Source of the DNA: Candidatus Poribacteria bacterium | Lineage (GTDB): Bacteria > Poribacteria > WGA-4E > WGA-3G | Direction of reading: 5' to 3' | NCBI GenBank assembly: GCA_965215265.1 | Contig: OZ244048.1 | Span: 1,024,001 to 1,088,000, forward strand | DNA: 64,000 nt | Part shown: in pieces, positions 1-64,000 of the stretch | Layout: every line of letters begins with the position of its first letter | Numbering within the stretch: the first letter of the stretch is position 1 | Notes under the pieces: generated by a model | What the model was told of the DNA's origin: nothing | The model's input: only the letters and a program-made list of their open reading frames with translations | Databases searched by the model: none | Translations under genes and position numbers: made by a program

Positions 1-91
1 GCGGTGGTTAGGGCAGGATTGCCAAGCAGGGCAGGGGGCATCCCCTCTTATCCAGCAAATCTATAAATCCTGATTCAGACAACCAAAGGAG

Positions 92-1267
92 ATGCCAATG
101 CAAAACAACGAAGTTCTTGTTGAAGATTACATCCAGACAATCCGGCAAAAGCATCAGATAAAACGTTCTAAGTGGTTACCCCACGGCACTGTTCCGGTTA
201 TTAGCCAAGGTCGTGAGTTTATTTCGGGTTACATAAATGACACAGAAGGGATTTATGATGGCGATTTACCAGTGATTGTGTTTGGTGAGCATACTTGTAC
301 CTTAAAATATGTGGATTTTCTATTCGCAATAGGGGCGAATGGGACTCGATTGATACGACCAAAGACTTCAGACTTCGACATCCGTTACCTCTATTATTCA
401 TTACGAAACTTGCCTTTAGAACCCTACGGTTACCAAGCACATTTTAAGTATTTGAAAACCTCCAAAATTTCGTGTCCTCCGATGCCTGTCCAACATAAAA
501 TCGCCGCAATCCTCGGTAACTACGACGACCTCATCGCAAACAACATCCGCCGCATCGACATCCTTGAGGAGATGGCACGAATCCTCTACCGAGAATGGTT
601 CGTCCGCTTCCGATTCCCCGGACATGAGAATGTGAAAATGGTAGACTCGGAATTGGGAAGGATACCACAAGGATGGGAGATAAGAGAACTTGGAGATTTA
701 GCGGCATCTATTAGGCAACATGTAAAACCGAGTCAGGCTGACCCGAGGACACCCTATTTAGATCTAAGCCATTTCCCCAGAAAATCAATTGCTCTCTCAA
801 AGTGGGATGTCGTTGATGGCGTTAAAAGTACATCATTGCGATTTAAGAAGGGCGAGATTCTTTTCGGAAAGATTCGCCCGTATTTTCACAAAGTCGGTGT
901 TGCTCCACTAGATGGTATTTGTTCGCCAAGCACAATCGTGATCCGTTCCCTAAAAAATGAATGGTTTTCAATCGTTCTTGCCTCTGTTTCTAGTGCACAC
1001 TTTATTGATTATGCCACAACTGTTTCACAAGGCGGAACGATGCCAAGTGTTGATTGGAAAGTTCTCGTAAAATATCCTATTGTCATTCCGCCTCTCCAAC
1101 TAGCTCGGCAGTTCAACAAACTCGTCCAAGATAAAGTTGACAACATTCATAATCTAATTTTTCGAAACAGAAACCTCCGCCAAACCCGTGATCTCCTCCT
1201 CCCCAGACTCATCTCCGGGGAGATTAACGTATCCGAACTGGATATTAAGACGAATGGCATCCAATAG
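92..1267 (+). CDS. hsdS: Type I restriction-modification specificity subunit
   Basis: Two TRD-like regions, each followed by conserved helices (QHKIAAILGNYDDLIANN...LYREWF; LRQTRDLLLPRLISGEI); AAAGGAG RBS upstream. Confidence 0.9.
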   Translation: MPMQNNEVLVEDYIQTIRQKHQIKRSKWLPHGTVPVISQGREFISGYINDTEGIYDGDLPVIVFGEHTCTLKYVDFLFAIGANGTRLIRPKTSDFDIRYLYYSLRNLPLEPYGYQAHFKYLKTSKISCPPMPVQHKIAAILGNYDDLIANNIRRIDILEEMARILYREWFVRFRFPGHENVKMVDSELGRIPQGWEIRELGDLAASIRQHVKPSQADPRTPYLDLSHFPRKSIALSKWDVVDGVKSTSLRFKKGEILFGKIRPYFHKVGVAPLDGICSPSTIVIRSLKNEWFSIVLASVSSAHFIDYATTVSQGGTMPSVDWKVLVKYPIVIPPLQLARQFNKLVQDKVDNIHNLIFRNRNLRQTRDLLLPRLISGEINVSELDIKTNGIQ

Positions 1268-1648
1268 ACCGCAGATGAGACAGACATCCCATCTTTATAG
1301 CAACTTTGAAAAAAGAAAAGTTTTCTATTTTCAACGCTCTGCTCCGAAGTTAGAAAACCTCTATCTTCTTACTTTAATATTAGTTGACAGAAGACTAAAC
1401 AGGCCTCTATTCAAAATAAGTTTCACTTGTCAGAAACCTTGTAATTGTGGTATAATATTTATCCAACAGAAGGGTTGAGGATGTTTTTCCAGACTTTCGG
1501 TGCAGAATACCAGAAACGACAGAGATGCGTCAGTTTCAGACAATAATTTGTAAGCCCATTTTCGTCCGGCAAGCTCACCTCACCGGCTGCCCGTTCGCAC
1601 AAAAAGAGACACATTAACGTCAATTGGGATTATAGAGAGGAGGCAAAA

Positions 1649-3046
1649 TTGAGCAGACCCAATATTTTATTTATTATGTCCGACGACCACGCGGCACATG
1701 CGATGAGTTGCTACGGGAGCCGTATCAACAAAACTCCGAACTTGGACCGGATTGCAAATGGCGGCATGATTCTCCACAACTGTTTCTGTGTCAACTCCAT
1801 TTGCACGCCCAGTCGCGCTAACATTCTGACAGGGAAGCATAGTCACCTGAACGGTGTCAAAACTTTGGCTGACAATATTGACGGCAGAAAGCCAAACGTT
1901 GCAAAAATGCTTCAAGCTGCGGGCTATCAAACAGCGATGGTAGGGAAGTGGCATCTCGGGCACGGTGGTGTCTCTGACCCGACAGGTTTCGACTATTGGA
2001 ACGTTTTACCCGGACAAGGACTCTATCACGACCCAGTGATGCTTGAACCGGATGGGAAGAAAACGCATAAAGGTTACACCACGGATATCATCACGGATTT
2101 CTCTCTGGAATGGCTGCAGCATCGAGACAGACAGAAGCCGTTTTTCATGATGTGTCACCACAAAGCACCGCACCGCCCCTGGGATTCAGATGAAAAGCAC
2201 GCACAGATGTTTGAAGACCACGATGTCCCGCTACCTGATACCTTCTTTGACGATTACGCAAATCGGGCAAATGCCGCGAAGGAAGCGAAAATGCGGGTCT
2301 TCGGGGATATGAATGAGAGAGATCTGAAGATTGACAAACTTGGACCGCCACCCGACGGTTTATCAGAGGAAGAATTGGCGAACTGGCATTACCAACGTTA
2401 TATCAAGGAATATCTCCGTTGCGTCGCCTCCATTGATGATAATGTCGGAAGAATGCTTGACTATCTCGAGGCTGATGGAGTTGCAGACGATACTATAGTG
2501 ATTTATACCTCCGACCAAGGGTTCTTTTTGGGGGACCACGGCTGGTACGATAAGCGGTTCATGTACGAAGAATCGCTGCGGATGCCGTTTATTGTTCAAT
2601 ATCCGAGAGAAATTCAGCCCAGGAGTTCGTGCGACGCGATGGCATTGAACATTGACTTCGCTGAGACGTGGCTTGATTATGCAGAATGCCCGATTCCAGA
2701 CGATATGCAAGGACGCAGCCTCCGTCCTCTGTTTAACGGCAAAACACCTAACGATTGGCGTACGTCAATGTATTATCGTTACTGGATGCATCTCTCCCAC
2801 CACTACGTTGCAGCACATTACGGGATCCGGACCGAGCGATACAAACTAATTTACTACTACGGCGAGGCACTCGGTACATCCGGATCGGTTGATGAGTCCA
2901 AACCACCGGAATGGGAACTTTTCGACCTGCAGAAGGACCCGCATGAAATGCACAGCGTTTACCACGACACCGCATACGCGGACATTGTCAAGGAATTAAA
3001 AACAGAGTTGTACCGGCTGAAGGCAGAAGCACAGGATGAGGAGTGA
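1649..3046 (+). CDS. Formylglycine-dependent sulfatase
   Basis: RPNILFIMSDDH, CTPSR (CxPxR) motif, GKWHLG, YTSDQG; GGAGG RBS before a TTG start. Confidence 0.93.
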   Translation: MSRPNILFIMSDDHAAHAMSCYGSRINKTPNLDRIANGGMILHNCFCVNSICTPSRANILTGKHSHLNGVKTLADNIDGRKPNVAKMLQAAGYQTAMVGKWHLGHGGVSDPTGFDYWNVLPGQGLYHDPVMLEPDGKKTHKGYTTDIITDFSLEWLQHRDRQKPFFMMCHHKAPHRPWDSDEKHAQMFEDHDVPLPDTFFDDYANRANAAKEAKMRVFGDMNERDLKIDKLGPPPDGLSEEELANWHYQRYIKEYLRCVASIDDNVGRMLDYLEADGVADDTIVIYTSDQGFFLGDHGWYDKRFMYEESLRMPFIVQYPREIQPRSSCDAMALNIDFAETWLDYAECPIPDDMQGRSLRPLFNGKTPNDWRTSMYYRYWMHLSHHYVAAHYGIRTERYKLIYYYGEALGTSGSVDESKPPEWELFDLQKDPHEMHSVYHDTAYADIVKELKTELYRLKAEAQDEE

Positions 3047-3168
3047 GGATGGCACCCTTCACTAACAGCCCGCGAAGCAGAGCAAAATGTCTCTATTTTA
3101 GAGACAACTCTAGGAAACCAGCAATCTACTGATGAACTTTATGTAAGTCCTATAAACGGAGGCATAAG

Positions 3169-4185
3169 ATGGAAAAACTGAATCCATTGGAGAACATTGA
3201 GCCCGGGATTAAGGTTACCGCGCAGATGTCCCCGGAACCGAGCGACGCAGATTTGCAATTTGTCAAACAGATGGACGTTGAATATGTCGTTCTCTGGACG
3301 AACGGTGAAAATGCAAATTACGACTATTTTATGAGTCGACGCGAGATTTTCGAGAACGCAGGGCTGAAAATCTACGGATTCGGCAACAGTGATGTTCACA
3401 ATCAGGACGGAATTGTACTCAATCTGGAAAACCGGGACGCGAAGGTCGAACAGTACAAACGGTACATCCGCGATTTAGGTAGAGCCGGCATCCCTTACAC
3501 GACGTACGCCCACATGGGCAACGGTATTTGGAGCACCGAGCGCGAAACAACTCGCGGCGGCGCAAGCGCAAGGGCATTCAACCTAGACACCGCACAAGAA
3601 GGATACTGGGGCGGGAAAACCTATCCCATGCCGTTCTCACACGGACGAGAATACAGCGAGGAAGAGCTGTGGGACAACTATACCTACTTCATCAAGCAAG
3701 CCGCACCTGTCGCTGAGGAGGCAGGCGTTATGATAGGCATCCACCCGGATGACCCGCCGTCTGTAAAACTCGCAGGAATTCCGAGATGCATCTTTAGTAG
3801 TTTTGACGGATACAAACGGGCACTTGAAATCGCGGATAGTCCAAATGTCGGAATGTGCTTCTGCGTCGGGTGTTGGTTAGAAGGCGGAGAATTGATGGGC
3901 AGAGATGTGCTTGAGTCCATTCGATACTTCGGTGAACGTGGCAAGATCTTCAAAGTGCATTTCCGCAACGTCGATCAGCCACTACCACACTTCGTCGAAA
4001 CGTTTGTCGACAACGGGTATCAGGATATGTATCAAGTCGCAAAAGTACTCCGCGAGGTTAACTTCAACGGTGTGATGATTCCGGACCACATTCCACAGAT
4101 GGCCGGAGACCATCGCGTGGGAACGGCGTATACAATTGCATACATGAATGCCCTGGTAAAGCGCGCAAACGAGGAAGTGCAATAG
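3169..4185 (+). CDS. uxuA: Mannonate dehydratase family protein
   Basis: IHPDDPP, FCVGC, VHFRNV, IPDHIP and AYTIAYM motifs typical of UxuA. Confidence 0.8.
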   Translation: MEKLNPLENIEPGIKVTAQMSPEPSDADLQFVKQMDVEYVVLWTNGENANYDYFMSRREIFENAGLKIYGFGNSDVHNQDGIVLNLENRDAKVEQYKRYIRDLGRAGIPYTTYAHMGNGIWSTERETTRGGASARAFNLDTAQEGYWGGKTYPMPFSHGREYSEEELWDNYTYFIKQAAPVAEEAGVMIGIHPDDPPSVKLAGIPRCIFSSFDGYKRALEIADSPNVGMCFCVGCWLEGGELMGRDVLESIRYFGERGKIFKVHFRNVDQPLPHFVETFVDNGYQDMYQVAKVLREVNFNGVMIPDHIPQMAGDHRVGTAYTIAYMNALVKRANEEVQ

Positions 4186-4271
4186 CCACTCGTGCCTACA
4201 AAGTGGAGCCGCCTAACCAAATTCCGGGCAATAGCCGCTTTCACGACAGTTAGGAAAGGATTTTTTACCAA

Positions 4272-4856
4272 TTGACTATGGATTTACAACAGATTAACAT
4301 CAAGGTTTTTGCAACCGAAGATAGCCGTATCAACTACACCCACTTCATCAAGGTCTTCAACCGATGGATGGATGAAGGTGAACAAGACGATTACCTTAAT
4401 TATGCCGATTACTCGCACGTTGATGCGGGGCCAGGCGTGCTGCTGATTTCCAAGCGTGCGAATTATAGCATCGATAACGCCTGGCATCAGCCCGGTTTCC
4501 TCTATAACCGGAAGCACAACGTAGATGGCGATAATTCTGAAAAGATTCGCCAAGCCCTTACGAAAGTACTCACCAAATGCAAACAGCTTGAGGCATCTGC
4601 CGAGTTGGAAGATGCAGTACATTTCAACGGCATGGACATCCTATTTATGGTGAACAACCGGCGCATCGCACCTAATACACCAGAGACAGCCGGGGCAATT
4701 CAGACAGCCCTTACCCCAGTGCTACAGCAGATGTACGGTAGTGACGATTTCACAGTCGAACGGACTTCAGAGGATGCACGGGAAAGATTCGCGCTTCGGA
4801 TTTCTGCCAACTGCAATAAATCGATTTCGGAACTTCTCTCGAATTTGGGGGGTTGA
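4272..4856 (+). CDS. Hypothetical protein, translationally coupled to moeB
   Basis: 194-aa ORF with AAAGGA RBS; stop lies 1 nt before the moeB ATG. Confidence 0.7.
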   Translation: MTMDLQQINIKVFATEDSRINYTHFIKVFNRWMDEGEQDDYLNYADYSHVDAGPGVLLISKRANYSIDNAWHQPGFLYNRKHNVDGDNSEKIRQALTKVLTKCKQLEASAELEDAVHFNGMDILFMVNNRRIAPNTPETAGAIQTALTPVLQQMYGSDDFTVERTSEDARERFALRISANCNKSISELLSNLGG

Positions 4857-4857
4857 G

Positions 4858-5664
4858 ATGTTTAATTTCACCAATGAACAAATTGAGCGGTACAGCCGGC
4901 ATATTATTCTGAAAGAAGTCGGGGGGATGGGGCAGACACGGCTGCTTGAATCAAAAGTGCTACTCATTGGCGCGGGCGGACTCGGTTCACCGGTGGGAGC
5001 CTACCTCGCTGCAGCAGGTGTTGGGACACTCGGCATTATCGACGACGATGTGGTTGATTTAAGCAATTTGCAGCGTCAAATTTTGCACGGGACTAGCGAC
5101 ATCGGTACCCCTAAAACCAAATCGGCGGCAGCCACTATCACTGAAATGAATCCGGATGTAAAGGTAATACCGTACAATGAACGAATCAACTCAGAAAACG
5201 CCTTTCGCATCCTGGAACAATACGAGCTAATTGTGGATGGGTGTGACAATTTACCGACACGGTATCTGCTCAACGATGCCTCGGTTATGCTGGGAAAACC
5301 GATTGTGCATGGCAGCATCTTCCAATTTGAGGGACAGGTGACCGTTTTTTATCCGGGCAAGGGACCTTGTTATCGATGCCTTTATCCGGAACCGCCCCCG
5401 CCCGGGATGGTGCCGAGTTGTCAAGAAGCCGGTGTCTTCGGCGTGCTGCCCGGGATTATCGGCACGATTCAAGCCGTTGAAGCGATTAAGATTCTGTTAG
5501 ACATCGGAGACGCTTTAATTGGCAGCTTGTTGCTTTTTAATGCGTTAACGATGGATTTCAAAAGATTAAAGCTACGTCAGGATGAAAAGTGCCCGATGTG
5601 TGGCGAGAATCCGAGTATCCACGAGTTAATCGATTACGAGGAATTCTGTCAGGTCCGGTGGTAA
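4858..5664 (+). CDS. moeB: MoeB/ThiF-family adenylyltransferase
   Basis: ERYSRHIIL, GAGGLG, DLSNLQRQ, CYRC and CPMC zinc ligands; start placed at ATG 4858. Confidence 0.9.
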   Translation: MFNFTNEQIERYSRHIILKEVGGMGQTRLLESKVLLIGAGGLGSPVGAYLAAAGVGTLGIIDDDVVDLSNLQRQILHGTSDIGTPKTKSAAATITEMNPDVKVIPYNERINSENAFRILEQYELIVDGCDNLPTRYLLNDASVMLGKPIVHGSIFQFEGQVTVFYPGKGPCYRCLYPEPPPPGMVPSCQEAGVFGVLPGIIGTIQAVEAIKILLDIGDALIGSLLLFNALTMDFKRLKLRQDEKCPMCGENPSIHELIDYEEFCQVRW

Positions 5665-5720
5665 CGAAGCCCGCGGAAACAGTTAGTGGCTCGACGATTT
5701 GGCGGCGTTTTATGCCTCTG

Positions 5721-6482
5721 TTACACCAAAACTCCTCGCCGGATAGACGAATCAATGAACAGCGAGTCTCCACCGTCAATGGTTAATTCCAACCCTGTCA
5801 CCCATGCCGCCTCGTCGGAGCAGAGCCACAGTGCAGCGTAAGCGACATCAATCGGATTGCCGAGTCGTTCTAACCGGGGCGCGCAGGGCACGATTGGCCC
5901 TTCTGGCAGCGGCTCCCAAATAATGCCTGGACATAATGCATGCACGCGGATGTTCTTCTCGTACAGTTCTTTCGCCAAGTTCTTCGCGGCCGCAACCATC
6001 CCAGCTTTCGCAGCAGCATAAGCCGTATTCGCATCTTGCCGGACGCGTTCGCCGGCTGATATCGTAATAAGGCATCCACAGCCTTGTTCTTCTAAAATCG
6101 GAATAACTCTCTGCACAAGGTTGAAAAAGGTTCGCAAATTGTTTTTTAATGCTCCATCCCAATACGTCGGTTCCATCGCAACAATATCGTGCGCGGTAGA
6201 AAAAAAACCGCCAGCGGCGTGGATAATACAGTCAATACCCCCAAACTCAGCCACCGCTGCATTGATGAGAGTATCTACCTGTACCGTGTCCGCCAAATCG
6301 GTTTGATGTGTGAGGACGGCTCCACCGTTGGCACGAATTTGCGCCGCCGTTTCTTCCATCGCCCTTGTTGTGCGTGCTGCGAGCACGATGTTGGCACCCT
6401 CCTGTGCAAACAGGAGTGCTGCAGCTCGGCTCATATTTGAGCCAGCCCCGCCGATTAATGCAACCTTCTCTTTCAAACGCAT
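5721..6482 (-). CDS. SDR family oxidoreductase
   Basis: Rossmann N-terminus (KVALIGGAGSNM), YAAAK catalytic motif, IRVHALCPG. Confidence 0.88.
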   Translation of the reverse strand: MRLKEKVALIGGAGSNMSRAAALLFAQEGANIVLAARTTRAMEETAAQIRANGGAVLTHQTDLADTVQVDTLINAAVAEFGGIDCIIHAAGGFFSTAHDIVAMEPTYWDGALKNNLRTFFNLVQRVIPILEEQGCGCLITISAGERVRQDANTAYAAAKAGMVAAAKNLAKELYEKNIRVHALCPGIIWEPLPEGPIVPCAPRLERLGNPIDVAYAALWLCSDEAAWVTGLELTIDGGDSLFIDSSIRRGVLV

Positions 6483-6545
6483 GTTTTGATGTTCCTTTGA
6501 CGTTATCATACAAAATGAACTGGAACAAGCGAATATTCTGCGGCC

Positions 6546-7463
6546 CTATCTTTCTTCGACACATGCCCGCAATGCTGGTTCGAGCGTCTGATATTGAAAT
6601 GTATAACCGCTTGCCTCAGTTTTCTCTGGTAGTACCTGTTGGCTAAGTAAGACAAAATTCGCAAACTCGCCCATCATTACCTTTAAGGCAATTATGGGCA
6701 CCGGAAATAGCGTCGGGCGCCTCAGCACTGAACCCAGCGTTTTGGTAAATTCAGTATTTCTAACGGGGGCAGGTGCTGTGGCATTCAGGGAACCGCTTAT
6801 CTCGGGGTTTTCCAAAACGTGTAGAATGATTCCGACAACATCATCAACATGAACCCACGACATCCACTGATTCCCTCGCCCCAATTTGCCACCGACTCCC
6901 ATTTTAAAGGGAGGCAGCACCTGCTTTAACAGTCCACCCTCTCTTCCGAGTACGAGCCCAATCCGTACCAAAACGACGCGAATTCCGAGTGCTTCCGCTT
7001 TCAGTGCCTCCGTCTCCCACTCTTTGCATACGTTCGCGAGAAAATCGCTGCCGGAGGGCGAGGTCTCCGTAAGTTGTGCGTCCCCGCTTTCTCCATAGTA
7101 TCCGATTGCTGAAGCACAGACAAGTACCGCCGGTTTGTTCTGTGCATCCGCCAGCGAATTAACAAGACAGCGGGTTGAGAGAATCCGGCTATCCCGGATA
7201 CGCAGCTTTTTCTTAGCATTCCATCTGCCCGCGATAGTCTCACCCGCAAGATGTACCACTGCTGTCACTTCTGAGGTTGCCTCTGGAGGAAGTAAATCCG
7301 TTGACGCATTCCAACCGTAAACAGTTTTTGCTGCGCTTAATGCGGTGTGTGCGCGTGCTGGATTGCGCGATATCCCTATAATCTCATCGCCTTTTCCCAC
7401 TAACGCATCACAGACACGTTTACCGATAAATCCTGTAGCACCTGTAACCAATACAGTCGCCAT
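6546..7463 (-). CDS. TIGR01777-type NAD-dependent epimerase family protein
   Basis: VTGATGFIG, HLAGE..RW, ASAIGYYG, WMSWVHVDD. Confidence 0.9.
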   Translation of the reverse strand: MATVLVTGATGFIGKRVCDALVGKGDEIIGISRNPARAHTALSAAKTVYGWNASTDLLPPEATSEVTAVVHLAGETIAGRWNAKKKLRIRDSRILSTRCLVNSLADAQNKPAVLVCASAIGYYGESGDAQLTETSPSGSDFLANVCKEWETEALKAEALGIRVVLVRIGLVLGREGGLLKQVLPPFKMGVGGKLGRGNQWMSWVHVDDVVGIILHVLENPEISGSLNATAPAPVRNTEFTKTLGSVLRRPTLFPVPIIALKVMMGEFANFVLLSQQVLPEKTEASGYTFQYQTLEPALRACVEER

Positions 7464-7529
7464 AGTTTAGTCCTCCGTTTTGGAAATACGCCCAGCAGGC
7501 AGAGAGAGATTCAGCCTTAAAAGACGCGG

Positions 7530-8258
7530 TTAAGTGAAAAGGTTCTTAATAACAGTTTCGAGTTGACGATAATCGTCAACCACAGCGTCGCTCAGGATAG
7601 TATCCGTTTCGCTTTGGTTAAATCCACAGAATCTAATCGCCTTCATTCCGGCATTCTTCGCACCTATAATATCAGTTCGGACAATATCGCCAATATGCAC
7701 TGCCTCACTCGGTGCAGCACCAAGCTGCGCCAGCGTTGAATGGAATTGCATCACCTCAGGTTTGGTATGTTCAGTTTCATCCGAGAACGTGAACACCTTA
7801 AAGCATTGCAAAATACTATCGCGTTCCATTAACCGACGTGCAAAACTCCCCGGTGTCAACGCCGAATCTGAGATAACGCCAAGCGGATAACACTGGCTGA
7901 GTGCGGCGACAACTGGTTTTACATGCGGAATTAGCAGCGGGGGTGATTCCAAAAACACCTCCCCCAACAGTGAAACCAGGCGCGTTCTTTCTCTTTCATC
8001 GAGCGGAAGGTTTAGCGTCTCAGCAAATCGCACCATGCACGTCTCTACGGAGACTCCTAAATGTTCGTGCCACCGTACACTCGTCAAATCATACGCAGCA
8101 TCAACCCCGACTTGCACTTCATCCAGTGTGCAAGCATATCCTCGGCTAGCCAGATAAGCATGGAAGCGACTTACACGCATCTGCTGCCGTGTGTGCCAAT
8201 TCTCGTAAGAATCTGCATACAGTGTTTGCCAAAAGTCAAACGTTATCGCTTTGAGCAT
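7530..8258 (-). CDS. HAD-superfamily hydrolase
   Basis: ITFDFWQTL motif I, KP motif III, HIGD...DIIGA motif IV. Confidence 0.88.
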   Translation of the reverse strand: MLKAITFDFWQTLYADSYENWHTRQQMRVSRFHAYLASRGYACTLDEVQVGVDAAYDLTSVRWHEHLGVSVETCMVRFAETLNLPLDERERTRLVSLLGEVFLESPPLLIPHVKPVVAALSQCYPLGVISDSALTPGSFARRLMERDSILQCFKVFTFSDETEHTKPEVMQFHSTLAQLGAAPSEAVHIGDIVRTDIIGAKNAGMKAIRFCGFNQSETDTILSDAVVDDYRQLETVIKNLFT

Positions 8259-8512
8259 TGAATCTCCCTATTTTCTTGGCAGCCTTGTTTGAAAGGCCCT
8301 TGCATACTACACTCAATTTTTTTTAACTACGTCCGCTTGCGCGCTTGTTTCACCCATCTCTTCATATCGTAGCGATTTCTCAAACGGAATCCTGCTATAG
8401 AAGCACCCCGGAGCTATCGCCTCAGTTCAACTGTCCAGATGTTTTTAATTGTAGCACCATTCTAGGGAAATGTCAATTGACGAAATGCAAGAATGTAAGA
8501 ATAAAAATAAAC

Positions 8513-8541
8513 TTGAAAAGCTGTCTCGAACATGGTATAAT
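8513..8541 (+). promoter_or_regulatory. sigma70-type promoter of the histidine kinase gene
   Basis: TTGAAA-N17-TATAAT. Confidence 0.6.
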
Positions 8542-8600
8542 ATTAATAGAACTAAAATATTTGAGGTATTAAACGAAAACGATTTGTCCAAAGGGATGCT

Positions 8601-10106
8601 ATGTTACGGTTGAATCGTGGAATCATCCCAAGTTATGCGACCGGCCACTTGATGCTAATTTACTTTGTCGTCGGATTGGGGACGCTGATTGTCGCCTTTG
8701 CATATTATACGCGACAAATTGCGCAACTGGATGCAGATATTGAAGCACAAGTTGATATCTTCGTTAACCTCGCAGTGTTGTTGCCGAGCGTAGAAGACAG
8801 AACACTGCAGGAGAAATTGATTCAGATCGTCAAGCAGGAGACGCTCGCAGCAGACAGAACTCGTCAATTTTCATTCATCATTACTGATGCCCAAGGCGCA
8901 CCACTAATCGCGCGAGGTATCAGCCCTGAATTTGATGATAAGGTCAACCAAACTGAACGCATCTCGTTAACAGAAGAGGAGGCACATCTCCTCGAAACAA
9001 CCTTGGAGCGCATGCGGAAAAAGAATCCGCCACGTAAAATACCGCATTTTGTCAAAGATAGAAAGGTATATGGTAAAATCTATTACGGTGATGTCGCACC
9101 GAGTGCGCTTGCACACATTCCGTTTGTACTCACTGATACGACCGGAATGCCACAGAAATGGCAGATCTGGGGTGATATTGTGACAGTAGACAACGCAACT
9201 GACACAGAAATCGAACGTGCACGGATCTTTGTCCAAAATGCCCCGGCGGCTGCAGAGCTGCAGACGACACCGACGCAGCACCAAGGTACCATCTATTATG
9301 AGACGAAGCGATATTACAAGTTAAAGTTTATAACTCCCTTGTTGCTCTGTGTCGCGTTTCCCACTGTCGGTATCGTCTGTTTGCTTATCTATAGACGAAT
9401 TAAGGCTTATGAAACTGCCGCCGTGTGGGGCGGTTTAGCAAAGGAGACAGCACATCAGTTGGGTACACCTATCTCTGCGCTACTTGCATGGACAGAACTG
9501 CTGTGCGAGCGGGGCCGAGAAACACATGATGCCACACTGGCACAACTCGCAGCCGACATGCAAGGAGACATCCACCGGCTGCAGAAAACGACTGACCGGT
9601 TTGGGATGATTGGGACACAACCGCCTATAACCGATGTTGAACTTGAGGAAGTATTTAGCGAAGTACTCGCATATTTTGAGAAACGGCTGCCCCATGCCGG
9701 GAATCGCCGCGTTCAGATAGAATTCATCCCATGTGAGAGCCCGGCAGTGCAAGGCAACGCCCACCTCTTACAGTGGGTCTTTGAAAACTTAATTCGTAAC
9801 TCATTGGATGCCATGGATAAACGCGCCGGCCGCATATCCATAATGCCTCACTATGATAAACGAAGGACAGAGATCGTGGTGAAGTATACTGATAATGGCA
9901 GAGGCATCCCGCGCCGGATCCGACGCAAGATTTTTGAACCCGGGATGAGCACCAAAGTACACGGATGGGGACTTGGGCTAACAGTAGTACGGCGTATCCT
10001 TCACGAATACCATCACGGAAGCATTCGACTGCTTGAAACCGGAGAGTCAGGCACAACCTTTGAAATTCGACTGCCTACCGCGTCTAACTCTCACAATAAG
10101 GATTAA
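8601..10106 (+). CDS. Membrane sensor histidine kinase
   Basis: Two TM segments; H-box ETAHQLGTPIS, N-box ENLIRNSLDA, DNGRG, GWGLGL. Confidence 0.92.
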   Translation: MLRLNRGIIPSYATGHLMLIYFVVGLGTLIVAFAYYTRQIAQLDADIEAQVDIFVNLAVLLPSVEDRTLQEKLIQIVKQETLAADRTRQFSFIITDAQGAPLIARGISPEFDDKVNQTERISLTEEEAHLLETTLERMRKKNPPRKIPHFVKDRKVYGKIYYGDVAPSALAHIPFVLTDTTGMPQKWQIWGDIVTVDNATDTEIERARIFVQNAPAAAELQTTPTQHQGTIYYETKRYYKLKFITPLLLCVAFPTVGIVCLLIYRRIKAYETAAVWGGLAKETAHQLGTPISALLAWTELLCERGRETHDATLAQLAADMQGDIHRLQKTTDRFGMIGTQPPITDVELEEVFSEVLAYFEKRLPHAGNRRVQIEFIPCESPAVQGNAHLLQWVFENLIRNSLDAMDKRAGRISIMPHYDKRRTEIVVKYTDNGRGIPRRIRRKIFEPGMSTKVHGWGLGLTVVRRILHEYHHGSIRLLETGESGTTFEIRLPTASNSHNKD

Positions 10107-10275
10107 CACGGCCTAAAGCGGCTCTGACGAGATTTATATAGGTGTTATCAAAGCATACGCCTTTATAGTACTTCAGTAGACAAAAAAGGATTAACACGGC
10201 CTAAAGCGGCTCTGACGAGATTTATATAGATGTTATGAAAGCATACGCCTTTATGGTACTTCAGTAGACAAAAAA
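10098..10275 (+). repeat. Two tandem 88-bp copies containing the palindromic-element right arm
   Basis: aaggattaacacggcctaaagcggctctgacgagattt...cagtagacaaaaa begins at 10098 and 10186; fills the whole gap between kinase and regulator. Confidence 0.9.
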
Positions 10276-10276
10276 C

Positions 10277-11869
10277 ATGCAAAAAGCACACCAAATTTTA
10301 TGGATCGACGATGAAATAGAGGCACTGCGTCCGCATATCCGGTTTCTCACGGAACGCGGATATACCGTAACTCCTGCCACGAATGGTGAAGATGGTATCG
10401 CTCTCTTAAAACAGAGAGACACCGAATTCAGTGCTATTCTACTTGACCAGGTGATGCCCGGAAAAGATGGCCTCCAAACACTGGAGGTCCTTCGTTCCAT
10501 CAACCGGCAAGTCCCCGTCATTTTTGTCACACAATCTAGTGATGACGCGTTCGTGGATGTGGCACTCGGCAAACAAGTAACCGATTTCCTCGTCAAACCG
10601 ATTGGTGTAGCACAAATTGCAGCCACGCTCAAACGACATCTTGATGCTCAGCAGTTAGTTGATAACTCTATTCCGGGGCGCTATACGACAGATTTTAATG
10701 CAATCCGTGCGATCAAAGAATCCAATCTGCACTGGCAGGAGTGGGTAGACATCTACGTCAAATTATTGGAATGGGACCTGGTCTCGGAGCGACTCGCCGA
10801 GGGCGGGTTAGAGGAAACGCACCTGGAACAAAAGAAGGAGTGCAACACTGAATTCTCTGATTTTGTTGAGGCCAACTATCCAGCATGGATAGCAGGCAGC
10901 TCAGATGCACCGCCACTGTCTGTAAATGTATTAGACCGGTATGTTCTACCTCTTTTACAAGCAGGGAAATCTGTCTACTTCATTGTCGTAGACTGCTTCC
11001 GTTTAGATGGCTGGATGGCAGTAGAACCGCTGCTCAGTCCTTATTTTTCGATTGACCGGCAGTACGCGTTATCAATTTTACCTAGTGCCACTATGTATTC
11101 CCGCAACGCCTTATTTAGCGGGCTCTACCCCGCTGAGTTGGCAGAAAGTTATCCACAGTACTGGAATGAAGGACAGCCATCTAACCGGGAAGCAGGGCAG
11201 AACGTTTCAAGCACCAATAGGTACGAACGGCAGTTACTGGAAGAATACCTAAAAAATAGAGGTCTGTACCTCAAACCCGGCCTCCAGTACTTCAAAATTT
11301 TCGATGCCCGCGGCGGCCAGAAGTACAAAAAGCGTATTGCTGCCGCACCACGCGTGAGTCTCGCAGCCTTAGTGGTTAACTTCGTTGACACTTTGACACA
11401 CCAACGCTCACAATCTGATGTCCTGCAGCAGCTCGCCCCCGATGAAGCAGCCTTCCGAGCACTCGCCCACTCCTGGTTTTCACACTCAGTCCTTTTTGAC
11501 ATCTTGCGACTCATTGCTACACAAAACGCTACCGTTGTCCTTACCAGTGACCACGGCTCTGTGTTTTGTAACCGTGCTACCCGGGCCTATGGAAACAGAG
11601 AGACAACGACCAGCCTCCGGTTTAAAATGGGCTCCAACCTAGGGTGTGAAGAGAACCAAGCGGTGCATCTCCGTGATCCGCGGGCGTACCGGCTCCCGGC
11701 TGAGACGACAAGTAAGAATTATATTTTAGCGAAAGACGATTACTACTTCGTCTATCCCAACGACTTTTATAAATATAAACGCCAATTTCAAGGAGGGTTC
11801 CAGCACGGCGGCATTTCGCTCGGCGAGCTCATAACGCCCGTTGTAACACTAACGCCCCGGCAAAGTTAA
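10277..11869 (+). CDS. PorX-like response regulator (receiver + PglZ/alkaline-phosphatase-like domain)
   Basis: ILWIDDE...LLDQVMPGKDG receiver; VVDCFRLD, ILPSATMYSRNA, TSDHG, FQHGGISL. Confidence 0.88.
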   Translation: MQKAHQILWIDDEIEALRPHIRFLTERGYTVTPATNGEDGIALLKQRDTEFSAILLDQVMPGKDGLQTLEVLRSINRQVPVIFVTQSSDDAFVDVALGKQVTDFLVKPIGVAQIAATLKRHLDAQQLVDNSIPGRYTTDFNAIRAIKESNLHWQEWVDIYVKLLEWDLVSERLAEGGLEETHLEQKKECNTEFSDFVEANYPAWIAGSSDAPPLSVNVLDRYVLPLLQAGKSVYFIVVDCFRLDGWMAVEPLLSPYFSIDRQYALSILPSATMYSRNALFSGLYPAELAESYPQYWNEGQPSNREAGQNVSSTNRYERQLLEEYLKNRGLYLKPGLQYFKIFDARGGQKYKKRIAAAPRVSLAALVVNFVDTLTHQRSQSDVLQQLAPDEAAFRALAHSWFSHSVLFDILRLIATQNATVVLTSDHGSVFCNRATRAYGNRETTTSLRFKMGSNLGCEENQAVHLRDPRAYRLPAETTSKNYILAKDDYYFVYPNDFYKYKRQFQGGFQHGGISLGELITPVVTLTPRQS

Positions 11870-12040
11870 GAGCAAAACTCACAGCAAGCCGGTTTATGTC
11901 AATTCCAAATTTTTGTAGGACTCCGTTGCAGCACCGGATTTCTAAAAGAAAGATCCATTACATAAATCGACAGATATCCCAAAATAGGTTTTCGTATACT
12001 AGAGCCCTACAACGCCTGATGCTTTGTTAATGACTGTGTA

Positions 12041-12347
12041 CATCTCGCCAGAGGGATTCTCTGTTTTGATTCAATACATCAGGAGGCTCCGACGAGATTT
12101 GTGCTAAGGTTATCAAAGCACCAATTGTTGTTGTGCTCCTGTAGACAAAAGAACGAGATGTACATCGGATTTTACATTGCAGTTGGCAGGTTCGGTATGG
12201 CAGGGTAAGGAATTCTTTGTCTCTCCTTTCAGGAGAGTGGCAGGATAGGTATTCTTTTTCACTCCTGCAAGGAGTGAAAAGATAACCTTTTACCTGCCAC
12301 CCACTGGGACAAGACAGCCTTTGTGGGGTGCCTGTAGACGAAAAAAG
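12041..12347. repeat. Palindromic-element composite with nested TGGCAGG/CCTGCCA hairpin element
   Basis: atctcgccagag...ttttgattca...ctccgacgagattt...gtagacaaaagaacgagat; hairpin insert 12183-12300; ends in gtagacgaaaaaag. Confidence 0.8.
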
Positions 12348-12446
12348 CCGCACATTTTTATAGACTTGATTAACGGAAGTGCCTCTTGTCAGTTGCGAGA
12401 TGGAACCCAGCAAAATGCGTACGACAAGGCACGATAGGAGGTCATA

Positions 12447-14039
12447 GTGGAAAAGGAGATACTTATTTCTGATGACGAATATGAAACGCGCTGCGCGGTA
12501 CTAGAACAAGGAGTGTTAAATGAAATTTACATTGAACGAAAAGAGGTTACTCAAGCCTTAGGCAACCTTTATAAAGGACGCGTCGAGAATGTTCTCCCCG
12601 GAATGCAGGTAGCGTTCGTTGACATTGGTTTGGCACGGCATGCTTTCCTTCATATCTCTGACTTGAAGAGCGAATCTGTTAATGACTACCTGGACAAGAA
12701 TGGGAGTATCAGGGATAACAACAACGGAAGAACTGCGCGCAATAAATCCGCAACCTTGAATTTGAAGGAGAAGCCACCGAAGCAGCCCCGCGGAGGACGC
12801 GGATATCCGTTCCTCATCACTGACCTGATTTCAAAGAATCAGGAAATCCTCGTGCAAGTTGGAAAAGAGCCTATGGGAAGTAAGGGCGCACGCGTCACGA
12901 GCAACATTACATTGCCCGGGCGCTACGTCGTCTACATGCCTAACTCTGCGAATATCGGCGTATCCCGACGAATCGAATCGGATAGCGAACGGGATAGGTT
13001 ACGTAACATGGCACAGGAAGTCAAAGCGGAAGTGGAAGGCGGATTTATCATCCGAACCGCCGCTGAAGGCCTGAACGAAACTGAATTCACTGCCGAGATC
13101 CGTTATCTAATCAACCAATGGAAGCAGATACGCGAGCGCGCAAAACGGAAATCTGCACCCAGCCTTGTCAGTCAAGATTTGAATTTTACCAACCGCATCG
13201 TCCGAGACATGCTGACTAAAGATGTCAAGCAGCTCATCATTGATTCACAAACTGGATATCAGGAGACTTTGGACTATGTTGCATCCGTCATGCCAAACTT
13301 GCGGCCGCGCGTAGCACTGTATCAAGAGAATACCGCACTGTTCAACGCATACGGCATTGAACGTGAACTTCAAAGTGCGCTTAGCGAGAAAATTTGGCTC
13401 AAGTGTGGCGGATATATTATTATCCAACAGACCGAAGCGATGGTTTCTATTGATGTGAACACCGGACGTTTCGTCGGAAAATCGGACCCGGATAACACTA
13501 TTTTGAGTGCGAACCTTGAAGCGGTTGAGGAGGTTGTCCGACAACTTCAATTGCGCGATTTGGGCGGCATCATTGTCGTTGATTTCATTGATATGGAAGA
13601 AGCATCCCACCGAAAACGGGTTTTTAAACTGCTGCAAGAAGCACTCCGAAAAGACCGGGCACGAACGAATATCCTGCATTTCTCGGATCTAGGCCTCGTA
13701 GAGATGACACGTCAACGCACGCGTCCCAGCCTATCTACCTTAATGATGGAGCAGTGCCCATACTGTAATGGACGCGGCAACGTTTTATCGATTGAAACGA
13801 TCGGGATTCAGGTGTTCCGTGCAATAAAAACCGCACACCAGCAAACACAAAAATCCGAATTGAGAGTTATCGCCAATGACGATGTCGTCTTACACATAAA
13901 ATCGGAGATGGCGAACAAGCTACGAGATCTCAGGCGATCCTTGAAACTCGAATTAACGCTTGAACCTGATGTTAACCTGCACCTCGAAGATTACCGTATC
14001 TTTGTAGGAAACGGGGAAGAACTGTTCTTAGACTTTTAA
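12447..14039 (+). CDS. rng: Ribonuclease G/E family
   Basis: GNLYKGRV..VLPGMQ.AFVDIG S1 domain, IDVNTG, LRDLGGIIVVDFIDM, CPYC; GGAGG RBS. Confidence 0.93.
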   Translation: MEKEILISDDEYETRCAVLEQGVLNEIYIERKEVTQALGNLYKGRVENVLPGMQVAFVDIGLARHAFLHISDLKSESVNDYLDKNGSIRDNNNGRTARNKSATLNLKEKPPKQPRGGRGYPFLITDLISKNQEILVQVGKEPMGSKGARVTSNITLPGRYVVYMPNSANIGVSRRIESDSERDRLRNMAQEVKAEVEGGFIIRTAAEGLNETEFTAEIRYLINQWKQIRERAKRKSAPSLVSQDLNFTNRIVRDMLTKDVKQLIIDSQTGYQETLDYVASVMPNLRPRVALYQENTALFNAYGIERELQSALSEKIWLKCGGYIIIQQTEAMVSIDVNTGRFVGKSDPDNTILSANLEAVEEVVRQLQLRDLGGIIVVDFIDMEEASHRKRVFKLLQEALRKDRARTNILHFSDLGLVEMTRQRTRPSLSTLMMEQCPYCNGRGNVLSIETIGIQVFRAIKTAHQQTQKSELRVIANDDVVLHIKSEMANKLRDLRRSLKLELTLEPDVNLHLEDYRIFVGNGEELFLDF

Positions 14040-14088
14040 TGTTTTTTCGTAAAAAGGGATTCCTCCCCGCACGCGGGGTGAATTCTTA

Positions 14089-14390
14089 ACCATCACCGCT
14101 TATGTATTGTTTAATCGCCACCCATTGGGATTACCTTTTACCTGCCATCTATAGATCGGAGACTCCTTAGGTATAGTCTTTTAAAATTAAAACCTAAAAT
14201 GGCTCCGACGAGATTTGTGCTAAGGTGTTCATTACATCTGTTGTGTTGTGCTCTTGTAGACGAAAGAACGAGATTTGTAAAGTTATTAACATAGCAGCAG
14301 CCTTTAGCGGGCTTCTGTAGACGAAAGAACGAGATTTGTGCGAGGTTTTTGCATTGCCGCAGCCTTTATTGGGCTGCACTATACAAAATA
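14089..14390. repeat. Palindromic element with three tandem ~61-bp right arms
   Basis: accatcaccgcttatgt left arm (cf. 59422), spacer like 59468-59508, ACGAGATTTGT cores at ~14208, 14268 and 14329. Confidence 0.82.
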
Positions 14391-14415
14391 TGCAGAATAA
14401 GGAGAAGCATCAAAC

Positions 14416-14784
14416 ATGTATGCAGTCTTTACAAGCGGAGGGAAACAGCATCGTGTCTCGGTTGGCAACGTCGTTGATGTCGAAAAACTTGATGCCGTCG
14501 TTGGAGATACTGTTACGTTCCCTTCCGTTTTAGCTGTTGTTGATGACAGCGGACAATTAAAAGCAGGCTCACCGTACGTGGAGAACACCTCCGTTACAGG
14601 TGAGATAATTCAACAAGCACGTGCGAAAAAGACAATTGTGTTTAAGTCCAAACGACGTAAGGGTTACAAGCGAAAGTTAGGACACCGGCAATCTTTTACA
14701 CGTGTGAAAATTACTGCCATTGGCGCGAACAGCAAACTGCGCGATGAAAATGGCATAGAGGAGGGACAAACTGATGGCGCATAA
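14416..14784 (+). CDS. rplU: 50S ribosomal protein L21
   Basis: [19 protein letters not shown]...GHRQ.FT. Confidence 0.97.
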
Positions 14785-15040
14785 AAAAGGCGGCGGGAGC
14801 ACCCGAAATGGACGTGATAGCATCGGAAAACGACTCGGGGCCAAAAGATTTGATGGAAATTACGTCACCGCCGGGAGCATTCTCGTTCGACAGCGCGGTA
14901 CCCATTTCCACCCTGGCAACAACGTCGGAGTCGGAAGGGACTACACTCTTTTCTCAAAAATTGATGGATACGTCGCGTTTGAGAGAAAGGACAAATATCG
15001 CCGCAGGGTGAGTGTCTATACTGAACACCCCACATATTAG
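14774..15040 (+). CDS. rpmA: 50S ribosomal protein L27
   Basis: [30 protein letters not shown]. Confidence 0.98.
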
Positions 15041-15283
15041 ACACCATGGAAAGGTGGAGTTGTGTGTGTGCTGAGTGTGACACCTGCCTCAAGTGAGACG
15101 TGAGAAAACGAGGTGAAATTACACGACACACACACAGACTTTACAGAATTTCGTGCAGAAATTTATTTTATAGTGGATTAGATGAGGTTGGAAACCTCGC
15201 AGAGCACAAGGTATCAGTTGTAAAATCTACGATACAAAAAGATTGGAATCTTTTTATAAAGAAACACGACAGAGGACACATTC

Positions 15284-15733
15284 GTGAAACGGATTATAGC
15301 CCGTGATTTAACAGTCCATTTCGCAATGTGCATCTTTGCTTTTACATCGCTCTTCGGGTGTGGGAACCAACTCCAAACACTCGCAGTGGAAACCATGGAT
15401 AACGCAAAGACTGCACTGAGTGCAGCCAAAAATGCTGGTGCCCCGCAGCTAGCAACGGCCCCCTTACAAACAGCCCAAGAGATGCTCAGCGGTGCTGAAA
15501 CAGCAATGCAAGCAAACGATACCGAGCGTGCTTACCGATTGGCACTCCGGGCATATCTCCATGCCCGCATCGCGACGGAAACCGTGCTGGCAATGCAGCA
15601 CGAAGCACAACTCCAAGAGGCACAAAAGCAATTGGCACAGCACCAACAGCGCACCGCTGAAGCACTCCATAAATTAACGGCTATAAAAGCAGAATATGAA
15701 AAACTGAAGACGCTGAGTGAGGAAAACGAGTGA
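15284..15733 (+). CDS. DUF4398-like helical lipoprotein
   Basis: Lipobox-like LFGC; Ala-rich 'A...GA..LA...L..A' pattern; overlaps the next start. Confidence 0.65.
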   Translation: MKRIIARDLTVHFAMCIFAFTSLFGCGNQLQTLAVETMDNAKTALSAAKNAGAPQLATAPLQTAQEMLSGAETAMQANDTERAYRLALRAYLHARIATETVLAMQHEAQLQEAQKQLAQHQQRTAEALHKLTAIKAEYEKLKTLSEENE

Positions 15734-17409
15734 GATTAGGACGGAATTTGCAAGTCTGTTTTGAAATATACATCGTCATCTTCCTCATCGCGTTGTTAGC
15801 GTTTTTCGGATGTGCAGCACCGGAAATCGATGACGTGCTTTTGGAGACACAACTCCAAGGCGCACAACGTTCAATTGCTGGAGCAACAGCATTGGAAGCA
15901 GAACGTTTCGCCGGAGAGGAATTTGTACGCGCTATCAAACTGCTATCTCTTGCACGTGAAGCGCAGGAACATCAAGACATCGCACAGAGTGCCGAATTCG
16001 CATACCAAGCAGAACTGATGGCACAGATTGCTGCCGCCAAGGCCCGACAACAGCAGGCGCAGCAATACCTTGTCAGCACCCGGGAACAGCAATATCAAGA
16101 AATCATAAAAGCACATCAGCATGAACTTGATATTGAGCGCATCCGTCATGAAATCACAAAAGTAGAACTTGCTAATGCGCTGAAAACCATTACAAGTTTG
16201 GAACACAGAACAAATGTGCTTTCAACTGATATCTCAGAATTAAACGACTCCTTGCGGCGAATGGAACTCCGGGTACTACTGACGGAAGCGGAACTCCTCG
16301 TTAATATTGCCCGAGAAACCCATCCTGCACTTGAAGTAACTGCTGACTACGAGAGAGCGCAAGCGACAATCGTGCTGGCTGTCAATCTCATAGCGCGCGC
16401 AGAATTTACGGAAGCGGAAAAAGCCACCACAGATGCCCAAAAACAAGCGAATGGACTCTATGAACTGGCGATAAAAAACCGAACAACAGAGACAGAAGCG
16501 AAAACGGCAGCACGGATTGCAATCGCCAAAGCAGAATCAATTGTGGAAAGGGCCCAATATCTCAATGCCAATCAACACGCGCCGCAGCAATTCCAACAAG
16601 CCAGTACGCACATACAACGTGCTAAAAGACACATGGATGAAAACCAGTACGAATCTGCGCACACGCGAGCCGAACAAGCACAGAAAAGTGCAGATGATGC
16701 TGTTGCAATTGCACTCCTTGCCGAATACCGGCAGCAGGCACAGAGCGAATTAGAGGCACTTGCTGCCGAAGCCCAACAAGTAGTCAATACCCTTAAAGCG
16801 GAAATAGCACAGCAAGCGAAGACTCAAGTCCCGCAGCTTGAACTGCAACTTTATAAGCTCGCCACTGCCGCATTTGCCACAGCTGAAGCCGCTTTGTTAG
16901 ATAAAGACTATTCCGCGGCAATCGAGGCGGCGGCCGAAAGTAACGATTACCTGCAGCGTGCCATAGAAAACCTACGTGCAAAGAACTCAAAGAAAGTGAA
17001 TTTACTTACTGCAGCCAAGCGTATCGCAAACGCCAGTATCATTGAACTGAAAAATGGCGTGCTCATCCGCATCAGTGGTAATCTGTTTGCAATCGGAAGC
17101 ACCCAACTCAATAACCGATTTTTCGCCACCTTTACACAATTAGCAAAATTACTACAGATGGAGAGTTTTAGCTCATATCCTGTCCGGATTGAGGCACATA
17201 CGGACACCATCGGGGCCGCTGATGTTAATCAAAATATTAGTCATGGGCGTGCAAAATCGGTTCAGGAATTTCTCATCGCAGAGGGACGTGTTGACGAAAA
17301 ACGGCTAACCGCCATCGGACTCGGTGAAACACAACCCATCGCTACAGACGGAGAATCCCCGGAAGTGCAGAACAGCAGGATTGATATAATTATCAAAACA
17401 CAAGAATGA
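15730..17409 (+). CDS. OmpA-domain lipoprotein with repeated DUF4398-like helical units
   Basis: FFGC lipobox; C-terminal IEAHTD..G...N..IS..RA..V, G.GE..P, N.RIDI. Confidence 0.82.
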   Translation: MRLGRNLQVCFEIYIVIFLIALLAFFGCAAPEIDDVLLETQLQGAQRSIAGATALEAERFAGEEFVRAIKLLSLAREAQEHQDIAQSAEFAYQAELMAQIAAAKARQQQAQQYLVSTREQQYQEIIKAHQHELDIERIRHEITKVELANALKTITSLEHRTNVLSTDISELNDSLRRMELRVLLTEAELLVNIARETHPALEVTADYERAQATIVLAVNLIARAEFTEAEKATTDAQKQANGLYELAIKNRTTETEAKTAARIAIAKAESIVERAQYLNANQHAPQQFQQASTHIQRAKRHMDENQYESAHTRAEQAQKSADDAVAIALLAEYRQQAQSELEALAAEAQQVVNTLKAEIAQQAKTQVPQLELQLYKLATAAFATAEAALLDKDYSAAIEAAAESNDYLQRAIENLRAKNSKKVNLLTAAKRIANASIIELKNGVLIRISGNLFAIGSTQLNNRFFATFTQLAKLLQMESFSSYPVRIEAHTDTIGAADVNQNISHGRAKSVQEFLIAEGRVDEKRLTAIGLGETQPIATDGESPEVQNSRIDIIIKTQE

Positions 17410-17425
17410 CTCACATAACGCCTTA

Positions 17426-17480
17426 TTTTGATTCATAACATCGAAGGATTTGGGTGAGCGGGTGACGAGATTTGTAAAGG
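17426..17480 (+). repeat. Partial palindromic element (spacer + inner right arm)
   Basis: ttttgattcat...aaggatttgggtgagcgggtgacgagatttgt; matches the reverse complement of the 59332-59362 segment. Confidence 0.75.
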
Positions 17481-17515
17481 ATTGAAAATAGCACTGAAAC
17501 CAGATTAAGAAGGAC

Positions 17516-19069
17516 ATGCAACAAGACACTATTGTGATTTTAGACTTCGGTTCGCAGTATACACAGCTCATCGCGCGGCGCATCCGTGAGCAGAACGTTT
17601 ACTGTGAAATTCATCCGTATACGCTGCCGCTCTCTCAATTAACGGAAATTGCCCCAAAGGGCGTGATTTTGAGCGGAGGACCTGCTAGTGCCTATGAAAC
17701 GGGTGCCCCCAAAGTTGACGCGGAACTCTTCACACTCGGCATACCTATACTCGGTATCTGCTACGGCATGCAACTCATGGCGTATATGCTGGACGGGGGC
17801 CGAGTGCATCCAGCAACCGAACGCGAGTACGGGCATGCGTGTCTCCATGTGAAAAATTCAGAGCATCTGTTATTTGCAGGGGTGCCCCCGCACTTTTCGG
17901 CATGGATGAGTCACGGTGATAGAATTGACGCACCTCCAATAGGTTTCCGAACGCTTGCATACACTCAGAATTCACCCATCGCCGCCATGGGGCATCCGGA
18001 GAAAACCTTTTACGGTTTACAATTCCACCCGGAGGTTGAACATACGCAAGATGCTAACAAGATTTTGCGCAATTTTACCCAAAACATTTGCGGGTGTAAC
18101 GATACTTGGACAATGCGTGCGTTTATCACGCGTACCACGGAACTGATTCAAGAGAGGGTTGGAACCGAACGTGTACTATGTGCAGTAAGTGGGGGGATTG
18201 ATTCGATGGTCCTCGCCACGCTGCTGCATCAAATAATAGGCGACGCACTCGTCCCTGTTTTTGTTGATAATGGGCTCCTTCGCCAAAACGAGGCTCAGAC
18301 TGTCCTAGCAACATGCAGAGAAATCGGATTTCAGATTCAGTTTGTTGACGCAACCGACACCTTTTTGAATGCATTAGTAGGCGTTGTCAACCCCGAACAA
18401 AAACGAAAAACTATCGGAGCACAATTTATTCAAACGTTTAAAGATGCCATTAAAAGCGTCTCACGAAACGGAGAGAGGATTCGTTTCCTCGCGCAAGGTA
18501 CCCTCTATCCGGATGTTATAGAGAGCGTGTCTGTCAAAGGACCGTCGGCTACCATTAAGACACACCACAACGTCGGTGGGCTGCCTTCAGATATGCCATT
18601 TGAACTCGTTGAACCGTTTAGGGAACTCTTTAAAGACGAAGTCCGCGCCTTAGGTGCAGAACTCAACCTCCCGCAGTCCGTCCTTGGAAGACATCCGTTC
18701 CCCGGCCCAGGGCTCGCTGTGCGGATTCTTGGGGAGGTTACACCGGCACGCTTAGCGGTGCTCCGCTTAGCTGATGCAATTTTTATTGATGAGCTTCGTA
18801 CAGCAGGGATGTACGATGACATCTGGCAGGCGTTAGCAGTGCTATTGCCAGTCAAAAGCGTCGGAGTGATGGGGGATGAACGGACTTATGAGAACGTTGT
18901 CGCCCTCCGTGCTGTCACGAGCAGTGATGCAATGACAGCTGATTGGGCAAGAATCCCTGATGAAGTACTCGGGCGAATTTCAGGACGTATCATCAACGAG
19001 GTACAAGGCATTAACCGCGTCGTTTACGATATTAGTTCAAAACCGCCCAGCACAATTGAATGGGAATAA
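17516..19069 (+). CDS. guaA: GMP synthase (glutamine-hydrolysing)
   Basis: ILDFGSQYTQLIARR, GICYGMQ, QFHPEV, SGGIDS, KPPSTIEWE. Confidence 0.98.
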   Translation: MQQDTIVILDFGSQYTQLIARRIREQNVYCEIHPYTLPLSQLTEIAPKGVILSGGPASAYETGAPKVDAELFTLGIPILGICYGMQLMAYMLDGGRVHPATEREYGHACLHVKNSEHLLFAGVPPHFSAWMSHGDRIDAPPIGFRTLAYTQNSPIAAMGHPEKTFYGLQFHPEVEHTQDANKILRNFTQNICGCNDTWTMRAFITRTTELIQERVGTERVLCAVSGGIDSMVLATLLHQIIGDALVPVFVDNGLLRQNEAQTVLATCREIGFQIQFVDATDTFLNALVGVVNPEQKRKTIGAQFIQTFKDAIKSVSRNGERIRFLAQGTLYPDVIESVSVKGPSATIKTHHNVGGLPSDMPFELVEPFRELFKDEVRALGAELNLPQSVLGRHPFPGPGLAVRILGEVTPARLAVLRLADAIFIDELRTAGMYDDIWQALAVLLPVKSVGVMGDERTYENVVALRAVTSSDAMTADWARIPDEVLGRISGRIINEVQGINRVVYDISSKPPSTIEWE

Positions 19070-19100
19070 TTTCGGTTTCTTGCCAACCCACTGGGCGGTT

Positions 19101-20291
19101 TCATGAAAGATTCGCCTGAGTTTGATAAATTCGTGCTGCTGCAGATACTGCTGTTCCAGGCTCCACCGTATGACCAGATTCGATCAACAGTTTTTCCAAT
19201 CCGTTTAGCACGAACATGACGTTCTTTTCGTTTGCCGATTCGCCCATCAAGCCAATTCGCCACGCTTTTCCAGCGAAAATCCCTAATCCGCCACCAATTT
19301 CTATACCGTAGTCCGTGATAAGCCGTTTACGGATAGTTGCATCGTCTATACCGTCAGGGATGTACAACGTGGTTAGCATCGGTGCGCGGTAGCCTGCCTC
19401 AGCTGCCGGAACTAACCCGATTGATTCAGCACCTGCGATAAGAGCGTCAGCATGTCTTTCATGGCGGTGGTAGCGTGCAGAAGTACCTTCTTCAAGTACA
19501 ACCCGCAACGCCTCCCGTAATGCATAGATGAGAGACATAGAGACGGTGTGGTGATAACCGCGCTTATCATTGGCCGTCCAATAGTTTTCGAGGAGCGTCA
19601 TGTCAAGATAAAAACTCTGGATTGGTGTTTTCCTATTGCGAATCGCCTCAATAGCCTGTTCACTGAAAGTTATCGGCGATAACCCCGGCGGTGCCGCAAG
19701 GCATTTCTGGGTACAACTGTAAGCAATATCAATCTGGCGGGCATCTATATCCACGGGCTGTCCGCCGAGAGAAGTTACACAGTCTGCAAGAAACAGGGCA
19801 TCGTATTCATGCGCGATATTAATGATTTCATTGAGCGGTTGAAGGATTCCGGTAGAGGTTTCAGCGTGAACAGCCGCAACGAGTTTCGGTTTTGTTTTTG
19901 CGACGGTTTCGGCGACGGTTTCAGCAGGGATATGTTGCCCCCACGGGGCTTCCACTTTTGTGACAAGACCGCCACACCTTGCCGCAATATCTGCTATCCG
20001 TTCACCGAAGTAACCGTTGATGCCAACAACGACAGCGTCCCCGGGCTCAATAACGTTAGCAAGGGCTGCTTCCATACCTGCCGTTCCAGTGCCGGAGACA
20101 GGCAGCGTGAGACGGTTTTGCGTTCCAAAAACGCGTCGCAGCAGCGCGACGGTGTCATCCATTATAGTGACAAATTCACTGTCTAAGTACCCCAGCATCG
20201 GGGTTGTCATCGCTTTGAGAACCCGCGCGTTCGCTTCGCTCGGCCCAGGACCGAGGAGGACGCGCGCGGGTACTATTAATTCATCATACAC
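19101..20291 (-). CDS. Alanine-glyoxylate/serine-pyruvate aminotransferase (class V)
   Basis: LLGPGPS, SGTGTAGME, HAETSTG, CTQKCL (PLP lysine), WRIGLMG. Confidence 0.92.
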   Translation of the reverse strand: MYDELIVPARVLLGPGPSEANARVLKAMTTPMLGYLDSEFVTIMDDTVALLRRVFGTQNRLTLPVSGTGTAGMEAALANVIEPGDAVVVGINGYFGERIADIAARCGGLVTKVEAPWGQHIPAETVAETVAKTKPKLVAAVHAETSTGILQPLNEIINIAHEYDALFLADCVTSLGGQPVDIDARQIDIAYSCTQKCLAAPPGLSPITFSEQAIEAIRNRKTPIQSFYLDMTLLENYWTANDKRGYHHTVSMSLIYALREALRVVLEEGTSARYHRHERHADALIAGAESIGLVPAAEAGYRAPMLTTLYIPDGIDDATIRKRLITDYGIEIGGGLGIFAGKAWRIGLMGESANEKNVMFVLNGLEKLLIESGHTVEPGTAVSAAARIYQTQANLS

Positions 20292-20328
20292 TGGTTTAAA
20301 AAACCCTCATCATATTGGAGCAGTAAGC

Positions 20329-20469
20329 GAGGGTAGTGGCAGGAGGTTCTTTGTCTGTCCTGAAGGACAGACAAGAATATCGTAGATTGATGTCCCGCCC
20401 GGTTCCGGGCAGGCGGGAGTCAACCGAACCCAATGGGCGGACGAATATAAAAATCCATCCACCACCCTC
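20329..20469. repeat. Intergenic multi-hairpin element
   Basis: Terminal inverted repeat gagggtagtgg/ccaccaccctc; internal ttgtctgtcc-tgaa-ggacagacaa hairpin related to those at 12.2 and 60.6 kb. Confidence 0.6.
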
Positions 20470-20482
20470 AGAAACTTTGGCG

Positions 20483-23400
20483 TTACTCGCCGCCGGCAAT
20501 ATCCCGTTTCGGGATGTTTTGCTCCTTCATATAGTTTAGAATTGCCTGGACTTGACGCTGTGCATATCTGAGTGCGTTTTGGACCGATGAGTCCACAGGC
20601 GGAGACGTTTCATATTTTGCCCACAGCAAATTAAAGTAATGCAGGGCCTCGTTGAAATACGTATCCTCCTGATCGGTTAGCACCATGTACGCGTCCCCTA
20701 TTTGTCCAAGTCCGAGGTCCCCGTACTTGGTATTGGGGTACTTCTCAACGATTTGTTTGAACGCATCAACGGCAGCTAAGACAGCAGGTTTTTGTTCTTC
20801 ACCGCGCGCTAATTTCGCTTCATTTAGCATTGTGCTTGCCGTATCATACTCGTAATACGCCAATGCACTCGCCGTATCGTTGAGATAGCTCAGTGCTGTA
20901 CCTTTGGATTCTGCACTGATACCCGGCGATTCTAACGCGCGAGAATAGTGATCTATTGCCATCTGATATAGGCTAATACGTTCGCTCTGATCCAAATCTG
21001 CTTCAGAGCCTGCATTGTAATACTTATTCCCGATATTAATCAGGGCATCTGCCGTGTAGATACTATTGGGATAATCCGCTGCAAGCGTCTCATTGGCTGC
21101 AAACAGCCTATCGTACCACTGCTGTTTTGCGTCTTCATCTCCTGCTTTCTCGGCTGCCTCGGCGAGGAGCTGGTAACAGGTTGAGATGGCGTACAACGAT
21201 TCGGCTGCACTCTTATGCGTCTTATTCACCGCCCGGACCTTATCGTACTCGGCAATTGCAGTCTCATATTGCTGTGAGGCATAGTAAGATTCCCCAACCT
21301 GATACTGCCAGAGGGCGGCATCGTTCGCACTCGGATAGCGGCGGACCATATCCCGGAATGCATCCGCTGCTGCGACAAAATAACTCACCGCTTTTTCGGA
21401 CATTTCACCGTCAAGCCCGACTTGCATCCGTCCGAGTTCAAAATTCGCGGAGGCGAGATAAGTCAGGGAGGTCTCCGTGTTTTTGGTTAGATTGGCGGAG
21501 TCAGATTTGGCGAAGAGCCCTTTATCCGCATAACTCACAAATGTTGTTAGCGGTGTCAAACAGCTGATGAGGTCTTCTTGTAAGGTTACGCCGGTCCCCA
21601 CGGAGTAGTAAATTTGTCCGGCTTGGAAGAGCGCGTTCTGAACGTAAGGGATGACAGTCTCTTTATGCGCTTGTTCAACGGGTGACGCGAGGGTATTGAC
21701 TTCAAAAAACGCGCCGGCGGCTTGACGACTGGCATCAATGTACGGTTGCAGGTCGGTGCCAGCTTCTGTTGAGAACAACGAACGTGCTTTGTCTGAATAC
21801 AAGAAGCCCAAATTGTATTGAGCCGCCACCTTTTCGCTGACTGTCGCCTTCGGATTTGCTTTCGTGCGGTCGAGTGCTTCAACCGCCTCAGCAATCGCCT
21901 CATTCAAACGCCCTGTTTCGACGTAGAGCGTTGAACGGCGAATGCCTGCGTCTGCTACCATTGAAGCAATGCTTGCATCCGTTGAACCACTATGTTCGGT
22001 AATCAACGTCTGGAATGCGTTTAATGCCTTGTCAGCCTCTTTGAGTCGTTCCTGATAGGTTAGGCCGATCCGGTAATAAGCTTGAGCTTGAATGATGGGC
22101 TCATTAACTAATTCAATAGCATTCTGGTACCCCATCAATGCTTCAGTATAGTTCTGGAGTTGCTCGTCTAGTGCGAACGCCATAGCGAAATAGGAACGGC
22201 CCTTCAGATTGGTGTTCTCGGTGTTCTCAATAATATATTGATATTCCTTGACAGCATCAGCATGATTGCCGAGTGTGCCGTTAAGTTCCGCGAGTCTGGA
22301 ATGCGCCTGGAAGATGAGAGTTTTCCTGTTTTCATCTTCGGTTTGGCCTTCTAAGGCCGTAACCTGCTTGAATGCATCGGCTGCGCCTTGCGGATCCTCT
22401 AACCCGATTTTTGCCAAGCCTTCGGTGTAGCTCGCGCTGATACGGTTGTCAGCATCGTCGGTGAGAGTTGCGACTTTTTGTGCAGTGCTAACCGTATTTT
22501 GCAGTGCAAGCTGCTTTGTTCCCTGATCTGCTGCTGCTTGTGCGATTTGGTAATAGCAGACGGCCGCCTGATACTGTGCGTTCGCTGCCAATTCACTCTG
22601 CGGGAACGTTTCAACGAAACTGAGGTACTCAGCGAGTGCTTCGTCGTAGCGTTTCGCGCCGTAGTAGGTATGCCCAATTTTGAGTTGCGACCGGCTCCGT
22701 GCCTCTTCCGGCGCACCAACGTTGTCCACGATGCGCTTAAGTGATACGACGAGCGAGTCAATATCAACGTTCTCAGTCGTATTTTCGATTGCAGTGACTT
22801 TAATCAACTCAATCTGTCCGAGCGTGCGCTGAATCGGTTCATTGTCACTCGCCATATATTTTTCGTTGGCTTGCTCAGCGACTTGCATCACGAGTGGCCA
22901 TTTTTCAGTATCGCCATGTTTTTGGGCTGCATCACGATAGGCAAGCGCGAGCCCGTAGTATGCCTCGATGGCATTCGGGCTGTTTTCATATTCGGAGATC
23001 ACGCGTTGGAATGCTGTCTCGGCTTGCGCAATAAACGACGCATCGTCTGCACTTGCATGGTAGTAGCAGAGCCCTACGAGATAGAGCGCGTCGTCCGCAT
23101 ATTCGCCTGTTGGATTCCCATCCACAACCGCCTGGTATTGCAGAGCCGCTTCTTGGTACCGTTTTTCAGCACGGAGCAAGTCTGCCAGTTTAATCTCTGC
23201 CAACGAACGATTGTCGTCATTCGCGAGTTTATCCAAAACCGAGTTGTAATAGTTAATCGCGCCTTCTTTGTCCCCCTCTTTGACGTAGCTGTTTGCAACG
23301 AGGAGTAGTGCACGTTCATAGTATTCACTCGTTTCAGGGATCGATGCGTACCGGTTGCGTGCCTGCTGCCAATCACCAAGCATCTCGTGCGAGAGTGCTT

Positions 23401-25201
23401 CGTTCATGATACAAGCTTCCACTTGTGCAATACGTTCGGGGAAGTCGTCGTAACGTTCTTCTGCCACACCGGGGAGGAATGCGTCGTCGTTAAACATGCC
23501 GATAGCATCTTGATACGCAGCAACAGATCTCTGAAGGTAATCGGTATTGAAATCGGCTTCGGTGTCGCCCTCCTGATAGCCTTCGGGCGTTGCGGCTTCA
23601 TAGTATGAGCGCCCTTCAAAGAATTTGCCCATCAGTTTCACGAGATGGAATTTGGGCAGATTCCGGTACTCCCACAACTTTGCATACTCTTCTGCAGCTT
23701 CAATATACTGTTTAAATTCCTGACGTTTAATATCCGCAAAACGGAGTTGGACCTCTGCTGCGAGGATATCAAATTCGTTGTCGTTCTTGTTTTTGTCAAT
23801 AAACTCGCGTGCGACTGTCTCCAATTCTTCCTTCCGTCCTAAGTCGTTGAGTGCCCAGATAGCGCCGTAGAGCGCGTGGGGGGCAACAGGGTCCTCAGGG
23901 AACTGGTCGATAGTTTTCTGATACCAAGACAAGGCGAGTTCCAACGTTGCGGTTCCCTGTTCAGATTCGCCTGCTTCCCGCTGCTGGGTCCCCAGTTTAT
24001 AATAGGACTCGCCAATCTGATAGGAACAGTATGGAATAAAACCGGTGGAGTCTTTATCCTCGTTATCGTCAGGGTCTTGATGCTCGTTAATGACGCGTTC
24101 GTATGCAGCACTGGCTTCACTCCATGCGTCGAGCCGGAAGTGGCTGTCGGCAATACCGAGTTTGGCTTCGGCAATAAACTCGCTTTCCGGATATTCTTCT
24201 AACAGGGTGGTGTATGATACAATCGCGTTTTCATAGTCACCTTGGTCGTAGTATGTCCGGCCGATTGCGGACTGAATCTCGGATTGGAGGATCCGGTCTG
24301 CGGTATTTTGCAGCGCCAACTCGTAGTTGACACGTGCGTTGTCGTAGTCTTTCTGGCGGGCGTAAATCGCACCTTGGTCAAAATAGGCCGCAGTAACATA
24401 CTGACTCTCTGGGAACTGCGTGATGAAGTTCGTATAGCGTCCAATCGACTCATCATCCCGCCCGAGTTGATTTAGACTATATGCCGCTTTATACATCGCT
24501 TCCGCTTGCAGGTCCGGGTAATTTTTAAACTCCTCCGTAGCAATCTTATCAAACTCCTGGTACGCCTGCTCATAGTTTGTCTCATTCAGGAATGACTGCG
24601 CAATCAGGTGCTGTGCATCGTCCTTAAATTCTGAGTTAGGGAAGCCGTCAAGTACCTGTTTAAAGGCTTGTCTGGACTCTTCATAATTTTGCAGCTTATA
24701 GTTCAATTGCCCGATAGCGTACCAAGCATTCTCCACAAACAGACTGTTCGGAAAGTTTTGAATCAGCTGCATAAATTTCGGCTCAGCGAGTTCAAACTGC
24801 TCTGTTCTGTAGAGAATATGCCCCCAGAGATAGGTTAACCCCTCCTGATGTTTGGGTATCGTTGCTGTCGGGGCAACTTTCTCAATATACTCAATCGAGG
24901 TGTCGTAGTAGTTGAAATCCTCGGATTGTTCGGCAAGTCGTGAGTAGCTTACCGCGATTTTATAGTTTGCCAGCGTAGGGAAATCTTTGTCAATCACTTC
25001 CGTTTTCACGCCGCGTTTGGTTGATTCTTCAAGGGCTTCGCCGTATTTGGCAATAGCACCCTCGTAATCGGCTTGGCCGTAGAGATCCTCTGCGTCTTGA
25101 AAGAGTTGCTCGACCTTTTTGGAGCTACCCATCATAAACGGTGACAAGAGGGCAACAACCAAAGCCACGCCGCCAATAATTCCCAAAAGTCTTGGGTTCA
25201 T
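20483..25201 (-). CDS. Large membrane-anchored TPR repeat protein
   Basis: N-terminal TM helix, then many 'A.Y..G..Y.....Y..A...F...I..FP.S' repeats; start set at ATG 25201 with AAGGAG RBS. Confidence 0.88.
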   Translation of the reverse strand: MNPRLLGIIGGVALVVALLSPFMMGSSKKVEQLFQDAEDLYGQADYEGAIAKYGEALEESTKRGVKTEVIDKDFPTLANYKIAVSYSRLAEQSEDFNYYDTSIEYIEKVAPTATIPKHQEGLTYLWGHILYRTEQFELAEPKFMQLIQNFPNSLFVENAWYAIGQLNYKLQNYEESRQAFKQVLDGFPNSEFKDDAQHLIAQSFLNETNYEQAYQEFDKIATEEFKNYPDLQAEAMYKAAYSLNQLGRDDESIGRYTNFITQFPESQYVTAAYFDQGAIYARQKDYDNARVNYELALQNTADRILQSEIQSAIGRTYYDQGDYENAIVSYTTLLEEYPESEFIAEAKLGIADSHFRLDAWSEASAAYERVINEHQDPDDNEDKDSTGFIPYCSYQIGESYYKLGTQQREAGESEQGTATLELALSWYQKTIDQFPEDPVAPHALYGAIWALNDLGRKEELETVAREFIDKNKNDNEFDILAAEVQLRFADIKRQEFKQYIEAAEEYAKLWEYRNLPKFHLVKLMGKFFEGRSYYEAATPEGYQEGDTEADFNTDYLQRSVAAYQDAIGMFNDDAFLPGVAEERYDDFPERIAQVEACIMNEALSHEMLGDWQQARNRYASIPETSEYYERALLLVANSYVKEGDKEGAINYYNSVLDKLANDDNRSLAEIKLADLLRAEKRYQEAALQYQAVVDGNPTGEYADDALYLVGLCYYHASADDASFIAQAETAFQRVISEYENSPNAIEAYYGLALAYRDAAQKHGDTEKWPLVMQVAEQANEKYMASDNEPIQRTLGQIELIKVTAIENTTENVDIDSLVVSLKRIVDNVGAPEEARSRSQLKIGHTYYGAKRYDEALAEYLSFVETFPQSELAANAQYQAAVCYYQIAQAAADQGTKQLALQNTVSTAQKVATLTDDADNRISASYTEGLAKIGLEDPQGAADAFKQVTALEGQTEDENRKTLIFQAHSRLAELNGTLGNHADAVKEYQYIIENTENTNLKGRSYFAMAFALDEQLQNYTEALMGYQNAIELVNEPIIQAQAYYRIGLTYQERLKEADKALNAFQTLITEHSGSTDASIASMVADAGIRRSTLYVETGRLNEAIAEAVEALDRTKANPKATVSEKVAAQYNLGFLYSDKARSLFSTEAGTDLQPYIDASRQAAGAFFEVNTLASPVEQAHKETVIPYVQNALFQAGQIYYSVGTGVTLQEDLISCLTPLTTFVSYADKGLFAKSDSANLTKNTETSLTYLASANFELGRMQVGLDGEMSEKAVSYFVAAADAFRDMVRRYPSANDAALWQYQVGESYYASQQYETAIAEYDKVRAVNKTHKSAAESLYAISTCYQLLAEAAEKAGDEDAKQQWYDRLFAANETLAADYPNSIYTADALINIGNKYYNAGSEADLDQSERISLYQMAIDHYSRALESPGISAESKGTALSYLNDTASALAYYEYDTASTMLNEAKLARGEEQKPAVLAAVDAFKQIVEKYPNTKYGDLGLGQIGDAYMVLTDQEDTYFNEALHYFNLLWAKYETSPPVDSSVQNALRYAQRQVQAILNYMKEQNIPKRDIAGGE

Positions 25202-25273
25202 CTGTTTCTCCTTTTTTGCACTGAGTATAAATGAAAAACCGTTGATTTTCATTTATATCTATTTTAACTATAG

Positions 25274-26230
25274 TTAGATTGAATCATAAACCTCTGTCAA
25301 AGAGAGTGTTTCTAATAAAACCAATTTCCGGGCGAATCCCATCTGCTCAAACCGTGCGTGCAAGCCGTGCCCTAAACTGTCACGCTGTTTCCGCTCATAG
25401 CGATGTAGGATAGGTTCATCACTGATTCCACGCGACACGAAGAGCCAATATGCCTTTTCGTGCAAGAGCATGCCGCGAGACGGAAGCGACAAAGCACCGG
25501 TTGGAATCTCTGCCATAACAAGTAGCTCTGAATTGCTGTCACTGTTTTCATCGCTTCCGAGAGAGAGCACCGTTCCATCTGCAACCGGGGCATCGGTAAT
25601 TCGCCACATATTCGTGTGATGCGGTGTTGGTGTCTTCGTTTCTAACGTAGTGTCTTCCGTTCGCAGAGTCTGCAAACCGCGCGAGACGTGATGCCGCTCA
25701 CTTCCAACAGATTCAGGTGGAAGAACTACCAACTGCTTCTCTCCACCCTGAACCATTGCAGTACCATGCATTGATGTAGGCAAGCGCGAGGATTCTTTTG
25801 TGAGCAGCAGTGTGGCTACACATAGTGTTGCCATGGCTATAGTCAGCGCATATAGAGGTAACGTGCGATTATTTATCAAAACGTCTTGAACCACACGGGT
25901 GCCTGCAAAGCACCGGTAAATGCGCGTCAACAGCAGCCATGCAATACGGGCACCGCCTATATAGACGCGGCGATATAGTACCATCGGTGGCATTTGCTCG
26001 ACGCGCCGCTGAAGCTTCCCGGAAAACCGAACATAGTAATCTTCTGGTGCATCAGGGACAGTATAGAAATCTTCAATCAAGGCACGCGCCCGCTTTAACG
26101 CCGCTAACTCACGACGACATATTGGACAAGCACGCAGATGCAAATCAACTAAAGAGCGCTGCCGCTTCGAAAGACACTCATCCATATAGTCAGAGAAATA
26201 CCCCTGAATCTTATTGCACACTATTTTCAT
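25274..26230 (-). CDS. Zinc-finger (zf-HC2) anti-sigma factor
   Basis: C....F..Y.D...HLRAC..C, TM segment; downstream of an ECF sigma gene. Confidence 0.8.
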   Translation of the reverse strand: MKIVCNKIQGYFSDYMDECLSKRQRSLVDLHLRACPICRRELAALKRARALIEDFYTVPDAPEDYYVRFSGKLQRRVEQMPPMVLYRRVYIGGARIAWLLLTRIYRCFAGTRVVQDVLINNRTLPLYALTIAMATLCVATLLLTKESSRLPTSMHGTAMVQGGEKQLVVLPPESVGSERHHVSRGLQTLRTEDTTLETKTPTPHHTNMWRITDAPVADGTVLSLGSDENSDSNSELLVMAEIPTGALSLPSRGMLLHEKAYWLFVSRGISDEPILHRYERKQRDSLGHGLHARFEQMGFARKLVLLETLSLTEVYDSI

Positions 26231-26319
26231 TTTTTTATCGTTCCCAAATACGGTTTATTTGGCTGGAATCTCAGCCTGTTGATTGTGCTGGAGATATTCT
26301 CGCCAGTTAACCTCCGCGG

Positions 26320-26910
26320 TTACTCAGGATCTGCACACGCATCTACATACGGTTTAAGCAAAGTCCGAAGTCGTTTTCGTGCATAGTGTAAGCGCGAACG
26401 CACGGTGCCTTCAGAGCAATTCAAAATCGCAGATATTTCCTCGTGTGTAAACCCTTCAAAATCATGCAAAATAACAACAGTGCGATGCTTAAGCGAGAGA
26501 CTCTTTACTGCCTCCGTAACCCAATGCCGTAATTCTGCTTGTTCTGCAAGAAGGTGCGGATCGCTTGCAACGGTGGTCCTGTAACGCTCCACCGGATCGA
26601 TAGCCGCCTCTGTTATCGTCTCAAATGAACATTCGCGGTGCCCATCGCGTCGTTTAACGAAGTTGAGGGCTTCATTCACCGCAATGCGATAAAGCCAAGT
26701 CTCAAAAGCTGCATCTTGACGAAAAGCGTGAATGGACTGATATACCTTAATAAAGGTGTTCTGCATCACATCGTCTGCATCTTCGTGATTGCGGGTAATC
26801 TGCATGGCGAGACGATAAACCTTGCGTTTATACTTTTCTACCAGGACGGCTAATGCGGTTTCATCTCCTTCGCAGAGATCAACAATGAGCAACGCTTCGG
26901 TTCTTTCCAC
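26320..26910 (-). CDS. ECF RNA polymerase sigma factor
   Basis: DADDVMQNTF, FETWLYRIAVN (region 2); EEIS.IL....GTVRSRL (region 4); GTG start with AAGGAG RBS. Confidence 0.93.
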   Translation of the reverse strand: MERTEALLIVDLCEGDETALAVLVEKYKRKVYRLAMQITRNHEDADDVMQNTFIKVYQSIHAFRQDAAFETWLYRIAVNEALNFVKRRDGHRECSFETITEAAIDPVERYRTTVASDPHLLAEQAELRHWVTEAVKSLSLKHRTVVILHDFEGFTHEEISAILNCSEGTVRSRLHYARKRLRTLLKPYVDACADPE

Positions 26911-27223
26911 CGAATTTTTCTCCTTCGATAGTTACACTGAGAAAATGCTTCTACAGGCTTCTGATTCATTAGACAACAACTTTTCAAAAACCGTTCAATT
27001 TTTTTTGATGTTTTTCAAGATAAGATGGGTGACCTAACATAGGTTTGCAACCGCCCACCTAAATATCAATAATACCATTATAGCATTAATACAAAAATTA
27101 TAGAGAAAAAAATATTTGTACGTACTAACAAAGATGATTTTCTTGGTATGAACGTTTGACTTTCAATCTCGCGTGAGATTTTCTGGCCGGACTAAGCGGG
27201 TTTCAATGAAAATGAGAAGGCAG

Positions 27224-27257
27224 AAAAAAAGGGCAGTGTATCAAAGATACACTACCC
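27224..27257 (-). terminator. Intrinsic terminator of the Ig-like lipoprotein gene
   Basis: Stem gggcagtgtatc/gatacactaccc with A7 on + (U-tract on -). Confidence 0.8.
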
Positions 27258-27280
27258 TGGTAAGCGAAATAGCCTCAAAC

Positions 27281-27937
27281 TTACTCTTTACCTTTTGTAA
27301 CAAAGGTGACACTGACTTCAAGTTCATTGCCGGCAGCATCTTTGACTGTCCCTGCGATAACGTAGGTAGTCTCGTTGCCGATTTCTTTGCCTTTGACAAG
27401 TTCAAGTGTGCCTGTGGTACCTTCAACCGTGCCAAGCCAGCCGACATCGTCGCCGCCTTCAGTCTGCAAGGCGATATTACCAGTTACCTCTTCGCTGAAG
27501 GTAATCTCGATCTTAGCATCAGTGTTAATCGCCTCAGGATCGACATCCTTATCACCGTCTTTAACGGTACCGCCTGTGACGGTGGGAGGAGCAGTATCCG
27601 GTGCTGTGACGTTATAATTCAACGTGTGGCTTCCTCCGCCATTTTCCCAAGAAAGTGAGAGAGCAAGTGCCCCAGCGGTAAAGGGGCCGGAAATTGTTCG
27701 GCTTTTCCCCGCACCTGAAACGTCACCAGCACTGGCAGTTACAGCACCCGGATCGTTGTCAAAGACAACCGTAATACTTCCATTTGCTGCAAGGTCACCA
27801 CTGGCTGGTGTTGCACTGACAAACGCTGCATCTTGAACTTCTTCCTCATCATCATCGCTATCACCACCACAGCCAATCATGTAAACGGCAAGAAAACCTG
27901 CCATCAGTAAAGCTAAGGTTCTAAACATTTTTTTCAT
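27281..27937 (-). CDS. Lipoprotein with bacterial Ig-like (Big_5-type) domains
   Basis: MIGC lipobox, acidic linker, DTAPPTV...I.ITFSE.V...Y.I...VKDAAGN; AAGGAG RBS. Confidence 0.78.
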   Translation of the reverse strand: MKKMFRTLALLMAGFLAVYMIGCGGDSDDDEEEVQDAAFVSATPASGDLAANGSITVVFDNDPGAVTASAGDVSGAGKSRTISGPFTAGALALSLSWENGGGSHTLNYNVTAPDTAPPTVTGGTVKDGDKDVDPEAINTDAKIEITFSEEVTGNIALQTEGGDDVGWLGTVEGTTGTLELVKGKEIGNETTYVIAGTVKDAAGNELEVSVTFVTKGKE

Positions 27938-28322
27938 TGCAGTTAACTCCTTAAATTTAAGGTTTATCAAAATGTGCCTATAAGAAATAGGCATCCTAAA
28001 AACTTTCGGTGATTTCCCTTATGGGCCCACACGACGTAACATCGGAAGCCTGCAAACTTCACTTTACATGTACCCATGGGGAAAATTGATTTCATGCCTG
28101 CTATTGCTTGTACAATTCAACAGCAGCGTTAAAAATCATCTATTAATTATATCCTCATAAAGTCGAGTCATGTTGGGCTATTTCGTTTGTTGTCCACTGC
28201 GAGATGCCAGCGGACAAACTGACACGTTGAGAACAAAACTTCGCGAGAGCTGACATTGTTAAAACACCATTGGATTGTCAGTCACCCCGCCCGAAAGTTA
28301 CTATTCAAACGAGTACTTTAAA

Positions 28323-28484
28323 GTTTAGCAAAAACTGCAAACTTTGTCAAGGTAAATTCGTAAGATGGGCTTGAAAAATTCACCCACTTCGGATTTTCTC
28401 AAATAATTATACAAAAATTCTCTATTTTTGTCAAGAGAAAACTTAGTTTGAAGATAAGTTTACCAGAATTTAAAACGTTGTCAA
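28323..28484 (-). promoter_or_regulatory. Three tandem sigma70-type promoters
   Basis: On - strand, proximal to distal: TTGACA-17-TAAACT, TTGACA-17-TATAAT, TTGACA-16-TAAACT. Confidence 0.75.
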
Positions 28485-28941
28485 GAGAAAAAAGGTACAC
28501 GTTTTCCCAAATTCGGTTTAGTGACACGTATAACGACTTGTGCTAGTTCGTTTTTTTGTTATACGCTATTTGAGAAATTGATGGCTTCATTCGCTTTGGG
28601 TGACAGTATACCTTAGCAGCAGCGGTGGTGCAACTGAAAATAAACCATGCACCTTTAAGTAACGTTGCCGGTGTTTGTCAGAATATCAGGAAAACGTTTT
28701 ATGGGACTGACTTTCCAACAGCCGCGGTGTGCTGTCCTCCACCCTCGAAATCAACAAAGAAAATATGCATGTATTTTTAGGCGTTACTATAACTAGCGCA
28801 AATCTTAAATATAGTATACCATCATTGAAAATAAAAAGCAAATTTTTCGGATCTGTTTTCAAAAAAGGCTTTTTTGGCATAAGTGTCTGCCTATAGTTAT
28901 TGGCATAAATTTGCTTAGACAGATTTGAAAACTTACCCATT

Positions 28942-29910
28942 TTAATCAAAAAATGTCATTTGCTCACTGGAGACATCATCGATTTGCTTTTCTAAAAGTT
29001 CAGGATGCTTTAAAGCCTCTACAACGTTGGCGGCTTCATTTAGCAAAAACGGCTGCGCGCCGGTATTTATCAGTTCTCGCGGTCCCTCACTGAATTCGTG
29101 CTGCGTTTCCCATTGACAGGCAAATACCGGACATCCTTGGCGCCGTGCGTAGCGCGCCGTGTGCATCGCCCCCCCTGTTTTCTGTGATTCGACGACGATT
29201 GTTGCGATAGAAAGGCCACTGATAATCCGATTCCGCAGAATAAAATTGCCGGGCGACAGCGGAGTCGGAAACGGATGCTCTGAAAAAAGACAGCCCGTCT
29301 CACAAATTCGCGCAGCGAGCTCGCTATTTGTAGGCGGATAAAAAGATTTTGGTGACAAATCTGTCGGCAGCACTGCCACGGTTTTTCCATCTACTGCTAA
29401 TGCTGCATAGTGGGCATTCGTATCAATCCCATCTGCGAGCCCGCTCACAACGGTAAATCCGGAGAGAACGAGGTATGTGGCAAGTTCCAGCGTTAACTGA
29501 ATCCCAGCACTTGTCGGCTGCCTACACCCAACAATTGCAACACATCGCTCGTCGACTTCCGATACTTTGCCGACTCTACACAGAATTGCGGGTGCATCAG
29601 GGACAGCCTTGAGCTGCGCGGGGTAAGTGCGATCTTCAAGACAGAGTACCTCTATATCTTGGCTATTCAGCGTTTGTAGTTTCTCTTGTAACGTTGAGAA
29701 TTTTCGTGACACGGTAAGTATCCGTGTCGCTAAAACAGGATTGAAGGACGGCAATTGTGCGATTTCGGCTAACTCCGCCTCAAAAATGTTCGCTACACTT
29801 CCGAAACGTGCTATCAGCCGTTTTATCCGAATGCTACCGAGTCCATCAACGGAAGCAAGTGCGAACCAGTATTCCAATCGAGCTTTCTCTTTTGCGTGCG
29901 ACATACTCAT
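28942..29910 (-). CDS. dprA: DNA-processing protein DprA/Smf
   Basis: YPAQLK.VPDAP, VAIVG.R, VVSGLADGID, RNRIISGLS, VVES...GG. Confidence 0.92.
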   Translation of the reverse strand: MSMSHAKEKARLEYWFALASVDGLGSIRIKRLIARFGSVANIFEAELAEIAQLPSFNPVLATRILTVSRKFSTLQEKLQTLNSQDIEVLCLEDRTYPAQLKAVPDAPAILCRVGKVSEVDERCVAIVGCRQPTSAGIQLTLELATYLVLSGFTVVSGLADGIDTNAHYAALAVDGKTVAVLPTDLSPKSFYPPTNSELAARICETGCLFSEHPFPTPLSPGNFILRNRIISGLSIATIVVESQKTGGAMHTARYARRQGCPVFACQWETQHEFSEGPRELINTGAQPFLLNEAANVVEALKHPELLEKQIDDVSSEQMTFFD

Positions 29911-30119
29911 TCATATCGTGTAACTATAGTAATTACGAGCAAATTTTGCAACACCAAATCCCAGAATTATCCTTTTTATAGTCGTGCAGGCATTAATATC
30001 GGCAAAAAACGCACTCAGGTTTTCCAGCAATAGTTTGGCACAGGTTCCCAGACAAGCGCCTGCCTTCTAGTGCACCATAGAAAACAGTGTAGCATAATAG
30101 TGAAATCAATTCAACAAAA

Positions 30120-32573
30120 TTAGACTCCTAACCAATATCGACATTTAATCAAAAAGATGTTCTTTCCGTCATCGGTAAAAGTGCTCCGCAATCGGTGCAA
30201 GGGACGAAATTCCAAATCGGCTTCACCAATCTGTTCTAGGGCTGCCTCTCGCGATTGCGCCCACACTACAAACAGTGTGCTCCCAGGACGAAATTCCCAG
30301 CGGAGTACGGTATTGCCACGCAGTGACCTGCGCTGGAAATCACGATTCTCATTCAATGGGTAAGGTTTGAATTGATAAGACTTGGGTTCTACCAATTCCT
30401 TGAAGTTGGTATAATCCCCTACGGTAATGAAGGGTTGCAAGTAGAACTGTAGGCTGAGTGTTGGAGTAAAACTGATGTTCGCGCGTGTGCTGAAGTCAAG
30501 CGTTCGATTTTCTAATTCTCCATAGACGTAGTGTTTTTTTATTTTACCGCTGATATTTTCTTCAATCAAATCAACCCACTGTGCATCGTTCATCTGATAA
30601 CTATAACTCGGTCCTATGCGTAACTCAACGTTAGATGCTGGCCGAATCCGAAGGGAGATATTCAAATTGTAGTCATACGAACTTCTATCGTCATTCCAAG
30701 CGAAAACAGGGTTCAATTCCAATTGAACCATTTTACGGCTATCTGTCGAAAGCCGTGTGAAGACCCACCAGCCTGCAGGGTTCTTAATCAGCGTTCCGCC
30801 GCGCCTTACGTCATCATCATTGAACGATTCCAAGTTACGACCGATCCAAAGATCGTAGTCCCAATAGTTTTTCAATCGGCCGTCTGTCCATATCTCAGAG
30901 TATCGGCTGATACTCACCCTGTTATAATTCCATGTGCGCCAACCGTAAAGCCCAAAAACAACGCGTCGGAAGATGCTAAACGGCTTCTCCTTTCGTGCTG
31001 TAAAATCATAATTCCACTCTATCATATCGGCACGACGACGGTATCCGAGGTCGTTTATCTCTAAATCAGGAGAGAGTGCTCTAAAATCGGTATCAAACCT
31101 TAGCCATCCGCCATGTTTATCAATTTCCAGGTGTGCAAGGTAACCTGATTTACGAGCATCGAGTTCTCCAGCTTGACTCGCAGCGACAGTGCCGGTAATC
31201 TGGTACCGGTCCTTCGCGAATTTCAGATCCCAATCCAAACCGCCGACATAAGCAGAATGGGACGCTTGTCGATTAACAGTTGTCATTATCAAACCGATGT
31301 TGGAATTGCCTTTAAGCACATCTTGCTTGACTCTACCTACAAAGTAGTTGGTTAGGGGTTCAATGAGGTAATCCAGCGTGTTATCTGCCTGTTTAATCTG
31401 TGCGTATTCTGGTGCTGTGACGGCCTCCATGATGCCGAAGGAGGTTTTGCTATTGGTTCTCCCGACAATCTTTGCGGCTCCTAGAATCGTTGTAGAATCT
31501 GGTCTGTTGATTTCCTCTGCCTCTTTGGGGAGTTTAAAATGCCCCGGTCTCCGCCCGATACGTCGGGAATAAAAGAAATTATAGTCGCTGCTTCCGAAGA
31601 TGGATGCCCCTTTGACAAAAAAGGGGCGCCGTTCGTTGAAATACTCTTCATAAGCCGAGAGATTTAGCGTGGCGGGGTCCGCTTCAACCTGCCCAAAATC
31701 GGGGTTGACCGTGGCATTGAGCGTTATGCCCGATGTAAGCCCGTATTGTACGTCGGTGCCAACATTTGCCCACAACGCCGTTTTGCTATTGAGAGTTGTT
31801 CTGCCCATTATATAAGGCACAAGTTCCAAATGGCGAGACGGATGGATATCTTTGATGCCGGTGAGGTCACCGAATCGGGACACCCAGCCGGGCTCACCGC
31901 GCTTGATGAGTCGCCACTGGTCATTTTCTTTTCTCCGGCTAATATCCCGCTGCACCTGTAGCCCCCAAATGTACTCATCTTTTGGTGCAAAACGTAATAC
32001 ATGAAAAGGGATTTTATATTCAGCCGCCCAGCCATTTTTGTGAAGTTTGGTCTTTACTTCCCAGACACCGTCCCATGTATTGTCCCACCAACCACTCCCA
32101 CCAACAGTGCCGTCTGATATAGAGCCCGATGGATAGACAGTAAACCAGAAAGCACTCTGCCGATTGTAATCCGAATCCAGATTAACGGTGATTTTATCCG
32201 AGTCAGCATAATCGTCACGTCTCACCAACCGTGAAACAATTTTATCGGGTTCGCTGTCATAGCACATTACAGCAAAATAGATTGCCTCGTCGTCGTAGGC
32301 AATTTGAAAGGTGGTGCGCTCGGTTGCCGGTTTGCCTTCATCCGGATCCCGCTGTCGAAAGCCTCCGTGGAGTGGTGCGGTTTTCCAGACTTCATCGTTC
32401 AAAACGCCATCCAGCTGCGGTGGTGTCCCGTTAATTCGGACGGCTCTGGCCGTTCGATGAGCAGATTCTACGTTCTTCTGAGCCATTACGTCGCCCGGGA
32501 GTTGCCAGACTAAAAACAGGGCAAATATCCCCCAGGCGCTGAGAAGGTCCCAGACAATTTTCATAGGTTTCAT
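30120..32573 (-). CDS. CBM9-like + DUF5916 outer-membrane protein
   Basis: Signal peptide, LDGVL.D..W, NPDFGQVEAD, ERRPFF, FYSRRIG, terminal YWL. Confidence 0.8.
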   Translation of the reverse strand: MKPMKIVWDLLSAWGIFALFLVWQLPGDVMAQKNVESAHRTARAVRINGTPPQLDGVLNDEVWKTAPLHGGFRQRDPDEGKPATERTTFQIAYDDEAIYFAVMCYDSEPDKIVSRLVRRDDYADSDKITVNLDSDYNRQSAFWFTVYPSGSISDGTVGGSGWWDNTWDGVWEVKTKLHKNGWAAEYKIPFHVLRFAPKDEYIWGLQVQRDISRRKENDQWRLIKRGEPGWVSRFGDLTGIKDIHPSRHLELVPYIMGRTTLNSKTALWANVGTDVQYGLTSGITLNATVNPDFGQVEADPATLNLSAYEEYFNERRPFFVKGASIFGSSDYNFFYSRRIGRRPGHFKLPKEAEEINRPDSTTILGAAKIVGRTNSKTSFGIMEAVTAPEYAQIKQADNTLDYLIEPLTNYFVGRVKQDVLKGNSNIGLIMTTVNRQASHSAYVGGLDWDLKFAKDRYQITGTVAASQAGELDARKSGYLAHLEIDKHGGWLRFDTDFRALSPDLEINDLGYRRRADMIEWNYDFTARKEKPFSIFRRVVFGLYGWRTWNYNRVSISRYSEIWTDGRLKNYWDYDLWIGRNLESFNDDDVRRGGTLIKNPAGWWVFTRLSTDSRKMVQLELNPVFAWNDDRSSYDYNLNISLRIRPASNVELRIGPSYSYQMNDAQWVDLIEENISGKIKKHYVYGELENRTLDFSTRANISFTPTLSLQFYLQPFITVGDYTNFKELVEPKSYQFKPYPLNENRDFQRRSLRGNTVLRWEFRPGSTLFVVWAQSREAALEQIGEADLEFRPLHRLRSTFTDDGKNIFLIKCRYWLGV

Positions 32574-32859
32574 CCTCTATCTCTTCAGAATTTTTTATGG
32601 ACTGAAACCCAATTTCTACAGAAAAATTCAGTTTTTCCGCGTTTTTGGTAAGGTATATCAGCATGCTGGGAATCAGAATCAACACTACGAATGCCACATG
32701 GCATAAATCAAATCAGAATCAACGCTATGAACGCTTTAATAGCATTCAGCGGGTATCAAGTCTTTTATAGTCTTCCTCGGGTATTTTCTTGATGTTCGCT
32801 CAAGCCCCGGCTATTCTCTCGCAAATAAGAAGACGTTTGCGCCATGTTTTTTATGACTC

Positions 32860-33393
32860 TTAGAGTTCTGCACCACACTTCGGACAGATTTCCTTCCATG
32901 TTGAACGTCTGCCTTCACCACAAATATCGCACGTTCCTAACGGATATTCATCCTGCTTTGCACGGCTTCCGCCCTTTTTATAGGTAATAATTCTCCATAC
33001 CGTCTCACCATCTTCTTCATAACAGTGCCATATACCCTCCTTTCTTCCATCTGCGGATGAGTCATCATGTTTTCGGTAAGGGCCGCCCCATTTGCGGTTC
33101 CCATTTTCATAATAACTCATGTAAGTGCCTTCGTTTTTTCCATCACGGAAGGTCGCTTCACTCGCCTTGTTTCCATTTTTGTGGTATTGAATCCAAAACC
33201 CATCTTTCTTACCTTCAATGTAATGCCCTTCGCTTCGTTTAAACCCGTTGGCGTAATACGTTACCCAATAGCCGTGCTTTTTGCCACGGTGCATTTCACC
33301 ATCCATAAGTGATTTTGGCATAATTGAATTCGCGTGACACAGGGTAGGCCGTGTCAATGCTGCCTCCTTTTCAGTTATGAAAGCTATATACAT
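32860..33393 (-). CDS. MORN-variant repeat protein (YwqK-like) with C-terminal zinc ribbon
   Basis: Repeats G.W..YY.NG.K..EG.Y..GKK; CDIC...CPKC; start uncertain. Confidence 0.75.
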   Translation of the reverse strand: MYIAFITEKEAALTRPTLCHANSIMPKSLMDGEMHRGKKHGYWVTYYANGFKRSEGHYIEGKKDGFWIQYHKNGNKASEATFRDGKNEGTYMSYYENGNRKWGGPYRKHDDSSADGRKEGIWHCYEEDGETVWRIITYKKGGSRAKQDEYPLGTCDICGEGRRSTWKEICPKCGAEL

Positions 33394-33400
33394 CCGCTAT

Positions 33401-34516
33401 TTACAACACGGTGTTAAGATACGTCTCAATTTTTTCCAACTTTTTTTTCCCGATGCCGCGGAAACCCTTTAGCTGCCCTTTATCAATTGCCTTGCGGAGT
33501 GAAATGAGACTATCAATGCTGTGCTCTTCATATAACCGCTTAATCGTCTTCGCACCGAGCCCAGGGATCGGTACGAGTTGTGCAACCGTACGCGGTGTGT
33601 CACAAATACACTCTTCTAACTTTGCACTGGTCCCTGTCTTCAAAAATTCACTGATAATTGTTTCAATAGTTTCGCCTACTCCGGGGATTTCTTCCTGCAA
33701 CCGTCCTTGTTCAAAGACATCCTCAATGGATTCAGGAAAGCGAGAGATCGCATGGGCTAACCATGGGTATCGTGATGCATGCTGTTCAGGATAGTCCGAA
33801 ATAATTAGGAAGGTATGGAGTTCCAAAAGCCGGAGGGCGAGTTCATCGTTACAGTGCCACCGGGTGCGTCCTTTTTCATCTATGTACGCACCCTCTTCAA
33901 GTTGAGGTTCTTGAAGGCTGAGCAATTGACAGATGTTTTCAGGGCGTTCATGTTTGATGGCGAAGTCATAAGGTGTCATTCCATCAAAATTAGGCATGGT
34001 TTTGTCCGCTTCCTGCTTAAGCAGCACCTGGATTATTTCAACAGACGCACATACAGCGGCAACGTGTAGCGGTGTTTCGCCGTTGAAGTCGCCGAATCCC
34101 ATGTCTGATGGTCCCGTTTTGGCTCGTCGGTTTACATCCGCGCCATGCTCAATTAGCAGTTTGACAGAGACTTGCTGGTCCGCTTCAGCTGCGTTGTGTA
34201 ACGGAGTTTCTCCACCGCGAGGCATCGCATGATTGACAGCCGCCCCCTTCTCGATTAAGTATTCAGTAAACGCCAAGTCATCATGGCTGGCAGCGAAACC
34301 GAGAAGGACCCCTTCGCTAAAGGTGTCTTTATTCACATCGCCACCATGTTCCAATAGATATTTGACAATGTTTTTATGCCCCTCAAAATATGCCCACAAG
34401 AACGATGGAATGTTACTAAAGTTCGGATCCGCACCTTTTTCAATCAGTACGCGGACCTGTTCAAAATCACCTTGCTTTGATGCTTCAATCAAGGCATTAT
34501 TCAGTGTCTTACTCAC
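33401..34516 (-). CDS. Ankyrin repeat protein fused to PolX-type helix-hairpin-helix region
   Basis: GETPLH ankyrin repeats; C-terminal IPGVG...I.EFLKTG and IPGLGAKT, GFRGIGKK; GTG start with GGAGG RBS. Confidence 0.78.
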   Translation of the reverse strand: MSKTLNNALIEASKQGDFEQVRVLIEKGADPNFSNIPSFLWAYFEGHKNIVKYLLEHGGDVNKDTFSEGVLLGFAASHDDLAFTEYLIEKGAAVNHAMPRGGETPLHNAAEADQQVSVKLLIEHGADVNRRAKTGPSDMGFGDFNGETPLHVAAVCASVEIIQVLLKQEADKTMPNFDGMTPYDFAIKHERPENICQLLSLQEPQLEEGAYIDEKGRTRWHCNDELALRLLELHTFLIISDYPEQHASRYPWLAHAISRFPESIEDVFEQGRLQEEIPGVGETIETIISEFLKTGTSAKLEECICDTPRTVAQLVPIPGLGAKTIKRLYEEHSIDSLISLRKAIDKGQLKGFRGIGKKKLEKIETYLNTVL

Positions 34517-35795
34517 TGTTTTTCCTCCATTGCAGAATTTGGATTGTCGCATCCCAAAGTGCGACAGCCAAGTACTTGCCGTTAGGTGAAACCGCTAATG
34601 CTTGAATACCGGTGGGATAAGTTTCCCAAATTACCGATTCGTTCTCGCGGATATTCCATACCCGCAAATTACCGGCCTCATCACCTGAAACAAGATACTT
34701 TGTGTCTGTACTGTTTGAATTGGGGACAAAGGCAATAGCACGGGTCCAATACGCCTCAAACCTATCCTTAGCGAAGAGTTGCGCACCGGTGTGGATGTCC
34801 CAGACGCGAATCCCTGATTTGTTGTTATGCTGTGTATCAACGACGAGCATGGTTTCATCCGGTGAGAAGATGAGGTTCCACATCCCCAGAATTTCACCTG
34901 TGTTGAACACCCATCTCGGGTTGTCTCCATGGTCCACATTCCAAACCTCAATCATCGTGCGATGCCCTTCGCCATCACGATAAGTGCCTTCTGCAGCGGC
35001 GATATAACGACCCGAAGGCGAAAGGGTAAGTCCGTTCCGGACCGGAGACGTTGTCCTAAAAGTTTTATGTTTTACCGGGGCACCTCGCAAAACGTTTGAG
35101 TTTTTGTTATCTTCATGGGCTACTTTGTTCACATCTACCCATTGCAAGAGGCTGAGATGCCACAGTTCGACTTTATCATCTCCCCGGGACAGAGCTGCTA
35201 AGCTTACAGCGTCATTAATATCTCCAACTTCATAAGAACCTTTCATCATCGGTTGTTCTGTATTGGTTTCCACGTTCAATCTGACGATTTGATCATTCGT
35301 TTTTGCGATTAAGAGATAATTCCGCTGAGGAGAATAGGCGAACCACCGTTTTCTTTCGATATTTCCCAACGTTCGCTTTTGTTGTGTCTGGATATTCCAT
35401 TTGACAAGAGTCCCGTCCATGCCGTTGGCAATTAACTTTGTGCCATCTACGTTAAAAGCCATTTGGCGGGCGACATCGGGTAGCAACTTATCCAATGTGG
35501 GTTCCTGCCTCACGCCGAGTTGGAAGGCGAGCTCCAGATTCACCGCATCCACCGACAAGCAAAACGAACCGAGCAGAAGGAGCACAAACGGTGTTTTTAT
35601 TAGAATTTCTCTTTTGCCGTGCTGTGGACGCAGGCATCTCGTGGCAAAGGGCAAACATAAGAGCCCCACCTTCATGGCAGAAAGTTTGTGATAGAACTGA
35701 ATCCGACACCTATTCATAAAGTTTCTCCGCGGTTTCACTGTTGGGGTCGTTTCCGGCACTACGACGAATATCCATTGCCCACTGAGCAAGCTCAA
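34509..35795 (-). CDS. WD40 beta-propeller protein
   Basis: DGTLVKWN, IRVWDI, LVSGD..GNLRVWN, LAVSPNG.YLA; true start probably downstream of 35795. Confidence 0.78.
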   Translation of the reverse strand: MSLLSGQWIFVVVPETTPTVKPRRNFMNRCRIQFYHKLSAMKVGLLCLPFATRCLRPQHGKREILIKTPFVLLLLGSFCLSVDAVNLELAFQLGVRQEPTLDKLLPDVARQMAFNVDGTKLIANGMDGTLVKWNIQTQQKRTLGNIERKRWFAYSPQRNYLLIAKTNDQIVRLNVETNTEQPMMKGSYEVGDINDAVSLAALSRGDDKVELWHLSLLQWVDVNKVAHEDNKNSNVLRGAPVKHKTFRTTSPVRNGLTLSPSGRYIAAAEGTYRDGEGHRTMIEVWNVDHGDNPRWVFNTGEILGMWNLIFSPDETMLVVDTQHNNKSGIRVWDIHTGAQLFAKDRFEAYWTRAIAFVPNSNSTDTKYLVSGDEAGNLRVWNIRENESVIWETYPTGIQALAVSPNGKYLAVALWDATIQILQWRKNSE

Positions 35796-35887
35796 CTATT
35801 ACTTGATTACGAGCAGGATGTTGCTTACACTTGTGCCATTCTTCAAACACAGTACAAAGTGGACTGAGGAGATTCCACCGGTTATCG

Positions 35888-37177
35888 TCACGGTTTCATC
35901 ATCTTATTTTTTTCTGTCGCACTTAAATTAGAGAGAAACTTCGCAACAGATTTGTTTTTCGCCTTTTCGGCATAGTCGAGCGGTGTTTGTCCATCTGCAT
36001 CGCGGGCATTTCTATTACCACCGTTTTCAATGAGCAGCTGCACTTGGTTTTTCCCGACTCCTTTTTGCGCGATGATGTGCATCGGCGTTCTTCCTTTATC
36101 GTCCACTACGTTCGGGTCTGCTCCATTTTCCAATAAGCAAGCAATACCGGATGTCAATCCGCGCTGCACAAGCCAATGGAGGGGTGCCCACATTCCGCGT
36201 CGATGCTTTTGCCGTGCGTTAATATCCCAGCCGTTGCTAAGAAATAGTTTCACCAATTGATTAAATCTGCGTGGTCCTTGGCCGACAAGCGAGTACCACT
36301 CTCTTAGCTTAATTTGATAACCGGACGCTATGAGCATGTCAATGATTCTGGGCTGCTTGAATCGGAGTGCGACTTCGAGCAGTGGGGTGTTCGGTCCTAC
36401 TGCGTAAGCGTATACATGCCCACCTGGCACCTCGCCGACTCTCTTACAATGTTTGTAGGGCCAATTTAACGGGGCAACGGCATAGCCGTCGGTAAGCTCG
36501 CTTTTTATCCGAAGATCGAGGAGTTCAGGATTTTCTTTTAACGCCGCCTTCGCGCGTTCAACATTTCCTATCGCACAGTACAACACAATGTCGCTCTCTG
36601 CGCCCTGTTCAAGTAGATAGCGGCACACATCAGGCCGATTCGACATCGTCCACTGTGCGGGGGTTCCGTTATGGTCCCGGTCGCGCGCGTTTATGTCTGC
36701 GCCTTGGGCAAGCAGCAGCGCAGCAATTCGGGGTGTTGCAGAAAAATGGAGTGGGGACATGCCATCACACCCTGGGGCATTAACGACATCCGGGTTTTCA
36801 CGAATGAGTGCCTCAAGTCTATCTGGCATATCCAGACCAGCGGCTGCATGCGCATCAATTGTAGCACCCCGCCGAATAAGATGTTGTGCTAACTTACGGT
36901 TGTAGTTTAGCATTGAACCTGTCACGTGGTGTAATGCTGAGGTCCCACCTGCCCACCATTTGCTTTTGATATCAATATCTGCCCCGGCATCAAGCAAAAC
37001 ATCAATAAGCGCGCGGTTTCTAATTGCGGCTGCAAATACAACCGCAGGGGCATCAAAGTCAAACCACGGTTCATCAATACATGAAACGAGCTCTGCATCA
37101 CTTGCCAATAGAGTTTTGACTCTTTCTACTTCGCCGTTTTGTATCGCCTCAATAAATGCAGTCTTATTCGTTTCCAT
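35888..37177 (-). CDS. Ankyrin repeat protein
   Basis: GADINARD, GRTPMH, GQTPLDYA repeats; AAAGGA RBS. Confidence 0.88.
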   Translation of the reverse strand: METNKTAFIEAIQNGEVERVKTLLASDAELVSCIDEPWFDFDAPAVVFAAAIRNRALIDVLLDAGADIDIKSKWWAGGTSALHHVTGSMLNYNRKLAQHLIRRGATIDAHAAAGLDMPDRLEALIRENPDVVNAPGCDGMSPLHFSATPRIAALLLAQGADINARDRDHNGTPAQWTMSNRPDVCRYLLEQGAESDIVLYCAIGNVERAKAALKENPELLDLRIKSELTDGYAVAPLNWPYKHCKRVGEVPGGHVYAYAVGPNTPLLEVALRFKQPRIIDMLIASGYQIKLREWYSLVGQGPRRFNQLVKLFLSNGWDINARQKHRRGMWAPLHWLVQRGLTSGIACLLENGADPNVVDDKGRTPMHIIAQKGVGKNQVQLLIENGGNRNARDADGQTPLDYAEKAKNKSVAKFLSNLSATEKNKMMKP

Positions 37178-37332
37178 TATCTATTTCCTTTTTTGTTAAT
37201 GGAAGTGTTCAAGTTTATCTGGTATGGAGATTCTTGTATTCATCTCGTCAGATCTTTGGAATTAAGGTGGAATGCGCTAATCGCATTCCACAGGTGATTT
37301 TCCGTATATGAGATGGTAATCTATTTTAAATT

Positions 37333-37361
37333 ATTATATCATAATAAACGTTAAGTATCAA
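37333..37361 (-). promoter_or_regulatory. sigma70-type promoter of the ankyrin/WD40 cluster
   Basis: TTGATA-N17-TATAAT on - strand. Confidence 0.6.
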
Positions 37362-37488
37362 GAAAATTTTTCGTACCAGCGGTATAACAGGGCAGAAGCA
37401 GGAACTGATGCTGTTGATACCGGCTGCTCTTGGGCGGATTGGGAAAGGAGAGCAGACTGCAAGTTATGATGATAGTATAAAAGTGCTT

Positions 37489-38820
37489 TTAACCTATCGC
37501 CTTATATACGTACAATGCAAGGAACAAGAAAGCAAAGAGGTGAATAAGTCCGTGTGCCTCTTTCCGACACCCGGTTATGAGTTTGAAAAAAGAATAGGTG
37601 ATAAATCCGAAGGCGATACCATCGGTAATGCTGAAGGCAAGCGGCATCATTACCAAGGTTAGGAACGCGGGTATTACTTCGGTAACATCGTCCCAATCAA
37701 TATTTGCAACGTTTCTGAGCATTAAACTACCTACAACGACTAAGGCAGGTGCAATAATCGGATAGAGCACCATATTTTCAGCGGTAAGATGCCCTGCCCC
37801 AACAAGTTTTACAAGTGGATAAAAAAACAGTGCCAACAACATGAGCAGTCCTGTCACAATAGCAGTCAGCCCAGTGCGGCCGCCTGCGGCGATGCCGGAG
37901 GCGCTTTCAATGTAACTTGTCACGGTGGAGGTCCCGAGGAGTGCACCAGATGCTGAACCGACTGCATCTGCTAGGAGTGCCTGCCGCGCTTTAGGGAGTT
38001 TCCCGCCTTTTAGGATGTTTGCCTGCTGTCCGAGTGCCGTGAACGTGCCAATGCTGTCGAACATGTCCACGAAAAAGAAACCGAGAATAAGAGCCAGAAG
38101 CGTCGGCGCGCTGAAGATGTTCGGAAGCTGTAATTTGAAGAAGGTCGACTCAAGAGATGGCGGTGCGGCAACGATCCCTTCAAATTTAGTAAGCCCAAAG
38201 ATGAGGTTGACCGCGGATGAGACCAGTATCCCTATTAGAAGCGCGCCTGGAACTTTGCGTGCAATAAGGATCAGTGTTAAGGCAATACCGAATAGCGCGA
38301 GAAGCACGCCCGGTGAACTGAAATCGCCTAGCGTGACAAATGTGACAGGATGGGCGATAATGATACCTCCCATCCGCAAGCCGATGAAAGCAATGAAAAA
38401 GCCAATCCCTACAGCAATTGAATGTTGAAGCACCGGTGGAATCGCGTTCATCACGGCTTCTCGGACCCCAATGAATGCAAGCAGGATGAATAATACCCCG
38501 GATATGAAGACCATTCCTAATGCCTCTTGCCACGGAACCCCTGCTGTAATACAGACGGTGAACACAAAATACGCGTTAATGCCCATGCCGGGGGCAAGCG
38601 CAATCGGGTAGTTCGTTAGAAACGCCATCAGGAACATCGCACCTGCAGACGAAATACAGGTGGCAGCCATCACAGCACCACTATCCATACCGGCTTGTGC
38701 AAGGAGAGCCGGGTTCACAAAAATAATATAAGACAAGGTCATGAAGGTGGTACAACCTGCTGCGATTTCTCGCTTGAGTGTTGTGCCTAGTTCTTCACAT
38801 CGAAAGAGTTTTTCTAACAT
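37489..38820 (-). CDS. NCS2/AzgA-family purine permease
   Basis: EI.AG.TTFMT.SYIIFVNP, APGMGINAYF, YIESASGI.AGGRTG. Confidence 0.93.
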   Translation of the reverse strand: MLEKLFRCEELGTTLKREIAAGCTTFMTLSYIIFVNPALLAQAGMDSGAVMAATCISSAGAMFLMAFLTNYPIALAPGMGINAYFVFTVCITAGVPWQEALGMVFISGVLFILLAFIGVREAVMNAIPPVLQHSIAVGIGFFIAFIGLRMGGIIIAHPVTFVTLGDFSSPGVLLALFGIALTLILIARKVPGALLIGILVSSAVNLIFGLTKFEGIVAAPPSLESTFFKLQLPNIFSAPTLLALILGFFFVDMFDSIGTFTALGQQANILKGGKLPKARQALLADAVGSASGALLGTSTVTSYIESASGIAAGGRTGLTAIVTGLLMLLALFFYPLVKLVGAGHLTAENMVLYPIIAPALVVVGSLMLRNVANIDWDDVTEVIPAFLTLVMMPLAFSITDGIAFGFITYSFFKLITGCRKEAHGLIHLFAFLFLALYVYKAIG

Positions 38821-38986
38821 TTTGTCGTTTCCTAAGGGGTGTGTCCAGGAGCTCTGTGTAAAAACTTCGGTTATTCATTAGGCATGGGTTCCCCTATGCG
38901 GTGATTTATCACCCATCACAGAACGAAAATAGATGCTAACACTTGGACACATCTTGACTTTATGATACCAATTGTCGTCAGAATTT

Positions 38987-40231
38987 TTATGCATTCTTTA
39001 AGGTAAACCGGACTGAGTCAAACCGGCGCGCTAACTTCGCAACTTCGAGTTTGACGATATCGGGTTCCTTACCGGAGAGTGCGGAGACAATACATTCGGC
39101 AATTTCTGGCGCGTCTGAGACGGTCATCCCCCACCGAGTCACCTCTTGCACACCGAGACGCAATCCGGATATGCCTACCTCCGGCGGTAACCCAGCGGTA
39201 CCTGCTATGATATGGCATGCTTCTAATTGTGCGGCTAGCTCGCTGCCCTCACCAAATGCATCCATGATTGGTATCAAGGTGTGTGACTCTGTAAAATCGA
39301 GTTCCGCACCAAGCATTGGAACTTCGCGATCGGCCAATGCGTGTCCTAAAGCCTTTGCATTTGCAACAATTGCATCTGCATGTTCTTGCCCGCATGCCAT
39401 CCACTCCAAAAACGTCCCAGCTAATGCTGGTAACCGGCTCAAATGGTGATTGCTCATCAGTAACGGGTAGAGCGTCTGCGCAATCCGTTCGGCAATGTCC
39501 GGATCGTTTGTTAAAATCATGCCGCCTTGTGGTCCCGCCAAGGTTTTGTGCGTACTTGAAATGATGACATCCGCGCCTTCATCAAAAGGTGGTTGGAACC
39601 GCCCTCCGGCGATGAGCCCGATGACATGTGCTGCATCGTAGATGAGATAGGATTCCGGATTCGCCTGGCGCATAGCGGCTTTGAGCTCGGCAACCGGTTG
39701 CGGAAATAGAAACACACCGGAGCCAATGTTCACCAACTTCGGGCGATGTTCCTCAATGAGCGCGACCGTCGCATCGAGATTGATATTAGATCGTGGGCCG
39801 TCCCACGGAATGAGAATTGATGTCAGATTTACCTGCAGCGGTGACGATGCCAACTTGTAGGCATAGCGGTGCCCGTTGTGAACCTCCAATGCTGTATCGC
39901 CCGGTTCACCGAGCGCGAATGTTGTTGCAATCCCTGCGATGTTCCCAGAAAGCGGACGAAAATCGACATGCGCTGCACCAAAGAGCTTCTTTGCCAATTC
40001 GTGCGTGTACGCCTCGATTTCGGCGATGTGACGGTTCCCTTTGTAATGCCGCCGGTAAAGATCTGTGCCGATATAATTCCCATACCGTCGCGCTAGCCGC
40101 TCGTCAAAAAATTCCTCTACCAACGGAGAAGGTGTATTCTCCGAAGCGATAAGATTGAGACAGCTCTTCCGATACTGATGATGCGTATCAAGAAGTGAGG
40201 TCAGTTTTTGCACTTCTATAGCGTAATTCAT
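38987..40231 (-). CDS. Divergent serine hydroxymethyltransferase-family PLP enzyme
   Basis: LNLIASEN, DAAH..GLIAGG, STHKTL.GPQGG, SGLRLG. Confidence 0.8.
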   Translation of the reverse strand: MNYAIEVQKLTSLLDTHHQYRKSCLNLIASENTPSPLVEEFFDERLARRYGNYIGTDLYRRHYKGNRHIAEIEAYTHELAKKLFGAAHVDFRPLSGNIAGIATTFALGEPGDTALEVHNGHRYAYKLASSPLQVNLTSILIPWDGPRSNINLDATVALIEEHRPKLVNIGSGVFLFPQPVAELKAAMRQANPESYLIYDAAHVIGLIAGGRFQPPFDEGADVIISSTHKTLAGPQGGMILTNDPDIAERIAQTLYPLLMSNHHLSRLPALAGTFLEWMACGQEHADAIVANAKALGHALADREVPMLGAELDFTESHTLIPIMDAFGEGSELAAQLEACHIIAGTAGLPPEVGISGLRLGVQEVTRWGMTVSDAPEIAECIVSALSGKEPDIVKLEVAKLARRFDSVRFTLKNA

Positions 40232-40309
40232 TGAAAATTTACCCCCTCTGCGGCTGAACTTGAAACAATGGAATCAGCACTCACTTTAAGAGAACTTTAA
40301 TAAAAAGGC

Positions 40310-40338
40310 TTGACATGCTAAAGAGAGCTCGGTATCAT
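40310..40338 (+). promoter_or_regulatory. sigma70-type promoter
   Basis: TTGACA-N17-TATCAT upstream of the enolase-superfamily gene. Confidence 0.65.
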
Positions 40339-40375
40339 GGAACTAACCTTCTAAAAATGAGGAAACTGTACCGTT

Positions 40376-41728
40376 ATGGCAAAAACTACCGATATCCGTA
40401 TCCTTGATGTCCAGTACAACTTTGAAGAGCACCAATACCGCACCCCACTTAAGTTCGGCGGCGTTCCTACCGACCACTGCATTCTTTTTAATGTGTCGGT
40501 ACGAGTACAGACACGTGACGGTAAAGAAGCTGTCGGAAAAGGCTCCATGCCTCTCGGCAACGTGTGGGCTTTTCCACCGCGCTATGCACCGTTTGAACAG
40601 AGTCTCGCAGCGATGAGACAACTCGCCGAATTGGCAGTGTCAGCAACGCAAGCCTGCAATCTCTGCGCACATCCACTTGAGTTTTCCGAGACATTGGAAC
40701 CTGAATTCCTGCGAGTTGCTGAAGAGCTGTCTCACCGCATGCAACTGCCTGCACTAATGCCTAAGCTCTGCACCGTTGTTACGACAAGTCCCATTGATGC
40801 AGCGATTCACGATGGATTTGGAAAGGCAAACGGTATTAACAGTTATAACGGATTAAATGAAGAATTCGTTACCGCGGATCTGTCTGATTTTCTGAATAAC
40901 CGCTTCACCGGAAAATATCTCGATCGGTATACGTTGCGGCAGCCGAAAGCGACCATGCCCCTCTATCATCTTGTCGGTGCTTTGGACGCATTAACAGATG
41001 CTGATATTGAATACCGTCTCAACGACGGATTACCCGAAACGCTTTCTGAATGGATTATAACAGATGGCCTGACACATCTCAAGATTAAACTCAACGGCGA
41101 TGACTTGGAATGGGATGTTGATCGTGTACTGGCAATAGATCGAATTACCGCGGAGACACAAGCAAAACGTGGCGTGCGGACGTGGTATTATTCCGCCGAC
41201 TTCAATGAAACATGTCAAGATGTCGAATATCTATTGGAATTCCTCAATTGCATCCAAGAAGGGGAAGGACATGCCTTTCAACGTCTGGCGTACATTGAAC
41301 AACCCACGGACCGCAACCTGAAAGCAAATCCGGAAAACCGTATGCACAAAGCTGCTGAGATAAAACCGGTGGTGATTGACGAATCCCTGACCGATTTTGA
41401 AACGTTTCTATTGGCACGCGAGCAAGGCTACTCCGGTGTCGCCCTCAAGGCGTGTAAGGGGCAGTCTCAAGCGTTGCTGATGGGTGCCGCGGCCGCGGAG
41501 TACGGCATGTTCCTCGCGGTGCAAGACCTGACGTGTCCAGGTGCATCCTTTCTACATTCTGCAGGACTTGCAGCCAGAATCCCTGGTGTCACGGCTATTG
41601 AAGGGAATGCCCGACAATTCTGCCCCAGCGCAAATGATAATTGGTGCGATAAATTTCCGACAATTTTTAACATTACCGATGGAACCGTGGGCACGCACGT
41701 GCTTACCGCCCCCGGGCTTGGACATTAA
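40376..41728 (+). CDS. Enolase superfamily (mandelate racemase-like) protein
   Basis: HLKIKL (KxK), ADFNE, YIEQP, IDES metal ligands, PGLG end. Confidence 0.82.
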   Translation: MAKTTDIRILDVQYNFEEHQYRTPLKFGGVPTDHCILFNVSVRVQTRDGKEAVGKGSMPLGNVWAFPPRYAPFEQSLAAMRQLAELAVSATQACNLCAHPLEFSETLEPEFLRVAEELSHRMQLPALMPKLCTVVTTSPIDAAIHDGFGKANGINSYNGLNEEFVTADLSDFLNNRFTGKYLDRYTLRQPKATMPLYHLVGALDALTDADIEYRLNDGLPETLSEWIITDGLTHLKIKLNGDDLEWDVDRVLAIDRITAETQAKRGVRTWYYSADFNETCQDVEYLLEFLNCIQEGEGHAFQRLAYIEQPTDRNLKANPENRMHKAAEIKPVVIDESLTDFETFLLAREQGYSGVALKACKGQSQALLMGAAAAEYGMFLAVQDLTCPGASFLHSAGLAARIPGVTAIEGNARQFCPSANDNWCDKFPTIFNITDGTVGTHVLTAPGLGH

Positions 41729-42074
41729 CACCCACGTCTTGATTTACGTTATTGCCTGTTTCTGGCTCGGCGACTGTAATGTTAGTCACCACGTTACGTT
41801 TTTCCGGGAGCCGAACCGGGAAATCTTTGATAACGTCAGCGATGAGTTGTTTGACTATCGCTTTGACGGAATCAAATGGAATACACTCTAAAATGATTAT
41901 GGAACGATGTTTGGCGGGTGCGATGTCGTAATTCAACCCATATTGTAGTCCTAACTGTATGAGTTCAGGTTCAACGGAGATCGAAATCTGCCGGCGTTCT
42001 TGCGGTGTGATGTAAAAACTATCTACAATAAAGGATGTGTGAATCCACGTTTCTCTCTCTTCAACGATTTTCAT
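41703..42074 (-). CDS. Hypothetical protein
   Basis: 123-aa ORF directly preceded by a consensus promoter. Confidence 0.65.
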   Translation of the reverse strand: MKIVEERETWIHTSFIVDSFYITPQERRQISISVEPELIQLGLQYGLNYDIAPAKHRSIIILECIPFDSVKAIVKQLIADVIKDFPVRLPEKRNVVTNITVAEPETGNNVNQDVGVNVQARGR

Positions 42075-42082
42075 AATGGCAC

Positions 42083-42111
42083 ATTATATCATACACAACA
42101 CAGAATGTCAA
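42083..42111 (-). promoter_or_regulatory. Consensus sigma70 promoter
   Basis: TTGACA-N17-TATAAT; ATG follows 8 nt after the -10 box. Confidence 0.75.
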
Positions 42112-42226
42112 ACTGTAGTTTTTTTATCTAAGAAGTTTGGAGAATTATATAAAATATACAAAGGGCTATTTCCAAGCACTCTAAAATCGTAGATCATAGA
42201 TTTCAAGTAGAATGGGCAACCGACCT

Positions 42227-43891
42227 TCACTGAGCAATTTTTATTATCGACTGACGGACTTGTAATAAACCTTTTCCTATGCTATCCGCTGCGATACGTT
42301 GGTGGGTACCGTTCGGCCATCGGATGTATAATACCTCAACTTGTGGTGTATGCCCAAGCCCAAAGGAGAGACGCAAGTCATTCCCGGATAGGTAACTCGC
42401 CCCACAGATAACCTCGCGAAGCAATGTCATTCCATTGGTTTGCAGTTTAACTTGCGCGCCGATTGCATCCGTGTTTGGCCCAGTACCGACTAAGTGCACC
42501 GTCACCCATGCATTCTGATTCCCAATCTCGTTGCTGAGGATAACCGCTGGGCGGTTGGATTGACAAATCACCACATCAACATCTCCATCGGTATCTATAT
42601 CGCCAAAGAGCATACCACGCACGACATACTCGGTGTCATTTAAACCGGCTTTTGTCGTAATCTCAGAGAAGATTCCACCGTGATTTCGAAATAATTGGAG
42701 GGGCTGCGCGTAACTGAGTTTCGCGTCAATCAGCTTGACGTTGTCCCAGATATGCCCGTTCCCGACGAGCAGATCTAGCCATCCGTCGTTATCAAAGTCA
42801 ATAAAACGGGTACCAAAGCCGAGGACATAAAACGACGGATCTGCGAGGCCCGTGTCAAACGTCATATCCTCAAAATAGCCGTCCCCATCATTTTGCATCA
42901 GGCAGTTTGCTTCCAACGAGAAGTTTGTCACCCACAGATCGATGTCGCCATCATTATCATAATCGCCTGCGTCTATGCCCATGGAGCCATTTGCGAGTCC
43001 GTCGCCATTATAGGCAGTGCCGCGAAGCACACCTTCTTCCCGAAAGGTCCCGTCTCCTTGATTGATGAAAAGGGTATTAGGATTCATGTCGTTAGCAACG
43101 TAGATATCTATCCAGCCGTCGTTGTTTACGTCAGTAAAGACAACCCCTAAGCCTCGCGTAGTGGATTGGTGTACACCAGCAGCTTCTGTAATATCTGTGA
43201 ACGTACCATCCGCGTTATTCTGATAAAGTACATCGGCAATGCCCTGGTATTCGTTCGGTCCACAGTAGATACGGAGTATGTTTTTGTAGTAGCACGGGAT
43301 ATCTTTTTCAAGGGTGTACTCGACGTAGTTGCAGACGTAGAGGTCCAAATCTCCATCCCGGTCGATGTCTGCGAAAGCCGCACTTGCGCTCAGCAGTGGA
43401 CAACCTACTTTTGCTTGTGTGGTTACATCAGTAAATGTTCCATCGCCGTTGTTGCGGTAAAGGACATTGCGACCTAAGTTCGTAATATATAAGTCGCGAT
43501 GTCCATCTCCATCGTAATCGGCTGCCACAGCCCCAAGTCCGTAACCTGTATCGCCGACGTTCGCAGATTCTGTCACATCTGTGAAGGATCCGTCATCATT
43601 GCGATAGAGGCGATTTTTCGGAGGCGGTTCAGGTGATGTCGAGAGTGCATTGCCCTGAACAAGATAAATATCTAAGTCACCGTCGTTGTCAAAATCAAAA
43701 AGTGCCCCGCCGCTTCCCATTGTCTCAACGAGGCGGCGTTCTGCAGAAAAACCGTTGACATGATGGAAATCAAGCCCCATTTCCGCGGTAACATCCCGAA
43801 AATACGGCTCCTGTGCATGTCCAATCGATATCGCGATGAGGAGGTAACTCAGACCTGTAAAGAAACGAAGCAAATTTTTTGTTTGGAACAT
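42227..43891 (-). CDS. CRTAC1/ASPIC-UnbV family FG-GAP repeat protein
   Basis: Multiple D.DNDGD.D motifs, N.LYRN..DGTFTDVT, C-terminal GA.V...SYLS...L.FGLG. Confidence 0.9.
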   Translation of the reverse strand: MFQTKNLLRFFTGLSYLLIAISIGHAQEPYFRDVTAEMGLDFHHVNGFSAERRLVETMGSGGALFDFDNDGDLDIYLVQGNALSTSPEPPPKNRLYRNDDGSFTDVTESANVGDTGYGLGAVAADYDGDGHRDLYITNLGRNVLYRNNGDGTFTDVTTQAKVGCPLLSASAAFADIDRDGDLDLYVCNYVEYTLEKDIPCYYKNILRIYCGPNEYQGIADVLYQNNADGTFTDITEAAGVHQSTTRGLGVVFTDVNNDGWIDIYVANDMNPNTLFINQGDGTFREEGVLRGTAYNGDGLANGSMGIDAGDYDNDGDIDLWVTNFSLEANCLMQNDGDGYFEDMTFDTGLADPSFYVLGFGTRFIDFDNDGWLDLLVGNGHIWDNVKLIDAKLSYAQPLQLFRNHGGIFSEITTKAGLNDTEYVVRGMLFGDIDTDGDVDVVICQSNRPAVILSNEIGNQNAWVTVHLVGTGPNTDAIGAQVKLQTNGMTLLREVICGASYLSGNDLRLSFGLGHTPQVEVLYIRWPNGTHQRIAADSIGKGLLQVRQSIIKIAQ

Positions 43892-43941
43892 TGTTGTAGT
43901 TCGGTTCGCACAGCAGAGGCGTTTGTATACTTCAAGGGGTT

Positions 43942-44832
43942 TTAATCTTTTATTTCGGGCCGTGGACGCACAACCCGAAACCCAATGGTATGTGTTGAAT
44001 CGAGCGGATAAAATTTAAACCGTAAAGCGGAGCGTAGAAACGCGCGTCCAACATCCCAGGCCCCGCCACGAATGACTCGAGGACGCAATACATCCCGATA
44101 ACGGAGGTTAAGCGGGTTGTGTGGCATCTCCGTGCTATTTTGCTGATAGAGAGTCGGGTGGTATTCATCAAGGCACCACTCCCATACGTTCCCTGCGAGA
44201 TCTGCGATGCCGTTCGGTGAAGTGCCTTTCGCAAATTGCCCGACTGGCATCGGTTGATTGTAACGGCGCGCAAAATTGGCATGGTGACGCGCTTTCGGGG
44301 GTTGATTTCCCCATGGATAGATTCGTCTTTCTGTTCCTCGCGCCGCTTTTTCCCACTGCGCTTCGGTTGGAAGGCTTCCGCCAATCCATTCCGCAAAGGC
44401 TTGCGCGTCAAACCATGTTACACCTACAACAGGTTGTTCATCACCGTTGAATCTATCATCAGCCCAGGTTTTTTCACCGTTATGTCCACGCGGCGTGGGG
44501 CGGCCGGTTGTTTCTATGAAGACGCGGTATTGGGCATTTGTAATTTCATAGCGTGACATCTCGTATGTAGTAAGATAGACGCGATGTTGTGGCACTTCAG
44601 CGTCAAAGGTATGCCGTTCTAGTAGGGAGCTCCGCAATTTTGCGTCTTGATAGGCGGCATCTGCCTCTTCGCGGGTGGAACCGATGAGAAAAGTCCCGTC
44701 TGGAATTGCAACCCATTCTATGGTGGCAAGTACCTGTTGAACAGCCTCGGTTTGCGCCGCACCCACTGCACTACCAAATGCTAATAAGTAGATAAGGCAG
44801 ATGGCAAAAAAAAGTACATTTTCATTTATCAA
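43942..44832 (-). CDS. Formylglycine-generating enzyme (SUMF1) domain protein
   Basis: EITNAQY, PVVGVTW.DA, LPTEAQWEKAARG, DLAGNVWEW, IGFRVV. Confidence 0.9.
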   Translation of the reverse strand: MINENVLFFAICLIYLLAFGSAVGAAQTEAVQQVLATIEWVAIPDGTFLIGSTREEADAAYQDAKLRSSLLERHTFDAEVPQHRVYLTTYEMSRYEITNAQYRVFIETTGRPTPRGHNGEKTWADDRFNGDEQPVVGVTWFDAQAFAEWIGGSLPTEAQWEKAARGTERRIYPWGNQPPKARHHANFARRYNQPMPVGQFAKGTSPNGIADLAGNVWEWCLDEYHPTLYQQNSTEMPHNPLNLRYRDVLRPRVIRGGAWDVGRAFLRSALRFKFYPLDSTHTIGFRVVRPRPEIKD

Positions 44833-44887
44833 TTTGAAAATTTGGGGTTCGCCTTAAGAATGTTAGGATGATTAAGTCCATGCCTAA

Positions 44888-45691
44888 TCAGCGCCTCTCA
44901 GGCAGACTGTGTCGACGTTTAAGGTCACCCCAGGCAACCGATAGTTTCGCGCGAGGTGACACATCAAATGGGACAAGTAGATCTTCAAAATACTCAAATT
45001 GCGCGATCTGTTTGCCTTTGCTGTCACAGATACCGACGTAAATGCCAACCTCAAGGGGCTCATCAAACTCTTGTTCGGTTTCACCAATATCGATCCATTT
45101 ATCGTTGGCTTCTCTCTTCCACCACGCAGTGAAAGTGTCTTTTTCTCTCCGGAGCCGCATGTAAAGTGCCATTTCACCGGCCGGCTCTTGAAAACCTGGA
45201 ACCACGCCAACAAGTCCTTCTCCGTTATCAAATTGCCGTTTCTGATATTGAATCACTGCATTATTATCGTTCGCGGGCCCGCGTCCCCAGAGTTTTATCG
45301 TCACCCATTCTCCGTCGCGTCCTTGATGGTCTTTCGTCGTCGGTGAATAAGCAGCAACTCCTGCTACAACACAAGCATCTTCATAGTCCATGTAGAGATG
45401 CGTTTCAATATCAAAATCACCTTCATGTTCCTGGTAGAGGCGATTCGTCGTATCATCAGGCCATAGGTTACGATTGAGTTCACCTGTGACATGCAGCCAC
45501 CCAACTTTTGTTTTGCCCAAATCCCATTCTTCGGGTTCAACGCCTTCCTCTTTCGATGTTTTCCACTTCCAATTTGGATTTTTTAAAGCATTCCCATCAA
45601 ACGGATCCCCGAGTGAATCTGCTGCTGTTGCATCAAATGTCCCAAAAACTATGAGTAATCCAACAAGCCCTAAGATAATCATCTGTTTCAT
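44888..45691 (-). CDS. Secreted ConA/DUF1349-like beta-sandwich protein
   Basis: Signal peptide; paralog of 45881-46651; C-terminal VSPRAKLSVAWGDLK motif. Confidence 0.65.
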   Translation of the reverse strand: MKQMIILGLVGLLIVFGTFDATAADSLGDPFDGNALKNPNWKWKTSKEEGVEPEEWDLGKTKVGWLHVTGELNRNLWPDDTTNRLYQEHEGDFDIETHLYMDYEDACVVAGVAAYSPTTKDHQGRDGEWVTIKLWGRGPANDNNAVIQYQKRQFDNGEGLVGVVPGFQEPAGEMALYMRLRREKDTFTAWWKREANDKWIDIGETEQEFDEPLEVGIYVGICDSKGKQIAQFEYFEDLLVPFDVSPRAKLSVAWGDLKRRHSLPERR

Positions 45692-45820
45692 AAATTCTCT
45701 CCTTATAATATAGTAAATTTTACAATGACTTATACCTTATGAGCAACACGTCTACCGAGGCAGGGGATATTCCAAGCGTGCGCGGAGACATGTCGCCTAA
45801 TTTTCATAAGCGACTATGAG

Positions 45821-45861
45821 TCAGGTAACTGGCGGTGTCAGAGCCGCCAGTTACTGAAAAA
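45821..45861. terminator. Hairpin, probable terminator between the paralogs
   Basis: gtaactggcgg...ccgccagttac 11-bp stem. Confidence 0.55.
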
Positions 45862-45880
45862 CCGTAGCGTTGACATGAGG

Positions 45881-46651
45881 CTATTGACGTTTAAGAGTGC
45901 CCCAGGTGACGGCGAGCCGGTCGCGCGGATCCACGGGGGTTGCCGGGCTTGACGCTTCACGGAAATAGTCAAACGTGACGGTCATTTTGCCTGCCCCCTC
46001 GCCTTCACAGATACCGACATAGATACCCACTTCTAAGGGTTCCTGAAGTGCGTTGGTAACTTTGCTCACAGAAACCCAATCGCCCTGTGCATCTGGCTTA
46101 AACCAGGATTCATACTCATCGCCATCGCGTTGGATGCGCAGTTCAATAGGGATGACACCTTGCTCTGGATTGTAGTCCGGTTGTGTACCAACATAAGGCG
46201 CAGCGTCGTTTTGCCGGCGTTGATACTGAAGAACGGCATTGTTATTTTGCGCGGCACCGCGACCCCATAACTTTAGTGTCACCCATTCGCCATCACGGCC
46301 TTGACTATCCTGCGTCGTTGCCGAATACACAACGATACCAGCAACCGTGCAAGCGTCTGCATAATCGACAACCATTGATGTTTCAATGTCAAACTGGTCT
46401 TGATCTGTTACTTGATAGAAACGTGTCGTCGTGTCATCAGCCCACAAATTCTGATCGAATCCTGCTTCTGCAACGAGAAGTCCGTCTTTTAGCTCCCAAG
46501 GGCTTTTATCGCTATTTGTGACCTGCCAAAAAGATTGAAGCGTATTGCCGCTCCCATCAAATTCATCGCTCATCAACGTTTGCGCAAAAACACCGTTGAC
46601 AAAACTTACAGACAGCAACGTTGCTATTAAGAGACAAAAAGTCTGTTTCAT
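45881..46651 (-). CDS. Secreted ConA/DUF1349-like beta-sandwich protein
   Basis: MKQTFCLL signal peptide after AAGGA RBS; shared GRDGEWVT.KLWGRG; C-terminal VDPRDRLAVTWGTLK. Confidence 0.68.
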   Translation of the reverse strand: MKQTFCLLIATLLSVSFVNGVFAQTLMSDEFDGSGNTLQSFWQVTNSDKSPWELKDGLLVAEAGFDQNLWADDTTTRFYQVTDQDQFDIETSMVVDYADACTVAGIVVYSATTQDSQGRDGEWVTLKLWGRGAAQNNNAVLQYQRRQNDAAPYVGTQPDYNPEQGVIPIELRIQRDGDEYESWFKPDAQGDWVSVSKVTNALQEPLEVGIYVGICEGEGAGKMTVTFDYFREASSPATPVDPRDRLAVTWGTLKRQ

Positions 46652-47137
46652 TAGGACAATTTCCTTTCTATATTGATAGTTTTTCATAAAATAAAACAAA
46701 ACCGGACTCACCCTCACCTTTGGTATGAAACAAGGTTTATTATACTTGCCAGATATACCTCGCTTCCCAATTGAGCGGACCTGTTTCCGGTTTATATAAC
46801 CGATTAAAGATTTTATCATTTTTGTTAAAAAAAATCAACTTTTTTCGATTTTACAATGATTTATACCTCATGACCCGCGAGGTTGGAAGCCTCACCTACC
46901 GAGGCAGTATTTTCGAGCGTGCCAGCCGAAATATCTACTTATTTTCATTATTCACTCTAATTATGGTTGAGGCGAATCAGAACGATGGAATTTGGACAAC
47001 TTGCAGGAGATACTTTACTTGCAACAGAACATGTTTAAAATTGGACAATTTAACGATGCACTTTGATGCTGTGCATACGGTATTCAAAGCCGAGATTCAA
47101 GTGCTAAGAGGCAAGAAGGAACTAATGCTAGACGGAA

Positions 47138-47968
47138 TCAAGCGTCAAAAAAATTGAGCCGTTGGCAGATTTTTTTCGCACCGGCAAGGCGTGGACACAA
47201 TTCGAACGCCAATTGTAAAACCTCGCGTGCTTCTTGTAACCTATCGCTTTCAACATAAAACTCAGCAATCTTTTTGTAGACCCAGGCGGTTTCGCGTTTT
47301 GGCAGTTGTAATGCCTGCACCTTCGCCAACGGAATGGGTGTGTCTTGATGACTATTCTCATCACGAAAGAGATAGAGATATATCCATTTTAATCGTTCTT
47401 TAACTTCGGCGGTAAAGTGTCGGAAATACGGACGTTGCAACTCTGCCGACAAGAGCGATTCATAAATCTCCATTGCTTGTTTAAGATAGCGCGATGCTTG
47501 AGTACCTCTCTTACACAATGCAACCTTCTGATATGCCTCGGCAACGAGGAATTCACAATCCCGGCTCTCTTCATAACTCAATACATCGTCAATGCACAAA
47601 CTTCCGTTTTTCTTAAAGTGGCGAAGCAGCTGCTCGTACACAGAAATTCCGGTTTCATAATTTTGATGGAGCAGTGCCTGAAACAGCGATTCTAACTTGG
47701 AATAGGTATAACTTTGATAATTGCCGGATGCTTTCTTCTTGCGTTCAAGGGCCTCAAGTGTTTTATCATAGTCGCGCTTCTGCCTTTCGTCCTGCAAGAT
47801 GGTATACGCGCTACTGACTTGGCGAAACATCTGAGCTGCAAAAGCAACTTGCTCTGGATTTTTATCCGGATGGTATCGTTTCGCAAGTTTCCGGAATGCC
47901 CGTTTAATCTCACGGGCAGTCGCGCTCCGCTCGATTTCTAAAATTTGGTAGTAGTCTGGAATTTGCAT
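47138..47968 (-). CDS. J-domain protein
   Basis: DYYQILE, IKRAFRKLAKRYHPD; helical/TPR-like C-terminus. Confidence 0.85.
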   Translation of the reverse strand: MQIPDYYQILEIERSATAREIKRAFRKLAKRYHPDKNPEQVAFAAQMFRQVSSAYTILQDERQKRDYDKTLEALERKKKASGNYQSYTYSKLESLFQALLHQNYETGISVYEQLLRHFKKNGSLCIDDVLSYEESRDCEFLVAEAYQKVALCKRGTQASRYLKQAMEIYESLLSAELQRPYFRHFTAEVKERLKWIYLYLFRDENSHQDTPIPLAKVQALQLPKRETAWVYKKIAEFYVESDRLQEAREVLQLAFELCPRLAGAKKICQRLNFFDA

Positions 47969-48347
47969 GTGATTAACAATTTATTGATAATCTGAATTTG
48001 ATAGAAACCCAGCCAGTTTGCCATCAGAAACAGAACATCTTCAGAGTATAATCTGTTGAAAGAAAACAAGACCTAAATCAATTCTCCATTAACATAATAC
48101 CATTTTTTTTTGAACTTGACAACGTTTCTCGCTTACCCCGATTTTTTGTAGAAGGATTGTGATAAAAGGTTTCTTATGGGAAACGTGTCGGAAAGTGTGT
48201 GATATTATTACAAAATACCTCCTTTTTTGGATTTGGGAAATTACTTTTGAACAACCGACCCAAGCACATATTGGCACTTTAGAGTTGCTGGTGTATCTGG
48301 CTTATGTATGAGAAGTACGCGTACCATGGGGTGAAACCGTTCAATGA

Positions 48348-48584
48348 ATAGCGAAAGGGTTATTCGGTGATGCTGATGAAGAAGAGGCGATGGCGGTTAT
48401 CAAGACACTAGGTTCCAAGTCTGTAGAAGTAGCAGTATTGCGTGCGGCGGGTTACACGTTGTCGGAGAGAGGAAAACGGCTCCACATTCCGAAGGACACG
48501 GCGAAGTCGCGCTGGTGGAAGATTCGTGAACGTGTTCATGAACATTTCGGATTGCCGTTTCCACCGAAAGATGAGAAACCCTAA
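48348..48584 (+). pseudogene. Fragment of a sigma-70 region 4/HTH protein
   Basis: GYTLSE.GK.L.IP..T.KSRW pattern; frame closed by TGA at 48345. Confidence 0.45.
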
Positions 48585-49011
48585 CGCGATTCGGATTGCT
48601 TCAGGTTTATCCCTGTTTTGGATTCAAAAGAGGGGAATAGACGCGAATTGGTAGTTTATTTTAAGAAAATGGCAGTTTTTTGTCTTTACGCTATATAAAA
48701 AAAGCTGCTTTTTTTTAGGCGAAACTCCCGTTCAATTGCCCTCATTCGCGCCCGATTATCGTTGAAATGGGACGCGATGAACTGGAACGCCGATTCCAAA
48801 GGAGATAAAACATGTTCCTTCCAAAATATTGATTACCGCTCTCCGTCTCGTTCGTTCCAAAAGTAAGGAATAAAGTCCATTGCCCGAATCCAATAGCAAG
48901 GTGAGTTATGGAAATAGATTGTGTAGAGGGCCCGTCTCGTGGTGAGAGGCACCTCTAAGCCTGAGAATTGAGTCAGCTGTTTCCATATCCTGTATTCAAT
49001 CTATTTTTAAT

Positions 49012-49040
49012 TTGACAAACACTTCTTCTTGAGGTATAAT
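49012..49040 (+). promoter_or_regulatory. Consensus sigma70 promoter
   Basis: TTGACA-N17-TATAAT. Confidence 0.75.
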
Positions 49041-49310
49041 TAAGTCAAATAAGCTTTTGCGAAGAGAGCAAAAGTGTTCTTTAAAAGTGAAAGAATGAAC
49101 GGACGTGTCCGTTGGCAGTTTGTGAATGCACTTCATTTTTTGGAAAGTGACTCACAAACACGATTTCATTTTCTTGAACACCTATGTGCACGTCTTACGA
49201 ATTGGCAAAAAGTGTTGAAAACGTAGTCTGTTAGGAAACTTAGTCCGAACTATAAAGGAAAGTCAAGTTTATTCCGTCACGGGATAAAGAATAACAAGGA
49301 GTTAGATAAT

Positions 49311-50737
49311 ATGAAGAGAAGAATGTACCCCCCCCTCTCTATGTTAAGTGTTTTAGTTCTATTCTTAATCGCTGCGCTTGTTATGCCGTTTACAAACACC
49401 CCTTAACCTGTTCCATTCTATTTTGCATCACGCTTTCGTTACTCATTGCCCCCCTGGCAGTGAGCCAAAATCCGGTAGTGAACATTCCGGATGCGGCGCT
49501 CCTTGCGGAAATAGAGGAGGAACTCTACATCTCCGCGGGGACGGCTGTCACCCAGGCAGATATGCTCCGCTTGACATACCTCGATCTAAGGGAATCAAAC
49601 GTTAGCGATCTGACAGGACTTGAATACGCCACCAACTTGGAAGAGCTGGAGCTCTATGATACGCAAGTAGAGGATATCTCGCCGCTGTCAACCCTCACCA
49701 ACTTGGTATATCTGGATCTCGACAGTACGCAAGTAGAGGATATCTCGCCGCTGTCAACCCTCACTAACTTGAAAAAGCTGTATCTCAGTGATACGCAAGT
49801 AGAGGATATCTCGCATCTGTCAACCCTCATCAGCTTGACAACGCTGTTTCTCACTAATACGCAAGTAGAGGATATCTCGCATCTGTCAACCCTCATCAAA
49901 TTGGATTGGCTGTGGCTCAGGAATACGCAAGTAGAGGATATCTCAGCACTGTCAGGCCTCACCGAATTGGTAAAGCTGAATCTCAGGGATACGCAAGTGT
50001 TGGATATCTCGCCGCTGTCAGGCCTCACTAACTTGCTAGAGCTGTATCTCAGGGGTACGCAAGTAGAGGATATCTCGCCGCTGTCAGGCCTCATCAACTT
50101 GATAGAGCTGTCTCTCAGTGATACGCAAGTAGAGGATATCTCGCCGCTGTCAACCCTCACCAGCTTGATAGGGCTGGATCTCAGTGATACGCCAGTGTCG
50201 GATATCTCGCCGCTGTCAACCCTCACCAACTTGATATCGCTGAATATCAGGAATGCGCGAGTGTCGGATATCTCGGCACTGTCACACCTCACCAAATTGA
50301 CAGTGGTAGGTTTTACGGATTCGCCAGTGTCGGATATCTCAGCACTGTCAACCCTCCCCAACTTGATAGTGTTAGGTCTGGTGAACATTCCGGATGAGAC
50401 GCTCCTTGCGGCAATCAAGGAGAAACTCGACATCACCGATGATCCGGATGTTTTCCAGAGAGATATACTCCGCTTGACAGAGCTTGATTTAGGTGGCTCA
50501 GACGTTAGCGATCTGACCGGACTTGAATACGCCACCAACTTGGAAGAGTTGGATCTCAGTGATACACAAGTAGAGGATATCTCTGCTCTGTCAAGCCTCA
50601 CGAGTTTGCTAGAGCTGTCTCTCTCGGGAACGCCAATAGAGGATGAGGATATCTCGCATCTGTCAGGCCTTATCAACTTGAAAAAGTTGGATCTCAGTGA
50701 TACGGAAGTGTCGGATATCACGCCGCTGTCACAATAA
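49311..50737 (+). pseudogene. Internalin-like leucine-rich repeat protein, frameshifted at the 5' end and truncated at the 3' end
   Basis: 22-aa (66-bp) LRRs L..L.L..TQVEDISPLS.L; two VNIPD caps; RBS-linked ATG 49311 is out of frame with the LRR ORF 49460-50737. Confidence 0.7.
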
Positions 50738-50742
50738 TTAAC

Positions 50743-50918
50743 AACGGTGGGCGACGCTTAAGGCACAAGAGTCACCTCAGTGAGATGTAACCTAACCTAA
50801 CCTAACCTAACCTAACCAGGGGCAGCCACCCTCACATGGCTGCCCCTGGTTTTTTTGGTTTCAGAGAAGCACCGAGGCCGCCCTGCGAGGCAAAACGTGA
50901 AGGTTGCCTTGACAAAAT
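50743..50918 (+). repeat. Direct repeat copy 1 (gene tail + TAACC run + terminator + -35 box)
   Basis: Aligns by eye with 52383-52549. Confidence 0.85.
50816..50856 (+). terminator. Intrinsic terminator
   Basis: ccaggggcagcca/tggctgcccctgg 13-bp stem + T-tract. Confidence 0.88.
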
Positions 50919-50938
50919 AATAGCGAGGCTGCTATACT
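50909..50938 (+). promoter_or_regulatory. Promoter of the Rpn-like gene
   Basis: TTGACA-N18-TATACT with extended TG; AAGGAG RBS before ATG 50972. Confidence 0.7.
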
Positions 50939-50971
50939 TTATTATCAGAAGTGAAGCGTCTAAGGAGATAG

Positions 50972-52333
50972 ATGAGGCAAACTACGGCACCAGAGACATC
51001 TAAACAAACACAAAGCAAACGGAAACTCTGGGACCCTTTCTTCAAAGAGTTCCTCGCGCTGCTATTCTCTGGGCTGGGTGCCTCTATAGAGACAGAGATA
51101 GAAGTGAACCGGTTGCCGCAGCGTATAGATGCACTCGCTCTCCTCGAAAGTGCCGCAGCCCGGGCGAGAGTGCGTGCAAATCCGCTGCTCTCTTACTTAC
51201 GCACGTATAATCTGTTCGAGTTCAAAGGGCAAAACGACCCGTTGAATGGTTCGGAGTATCACCGGATTTCTATGCGTGCGTGCGGCTATCTCGCAGCGCA
51301 TAAGGTGCCAGACACGGAAGTTACCTTGACGATAGTGTCTTCTCGGAAGCCGCGGGCACTGCTTACCCACCCGCCTTTTGGGGTATCCTGGGTGCAGCTC
51401 GCCCCTGGACATTATCGGCACCGGGAAGATCTGCCGGTGCATCTATTGGTTTGTAATGAAGTGGAGTTGGTTGAGCCGAATTATTGGTTGCTGCTGTTTG
51501 CGTCGTCGAGGAAACAGTTTCGTGCGTTCCTGCGGCGTGTGATAACAGAAGAGAATACGTTATATTTTGACTCCGCGTTGTATTTGCAGCCGGAAGTCAC
51601 GGAGGAGGTTTGTGAAATGGAAGGACGTCAAGATTTGTTTCAGAGTCGTCTTCGCGAAGTTGCGACGACTTTAGGTCCGAAGCTGCTGTCAGCACTGACA
51701 TCGGAGGAGCGTGCGGACATGCTGTCCCGCTTGAGCCCTCAAGAGCGGGCGGATCTGCTCGCACGGCTGCCCGCTGAAGCCCGCGCAGACATGTTAGCAA
51801 GGTTATCTGCGGCAGAACGGGCTGATATGTTGGCGAGTTTACCCGCCGCAGAACGCGCCGATATGTTGGCGAGTTTACCCGCCGCAGAACGCGCCGATAT
51901 GTTGGCGAGTTTACCCGCCGCAGAACGCGCCGATATGTTGGCGAGTCTACCCGCCGCAGAACGCGCCGATATGTTGGCGAGTCTACCCGCCGCAGAACGC
52001 GCCGATATGTTGGCGAGTCTACCCGCCGCAGAACGGGCTGATATGTTGGCGAGTTTACCCGCCGCAGAACGGGCTGATATGTTGGCGAGTTTACCCGCCG
52101 CAGAACGGGCTGATATGTTGGCGAGTCTACCCGCCGCAGAACGCGCCGATATGTTGGCACGCCTGAGTCCCGATGAGCGCGTCAAAGGACTCACTCCCGA
52201 TGAGCGGTTAGCCGGACTTCGCCCGGCGGAGATTCGGAACTTATCTGCGGCGATGGTTCGGGAGTTGCCCTCGGAGGTGCGGGCAGAGCTCGTCCGGCAG
52301 TTGGTGGCAGCTGACAACCACACTGACATGTAG
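50972..52333 (+). CDS. Rpn/PD-(D/E)XK nuclease-like protein with C-terminal tandem repeats
   Basis: WDPFFKE, E.EV....QRID, NLFEFK pattern (D...ExK); ERLAGL-type helical tail. Confidence 0.65.
   Translation: MRQTTAPETSKQTQSKRKLWDPFFKEFLALLFSGLGASIETEIEVNRLPQRIDALALLESAAARARVRANPLLSYLRTYNLFEFKGQNDPLNGSEYHRISMRACGYLAAHKVPDTEVTLTIVSSRKPRALLTHPPFGVSWVQLAPGHYRHREDLPVHLLVCNEVELVEPNYWLLLFASSRKQFRAFLRRVITEENTLYFDSALYLQPEVTEEVCEMEGRQDLFQSRLREVATTLGPKLLSALTSEERADMLSRLSPQERADLLARLPAEARADMLARLSAAERADMLASLPAAERADMLASLPAAERADMLASLPAAERADMLASLPAAERADMLASLPAAERADMLASLPAAERADMLASLPAAERADMLASLPAAERADMLASLPAAERADMLARLSPDERVKGLTPDERLAGLRPAEIRNLSAAMVRELPSEVRAELVRQLVAADNHTDM
51701..52168 (+). repeat. 36-bp coding tandem repeat (AAERADMLASLP)
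   Basis: 10 near-identical units from 51809 plus 3 degenerate units upstream. Confidence 0.95.
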
Positions 52334-52382
52334 CAGACAACCCGCTTGAAAGGGCATCTGAGTGCGGACGGTAAACTCACAG

Positions 52383-52549
52383 AACGCTGGGCGACGCTTA
52401 AGGCGCAAGAGTAAACTCAGTGAGATGTAAACTAACCTAACCTAATCAGGGGCAGCCACCCTCACATGGCTGCCCCTGGTTTTTTTTGCTTTCAGAGAAG
52501 CACCGAGGCCGCCTTGAGAAGCGAAATCTGGAGACTGCCTTGACAAAAT
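52383..52549 (+). repeat. Direct repeat copy 2
   Basis: tgggcgacgcttaagg...caggggcagccaccctcacatggctgcccctgg...gccttgacaaaat; includes a terminator at ~52447-52487. Confidence 0.85.
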
Positions 52550-52552
52550 CTG

Positions 52553-52954
52553 ATGGGCGATATCGTATCGGCGCGCGGCTATGCCGATACCGTCTGCTTG
52601 GATATTGATGTCGAAGACTCCGCCGTGTTTACGCTCTGTTTTAAGAGTGGAGCGCATGCAGTGGCGAACATTAACTGGAATGTGGGCTTCTCAGTGGACG
52701 CGATTGAAGTCTACGGCACCGAAGGATGTCTCCGTTGCGAGTCCCTGAATAGGGGCGACTTGACGCATGAGAACTCAGGCACTCAAGCCAGTTTGACAGA
52801 CCTGCACCAACTCCCTCTCCCTCACACGCACACGGGACTTGTGCAAGACTTTGTCCATCACCTTAACACTGGCGAGGCGATCCGTTGCTCAGGCGAGGCG
52901 GGTGTAAAAACAAATGCCATCATTGAACAGATCTACGCAGATTCCCGGCTGTAA
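52553..52954 (+). pseudogene. 3' fragment of a Gfo/Idh/MocA oxidoreductase
   Basis: DVEDSA...L.F.SGA, IEVYGTEG, DF...L..G, II..IY; no Rossmann N-terminus; begins at the repeat boundary. Confidence 0.7.
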
Positions 52955-52991
52955 AATACTGTGCTATTATCCTTAATTCGGTATTAGTTAC

Positions 52992-53168
52992 TTACGAGGC
53001 GATCCGTTCGGATTCCAACGCCAACCATTCTCCATAACCGCGCGGCATCTCCGCAGGCGGTTCTAATCCGGCTTCTTCGTGCCACCGGAGCAAAGGGTGC
53101 CGCCGGTCTGTTTGTGGTAGTTCGACCTGCCTACCATACGCCGCAGATTCAAAGATACCCATCATCAT
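52992..53168 (-). pseudogene. Short 3' remnant resembling a second Gfo/Idh/MocA C-terminus
   Basis: Manual translation (IE)MMMGIFESAAYGRQVELPQTDRRHPL...; abuts the uvrA stop. Confidence 0.5.
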
Positions 53169-53173
53169 CTCAA

Positions 53174-56100
53174 TTAGTGGTGACGTGCTGCCGTAGACGA
53201 AAAAAGTTCCCGACGTAGGAATTGTGCCGTATGCGAATCGTGCACGGTTGAAACCTCCTCCGGTGTACCGCTCGCGACAAGGTAACCGCCCCCTTTACTG
53301 CCCTCGGGTCCCAAGTCAAGAATCCAATCTGCCGATTTGATAACGTCCATGTTATGTTCGACGGCAATAATGGTGTTGCCTGCATCAACCAGCCGGTTGA
53401 GCACCTTGAGCAATTTCTGCACGTCGTCAAAATGCAGTCCTGTCGTGGGTTCATCCATGATATAGAGTGTCTCCGCGGCGTGTCTGCGCGAGAGCTCTTT
53501 GGCGAGTTTGATTCGCTGTGCTTCTCCGCACGAGAGCGTGGGTGCGGATTGTCCCAACTGGATATACTCCAAACCAACGTCCGCTAGCGTCTGGAGTGGA
53601 TGCTGAATCTTCTTAATATCTCTGAAGAGATGAAGTGCCTCTTGCACCGTCAATTGGAGAACCTCGGCGATGTTTTTTCCTTTGTAGCGTACGGAGAGCG
53701 TTTCAGCATTGTAACCGGTACTACCGCATGTCTCGCAGGGCACCCACACATCTGGCAAGAAGTGCATCTCAATCCGGAGGTAGCGGTGCCCATCACAGTC
53801 AGGACACTGACCATAGTTCAGATTGAAACTGAACCGACTTATATTAAACCCTCGTACTTTCGCATCCGGTAACGTTGCGAACAATTCGCGAATGTGTGTA
53901 AATACCTCGGTGTAAGTTGCTGGATTTGAGCGCGGGGTCTCGCCAATCGGTTTCCCATCCACGTTGATAAGTCGTCGAATGTTGCTTGCTCCCTTGATGC
54001 GTTGATAATTCGGCTTTTCGTCTATCTCCGTACCATCATCGCGTTTGTTTTGATGGCTCGTGTGTAAATCTCGTCGGAGCCCTTCGATATTTAGATTCAT
54101 TACATCTGATGTAATGTGCTGCGGTATACAAGAAAGTGCTGGGCGAAGCGTGCCATCGACAAGCGAACTTTTCCCAGACCCGGAAACGCCTGTCACGCAA
54201 ATTAACGTGCCAAGCGGCATCTTTACATCAATATCTTTCAGGTTGTTGGTTCGGGCACCTAACAATTCCAACCATTTTCCGTTGCCTTTCCGTCGGACCG
54301 ACGGCACCGGAATCTGCTTCGCATTGGAGAGATAGGCATGTGTTAAAGAGGTTCCTACCTTTTTTGCTCCGTTTTCAACGGTATCTGCTTTTTCGTATAT
54401 GTCAGCCCTATCAACGGTTGATGTTTTTTCGTATATTTCCGTACCATCATCGCTGATGTTTTGATGGCTTGTGTGTAAATCTCGTTCTTTCGTATCTTTC
54501 AGCCCATCAACGTCTGATGTTTTGCTATCCGTTGTACAAATCTCGCCAGAGCCATTCGAGTTTGAATCTAAACATCGGGACCCTCCGACGAGATTTGTAG
54601 TGGGTTGAACACTACAACTGCCTTTGTTGTGCAGCGATATACTAAAAGAGGTTTCTTGACTAAATGCGTGTGGTGTACCTATTGCAACAATTTCGCCGCC
54701 ATGTTCGCCTGCTCCAGGTCCGAAATCAATAATATGGTCTGCGGCTAAGATGGTGTTCCTATCGTGTTCAACAATTAGAACGTTGTTTCCGATGTCACGG
54801 AGGGACTTCATGGCCGAAATAAGCCGCTCCTGGTCTCGTGGATGCAGGCCGATGCTGGGTTCATCAAGGATGTAAGTAACGCCTGTCAACCCACTCCCGA
54901 GTTGGCTGGCGAGCCGGATACGCCGGATTTCACCTCCGGAAAGCGTGGGCGCGGGCCGATCTAACTCCAAATAGCCGAGGCCTATATCCTCAAGAAACTG
55001 GAGCCGCCTCACGGTTTGAGAGAGCAGTTCTGCCTCAAACTCAGGTGACGTGTAGCCGTGGAGGGTTGTATGTGTTGCTCTGGATGTTGCGGGACCCGTT
55101 AGCGGCTGACCTTGTTTTTCGTATATTTCCGTAGCATCACCGCTGAGGTTTTCTCTGTTTAGATTCATATTAATCTGCCTAATACGCCGGGTGAAGAAAG
55201 AAATAATCTCCGTAATTGGTAAGGCCATCAATTCAGCAATGGTTTTGTCAGAGAACATGACAACACTTGGAAAGGGTTGGAGTCGAGTTCCTTCGCAAGC
55301 AGAACAAACCTTGTGGCTACCGGCAATAGGAGAGTGTCCGCGCCCATCGCATTCAGTGCATGCGCCGATTTTGTTGTTAAAAGAGAAGTGCCGAGGCGTG
55401 AGTTGTGGAAAATTTTCACCGCACGATGTACACATCGCGTGCTCACTAAAGAAATATCGCATGGGTGGTTTGCCACGACTTGTAGAACGATTTCTTTCTT
55501 GCACTTTTTGGAAACAGATGAACCCTTCGCTTTGCAGGAGTGCCAATTCGACCGCTTCGGCGAGCCTGCTTTTTTCCTCATCCACAAGTTCCAGCCTGTC
55601 AATAACGAGGAAGATTTCGTGGTGTCTCCGTTTGTCAAGTTTCGGTGCTTCATCTAGGCGATGCATTTTGCCATTAATCAGGGCACGTACGAATCCTGCC
55701 TTTTGCAGCCGCCGGAATGCATCGATGAAATTCTCACTCCCTTTTAAGAGGCGTTCGATACGCGTGCCGCCGGCGAAATGTGTCATCGGAGCAAGCACAT
55801 CAATCCGCTGTTGATGCATGCTTTCAAAGACTGAGGTTGCAATCTGTTCTGCGGTCTGTGGTTGTACCACTTCGAGGCAATTCGGGCAATGTGGTACGCC
55901 CCAGCGTGCGTAAAGGGATCGGAGCCGATCGTGAATGTCGGTGATTGTCGCGACGGTAGAGCGTGGATTTTGGCTGGGGCTATCGTGTGAGATGGCAATA
56001 GCTGGGGAGAGCCCGTCAATGCTTTTAACCTTCGGTTTCTCCATCTGCCCGATGAATTGCCTAGCGTACGTATTGAGGGTTTCAATATAGCGACGTTGCC

Positions 56101-59100
56101 CTTCGGCATACAATGTATCCAACGCAAGCGATGTTTTGCCGGAGCCGCTGACCCCAGTAAAAGCAGTGAGTGTAAGGTGCGGGATGTCAATGTCAATCTG
56201 TTTGAGATTATTTTGTTCGGCCCCGCGTACGGTAATCATATTTTCGTCTTTTTCGTCTATCTCGGTACCGTCAATGTTTATGTTTTGATTCGGTGGACTG
56301 CCCGATTTTTCAAATTCACCACGGAGTGCTTGTCCGGTGTAAGAGTCTGGAACCTGGGCGAGTTGTTCAGGCGTACCAACAGCGACGATGGTTCCGCCGT
56401 TGGCACCTCCTTCGGGTCCCAAGTCTAGAAGATAATCAGCTGAATTAATGACTTCAAGATTGTGTTCAACAACGAGCACCGTATTGCCTGCATCAACGAG
56501 CCGGTGGAGGATGCGCAACAACTTATTGACATCATCAAAGTGCAACCCGGTGGTCGGTTCATCCAGCAGATAGAATGTTTTACCGGTGCTGCGCTTAGAA
56601 AGCTCACGGGCGAGTTTGATGCGTTGGGCTTCACCGCCGGAAAGTGTGGGTGCCGGCTGTCCCAATTTTATGTAATCTAATCCAACATCGTGGAGGAGTT
56701 GTAACGTTCTGGCAATTTTAGGAATATCAGCGAAATGGGCGAGCGCAACATCAACATCCATTTCGAGGACATCGGCGATACTTTTCTGTTTGTATTTTAC
56801 GGTGAGCGTCTCGCTATTGTATCGTCTACCTTCACATACGTCACATGCAACCCAGACATCAGCAAGTACCCCCATGTCAACCTGCTTGGCACCATTGCCT
56901 TTACATACCTCACACCTGCCTCCCGGTACGTTAAAGCTAAACCGCCCTGGTTTGTATCCACGCCATTTAGATTCCGGCAGTCCGGCGTAAAACGAACGGA
57001 TTGCATCAAACACTTTGGTGTAAGTCGCGGGATTTGAGCGGGGTGTCCGCCCGATGGGTGCCATGTCAATATTGATGATTTTGTCAATCACATCTGATAT
57101 CGGAACAGTCTTTCCGTCAATGATACCTTGGATGTCACGGTAGGCCCCCGGCACCGTCTTGGCGCGCATCAGGTCGCGGGCGAGGGCGTTATAGACAATA
57201 TCATGGACCAGCGAACTCTTTCCGGAGCCGCTGACACCTGTCACACAGCAGAATGTCCCAATAGGTATCTTCGGACTGATCGATTTCAGATTGTTTTGAC
57301 AAGCATCTCGGATATGCACCCACCGCGTCCCTGTAGTTCTGCGGGATTCGTTTTTGACAATCTGTTTATCCCCGCGCAGGTATTGTGCTGTGAGCGAATC
57401 ACTCTCTTTAAGGATTTGTGCGGGCGTTCCCATGGCTGTGATTTGTCCGCCTTGAACACCGGCCTTCGGACCGAAATCAACTATCCAATCGGCGATTAAC
57501 ATGGTGGCTTCGTCGTGTTCAACGACAATGACTGTGTTGCCCTGGTCGCGGAGTTTGCTAAGTGTTGTGAGCAGTCCTGCGTGGTCACGTGGGTGTAAAC
57601 CGATGCTAGGTTCATCAAGAACATAGATGACATCGCGTAACCCTGCGCCGACTTGGCTGGCAAGCCGGATACGTTGGGCCTCTCCGCCAGAAAGCGTGGG
57701 TGCGGAACGTGATAAAGTGAGATAGCCTAACCCGACATCCATCAGGAATTTGAGACGCCCACGAATCTCTTTTAGCAATTCGGCTGCGATAAATGCCTCA
57801 CGCTCAGGAAGTTGAAGCGTTTCAAAGAAAGGTGCGGCTTCTTCAATGGACATTTGTAGGACATCCGTAATTGCTTTGCCGTTTAGGGTTATCGTGCTAA
57901 CTCTAGGATTGAGTCTGCTACCGTTACAAGCTCGACACGGCATTTTCGCAAAAAAGTCGGGAAGGGATCCTTCTTGGATCGATGCATATTGTTCCTCATG
58001 CGCTGGGATGACACCTTGAAACCTGCCGCGATACCTTCGCCGTTTATGGCTTCCTTGTGAAGGTCTCGAAAAAGATAAGACAGTGTCACCCGTACCGTAA
58101 AGTATCGCGTGCTGTTGCTCAGGACTGAGTTCTTTCCAAGTGGTATTAATATTAAATTTGAGATGCTTGGCGAGCGTACGAAGGATGGCCAGATGCTGGG
58201 CATCTAATTTTCCCCAGAGCGTTATGGCTCCTTGTGGAATGGAGAGTGTTTCATCGGGGATAATTAAGGCTGGGGAGATGCCCATCAATGTCCCCAATCC
58301 GGTGCATTCAGGGCACATTCCTTGGGGCGTATTGAATGAGAAATGGCGTGGTTCTGGAATTTCATAACTGGCCTGACACTGGGCACAGGCGTATGCTGTA
58401 CTGAATAACTCATCTCTACCTCTTAAGTCGCTTTTTTCGTATATTTCCGTACCATCATCGCTGATGTTTTGCTGATTCGTGTGTAAATCTCGTCGCCCGC
58501 CCACCCAAATCCTCTCTCTGTTTTGATTCACATTTTCGTCTTTAGGGGGCATGATGTGAACAATGAGGTTTCCATCACCTATGTTCAAAGCGGTTTCAAC
58601 GGCTTCAGCGACACGACTCTCAATTGCAGAGGTAGTTTCTCTGTTTGCATGTTTGAGGATAAGCCTATCAACAACGATGTCAATATCGTGCCGTTGATTC
58701 GGGTTCAGGCGAAGTTCAGTTCCAATTTCATGCATCTCGCCGTCAATGCGAGCTCTCACAAATCCTGCTTTTCGAGCATCATCAAGTTCTTTGTTATGGG
58801 TACCGCGGCGTGCGCGAATGATAGGTGCCAAGATGAGGAGCCGGGTCCGGGCAGGAAAGTTGAGGATGTGTGCAGCAATATCTGCGCCGGTTTGTGAGCC
58901 GACAGGCTCACCACATTCCGGGCAGTGGAATTTTCCAACACGCGCAAATAAAACACGCAGGTAATCGTAAATTTCTGTCACGGTGGCAACCGTGGAACGC
59001 GGATTATGTGCTGTTGAACCTTGGTCAATAGCAATGGATGGAGCCAAGCCGATAATTTTGTCAACCTCTGGTTTAGCGAGCTGCCCTAAAAATTGTCGAG

Positions 59101-59380
59101 CATACGCTGATAGCGATTCTATGTACCGGCGCTGTCCTTCGGCATAAATGGTATCAATAGCTAAGGAAGATTTGCCAGAACCGCTAACCCCTGTAAAGAC
59201 AATCAACTTCCCTTTTGGAAGTTCAATATCAATATTTTGTAGATTGTGCTCTCGCGCCCCCTGTATTTTTATATATTTCCGTTTTTCGTATATTTCCGTA
59301 CCATCATCGCTGATGTTTTGATGGCTCGTGTGTAAATCTCGTCGCCCGCCCACCCAAATCCTCTCTCTGTTTTGATTCAT
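53174..59380 (-). CDS. uvrA: Excinuclease ABC subunit A, tandem double-length form with in-frame repeat insertions
   Basis: Four GVSGSGK Walker A motifs, LSGGE signatures, DEP Walker B, zinc fingers; two full UvrA units. Confidence 0.95.
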   Translation of the reverse strand: MNQNRERIWVGGRRDLHTSHQNISDDGTEIYEKRKYIKIQGAREHNLQNIDIELPKGKLIVFTGVSGSGKSSLAIDTIYAEGQRRYIESLSAYARQFLGQLAKPEVDKIIGLAPSIAIDQGSTAHNPRSTVATVTEIYDYLRVLFARVGKFHCPECGEPVGSQTGADIAAHILNFPARTRLLILAPIIRARRGTHNKELDDARKAGFVRARIDGEMHEIGTELRLNPNQRHDIDIVVDRLILKHANRETTSAIESRVAEAVETALNIGDGNLIVHIMPPKDENVNQNRERIWVGGRRDLHTNQQNISDDGTEIYEKSDLRGRDELFSTAYACAQCQASYEIPEPRHFSFNTPQGMCPECTGLGTLMGISPALIIPDETLSIPQGAITLWGKLDAQHLAILRTLAKHLKFNINTTWKELSPEQQHAILYGTGDTVLSFSRPSQGSHKRRRYRGRFQGVIPAHEEQYASIQEGSLPDFFAKMPCRACNGSRLNPRVSTITLNGKAITDVLQMSIEEAAPFFETLQLPEREAFIAAELLKEIRGRLKFLMDVGLGYLTLSRSAPTLSGGEAQRIRLASQVGAGLRDVIYVLDEPSIGLHPRDHAGLLTTLSKLRDQGNTVIVVEHDEATMLIADWIVDFGPKAGVQGGQITAMGTPAQILKESDSLTAQYLRGDKQIVKNESRRTTGTRWVHIRDACQNNLKSISPKIPIGTFCCVTGVSGSGKSSLVHDIVYNALARDLMRAKTVPGAYRDIQGIIDGKTVPISDVIDKIINIDMAPIGRTPRSNPATYTKVFDAIRSFYAGLPESKWRGYKPGRFSFNVPGGRCEVCKGNGAKQVDMGVLADVWVACDVCEGRRYNSETLTVKYKQKSIADVLEMDVDVALAHFADIPKIARTLQLLHDVGLDYIKLGQPAPTLSGGEAQRIKLARELSKRSTGKTFYLLDEPTTGLHFDDVNKLLRILHRLVDAGNTVLVVEHNLEVINSADYLLDLGPEGGANGGTIVAVGTPEQLAQVPDSYTGQALRGEFEKSGSPPNQNINIDGTEIDEKDENMITVRGAEQNNLKQIDIDIPHLTLTAFTGVSGSGKTSLALDTLYAEGQRRYIETLNTYARQFIGQMEKPKVKSIDGLSPAIAISHDSPSQNPRSTVATITDIHDRLRSLYARWGVPHCPNCLEVVQPQTAEQIATSVFESMHQQRIDVLAPMTHFAGGTRIERLLKGSENFIDAFRRLQKAGFVRALINGKMHRLDEAPKLDKRRHHEIFLVIDRLELVDEEKSRLAEAVELALLQSEGFICFQKVQERNRSTSRGKPPMRYFFSEHAMCTSCGENFPQLTPRHFSFNNKIGACTECDGRGHSPIAGSHKVCSACEGTRLQPFPSVVMFSDKTIAELMALPITEIISFFTRRIRQINMNLNRENLSGDATEIYEKQGQPLTGPATSRATHTTLHGYTSPEFEAELLSQTVRRLQFLEDIGLGYLELDRPAPTLSGGEIRRIRLASQLGSGLTGVTYILDEPSIGLHPRDQERLISAMKSLRDIGNNVLIVEHDRNTILAADHIIDFGPGAGEHGGEIVAIGTPHAFSQETSFSISLHNKGSCSVQPTTNLVGGSRCLDSNSNGSGEICTTDSKTSDVDGLKDTKERDLHTSHQNISDDGTEIYEKTSTVDRADIYEKADTVENGAKKVGTSLTHAYLSNAKQIPVPSVRRKGNGKWLELLGARTNNLKDIDVKMPLGTLICVTGVSGSGKSSLVDGTLRPALSCIPQHITSDVMNLNIEGLRRDLHTSHQNKRDDGTEIDEKPNYQRIKGASNIRRLINVDGKPIGETPRSNPATYTEVFTHIRELFATLPDAKVRGFNISRFSFNLNYGQCPDCDGHRYLRIEMHFLPDVWVPCETCGSTGYNAETLSVRYKGKNIAEVLQLTVQEALHLFRDIKKIQHPLQTLADVGLEYIQLGQSAPTLSCGEAQRIKLAKELSRRHAAETLYIMDEPTTGLHFDDVQKLLKVLNRLVDAGNTIIAVEHNMDVIKSADWILDLGPEGSKGGGYLVASGTPEEVSTVHDSHTAQFLRRELFSSTAARHH
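54015..54100 (-). repeat. Palindromic-element left arm, in frame in uvrA
   Basis: Encodes MNLNIEGLRRDLHTSHQNKRDDGTEIDEK. Confidence 0.9.
54388..54649. repeat. Full palindromic element plus extra arms, in frame in uvrA
   Basis: acaaatctcgccagag...ctccgacgagatttgt inner inverted repeat; full unit ~54486-54649; extra left arm 54425-54485. Confidence 0.88.
55115..55170 (-). repeat. Internally deleted element copy in uvrA
   Basis: Encodes NMNLNRENLSGDATEIYEK. Confidence 0.78.
56250..56291 (-). repeat. Internally deleted element copy in the linker between the two UvrA units
   Basis: Encodes NQNINIDGTEIDEK. Confidence 0.75.
58432..58530 (-). repeat. Element left arm + half spacer, in frame in uvrA
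   Basis: 3 mismatches in ~97 bp versus 59283-59379; NQNRERIWVGGRRDLHTNQQNISDDGTEIYEK. Confidence 0.93.
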
Positions 59381-59602
59381 ATTTTTATATATCTCCGTAC
59401 CATCTTTTTGTATATCTTGGTACCATCACCGCTTATGTCTTGTTTCATCGTGTGTAAATCTCGTCGGAGGTTAGCTAGGTAATGTCTTTAAAATCGTAGA
59501 CATAAACGGCTCCGACGAGATTTTCACAGGTTTTTATATAGCAGCAGCCTTTATTGGGCTCCTGTAGACAAAAGACCTTTATTGGGCTCCTGTATATGAA
59601 AA
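59268..59602. repeat. Element cluster spanning the uvrA 5' end, intergenic gap and era 3' end
   Basis: Arm 59283-59380, full element ~59404-59574, duplicated arm end 59577-59602. Confidence 0.9.
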
Positions 59603-60511
59603 ATCTTTGAGTTTACGCGGATCTTTTCGCCAATCGGCTTTGACAGTGACATAAAGTTGCAAAAAAACATGGGTATCCAAAAATTTTTCAATATCGGACC
59701 GGGCGAGTTCCCCGACACGTTTAATCACCCTGCCGGCTTTTCCGATGATAATTTGCTTTTGCGTCTGTCGTTCGACATAGACAATAGCCCGGATATACAC
59801 AGTTGCATTCTCGCGCCTGGTGCATTGCTCAACAACAACAGCTGTCGCGTATGGAACTTCTCGCTGCGTGAGCAGCATAATTTTTTCTCGTACGGTCTCA
59901 GCGATGAAAAAACGTTCTGGTAAATCGCTGAGGTGTTCTTCTGGAAAATAGCGTGGCCCCGGCGGTAGTTGAATATGTACGTGCTCAAGGAGGCGAGGGA
60001 TACCGTCACCCGTACGCGCGGAAATGGGTATCATTTCCTTGAATGCAAATTTCTTGGCGTAACTTGCTATGATCGGGAGCAACGTCTCTTTTGAAATTAA
60101 ATCGACTTTGTTCATGGCCAAAATTGCAGGGTGCTTCGCGCTGCGTAGACGTGCTAACATCTGCTCTTCATCGGCAGCTTCTGGTCGGGCAACATCAATT
60201 ACGCAAAGGACTACATCGGCACCTGCTAAAGCACTATAAGCGGTTTTTACCATTTCACTTTGCAACCGGTAAGTTGGATGCATCAGCCCGGGGGTATCAA
60301 CAAAAATGATTTGGTAGGATTCTGTTGTAACAATTCCGCGTATCTGGTTCCGAGTTGTCTGCGGTTTTGGGGTGACAATCGCCAGTTTCTGCCCTAATAG
60401 CGCATTGAGGAGTGTTGATTTACCGACATTAGGTGCCCCGATGATGCTGACATAGCCGGATCTGAATTCTTTCGTATATTTAAGCACGTTACCACCTGAT
60501 GTTTTTAGCAT
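59579..60511 (-). CDS. era: GTPase Era
   Basis: GAPNVGKS, PQTTR, DTPG, NKVD, EVPY, IIGK.G KH domain. Confidence 0.97.
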   Translation of the reverse strand: MLKTSGGNVLKYTKEFRSGYVSIIGAPNVGKSTLLNALLGQKLAIVTPKPQTTRNQIRGIVTTESYQIIFVDTPGLMHPTYRLQSEMVKTAYSALAGADVVLCVIDVARPEAADEEQMLARLRSAKHPAILAMNKVDLISKETLLPIIASYAKKFAFKEMIPISARTGDGIPRLLEHVHIQLPPGPRYFPEEHLSDLPERFFIAETVREKIMLLTQREVPYATAVVVEQCTRRENATVYIRAIVYVERQTQKQIIIGKAGRVIKRVGELARSDIEKFLDTHVFLQLYVTVKADWRKDPRKLKDFSYTGAQ

Positions 60512-60550
60512 TGCATTAATCGCCGCTTTATGCTGCGCTATGCCTAAGAT

Positions 60551-60810
60551 ATCTCCGACGATCTATAGATTGGCAGGATAAGGTAATCTTTGTCTCTCCT
60601 TTCAGGAGAGACAAGAATACCGAACCTGCCAAGATTTACACATGAGCCCTCAAAAGCATAGACGTGGACGGTACGGAGATATATAAAAAATTGTTGGGCT
60701 CCTGTAAGTGATTGAAGAATCATAACCTAGAACGGCTCAGACGAGATTTACACACGAGCTATCATTACATAGACGTTGATGGTACGGAGATATACGAAAA
60801 GACGAAAAAA
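60551..60810 (+). repeat. Two reversed-orientation left arms, the first interrupted by a nested hairpin element
   Basis: ctccgacg[...]agatttacaca...ggtacggagatatataaaaaa and gacgagatttacacacgagc...ggtacggagatatacgaaaa. Confidence 0.85.
60571..60631. mobile_element. Putative miniature inverted-repeat element
   Basis: TGGCAGG/CCTGCCA ends, internal ttgtctctcc-tttca-ggagagacaa hairpin, AGAT on both flanks. Confidence 0.5.
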
Positions 60811-60812
60811 CA

Positions 60813-62765
60813 TTAGGGCCAAAATTGGTAAACCGTCGTATTTGCCAAAACGCTGCAAATGCTCCATAAACTTCCGAAGATGTAGTCTCCAAGCGCGAGG
60901 CCCAAAAATAAGGGGACTGCGCGTCTATAGGCTTTGAGCCCACCATGGTGTAAGACCAATGCTTTGGCTACCCAGGCGACAAAGAGGCAGCTCCAGAGAT
61001 TGTACATACCCCAACTGTTCGCCATGGCGTACCCGAGGGGATGCAGTGGCCACCATAAAAACCGGGTGCGTAGCAACATAAGTCCCATTGCAAATGCACT
61101 GCCTCCGCCGATAAATGTAAGGGCCGGAATATCGGTCCCTTGTGGATAATTCAGCCAATTTTCAAGTTGACGGTAGACACCTCTGCCAAAGCCGAGTGCC
61201 CACGGGCCGTAGTAACCTGTCTCGGCACCGTGGCGGTAGTAATTCTCTAACAACAGCCAGAAGACAACAAGCGCACCAATTCCGGTAGCGATGAGAATTG
61301 CTACGGCTATGTGCCCTGGATGTATCTGTCTCCGTTCTGCGATTTTGAATGCCTCTAATTCTTGCGGCATCGGGTGTGCACGGTAGGCACGGTTAAAGAA
61401 CATGTACAGCGAAAATACTCCCTTGGTACTCGTGTTGAACCGCTGCGTTCCAAATGCCGTCACCAATAAACTGTGCGGGTCTACGCGATGTAAATCGTGA
61501 ACTAAGAACCCTAGTTCGGCACGGAGCCGCGCAATCATGATTGCAAGCAGGAAGTAAATTCCGAAAAAGAGCGGCACCACCCACAGTGCCATGCCTGCTT
61601 TGTAAGAGAAAGCTGTCAAAAAGAGGCTCCCGCCCACGATGCCAAGGCACGCAAAATGATACGGCATCGGTTCACGTCTATCTCCGTTTTTTCTTCTAAA
61701 TCTGTCTCGGATACCCGCAATTACGTAGTTGAAATGTGCTCTGCCTATCCACGCCGCACTCCCCAGCAGGGCAAGGTACGCGCCGAAGCTCTGTGCATCT
61801 GCATAAGGAAAACCGGGCAGCTGCCGCACCCCCAAGACACTACCTGCCATGAGTTCAAACTTATATAACCAATAGAATACCCAACATGAAAAAAGCAGAT
61901 CTAGAGGTATCAGGAAACTAATCCCAATTGCAAATGGGTAAAATGAGAGGCGGACACCACCCATGGCGTTCCAAGGCCGTCCCGTAAAAAATTGATGTAT
62001 ATTTTGTCGTTTAACCGGCACATACGGCACCGCAGGATATATTGAATTGAGTAGATTCATCACGCTAATACCAGCTGCAATACCAAAACCTACCCACATC
62101 AATTTATTTTTGAAAAAACTCGCCCCCGTATCTGTCATCGCCAGCGGCAATTGGATAATTGGGTATGTCAGCCGCTCACGCTCTGTCCACTGGATTCTGA
62201 GTAAGGTGTTGATGCATAACATGACAAACATCAACACGAAGATGAAAACTGTCCACCAAACGATAGGTGTTGCCCATGCAATCAGATGGTCCCTGCGGTA
62301 AAAACTGGACTGCCCCTCATAATACCCAGATAAGACTCGGGTATCTTGGACGGTGAGCCATGTAGGTAATTCTTTCCAAAATAGTTGCTGCCATTCGTTC
62401 TCCGGTGTGGCAAACTGAAACGGATGCCCTAAGAGTGTGACGAGAATTTCCATCATATCGTGCGAACAGAGAGAAGAGACAATGCACAACATGACATAGA
62501 TAGTGAGTAACTCGGCACCGGATAGCCACAACTTTTTTGATAATTTGCCGAGTACCGCCCGTAGTACGAGCAACCAAAACAAGATAAAAATAACGTTAGA
62601 GAGCGGATGAATTAGCGTCGGATGTGTATATCGCACTACCTCCAACTGAATTATCCAGTAAACGTTAACAGGCATCAGGAGGAGTGCGATGAAAAGTGCC
62701 TTCGGTGTTAAGCCTGATTCATAAGTGCTCCTATTTTGGGTGGATCCATCCGCGTTCCTTTTCAA
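60813..62765 (-). CDS. Polytopic membrane protein (DUF6785/DUF6784-like, putative transporter)
   Basis: Many TM segments; W...ERL.YP..QLP, WWPLHPLGY motifs; start uncertain. Confidence 0.7.
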   Translation of the reverse strand: MKRNADGSTQNRSTYESGLTPKALFIALLLMPVNVYWIIQLEVVRYTHPTLIHPLSNVIFILFWLLVLRAVLGKLSKKLWLSGAELLTIYVMLCIVSSLCSHDMMEILVTLLGHPFQFATPENEWQQLFWKELPTWLTVQDTRVLSGYYEGQSSFYRRDHLIAWATPIVWWTVFIFVLMFVMLCINTLLRIQWTERERLTYPIIQLPLAMTDTGASFFKNKLMWVGFGIAAGISVMNLLNSIYPAVPYVPVKRQNIHQFFTGRPWNAMGGVRLSFYPFAIGISFLIPLDLLFSCWVFYWLYKFELMAGSVLGVRQLPGFPYADAQSFGAYLALLGSAAWIGRAHFNYVIAGIRDRFRRKNGDRREPMPYHFACLGIVGGSLFLTAFSYKAGMALWVVPLFFGIYFLLAIMIARLRAELGFLVHDLHRVDPHSLLVTAFGTQRFNTSTKGVFSLYMFFNRAYRAHPMPQELEAFKIAERRQIHPGHIAVAILIATGIGALVVFWLLLENYYRHGAETGYYGPWALGFGRGVYRQLENWLNYPQGTDIPALTFIGGGSAFAMGLMLLRTRFLWWPLHPLGYAMANSWGMYNLWSCLFVAWVAKALVLHHGGLKAYRRAVPLFLGLALGDYIFGSLWSICSVLANTTVYQFWP

Positions 62766-63999
62766 TCAAAACCTCCGTTTTGAAAGGTGCACACCGCTGT
62801 TGATAATCCCGTAATGTTTCGATCGCTGTTTCTCCATGAAGCAGACTGGGTTGGTACTTTTTCTGGGGTGTTTCTGTTAAAATTGGAATCAATTCAATGA
62901 ATCTCAGCTGCCGATTAGCATAAGTAGCTTTGGGTATAACGATTTGAGCGTACTGTTTAGAATACGTATCATATATAAAATCAGCGAGACTGTAGATAAT
63001 CGGTTTGCCCTGATAAAGTTCGATGCCACCGAAGTGATGAAGTTGTTGACAGACAACCATATCGGCACCTGTATCAATGAGGGCGTGCGCAAATAGCTGC
63101 TGACGGCGAATCGCCTGTTCTCTGGCCTGATTTCTAAAGTCGCTTTTCTCAACTAGAGCGTCAGCGTGTTGTGCTTGTTGGTGCCGTTGCCGTTCTGGCG
63201 GATTCACTTGACGCCCCGTCCCACCCCAGTGTAGCAACACGATGACAAGTTTCGCTTTGTCCCGTACGTCCGTGACGGCTTCCATCATTTCGCTATAAAC
63301 CGCATCCGCAAGTAGTTCTGCCTTGTGCTGCGAGAATTCGTTTTGTCGATAATAGGCGAGTACGGCAACTTTTTGTATACTGGAACCCATCAACGCCTGA
63401 TGTGTTTCGTCTATCTCGGTACCATCATCGCGTTTGTTTTGATGACTCGTGTGTCCAGCTCGTCGGAGGTTTCTGATGTTTTGATTCATACTCCGGCGCA
63501 CCGTTTCAATATTGGATGGCACGCGTGGGACCGGTATCCATGCGGGCATCCGTGCCTCTGTGGTAGTTGTACCGGCACCAACCGGCTTGACATTATACCT
63601 TTTAAGTTCTGTGAGTGTATCTGCTAACGCTTCAAAACCGAAGTCCATACTGTGCGGGGTAGCTAAGGAGACGGCATCAAAACCTGCGTTTGCGAGTGCC
63701 CTTGCGAGTCCCAATGATGCGCGGAAGGTGTGTTCATGTCCGTACCGTGGCTCTCCTCGTTCTGAAATGCTTGTGTTGAGAAAGGCAACGGCGATATCTG
63801 CAGACTGAATCGACTCAGCGGTGCCTTTAAAAAAGATACCTGCTCCATTTATTTCTATCAGTGGTGTGAGACGGTTCCCGACAGTAATATCGCCAACAGC
63901 GAGGACGGTGAGTGTCTCAGCACCGGTGGTGCTTTGAGGCTGAAGTGCAACGTACGGCTGCTTTGGTTTCGCGTTCAAACCATCTAAGGAACCAGAGAT
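62731..63999 (-). CDS. CapA/PGA_cap metallophosphatase-like protein (5' end outside the window)
   Basis: LAVGDI, GFDAVSLA..H..DFG, VLLHWG, IIYSL; frame open to the window edge. Confidence 0.82.
   Translation of the reverse strand: MSGSLDGLNAKPKQPYVALQPQSTTGAETLTVLAVGDITVGNRLTPLIEINGAGIFFKGTAESIQSADIAVAFLNTSISERGEPRYGHEHTFRASLGLARALANAGFDAVSLATPHSMDFGFEALADTLTELKRYNVKPVGAGTTTTEARMPAWIPVPRVPSNIETVRRSMNQNIRNLRRAGHTSHQNKRDDGTEIDETHQALMGSSIQKVAVLAYYRQNEFSQHKAELLADAVYSEMMEAVTDVRDKAKLVIVLLHWGGTGRQVNPPERQRHQQAQHADALVEKSDFRNQAREQAIRRQQLFAHALIDTGADMVVCQQLHHFGGIELYQGKPIIYSLADFIYDTYSKQYAQIVIPKATYANRQLRFIELIPILTETPQKKYQPSLLHGETAIETLRDYQQRCAPFKTEVLIEKERGWIHPK
63404..63489 (-). repeat. Element left arm, in frame in the capA-like gene
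   Basis: Encodes MNQNIRNLRRAGHTSHQNKRDDGTEIDE. Confidence 0.88.
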
Positions 64000-64000
64000 A

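Follow-up and report, generated by a model that had tools for sequence, protein, structure and literature searches.

Copies of a 67-nt repeat arm lie both between genes and, in frame, inside two unrelated genes of the window (the whole stretch of 64,000 nt analysed here), one encoding a fused double UvrA (UvrA2) and the other a CapA-like protein. These copies very probably represent non-autonomous, species-specific dispersed palindromic repeats that persist in frame as tolerated protein loops. In the course of events that we propose, multiplication of a non-autonomous family would have given rise to ~ 780 arms at ~ 390 loci, nearly all in gene spacers, and insertions into coding DNA would almost always have been lost. 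The surviving coding inserts would be those that measure a multiple of three bases, have no stop in the frame of the host, usually specify a charged and hydrophilic peptide, and sit in linkers or loops whose length differs among orthologs. Such inserts would be transcribed and translated within the host protein, adding 7 to ~ 80 residues, most likely as floppy peptide loops, to judge from the sequence. UvrA2, a paralog of the canonical UvrA under somewhat weaker constraint, may have gathered several insertions, one of which would have replaced its start codon. The first-pass annotation had suggested a lineage-specific selfish element that donates peptide loops. The predominance of intergenic copies (81%), the empty sites in orthologs, purifying selection on the hosts and the restricted distribution all support this suggestion.

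A profile search recovered 776 copies of the arm at E ≤ 1e-3 in the 4.83-Mb genome (G000), grouped into 387 clusters; the family is thus dispersed in many copies in one genome, as expected of the class of Rickettsia palindromic elements (RPEs). The count of coding versus intergenic copies, advised in the first-pass annotation, placed 627 arms (81%) between genes, 83 across a gene end and 66 within called genes, whereas 80% of randomly placed 67-nt segments fell within genes. The gene calls were crude (longest ORFs scored by codon usage; 85% of the genome, ~ 4.1 Mb, coding), and many of the "inside" arms close to N-termini probably lie upstream of the true start. Arms separated from each gene end by 150 nt or more ("deep" arms) numbered 23, in 15 called genes. 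Some arms stood alone and others in tandem, and others again formed inverted pairs, head to head, with a 30–40-nt loop between them. The inverted pair was the commonest multi-arm unit: 72 clusters consisted of exactly one pair, and the 166 inverted neighbours had a median loop of 37 nt. Such pairs form terminal inverted repeats with sharp outer ends, as in MITEs, and their inner heads folded strongly in three units (z of −5.8, −3.8 and −2.6). The conserved head of the arm contains GACG/CGTC, and the 12-mer core CCGACGAGATTT was present in 214 copies against ~ 0.6 expected, far beyond chance. Moreover, 63 clusters were squeezed between genes on the same strand; these spacers are candidate places where an out-of-frame copy may have split a gene. 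The intergenic copies in the window were:

10120..10274, + strand: tandem arms with an 88-nt period (arm profile search)
11989..12181, unstranded: inverted arm pair and partial arm (arm profile search, fold)
14089..14388, unstranded: three tandem arms clustered with a partial arm (arm profile search)
59383..59602, unstranded: cluster directly upstream of UvrA2, with a partial arm, an inverted arm pair whose inner heads pair strongly, and a partial arm (fold z −5.8)
60628..60800, + strand: tandem arms between an Era-like GTPase gene and the next gene (E 2e-9 and 9e-20)

These agree with the intergenic positions read earlier by eye at 10.1, 12.0, 14.1, 59.4 and 60.6 kb; the one proposed at 17.4 kb gave a weak partial match (17464-17492, E 0.13).

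The first coding host in the window was UvrA2, in which the following features were located:

53174..59380, − strand: fused double UvrA (UvrA2), an uninterrupted ORF of 2068 aa with nine arms or fragments at six sites
59283..59380, − strand: Site 1, loop module and arm forming the N-terminus, aa 1-33 (arm 59283-59344, E 1e-16)
58427..58534, − strand: Site 2, 36-codon insert of loop module and arm, aa 283-318 (arm 58434-58495)
56251..56289, − strand: Site 3, partial arm (E 7e-6) in the linker that connects both UvrA units, aa ~ 1031-1044
55117..55152, − strand: Site 4, partial arm, aa ~ 1405-1423 (E 3e-5; ortholog alignment, k-mer scan)
54390..54652, − strand: Site 5, composite insert in the second unit, in the linker that separates its two ATPase domains (arms and ortholog gap)
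54015..54109, − strand: Site 6, loop and full arm, aa ~ 1758-1788 (arm 54015-54081, E 4e-17)

The arm profile matched all seven coding sites that had been noted, six in uvrA and one in capA (54015-54081, 54390-54426, 55117-55152, 56251-56289, 58434-58495, 59283-59344 and 63405-63469), and the uvrA ORF is uninterrupted, as had been stated. It also revealed arms at 54427-54485, 54488-54553 and 54582-54647, which form a composite insert with 54390, and a partial arm at 63370-63404. Both halves of UvrA2 matched solved UvrA chains with E from 0 to 1e-245, and a UvrA2 match was found in 31/31 relatives' genomes searched, the best matches including orthologs with open frames of 1836-2034 aa.

Site 1 provides the only available start codon of UvrA2, either ATG at 59380 or GTG at codon 10. 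The orthologs begin 5–6 residues ahead of the conserved IxIxGAREHNL block, where G000 has no ATG, GTG or TTG. Site 2 has no counterpart in the same-genus and other orthologs, and its best genomic match was an intergenic copy, 97% identical. In the solved Bacillus-type UvrA 2R6F, its junction corresponds to residues 257-259, and the alignment breaks at 277/322 of the query against 257/259 of the chain. The linker that harbours Site 3 is of variable length across 12 orthologs. At Site 4, the orthologs hold a non-homologous stretch of equal length. Site 5 is composed of one antisense arm (54582-54647, + strand), a loop, two sense arms (54488-54553 and 54427-54485, − strand) and a partial arm (54390-54426, − strand), and it folds as a stem-loop (z −3.8). 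In the alignment to 3PIH, position 526 of the query is followed here by position 623, at chain 555/554. The large loop reported at this position is real, with a length of ~ 103 aa in place of the ~ 110 aa first given, and 79 of these residues have no counterpart in the ortholog of the same genus. In the first UvrA unit, the corresponding linker is free of inserts, which upholds the internal control that the double UvrA had been said to offer. In the last ATPase domain, Site 6 occupies the loop that follows the Walker A helix, where the orthologs are shorter and non-homologous (query 707-748 versus chain 637-649 in the PDB alignment). Since the inserts coincide with breaks in the alignments to solved chains and with length variation among orthologs, they appear to occupy permissive linkers and loops, which may lie on the protein surface. 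The arms in UvrA2 were 83–98% identical to their best matches, mostly distant intergenic copies, and are recent, partly independent arrivals. We must also note that a k-mer scan for coding segments derived from the repeat, in which AT-rich words produced many false positives, served as a lead only.

Under a uniform distribution, ~ 0.035 arms would be expected in UvrA2 (6.2 kb out of a coding total of 4.1 Mb). Nine pieces far exceed this number, so permissive loops plus relaxed constraint may not suffice as an explanation. A tentative and rather doubtful extension is that uvrA-type genes, in various bacterial phyla, do not merely tolerate hairpin-forming selfish repeats but preferentially attract or accumulate them. 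It draws on the nine pieces, on two unrelated repeat families in the same UvrA2 loop, and on a published survey. In a sister genus (g2), a typical GTAG REP family, unrelated to the arms, lies in frame at the same UvrA2 loop; repeat families without relation to each other have thereby converged on one UvrA loop in sister genera. The survey of Di Nocera et al. 2013 (PMC3733652) reports that GTAG- and CGTC-tagged REPs occur in frame within genes, as singles, dimers and clusters encoding 20–82 residues, among others in both Opitutus terrae uvrA genes, in Thioalkalivibrio uvrA, in uvrB and in other repair genes. Our case strengthens the unexplained recurrence of repeats in uvrA noted there. If the link holds, repeats might change excision repair to the benefit of their own spread or survival, by mutator or recombination hitchhiking or by blunted recognition of their own cruciform DNA. 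Alternatively, transcription or replication of uvrA might expose DNA favoured by the copying mechanism.

The second coding host in the window was the CapA-like gene:

62731..63978, − strand: CapA-like (PGA_cap) gene (Pfam PF09587, E 5e-45), with a stop-free frame extending past the window end
63370..63510, − strand: in-frame insert of a loop, a full arm (63405-63469) and a partial arm (63370-63404)

Four other genera lack the insert loop of CapA. In the ortholog of the same genus, an unrelated loop occupies this site, with no arm match at E ≤ 10. UvrA and CapA share the peptide HTSHQNKRDDGTEIDE, as first observed by eye. Hosts identified by Pfam elsewhere in the genome include GcvP, a fused GlyQS, RpoC, a sulfotransferase, a subtilase and an FtsJ-like methyltransferase; CapA, GcvP, GlyQS, RpoC and others hold one or two arms each. 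In RpoC, an arm at aa ~ 1190-1222 substitutes for a stretch of equal length. Such equal-length replacement, at this site and at UvrA2 aa ~ 1405-1423, means that simple insertion is no explanation there. Inserts of this kind are a practical problem in metagenome-assembled genomes, where they inflate protein annotations and alignments and cause confusion.

The earlier statement that the arm is always read in the same frame has to be weakened to a preference. Among ten arms and fragments of the UvrA2 and CapA ORFs (E ≤ 1e-3 in a search of the window only, with the frames of 54390, 55117 and 56251 taken from their peptides), eight used one sense frame, one another sense frame and one an antisense frame. 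Genome-wide, the same preference was seen in 16 of the 23 deep arms, with all three sense and two antisense frames in use. The consensus peptide of the preferred frame is hydrophilic (GRAVY −0.98), whereas that of the commonest stop-free antisense frame has a GRAVY of +0.41 and three Cys. The preferred frame was open in 32% of 528 intergenic arms, versus 62% for one antisense frame. The bias in frame and orientation is thus greater than stop-freeness alone predicts, and may in part reflect selection on the peptide or an insertion mechanism with a preferred direction. It could accordingly be argued that the hydrophilic ...DGTEIYEK-type peptide is a functional module, such as a binding, targeting or regulatory tag, selectively recruited into UvrA2, CapA, GlyQS and others. 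Besides the frame bias, a 16-residue stretch identical in UvrA2 and CapA and the 26 occurrences of the peptide motif in 20 called genes speak for such exaptation. We nevertheless regard it as unlikely. The same DNA is 81% intergenic, and other genes read it in other frames, as unrelated peptides. Much of the bias is explained by subfamily A, the source of most coding copies, which is intrinsically open in the preferred frame (49/71 gap-free copies stop-free, against 12/80 in subfamily B). Moreover, the inserts occupy length-variable loops and are missing from close relatives with otherwise conserved proteins, and partial arms and equal-length replacements are retained as well. Tolerated loops, presumably neutral for the host, remain the preferred reading.

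Alignment to orthologs, which had been proposed for finding empty sites, revealed them in UvrA2, GlyQS, GcvP, one RpoC site and, in four other genera, CapA. The same-genus UvrA2 ortholog, with 1538 of 1901 aligned residues identical (81%), lacks every insert, as do 10 other orthologs. The GlyQS and GcvP inserts are missing in 5/5 relatives, and one of the two RpoC sites is empty in 2/2 relatives aligned. In-frame copies in unrelated conserved genes with empty sites in orthologs are a further trait of RPE-like elements. UvrA2 might instead be a decaying, dispensable paralog, with the inserts marking early pseudogenisation. A canonical, arm-free UvrA is indeed encoded elsewhere in the genome, with a dN/dS of 0.068, half the 0.138 of UvrA2 against its same-genus ortholog, and the last ABC signature of UvrA2 is LSCGE instead of LSGGE. 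However, the 2068-codon frame is fully open, and a dN/dS of 0.14 marks the host gene as being under purifying selection. The translation shows all four Walker A motifs intact, the second unit retains the columns invariant across 12 orthologs, and LSCGE is also found in the insert-free same-genus ortholog. The fused gene is conserved in every one of the 31 genomes searched, and the essential genes rpoC and glyQS hold the same kind of insert. Decay is a very unlikely explanation. The other hosts measured are likewise under purifying selection, with dN/dS of 0.109 for GlyQS, 0.102 for GcvP and 0.063 for RpoC (the last at a dS of 2.3, near saturation).

We infer that the inserts are translated and retained. 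Their absence from the mature product, through removal from mRNA, ribosome skipping (programmed bypass) or excision from the protein, would fit the inverted arm heads, which are able to form stable stem-loops. Yet all copies within well-supported genes are in frame and stop-free, neither of which is needed for removal or bypass, and coding copies are depleted more than 25-fold relative to coding density (23 deep of 776 versus 85% coding), which implies that most insertions are harmful. At 7-80 aa, the inserts are also far below intein size, and Rfam gave no intron or other family match at gathering score over the whole window, apart from one meaningless sub-threshold miRNA match. On these grounds, an intein, intron or bypass element was rejected as the identity of the repeat, and loss from the product is very improbable.

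The junctions were reproduced by contigs of four public runs from four studies, which enter the repeats from unique flanks at identical positions; one of these runs comes from a variant strain (19 differences over 3.9 kb). The contig joints listed have sides of 20–45 nt and lie between repeats or other similar stretches. That an assembler misplaced repeats inside genes has a negligible probability, for although short-read contigs end at most repeat copies, the partial arms 55117 and 56251 are each contained in single contigs of X1, X5 and X7 (56251 also of X8), the CapA insert is fully bridged in X1 and X7, and no insert-lacking joint with long flanks occurs in the public-run contigs.

In-frame palindromic repeats are already known from Rickettsia and other bacteria, whereas the arm family itself is new. 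The first-pass annotation had not recognised a described family; this stands insofar as our literature search on Poribacteria repeats found no paper on this arm family and Rfam had no match, but the phenomenon as such is in print (PMC3733652, PMC10969869). As the MITE review (PMC10969869) relates from Ogata et al. 2000 and 2002, RPEs are 100–170-nt units found in frame in housekeeping genes, and nearly half of those in three families are intragenic. The parallel with RPEs drawn earlier is apt as to behaviour, with a preferred rather than invariant frame. As in the RPEs described there, the units measure 100–170 nt, unrelated housekeeping genes carry a minority of copies in frame and stay intact, a hydrophilic peptide recurs, orthologs lack the insertions, and no transposase is known. 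The differences, with RPEs taken by description only, are the phylum, the build of the arms as a mosaic of several subfamilies and not one fixed palindrome, the share of arms deep in genes (~ 3% versus nearly half intragenic in that review), and the nine pieces in one gene. The Rickettsia-style passage from selfish DNA to protein loop is hereby extended to a sponge-associated lineage, in an unusually dense case that combines nine pieces in one open 2068-codon gene, a repeat-supplied start codon, and inserts in rpoC, glyQS and gcvP.

Several known element classes were considered and rejected. The arms share with the GTAG- and CGTC-tagged REPs of PMC3733652 the occurrence of small palindromic repeats in frame, in particular in uvrA, and the GACG/CGTC in the head. 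That survey also describes N-terminal REP copies as often ambiguous and CGTC-type repeats as having no dedicated transposase. However, REPs are there 20–40-nt stem-loops with an 8–9-bp stem, whereas the arms measure 67 nt and show no conserved hairpin within a single arm: no consensus hairpin emerged from RNAalifold for a sample of 300 of the 456 distinct full-length arms, and the mean fold energy of 150 single arms was −11.1 versus −9.7 after shuffling. A RAYT-mobilised REP/BIME would require a 20–40-nt imperfect hairpin with terminal GTAG, and RAYT (Y1 transposase, PF01797) had 0 matches in G000, with positive controls in 6/14 genomes. A CGTC-tagged REP was rejected for want of the short hairpin (8–9-bp stem, 4–5-nt loop, short tail). 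The arms resemble MITEs, foldback elements and BIME-like mosaics in being non-autonomous, with inverted ends and mosaic clusters that fill the spacers of operon genes. A classical MITE (DDE transposase) was nevertheless rejected, since among 35 isolated units at most one had any 4-nt match at any offset and none of ≥ 5 nt, giving no target-site duplication. No parent insertion sequence with the same ends was found either; the two candidates with outward-facing arms 400–4000 nt apart enclose no called gene. The same-genus genome G001 has 34 PF01797 matches in at least three IS200/IS605-type units. These were rejected as a demonstrated source of the arms, as they gave only 3 short blastn matches and no remnants in G000, and their sole arm-like piece was an internal head motif in one unit.

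The sequence comparisons suggest that the arm family is confined to G000, with distant cousins in one other genus, and is lineage-specific. The 12-mer CCGACGAGATTT occurred in 214 copies in G000, 67 in G004 (another genus) and 0-6 in the 29 other relatives, and the repeats of G001 and G004 match the arm over its first ~ 39 nt only. An 18-mer of the arm head had 10 single matches in ~ 186,000 species-representative genomes, against ~ 17 expected by chance; we judged these to be chance, and none was titled Rickettsia. The nearly repeat-free genome of the same genus makes this pair a clean comparative system.

The genome containing the window (a single 4.83-Mb contig with 48% G+C, of which the window is bases 1,024,001-1,088,000) carries a dispersed 67-nt repeat unit, hereafter the arm. 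In its consensus, a highly conserved head with CCGACGAGATTT and a tail that terminates in ATAC(A/G)AAAA enclose a variable middle. The first profile, made from six window copies, returned 644 genome-wide matches, and an arm-only profile (E up to 1e-3) returned 776 arms, shared equally between the strands. The arms were grouped into 387 clusters: 175 consisted of one arm alone, 72 of exactly one head-to-head inverted pair, and the remainder were mosaics with tandem arms spaced by 2-3 nt. The loop between inverted neighbours had a median length of 37 nt (n = 166), and the inner heads of inverted pairs folded strongly (z of -5.8, -3.8 and -2.6); no conserved hairpin was found within a single arm. 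The 549 near-complete arms fell into subfamilies A (260) and B (202), with the others in three minor groups. At the sites where the first-pass annotation had recognized one common repeat, the repeat finder agreed (families D4-D7, D9-D12, D14, D15 and D17).

Its description of the repeat as lineage-specific also held, and most copies proved to be intergenic. By our own, crude gene caller (3641 genes, 85% coding), 627 of the 776 arms were intergenic, 83 lay across a gene end and 66 within a called gene, where 80% would be expected for random placements. Many of the arms "inside" genes occupy the first 30-80 codons of longest-ORF calls; for these, the true start probably lies downstream of the arm. 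The 12-mer head occurred 214 times in this genome and 0-6 times in most relatives (six in the same-genus genome G001 and 0-5 in 28 others); G004, from another genus of the family, had 67. The repeats of G001 and G004 share only the first ~39 nt with the arm. An 18-mer searched in a species-representative collection gave 10 single matches, which is roughly the chance level.

Two ORFs of the window and one gene outside it contain arms and are considered in detail below.

53174..59380, minus strand: UvrA2, 2068 codons, open throughout
62731..63978: CapA-like ORF running past the window end, with a Pfam PGA_cap match
G000:C1:1092379-1098129, outside the window: rpoC, encoding the 1916-aa beta-prime subunit

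Solved UvrA chains match both halves of UvrA2 end to end (E from 0 to 1e-245), so the protein consists of two complete UvrA units fused head to tail. The fused UvrA is conserved in the order: it was present in each of the 31 genomes searched (open frames of 1836-2034 aa for the best matches), next to a canonical UvrA of some 960-1010 aa. A search limited to the window found nine arms or fragments in UvrA2, at six sites.

Site 1, aa 1-33: N-terminus
Site 2, aa 283-318: alignment break at residues 257-259 of 2R6F
Site 3, aa ~1031-1044: linker joining the two units
Site 4, aa ~1405-1423: equal-length swap for a non-homologous stretch
Site 5, aa 1577-1655: composite insert with an antisense arm, one loop, two arms in sense orientation and a fragment
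Site 6, aa ~1758-1788: in the 637-649 loop of 3PIH

The alignments of UvrA2 to solved UvrA chains break at the inserts. Site 5 corresponds to the 555/554 junction of 3PIH, between the two ATPase domains. Site 1 no longer has the ancestral start region; since no ATG, GTG or TTG separates the arm from the conserved N-terminal block, translation of UvrA2 would have to start inside the repeat. We also note that UvrA2 differs from the same-genus ortholog in its final ~9 codons and its stop (window 53174-53200), which by eye look like an inverted arm's outer end, with no profile match at E up to 10. Elsewhere in the window, a partial arm (60470-60505) overlaps the first codons of an Era-like GTPase ORF (59579..60511), for which reason the annotated start of this ORF may be repeat-borne or placed too far upstream.

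An assembly artefact is contradicted by public sequencing runs. Eight, none of them catalogued as RNA, contain at least half of the words sampled from the stretch under study, and in the four compared, from four studies, contigs pass from unique flanks into the repeats at identical positions. Single contigs span the partial arm at 56251 in all four runs and that at 55117 in X1, X5 and X7, and two runs have contigs that cross the CapA insert. One run was a variant strain with 19 differences over 3.9 kb. No joint removing an insert, with long flanks, was found among the contigs of the four runs.

The first-pass annotation had proposed a search for empty sites in orthologs. In an alignment of 12 UvrA2 orthologs, every insert was absent from the same-genus ortholog (81% identity, 1901 residues) and from the others; for most of the six sites, the orthologs also vary in length among themselves. 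The inserts of GlyQS and GcvP were missing in 5/5 relatives. The CapA loop is missing in four other genera, and the same-genus ortholog has an unrelated loop without an arm match. RpoC carries, in frame, a partial arm and a different repeat module in two copies (a 17-mer with 22 genomic occurrences, translated TPEEGFGWAG); one repeat-derived segment was missing in both aligned relatives, and another swaps for an equal-length stretch. The repeat inserts are predicted to be translated as part of the host proteins.

The dN/dS values between this genome and the same-genus genome were 0.138 for UvrA2, 0.109 for GlyQS, 0.102 for GcvP, 0.063 for RpoC (dS of 2.3, near saturation) and 0.068 for canonical UvrA, which has no arm inside. 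Thus, UvrA2 is under constraint, albeit weaker than that on its canonical paralog.

Genome-wide, 23 arms lie deep within genes (≥ 150 nt from either gene end), spread over 15 genes. The hosts identified with Pfam were UvrA2, RpoC, CapA, GcvP (insert between the two halves), a fused GlyQS (insert in the alpha/beta linker), a sulfotransferase, a subtilase with FG-GAP repeats (two copies), an FtsJ-like methyltransferase and a Wzi-like protein; one more host protein had no Pfam family. The proposal that the arm is always read in one frame applies to 16 of the 23 deep arms, which share a sense frame, but not to the other seven (four in the second frame, one in the third and two antisense). Freedom from stops alone does not predict this bias. 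Of 528 intergenic arms, 32% are open in the preferred frame and 62% in one of the antisense frames. Coding copies derive mainly from subfamily A, in which 49 of 71 gap-free copies are open in the preferred frame, versus 12 of 80 in subfamily B. The preferred-frame peptide is charged and hydrophilic (GRAVY -0.98), and that of the open antisense frame is Cys-rich and more hydrophobic (GRAVY +0.41). The openness of subfamily A together with the hydrophilic peptide accounts for much of the bias.

The best matches of the UvrA2 copies are 83-98% identical and are mostly distant intergenic arms, which makes several independent, recent arrivals likely; some within-gene copying is likely as well, and one arm pair inside UvrA2 is 98% identical. 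Across the genome, the closest relative of an arm lies no more than 20 kb away in 18% of cases, as against 2.4% of random pairs; the spread of the arm is local in part.

With respect to known systems, the arm does not behave as a classical MITE: no target-site duplication was seen at 35 isolated units, and no gene enclosed by outward-facing arms was found in the genome. It also differs from REP/RAYT systems in having neither a single-arm hairpin nor a Y1 transposase in the genome. The IS200/IS605 transposase domain PF01797 has 34 matches in G001, distributed over at least three units of ~1.9 kb, and arms are almost absent there; the genome containing the window (G000) has about 780 arms and zero PF01797 transposases, and no remnants of the G001 units were found in it. 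The element acts like Rickettsia palindromic elements, which are described as inserting in frame into many genes (review PMC10969869), in that the arm lies in frame inside several genes. The first-pass observation is confirmed and its RPE-like, in-frame reading is supported. An Rfam search gave no match, and a literature search found no published account of repeats in this lineage.

In the sister genus, the UvrA2 orthologs bear their own inserts. In G002 (locus L003, 2251-2427), the site-2 loop is occupied by consecutive in-frame units that bear a short GC hairpin and end in GTAG. The GTAG-type REP pattern had 1793, 330 and 109 matches in the sister-genus genomes G002, G007 and G010, and zero in G000 and G001. 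As the same loop holds the arm in G000 and sister-genus-specific GTAG REPs in G002, it has been entered by two unrelated repeat families in two genera. On visual inspection, another sister-genus-specific UvrA2 insert (L003:3733-3810, L002:4000-4080) resembles a variant of the GTAG-type REP. Intragenic GTAG- and CGTC-tagged REPs were catalogued by Di Nocera et al. 2013 (PMC3733652), who place many of them in repair genes, namely both uvrA of Opitutus terrae, uvrA of Thioalkalivibrio and uvrB of R. conorii, and speculate about mutator effects. The crowding of arms in UvrA2, together with the convergence of another repeat family on it, leaves a low probability that uvrA does more than tolerate repeats.

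The window holds further repeats. A second dispersed family lies at 12198-12276 and 60571-60610; the genome has 37 copies of its hairpin word, TCTCCTTTCAGGAGAG, and a k-mer scan suggests that this family or related ones are in frame within several genes. A 66-nt tandem repeat of the type seen in leucine-rich-repeat coding sequence occupies 49541-50731. The ORF at 50972-52333 (plus strand) repeats a 12-residue unit about ten times in tandem, with a 36-nt period at 51670-52245. It is flanked on each side by one copy of a duplicated ~120-nt segment (50798-50918 and 52428-52549), in which TAACC-type pentamer repeats precede a GC-rich hairpin and a run of T.
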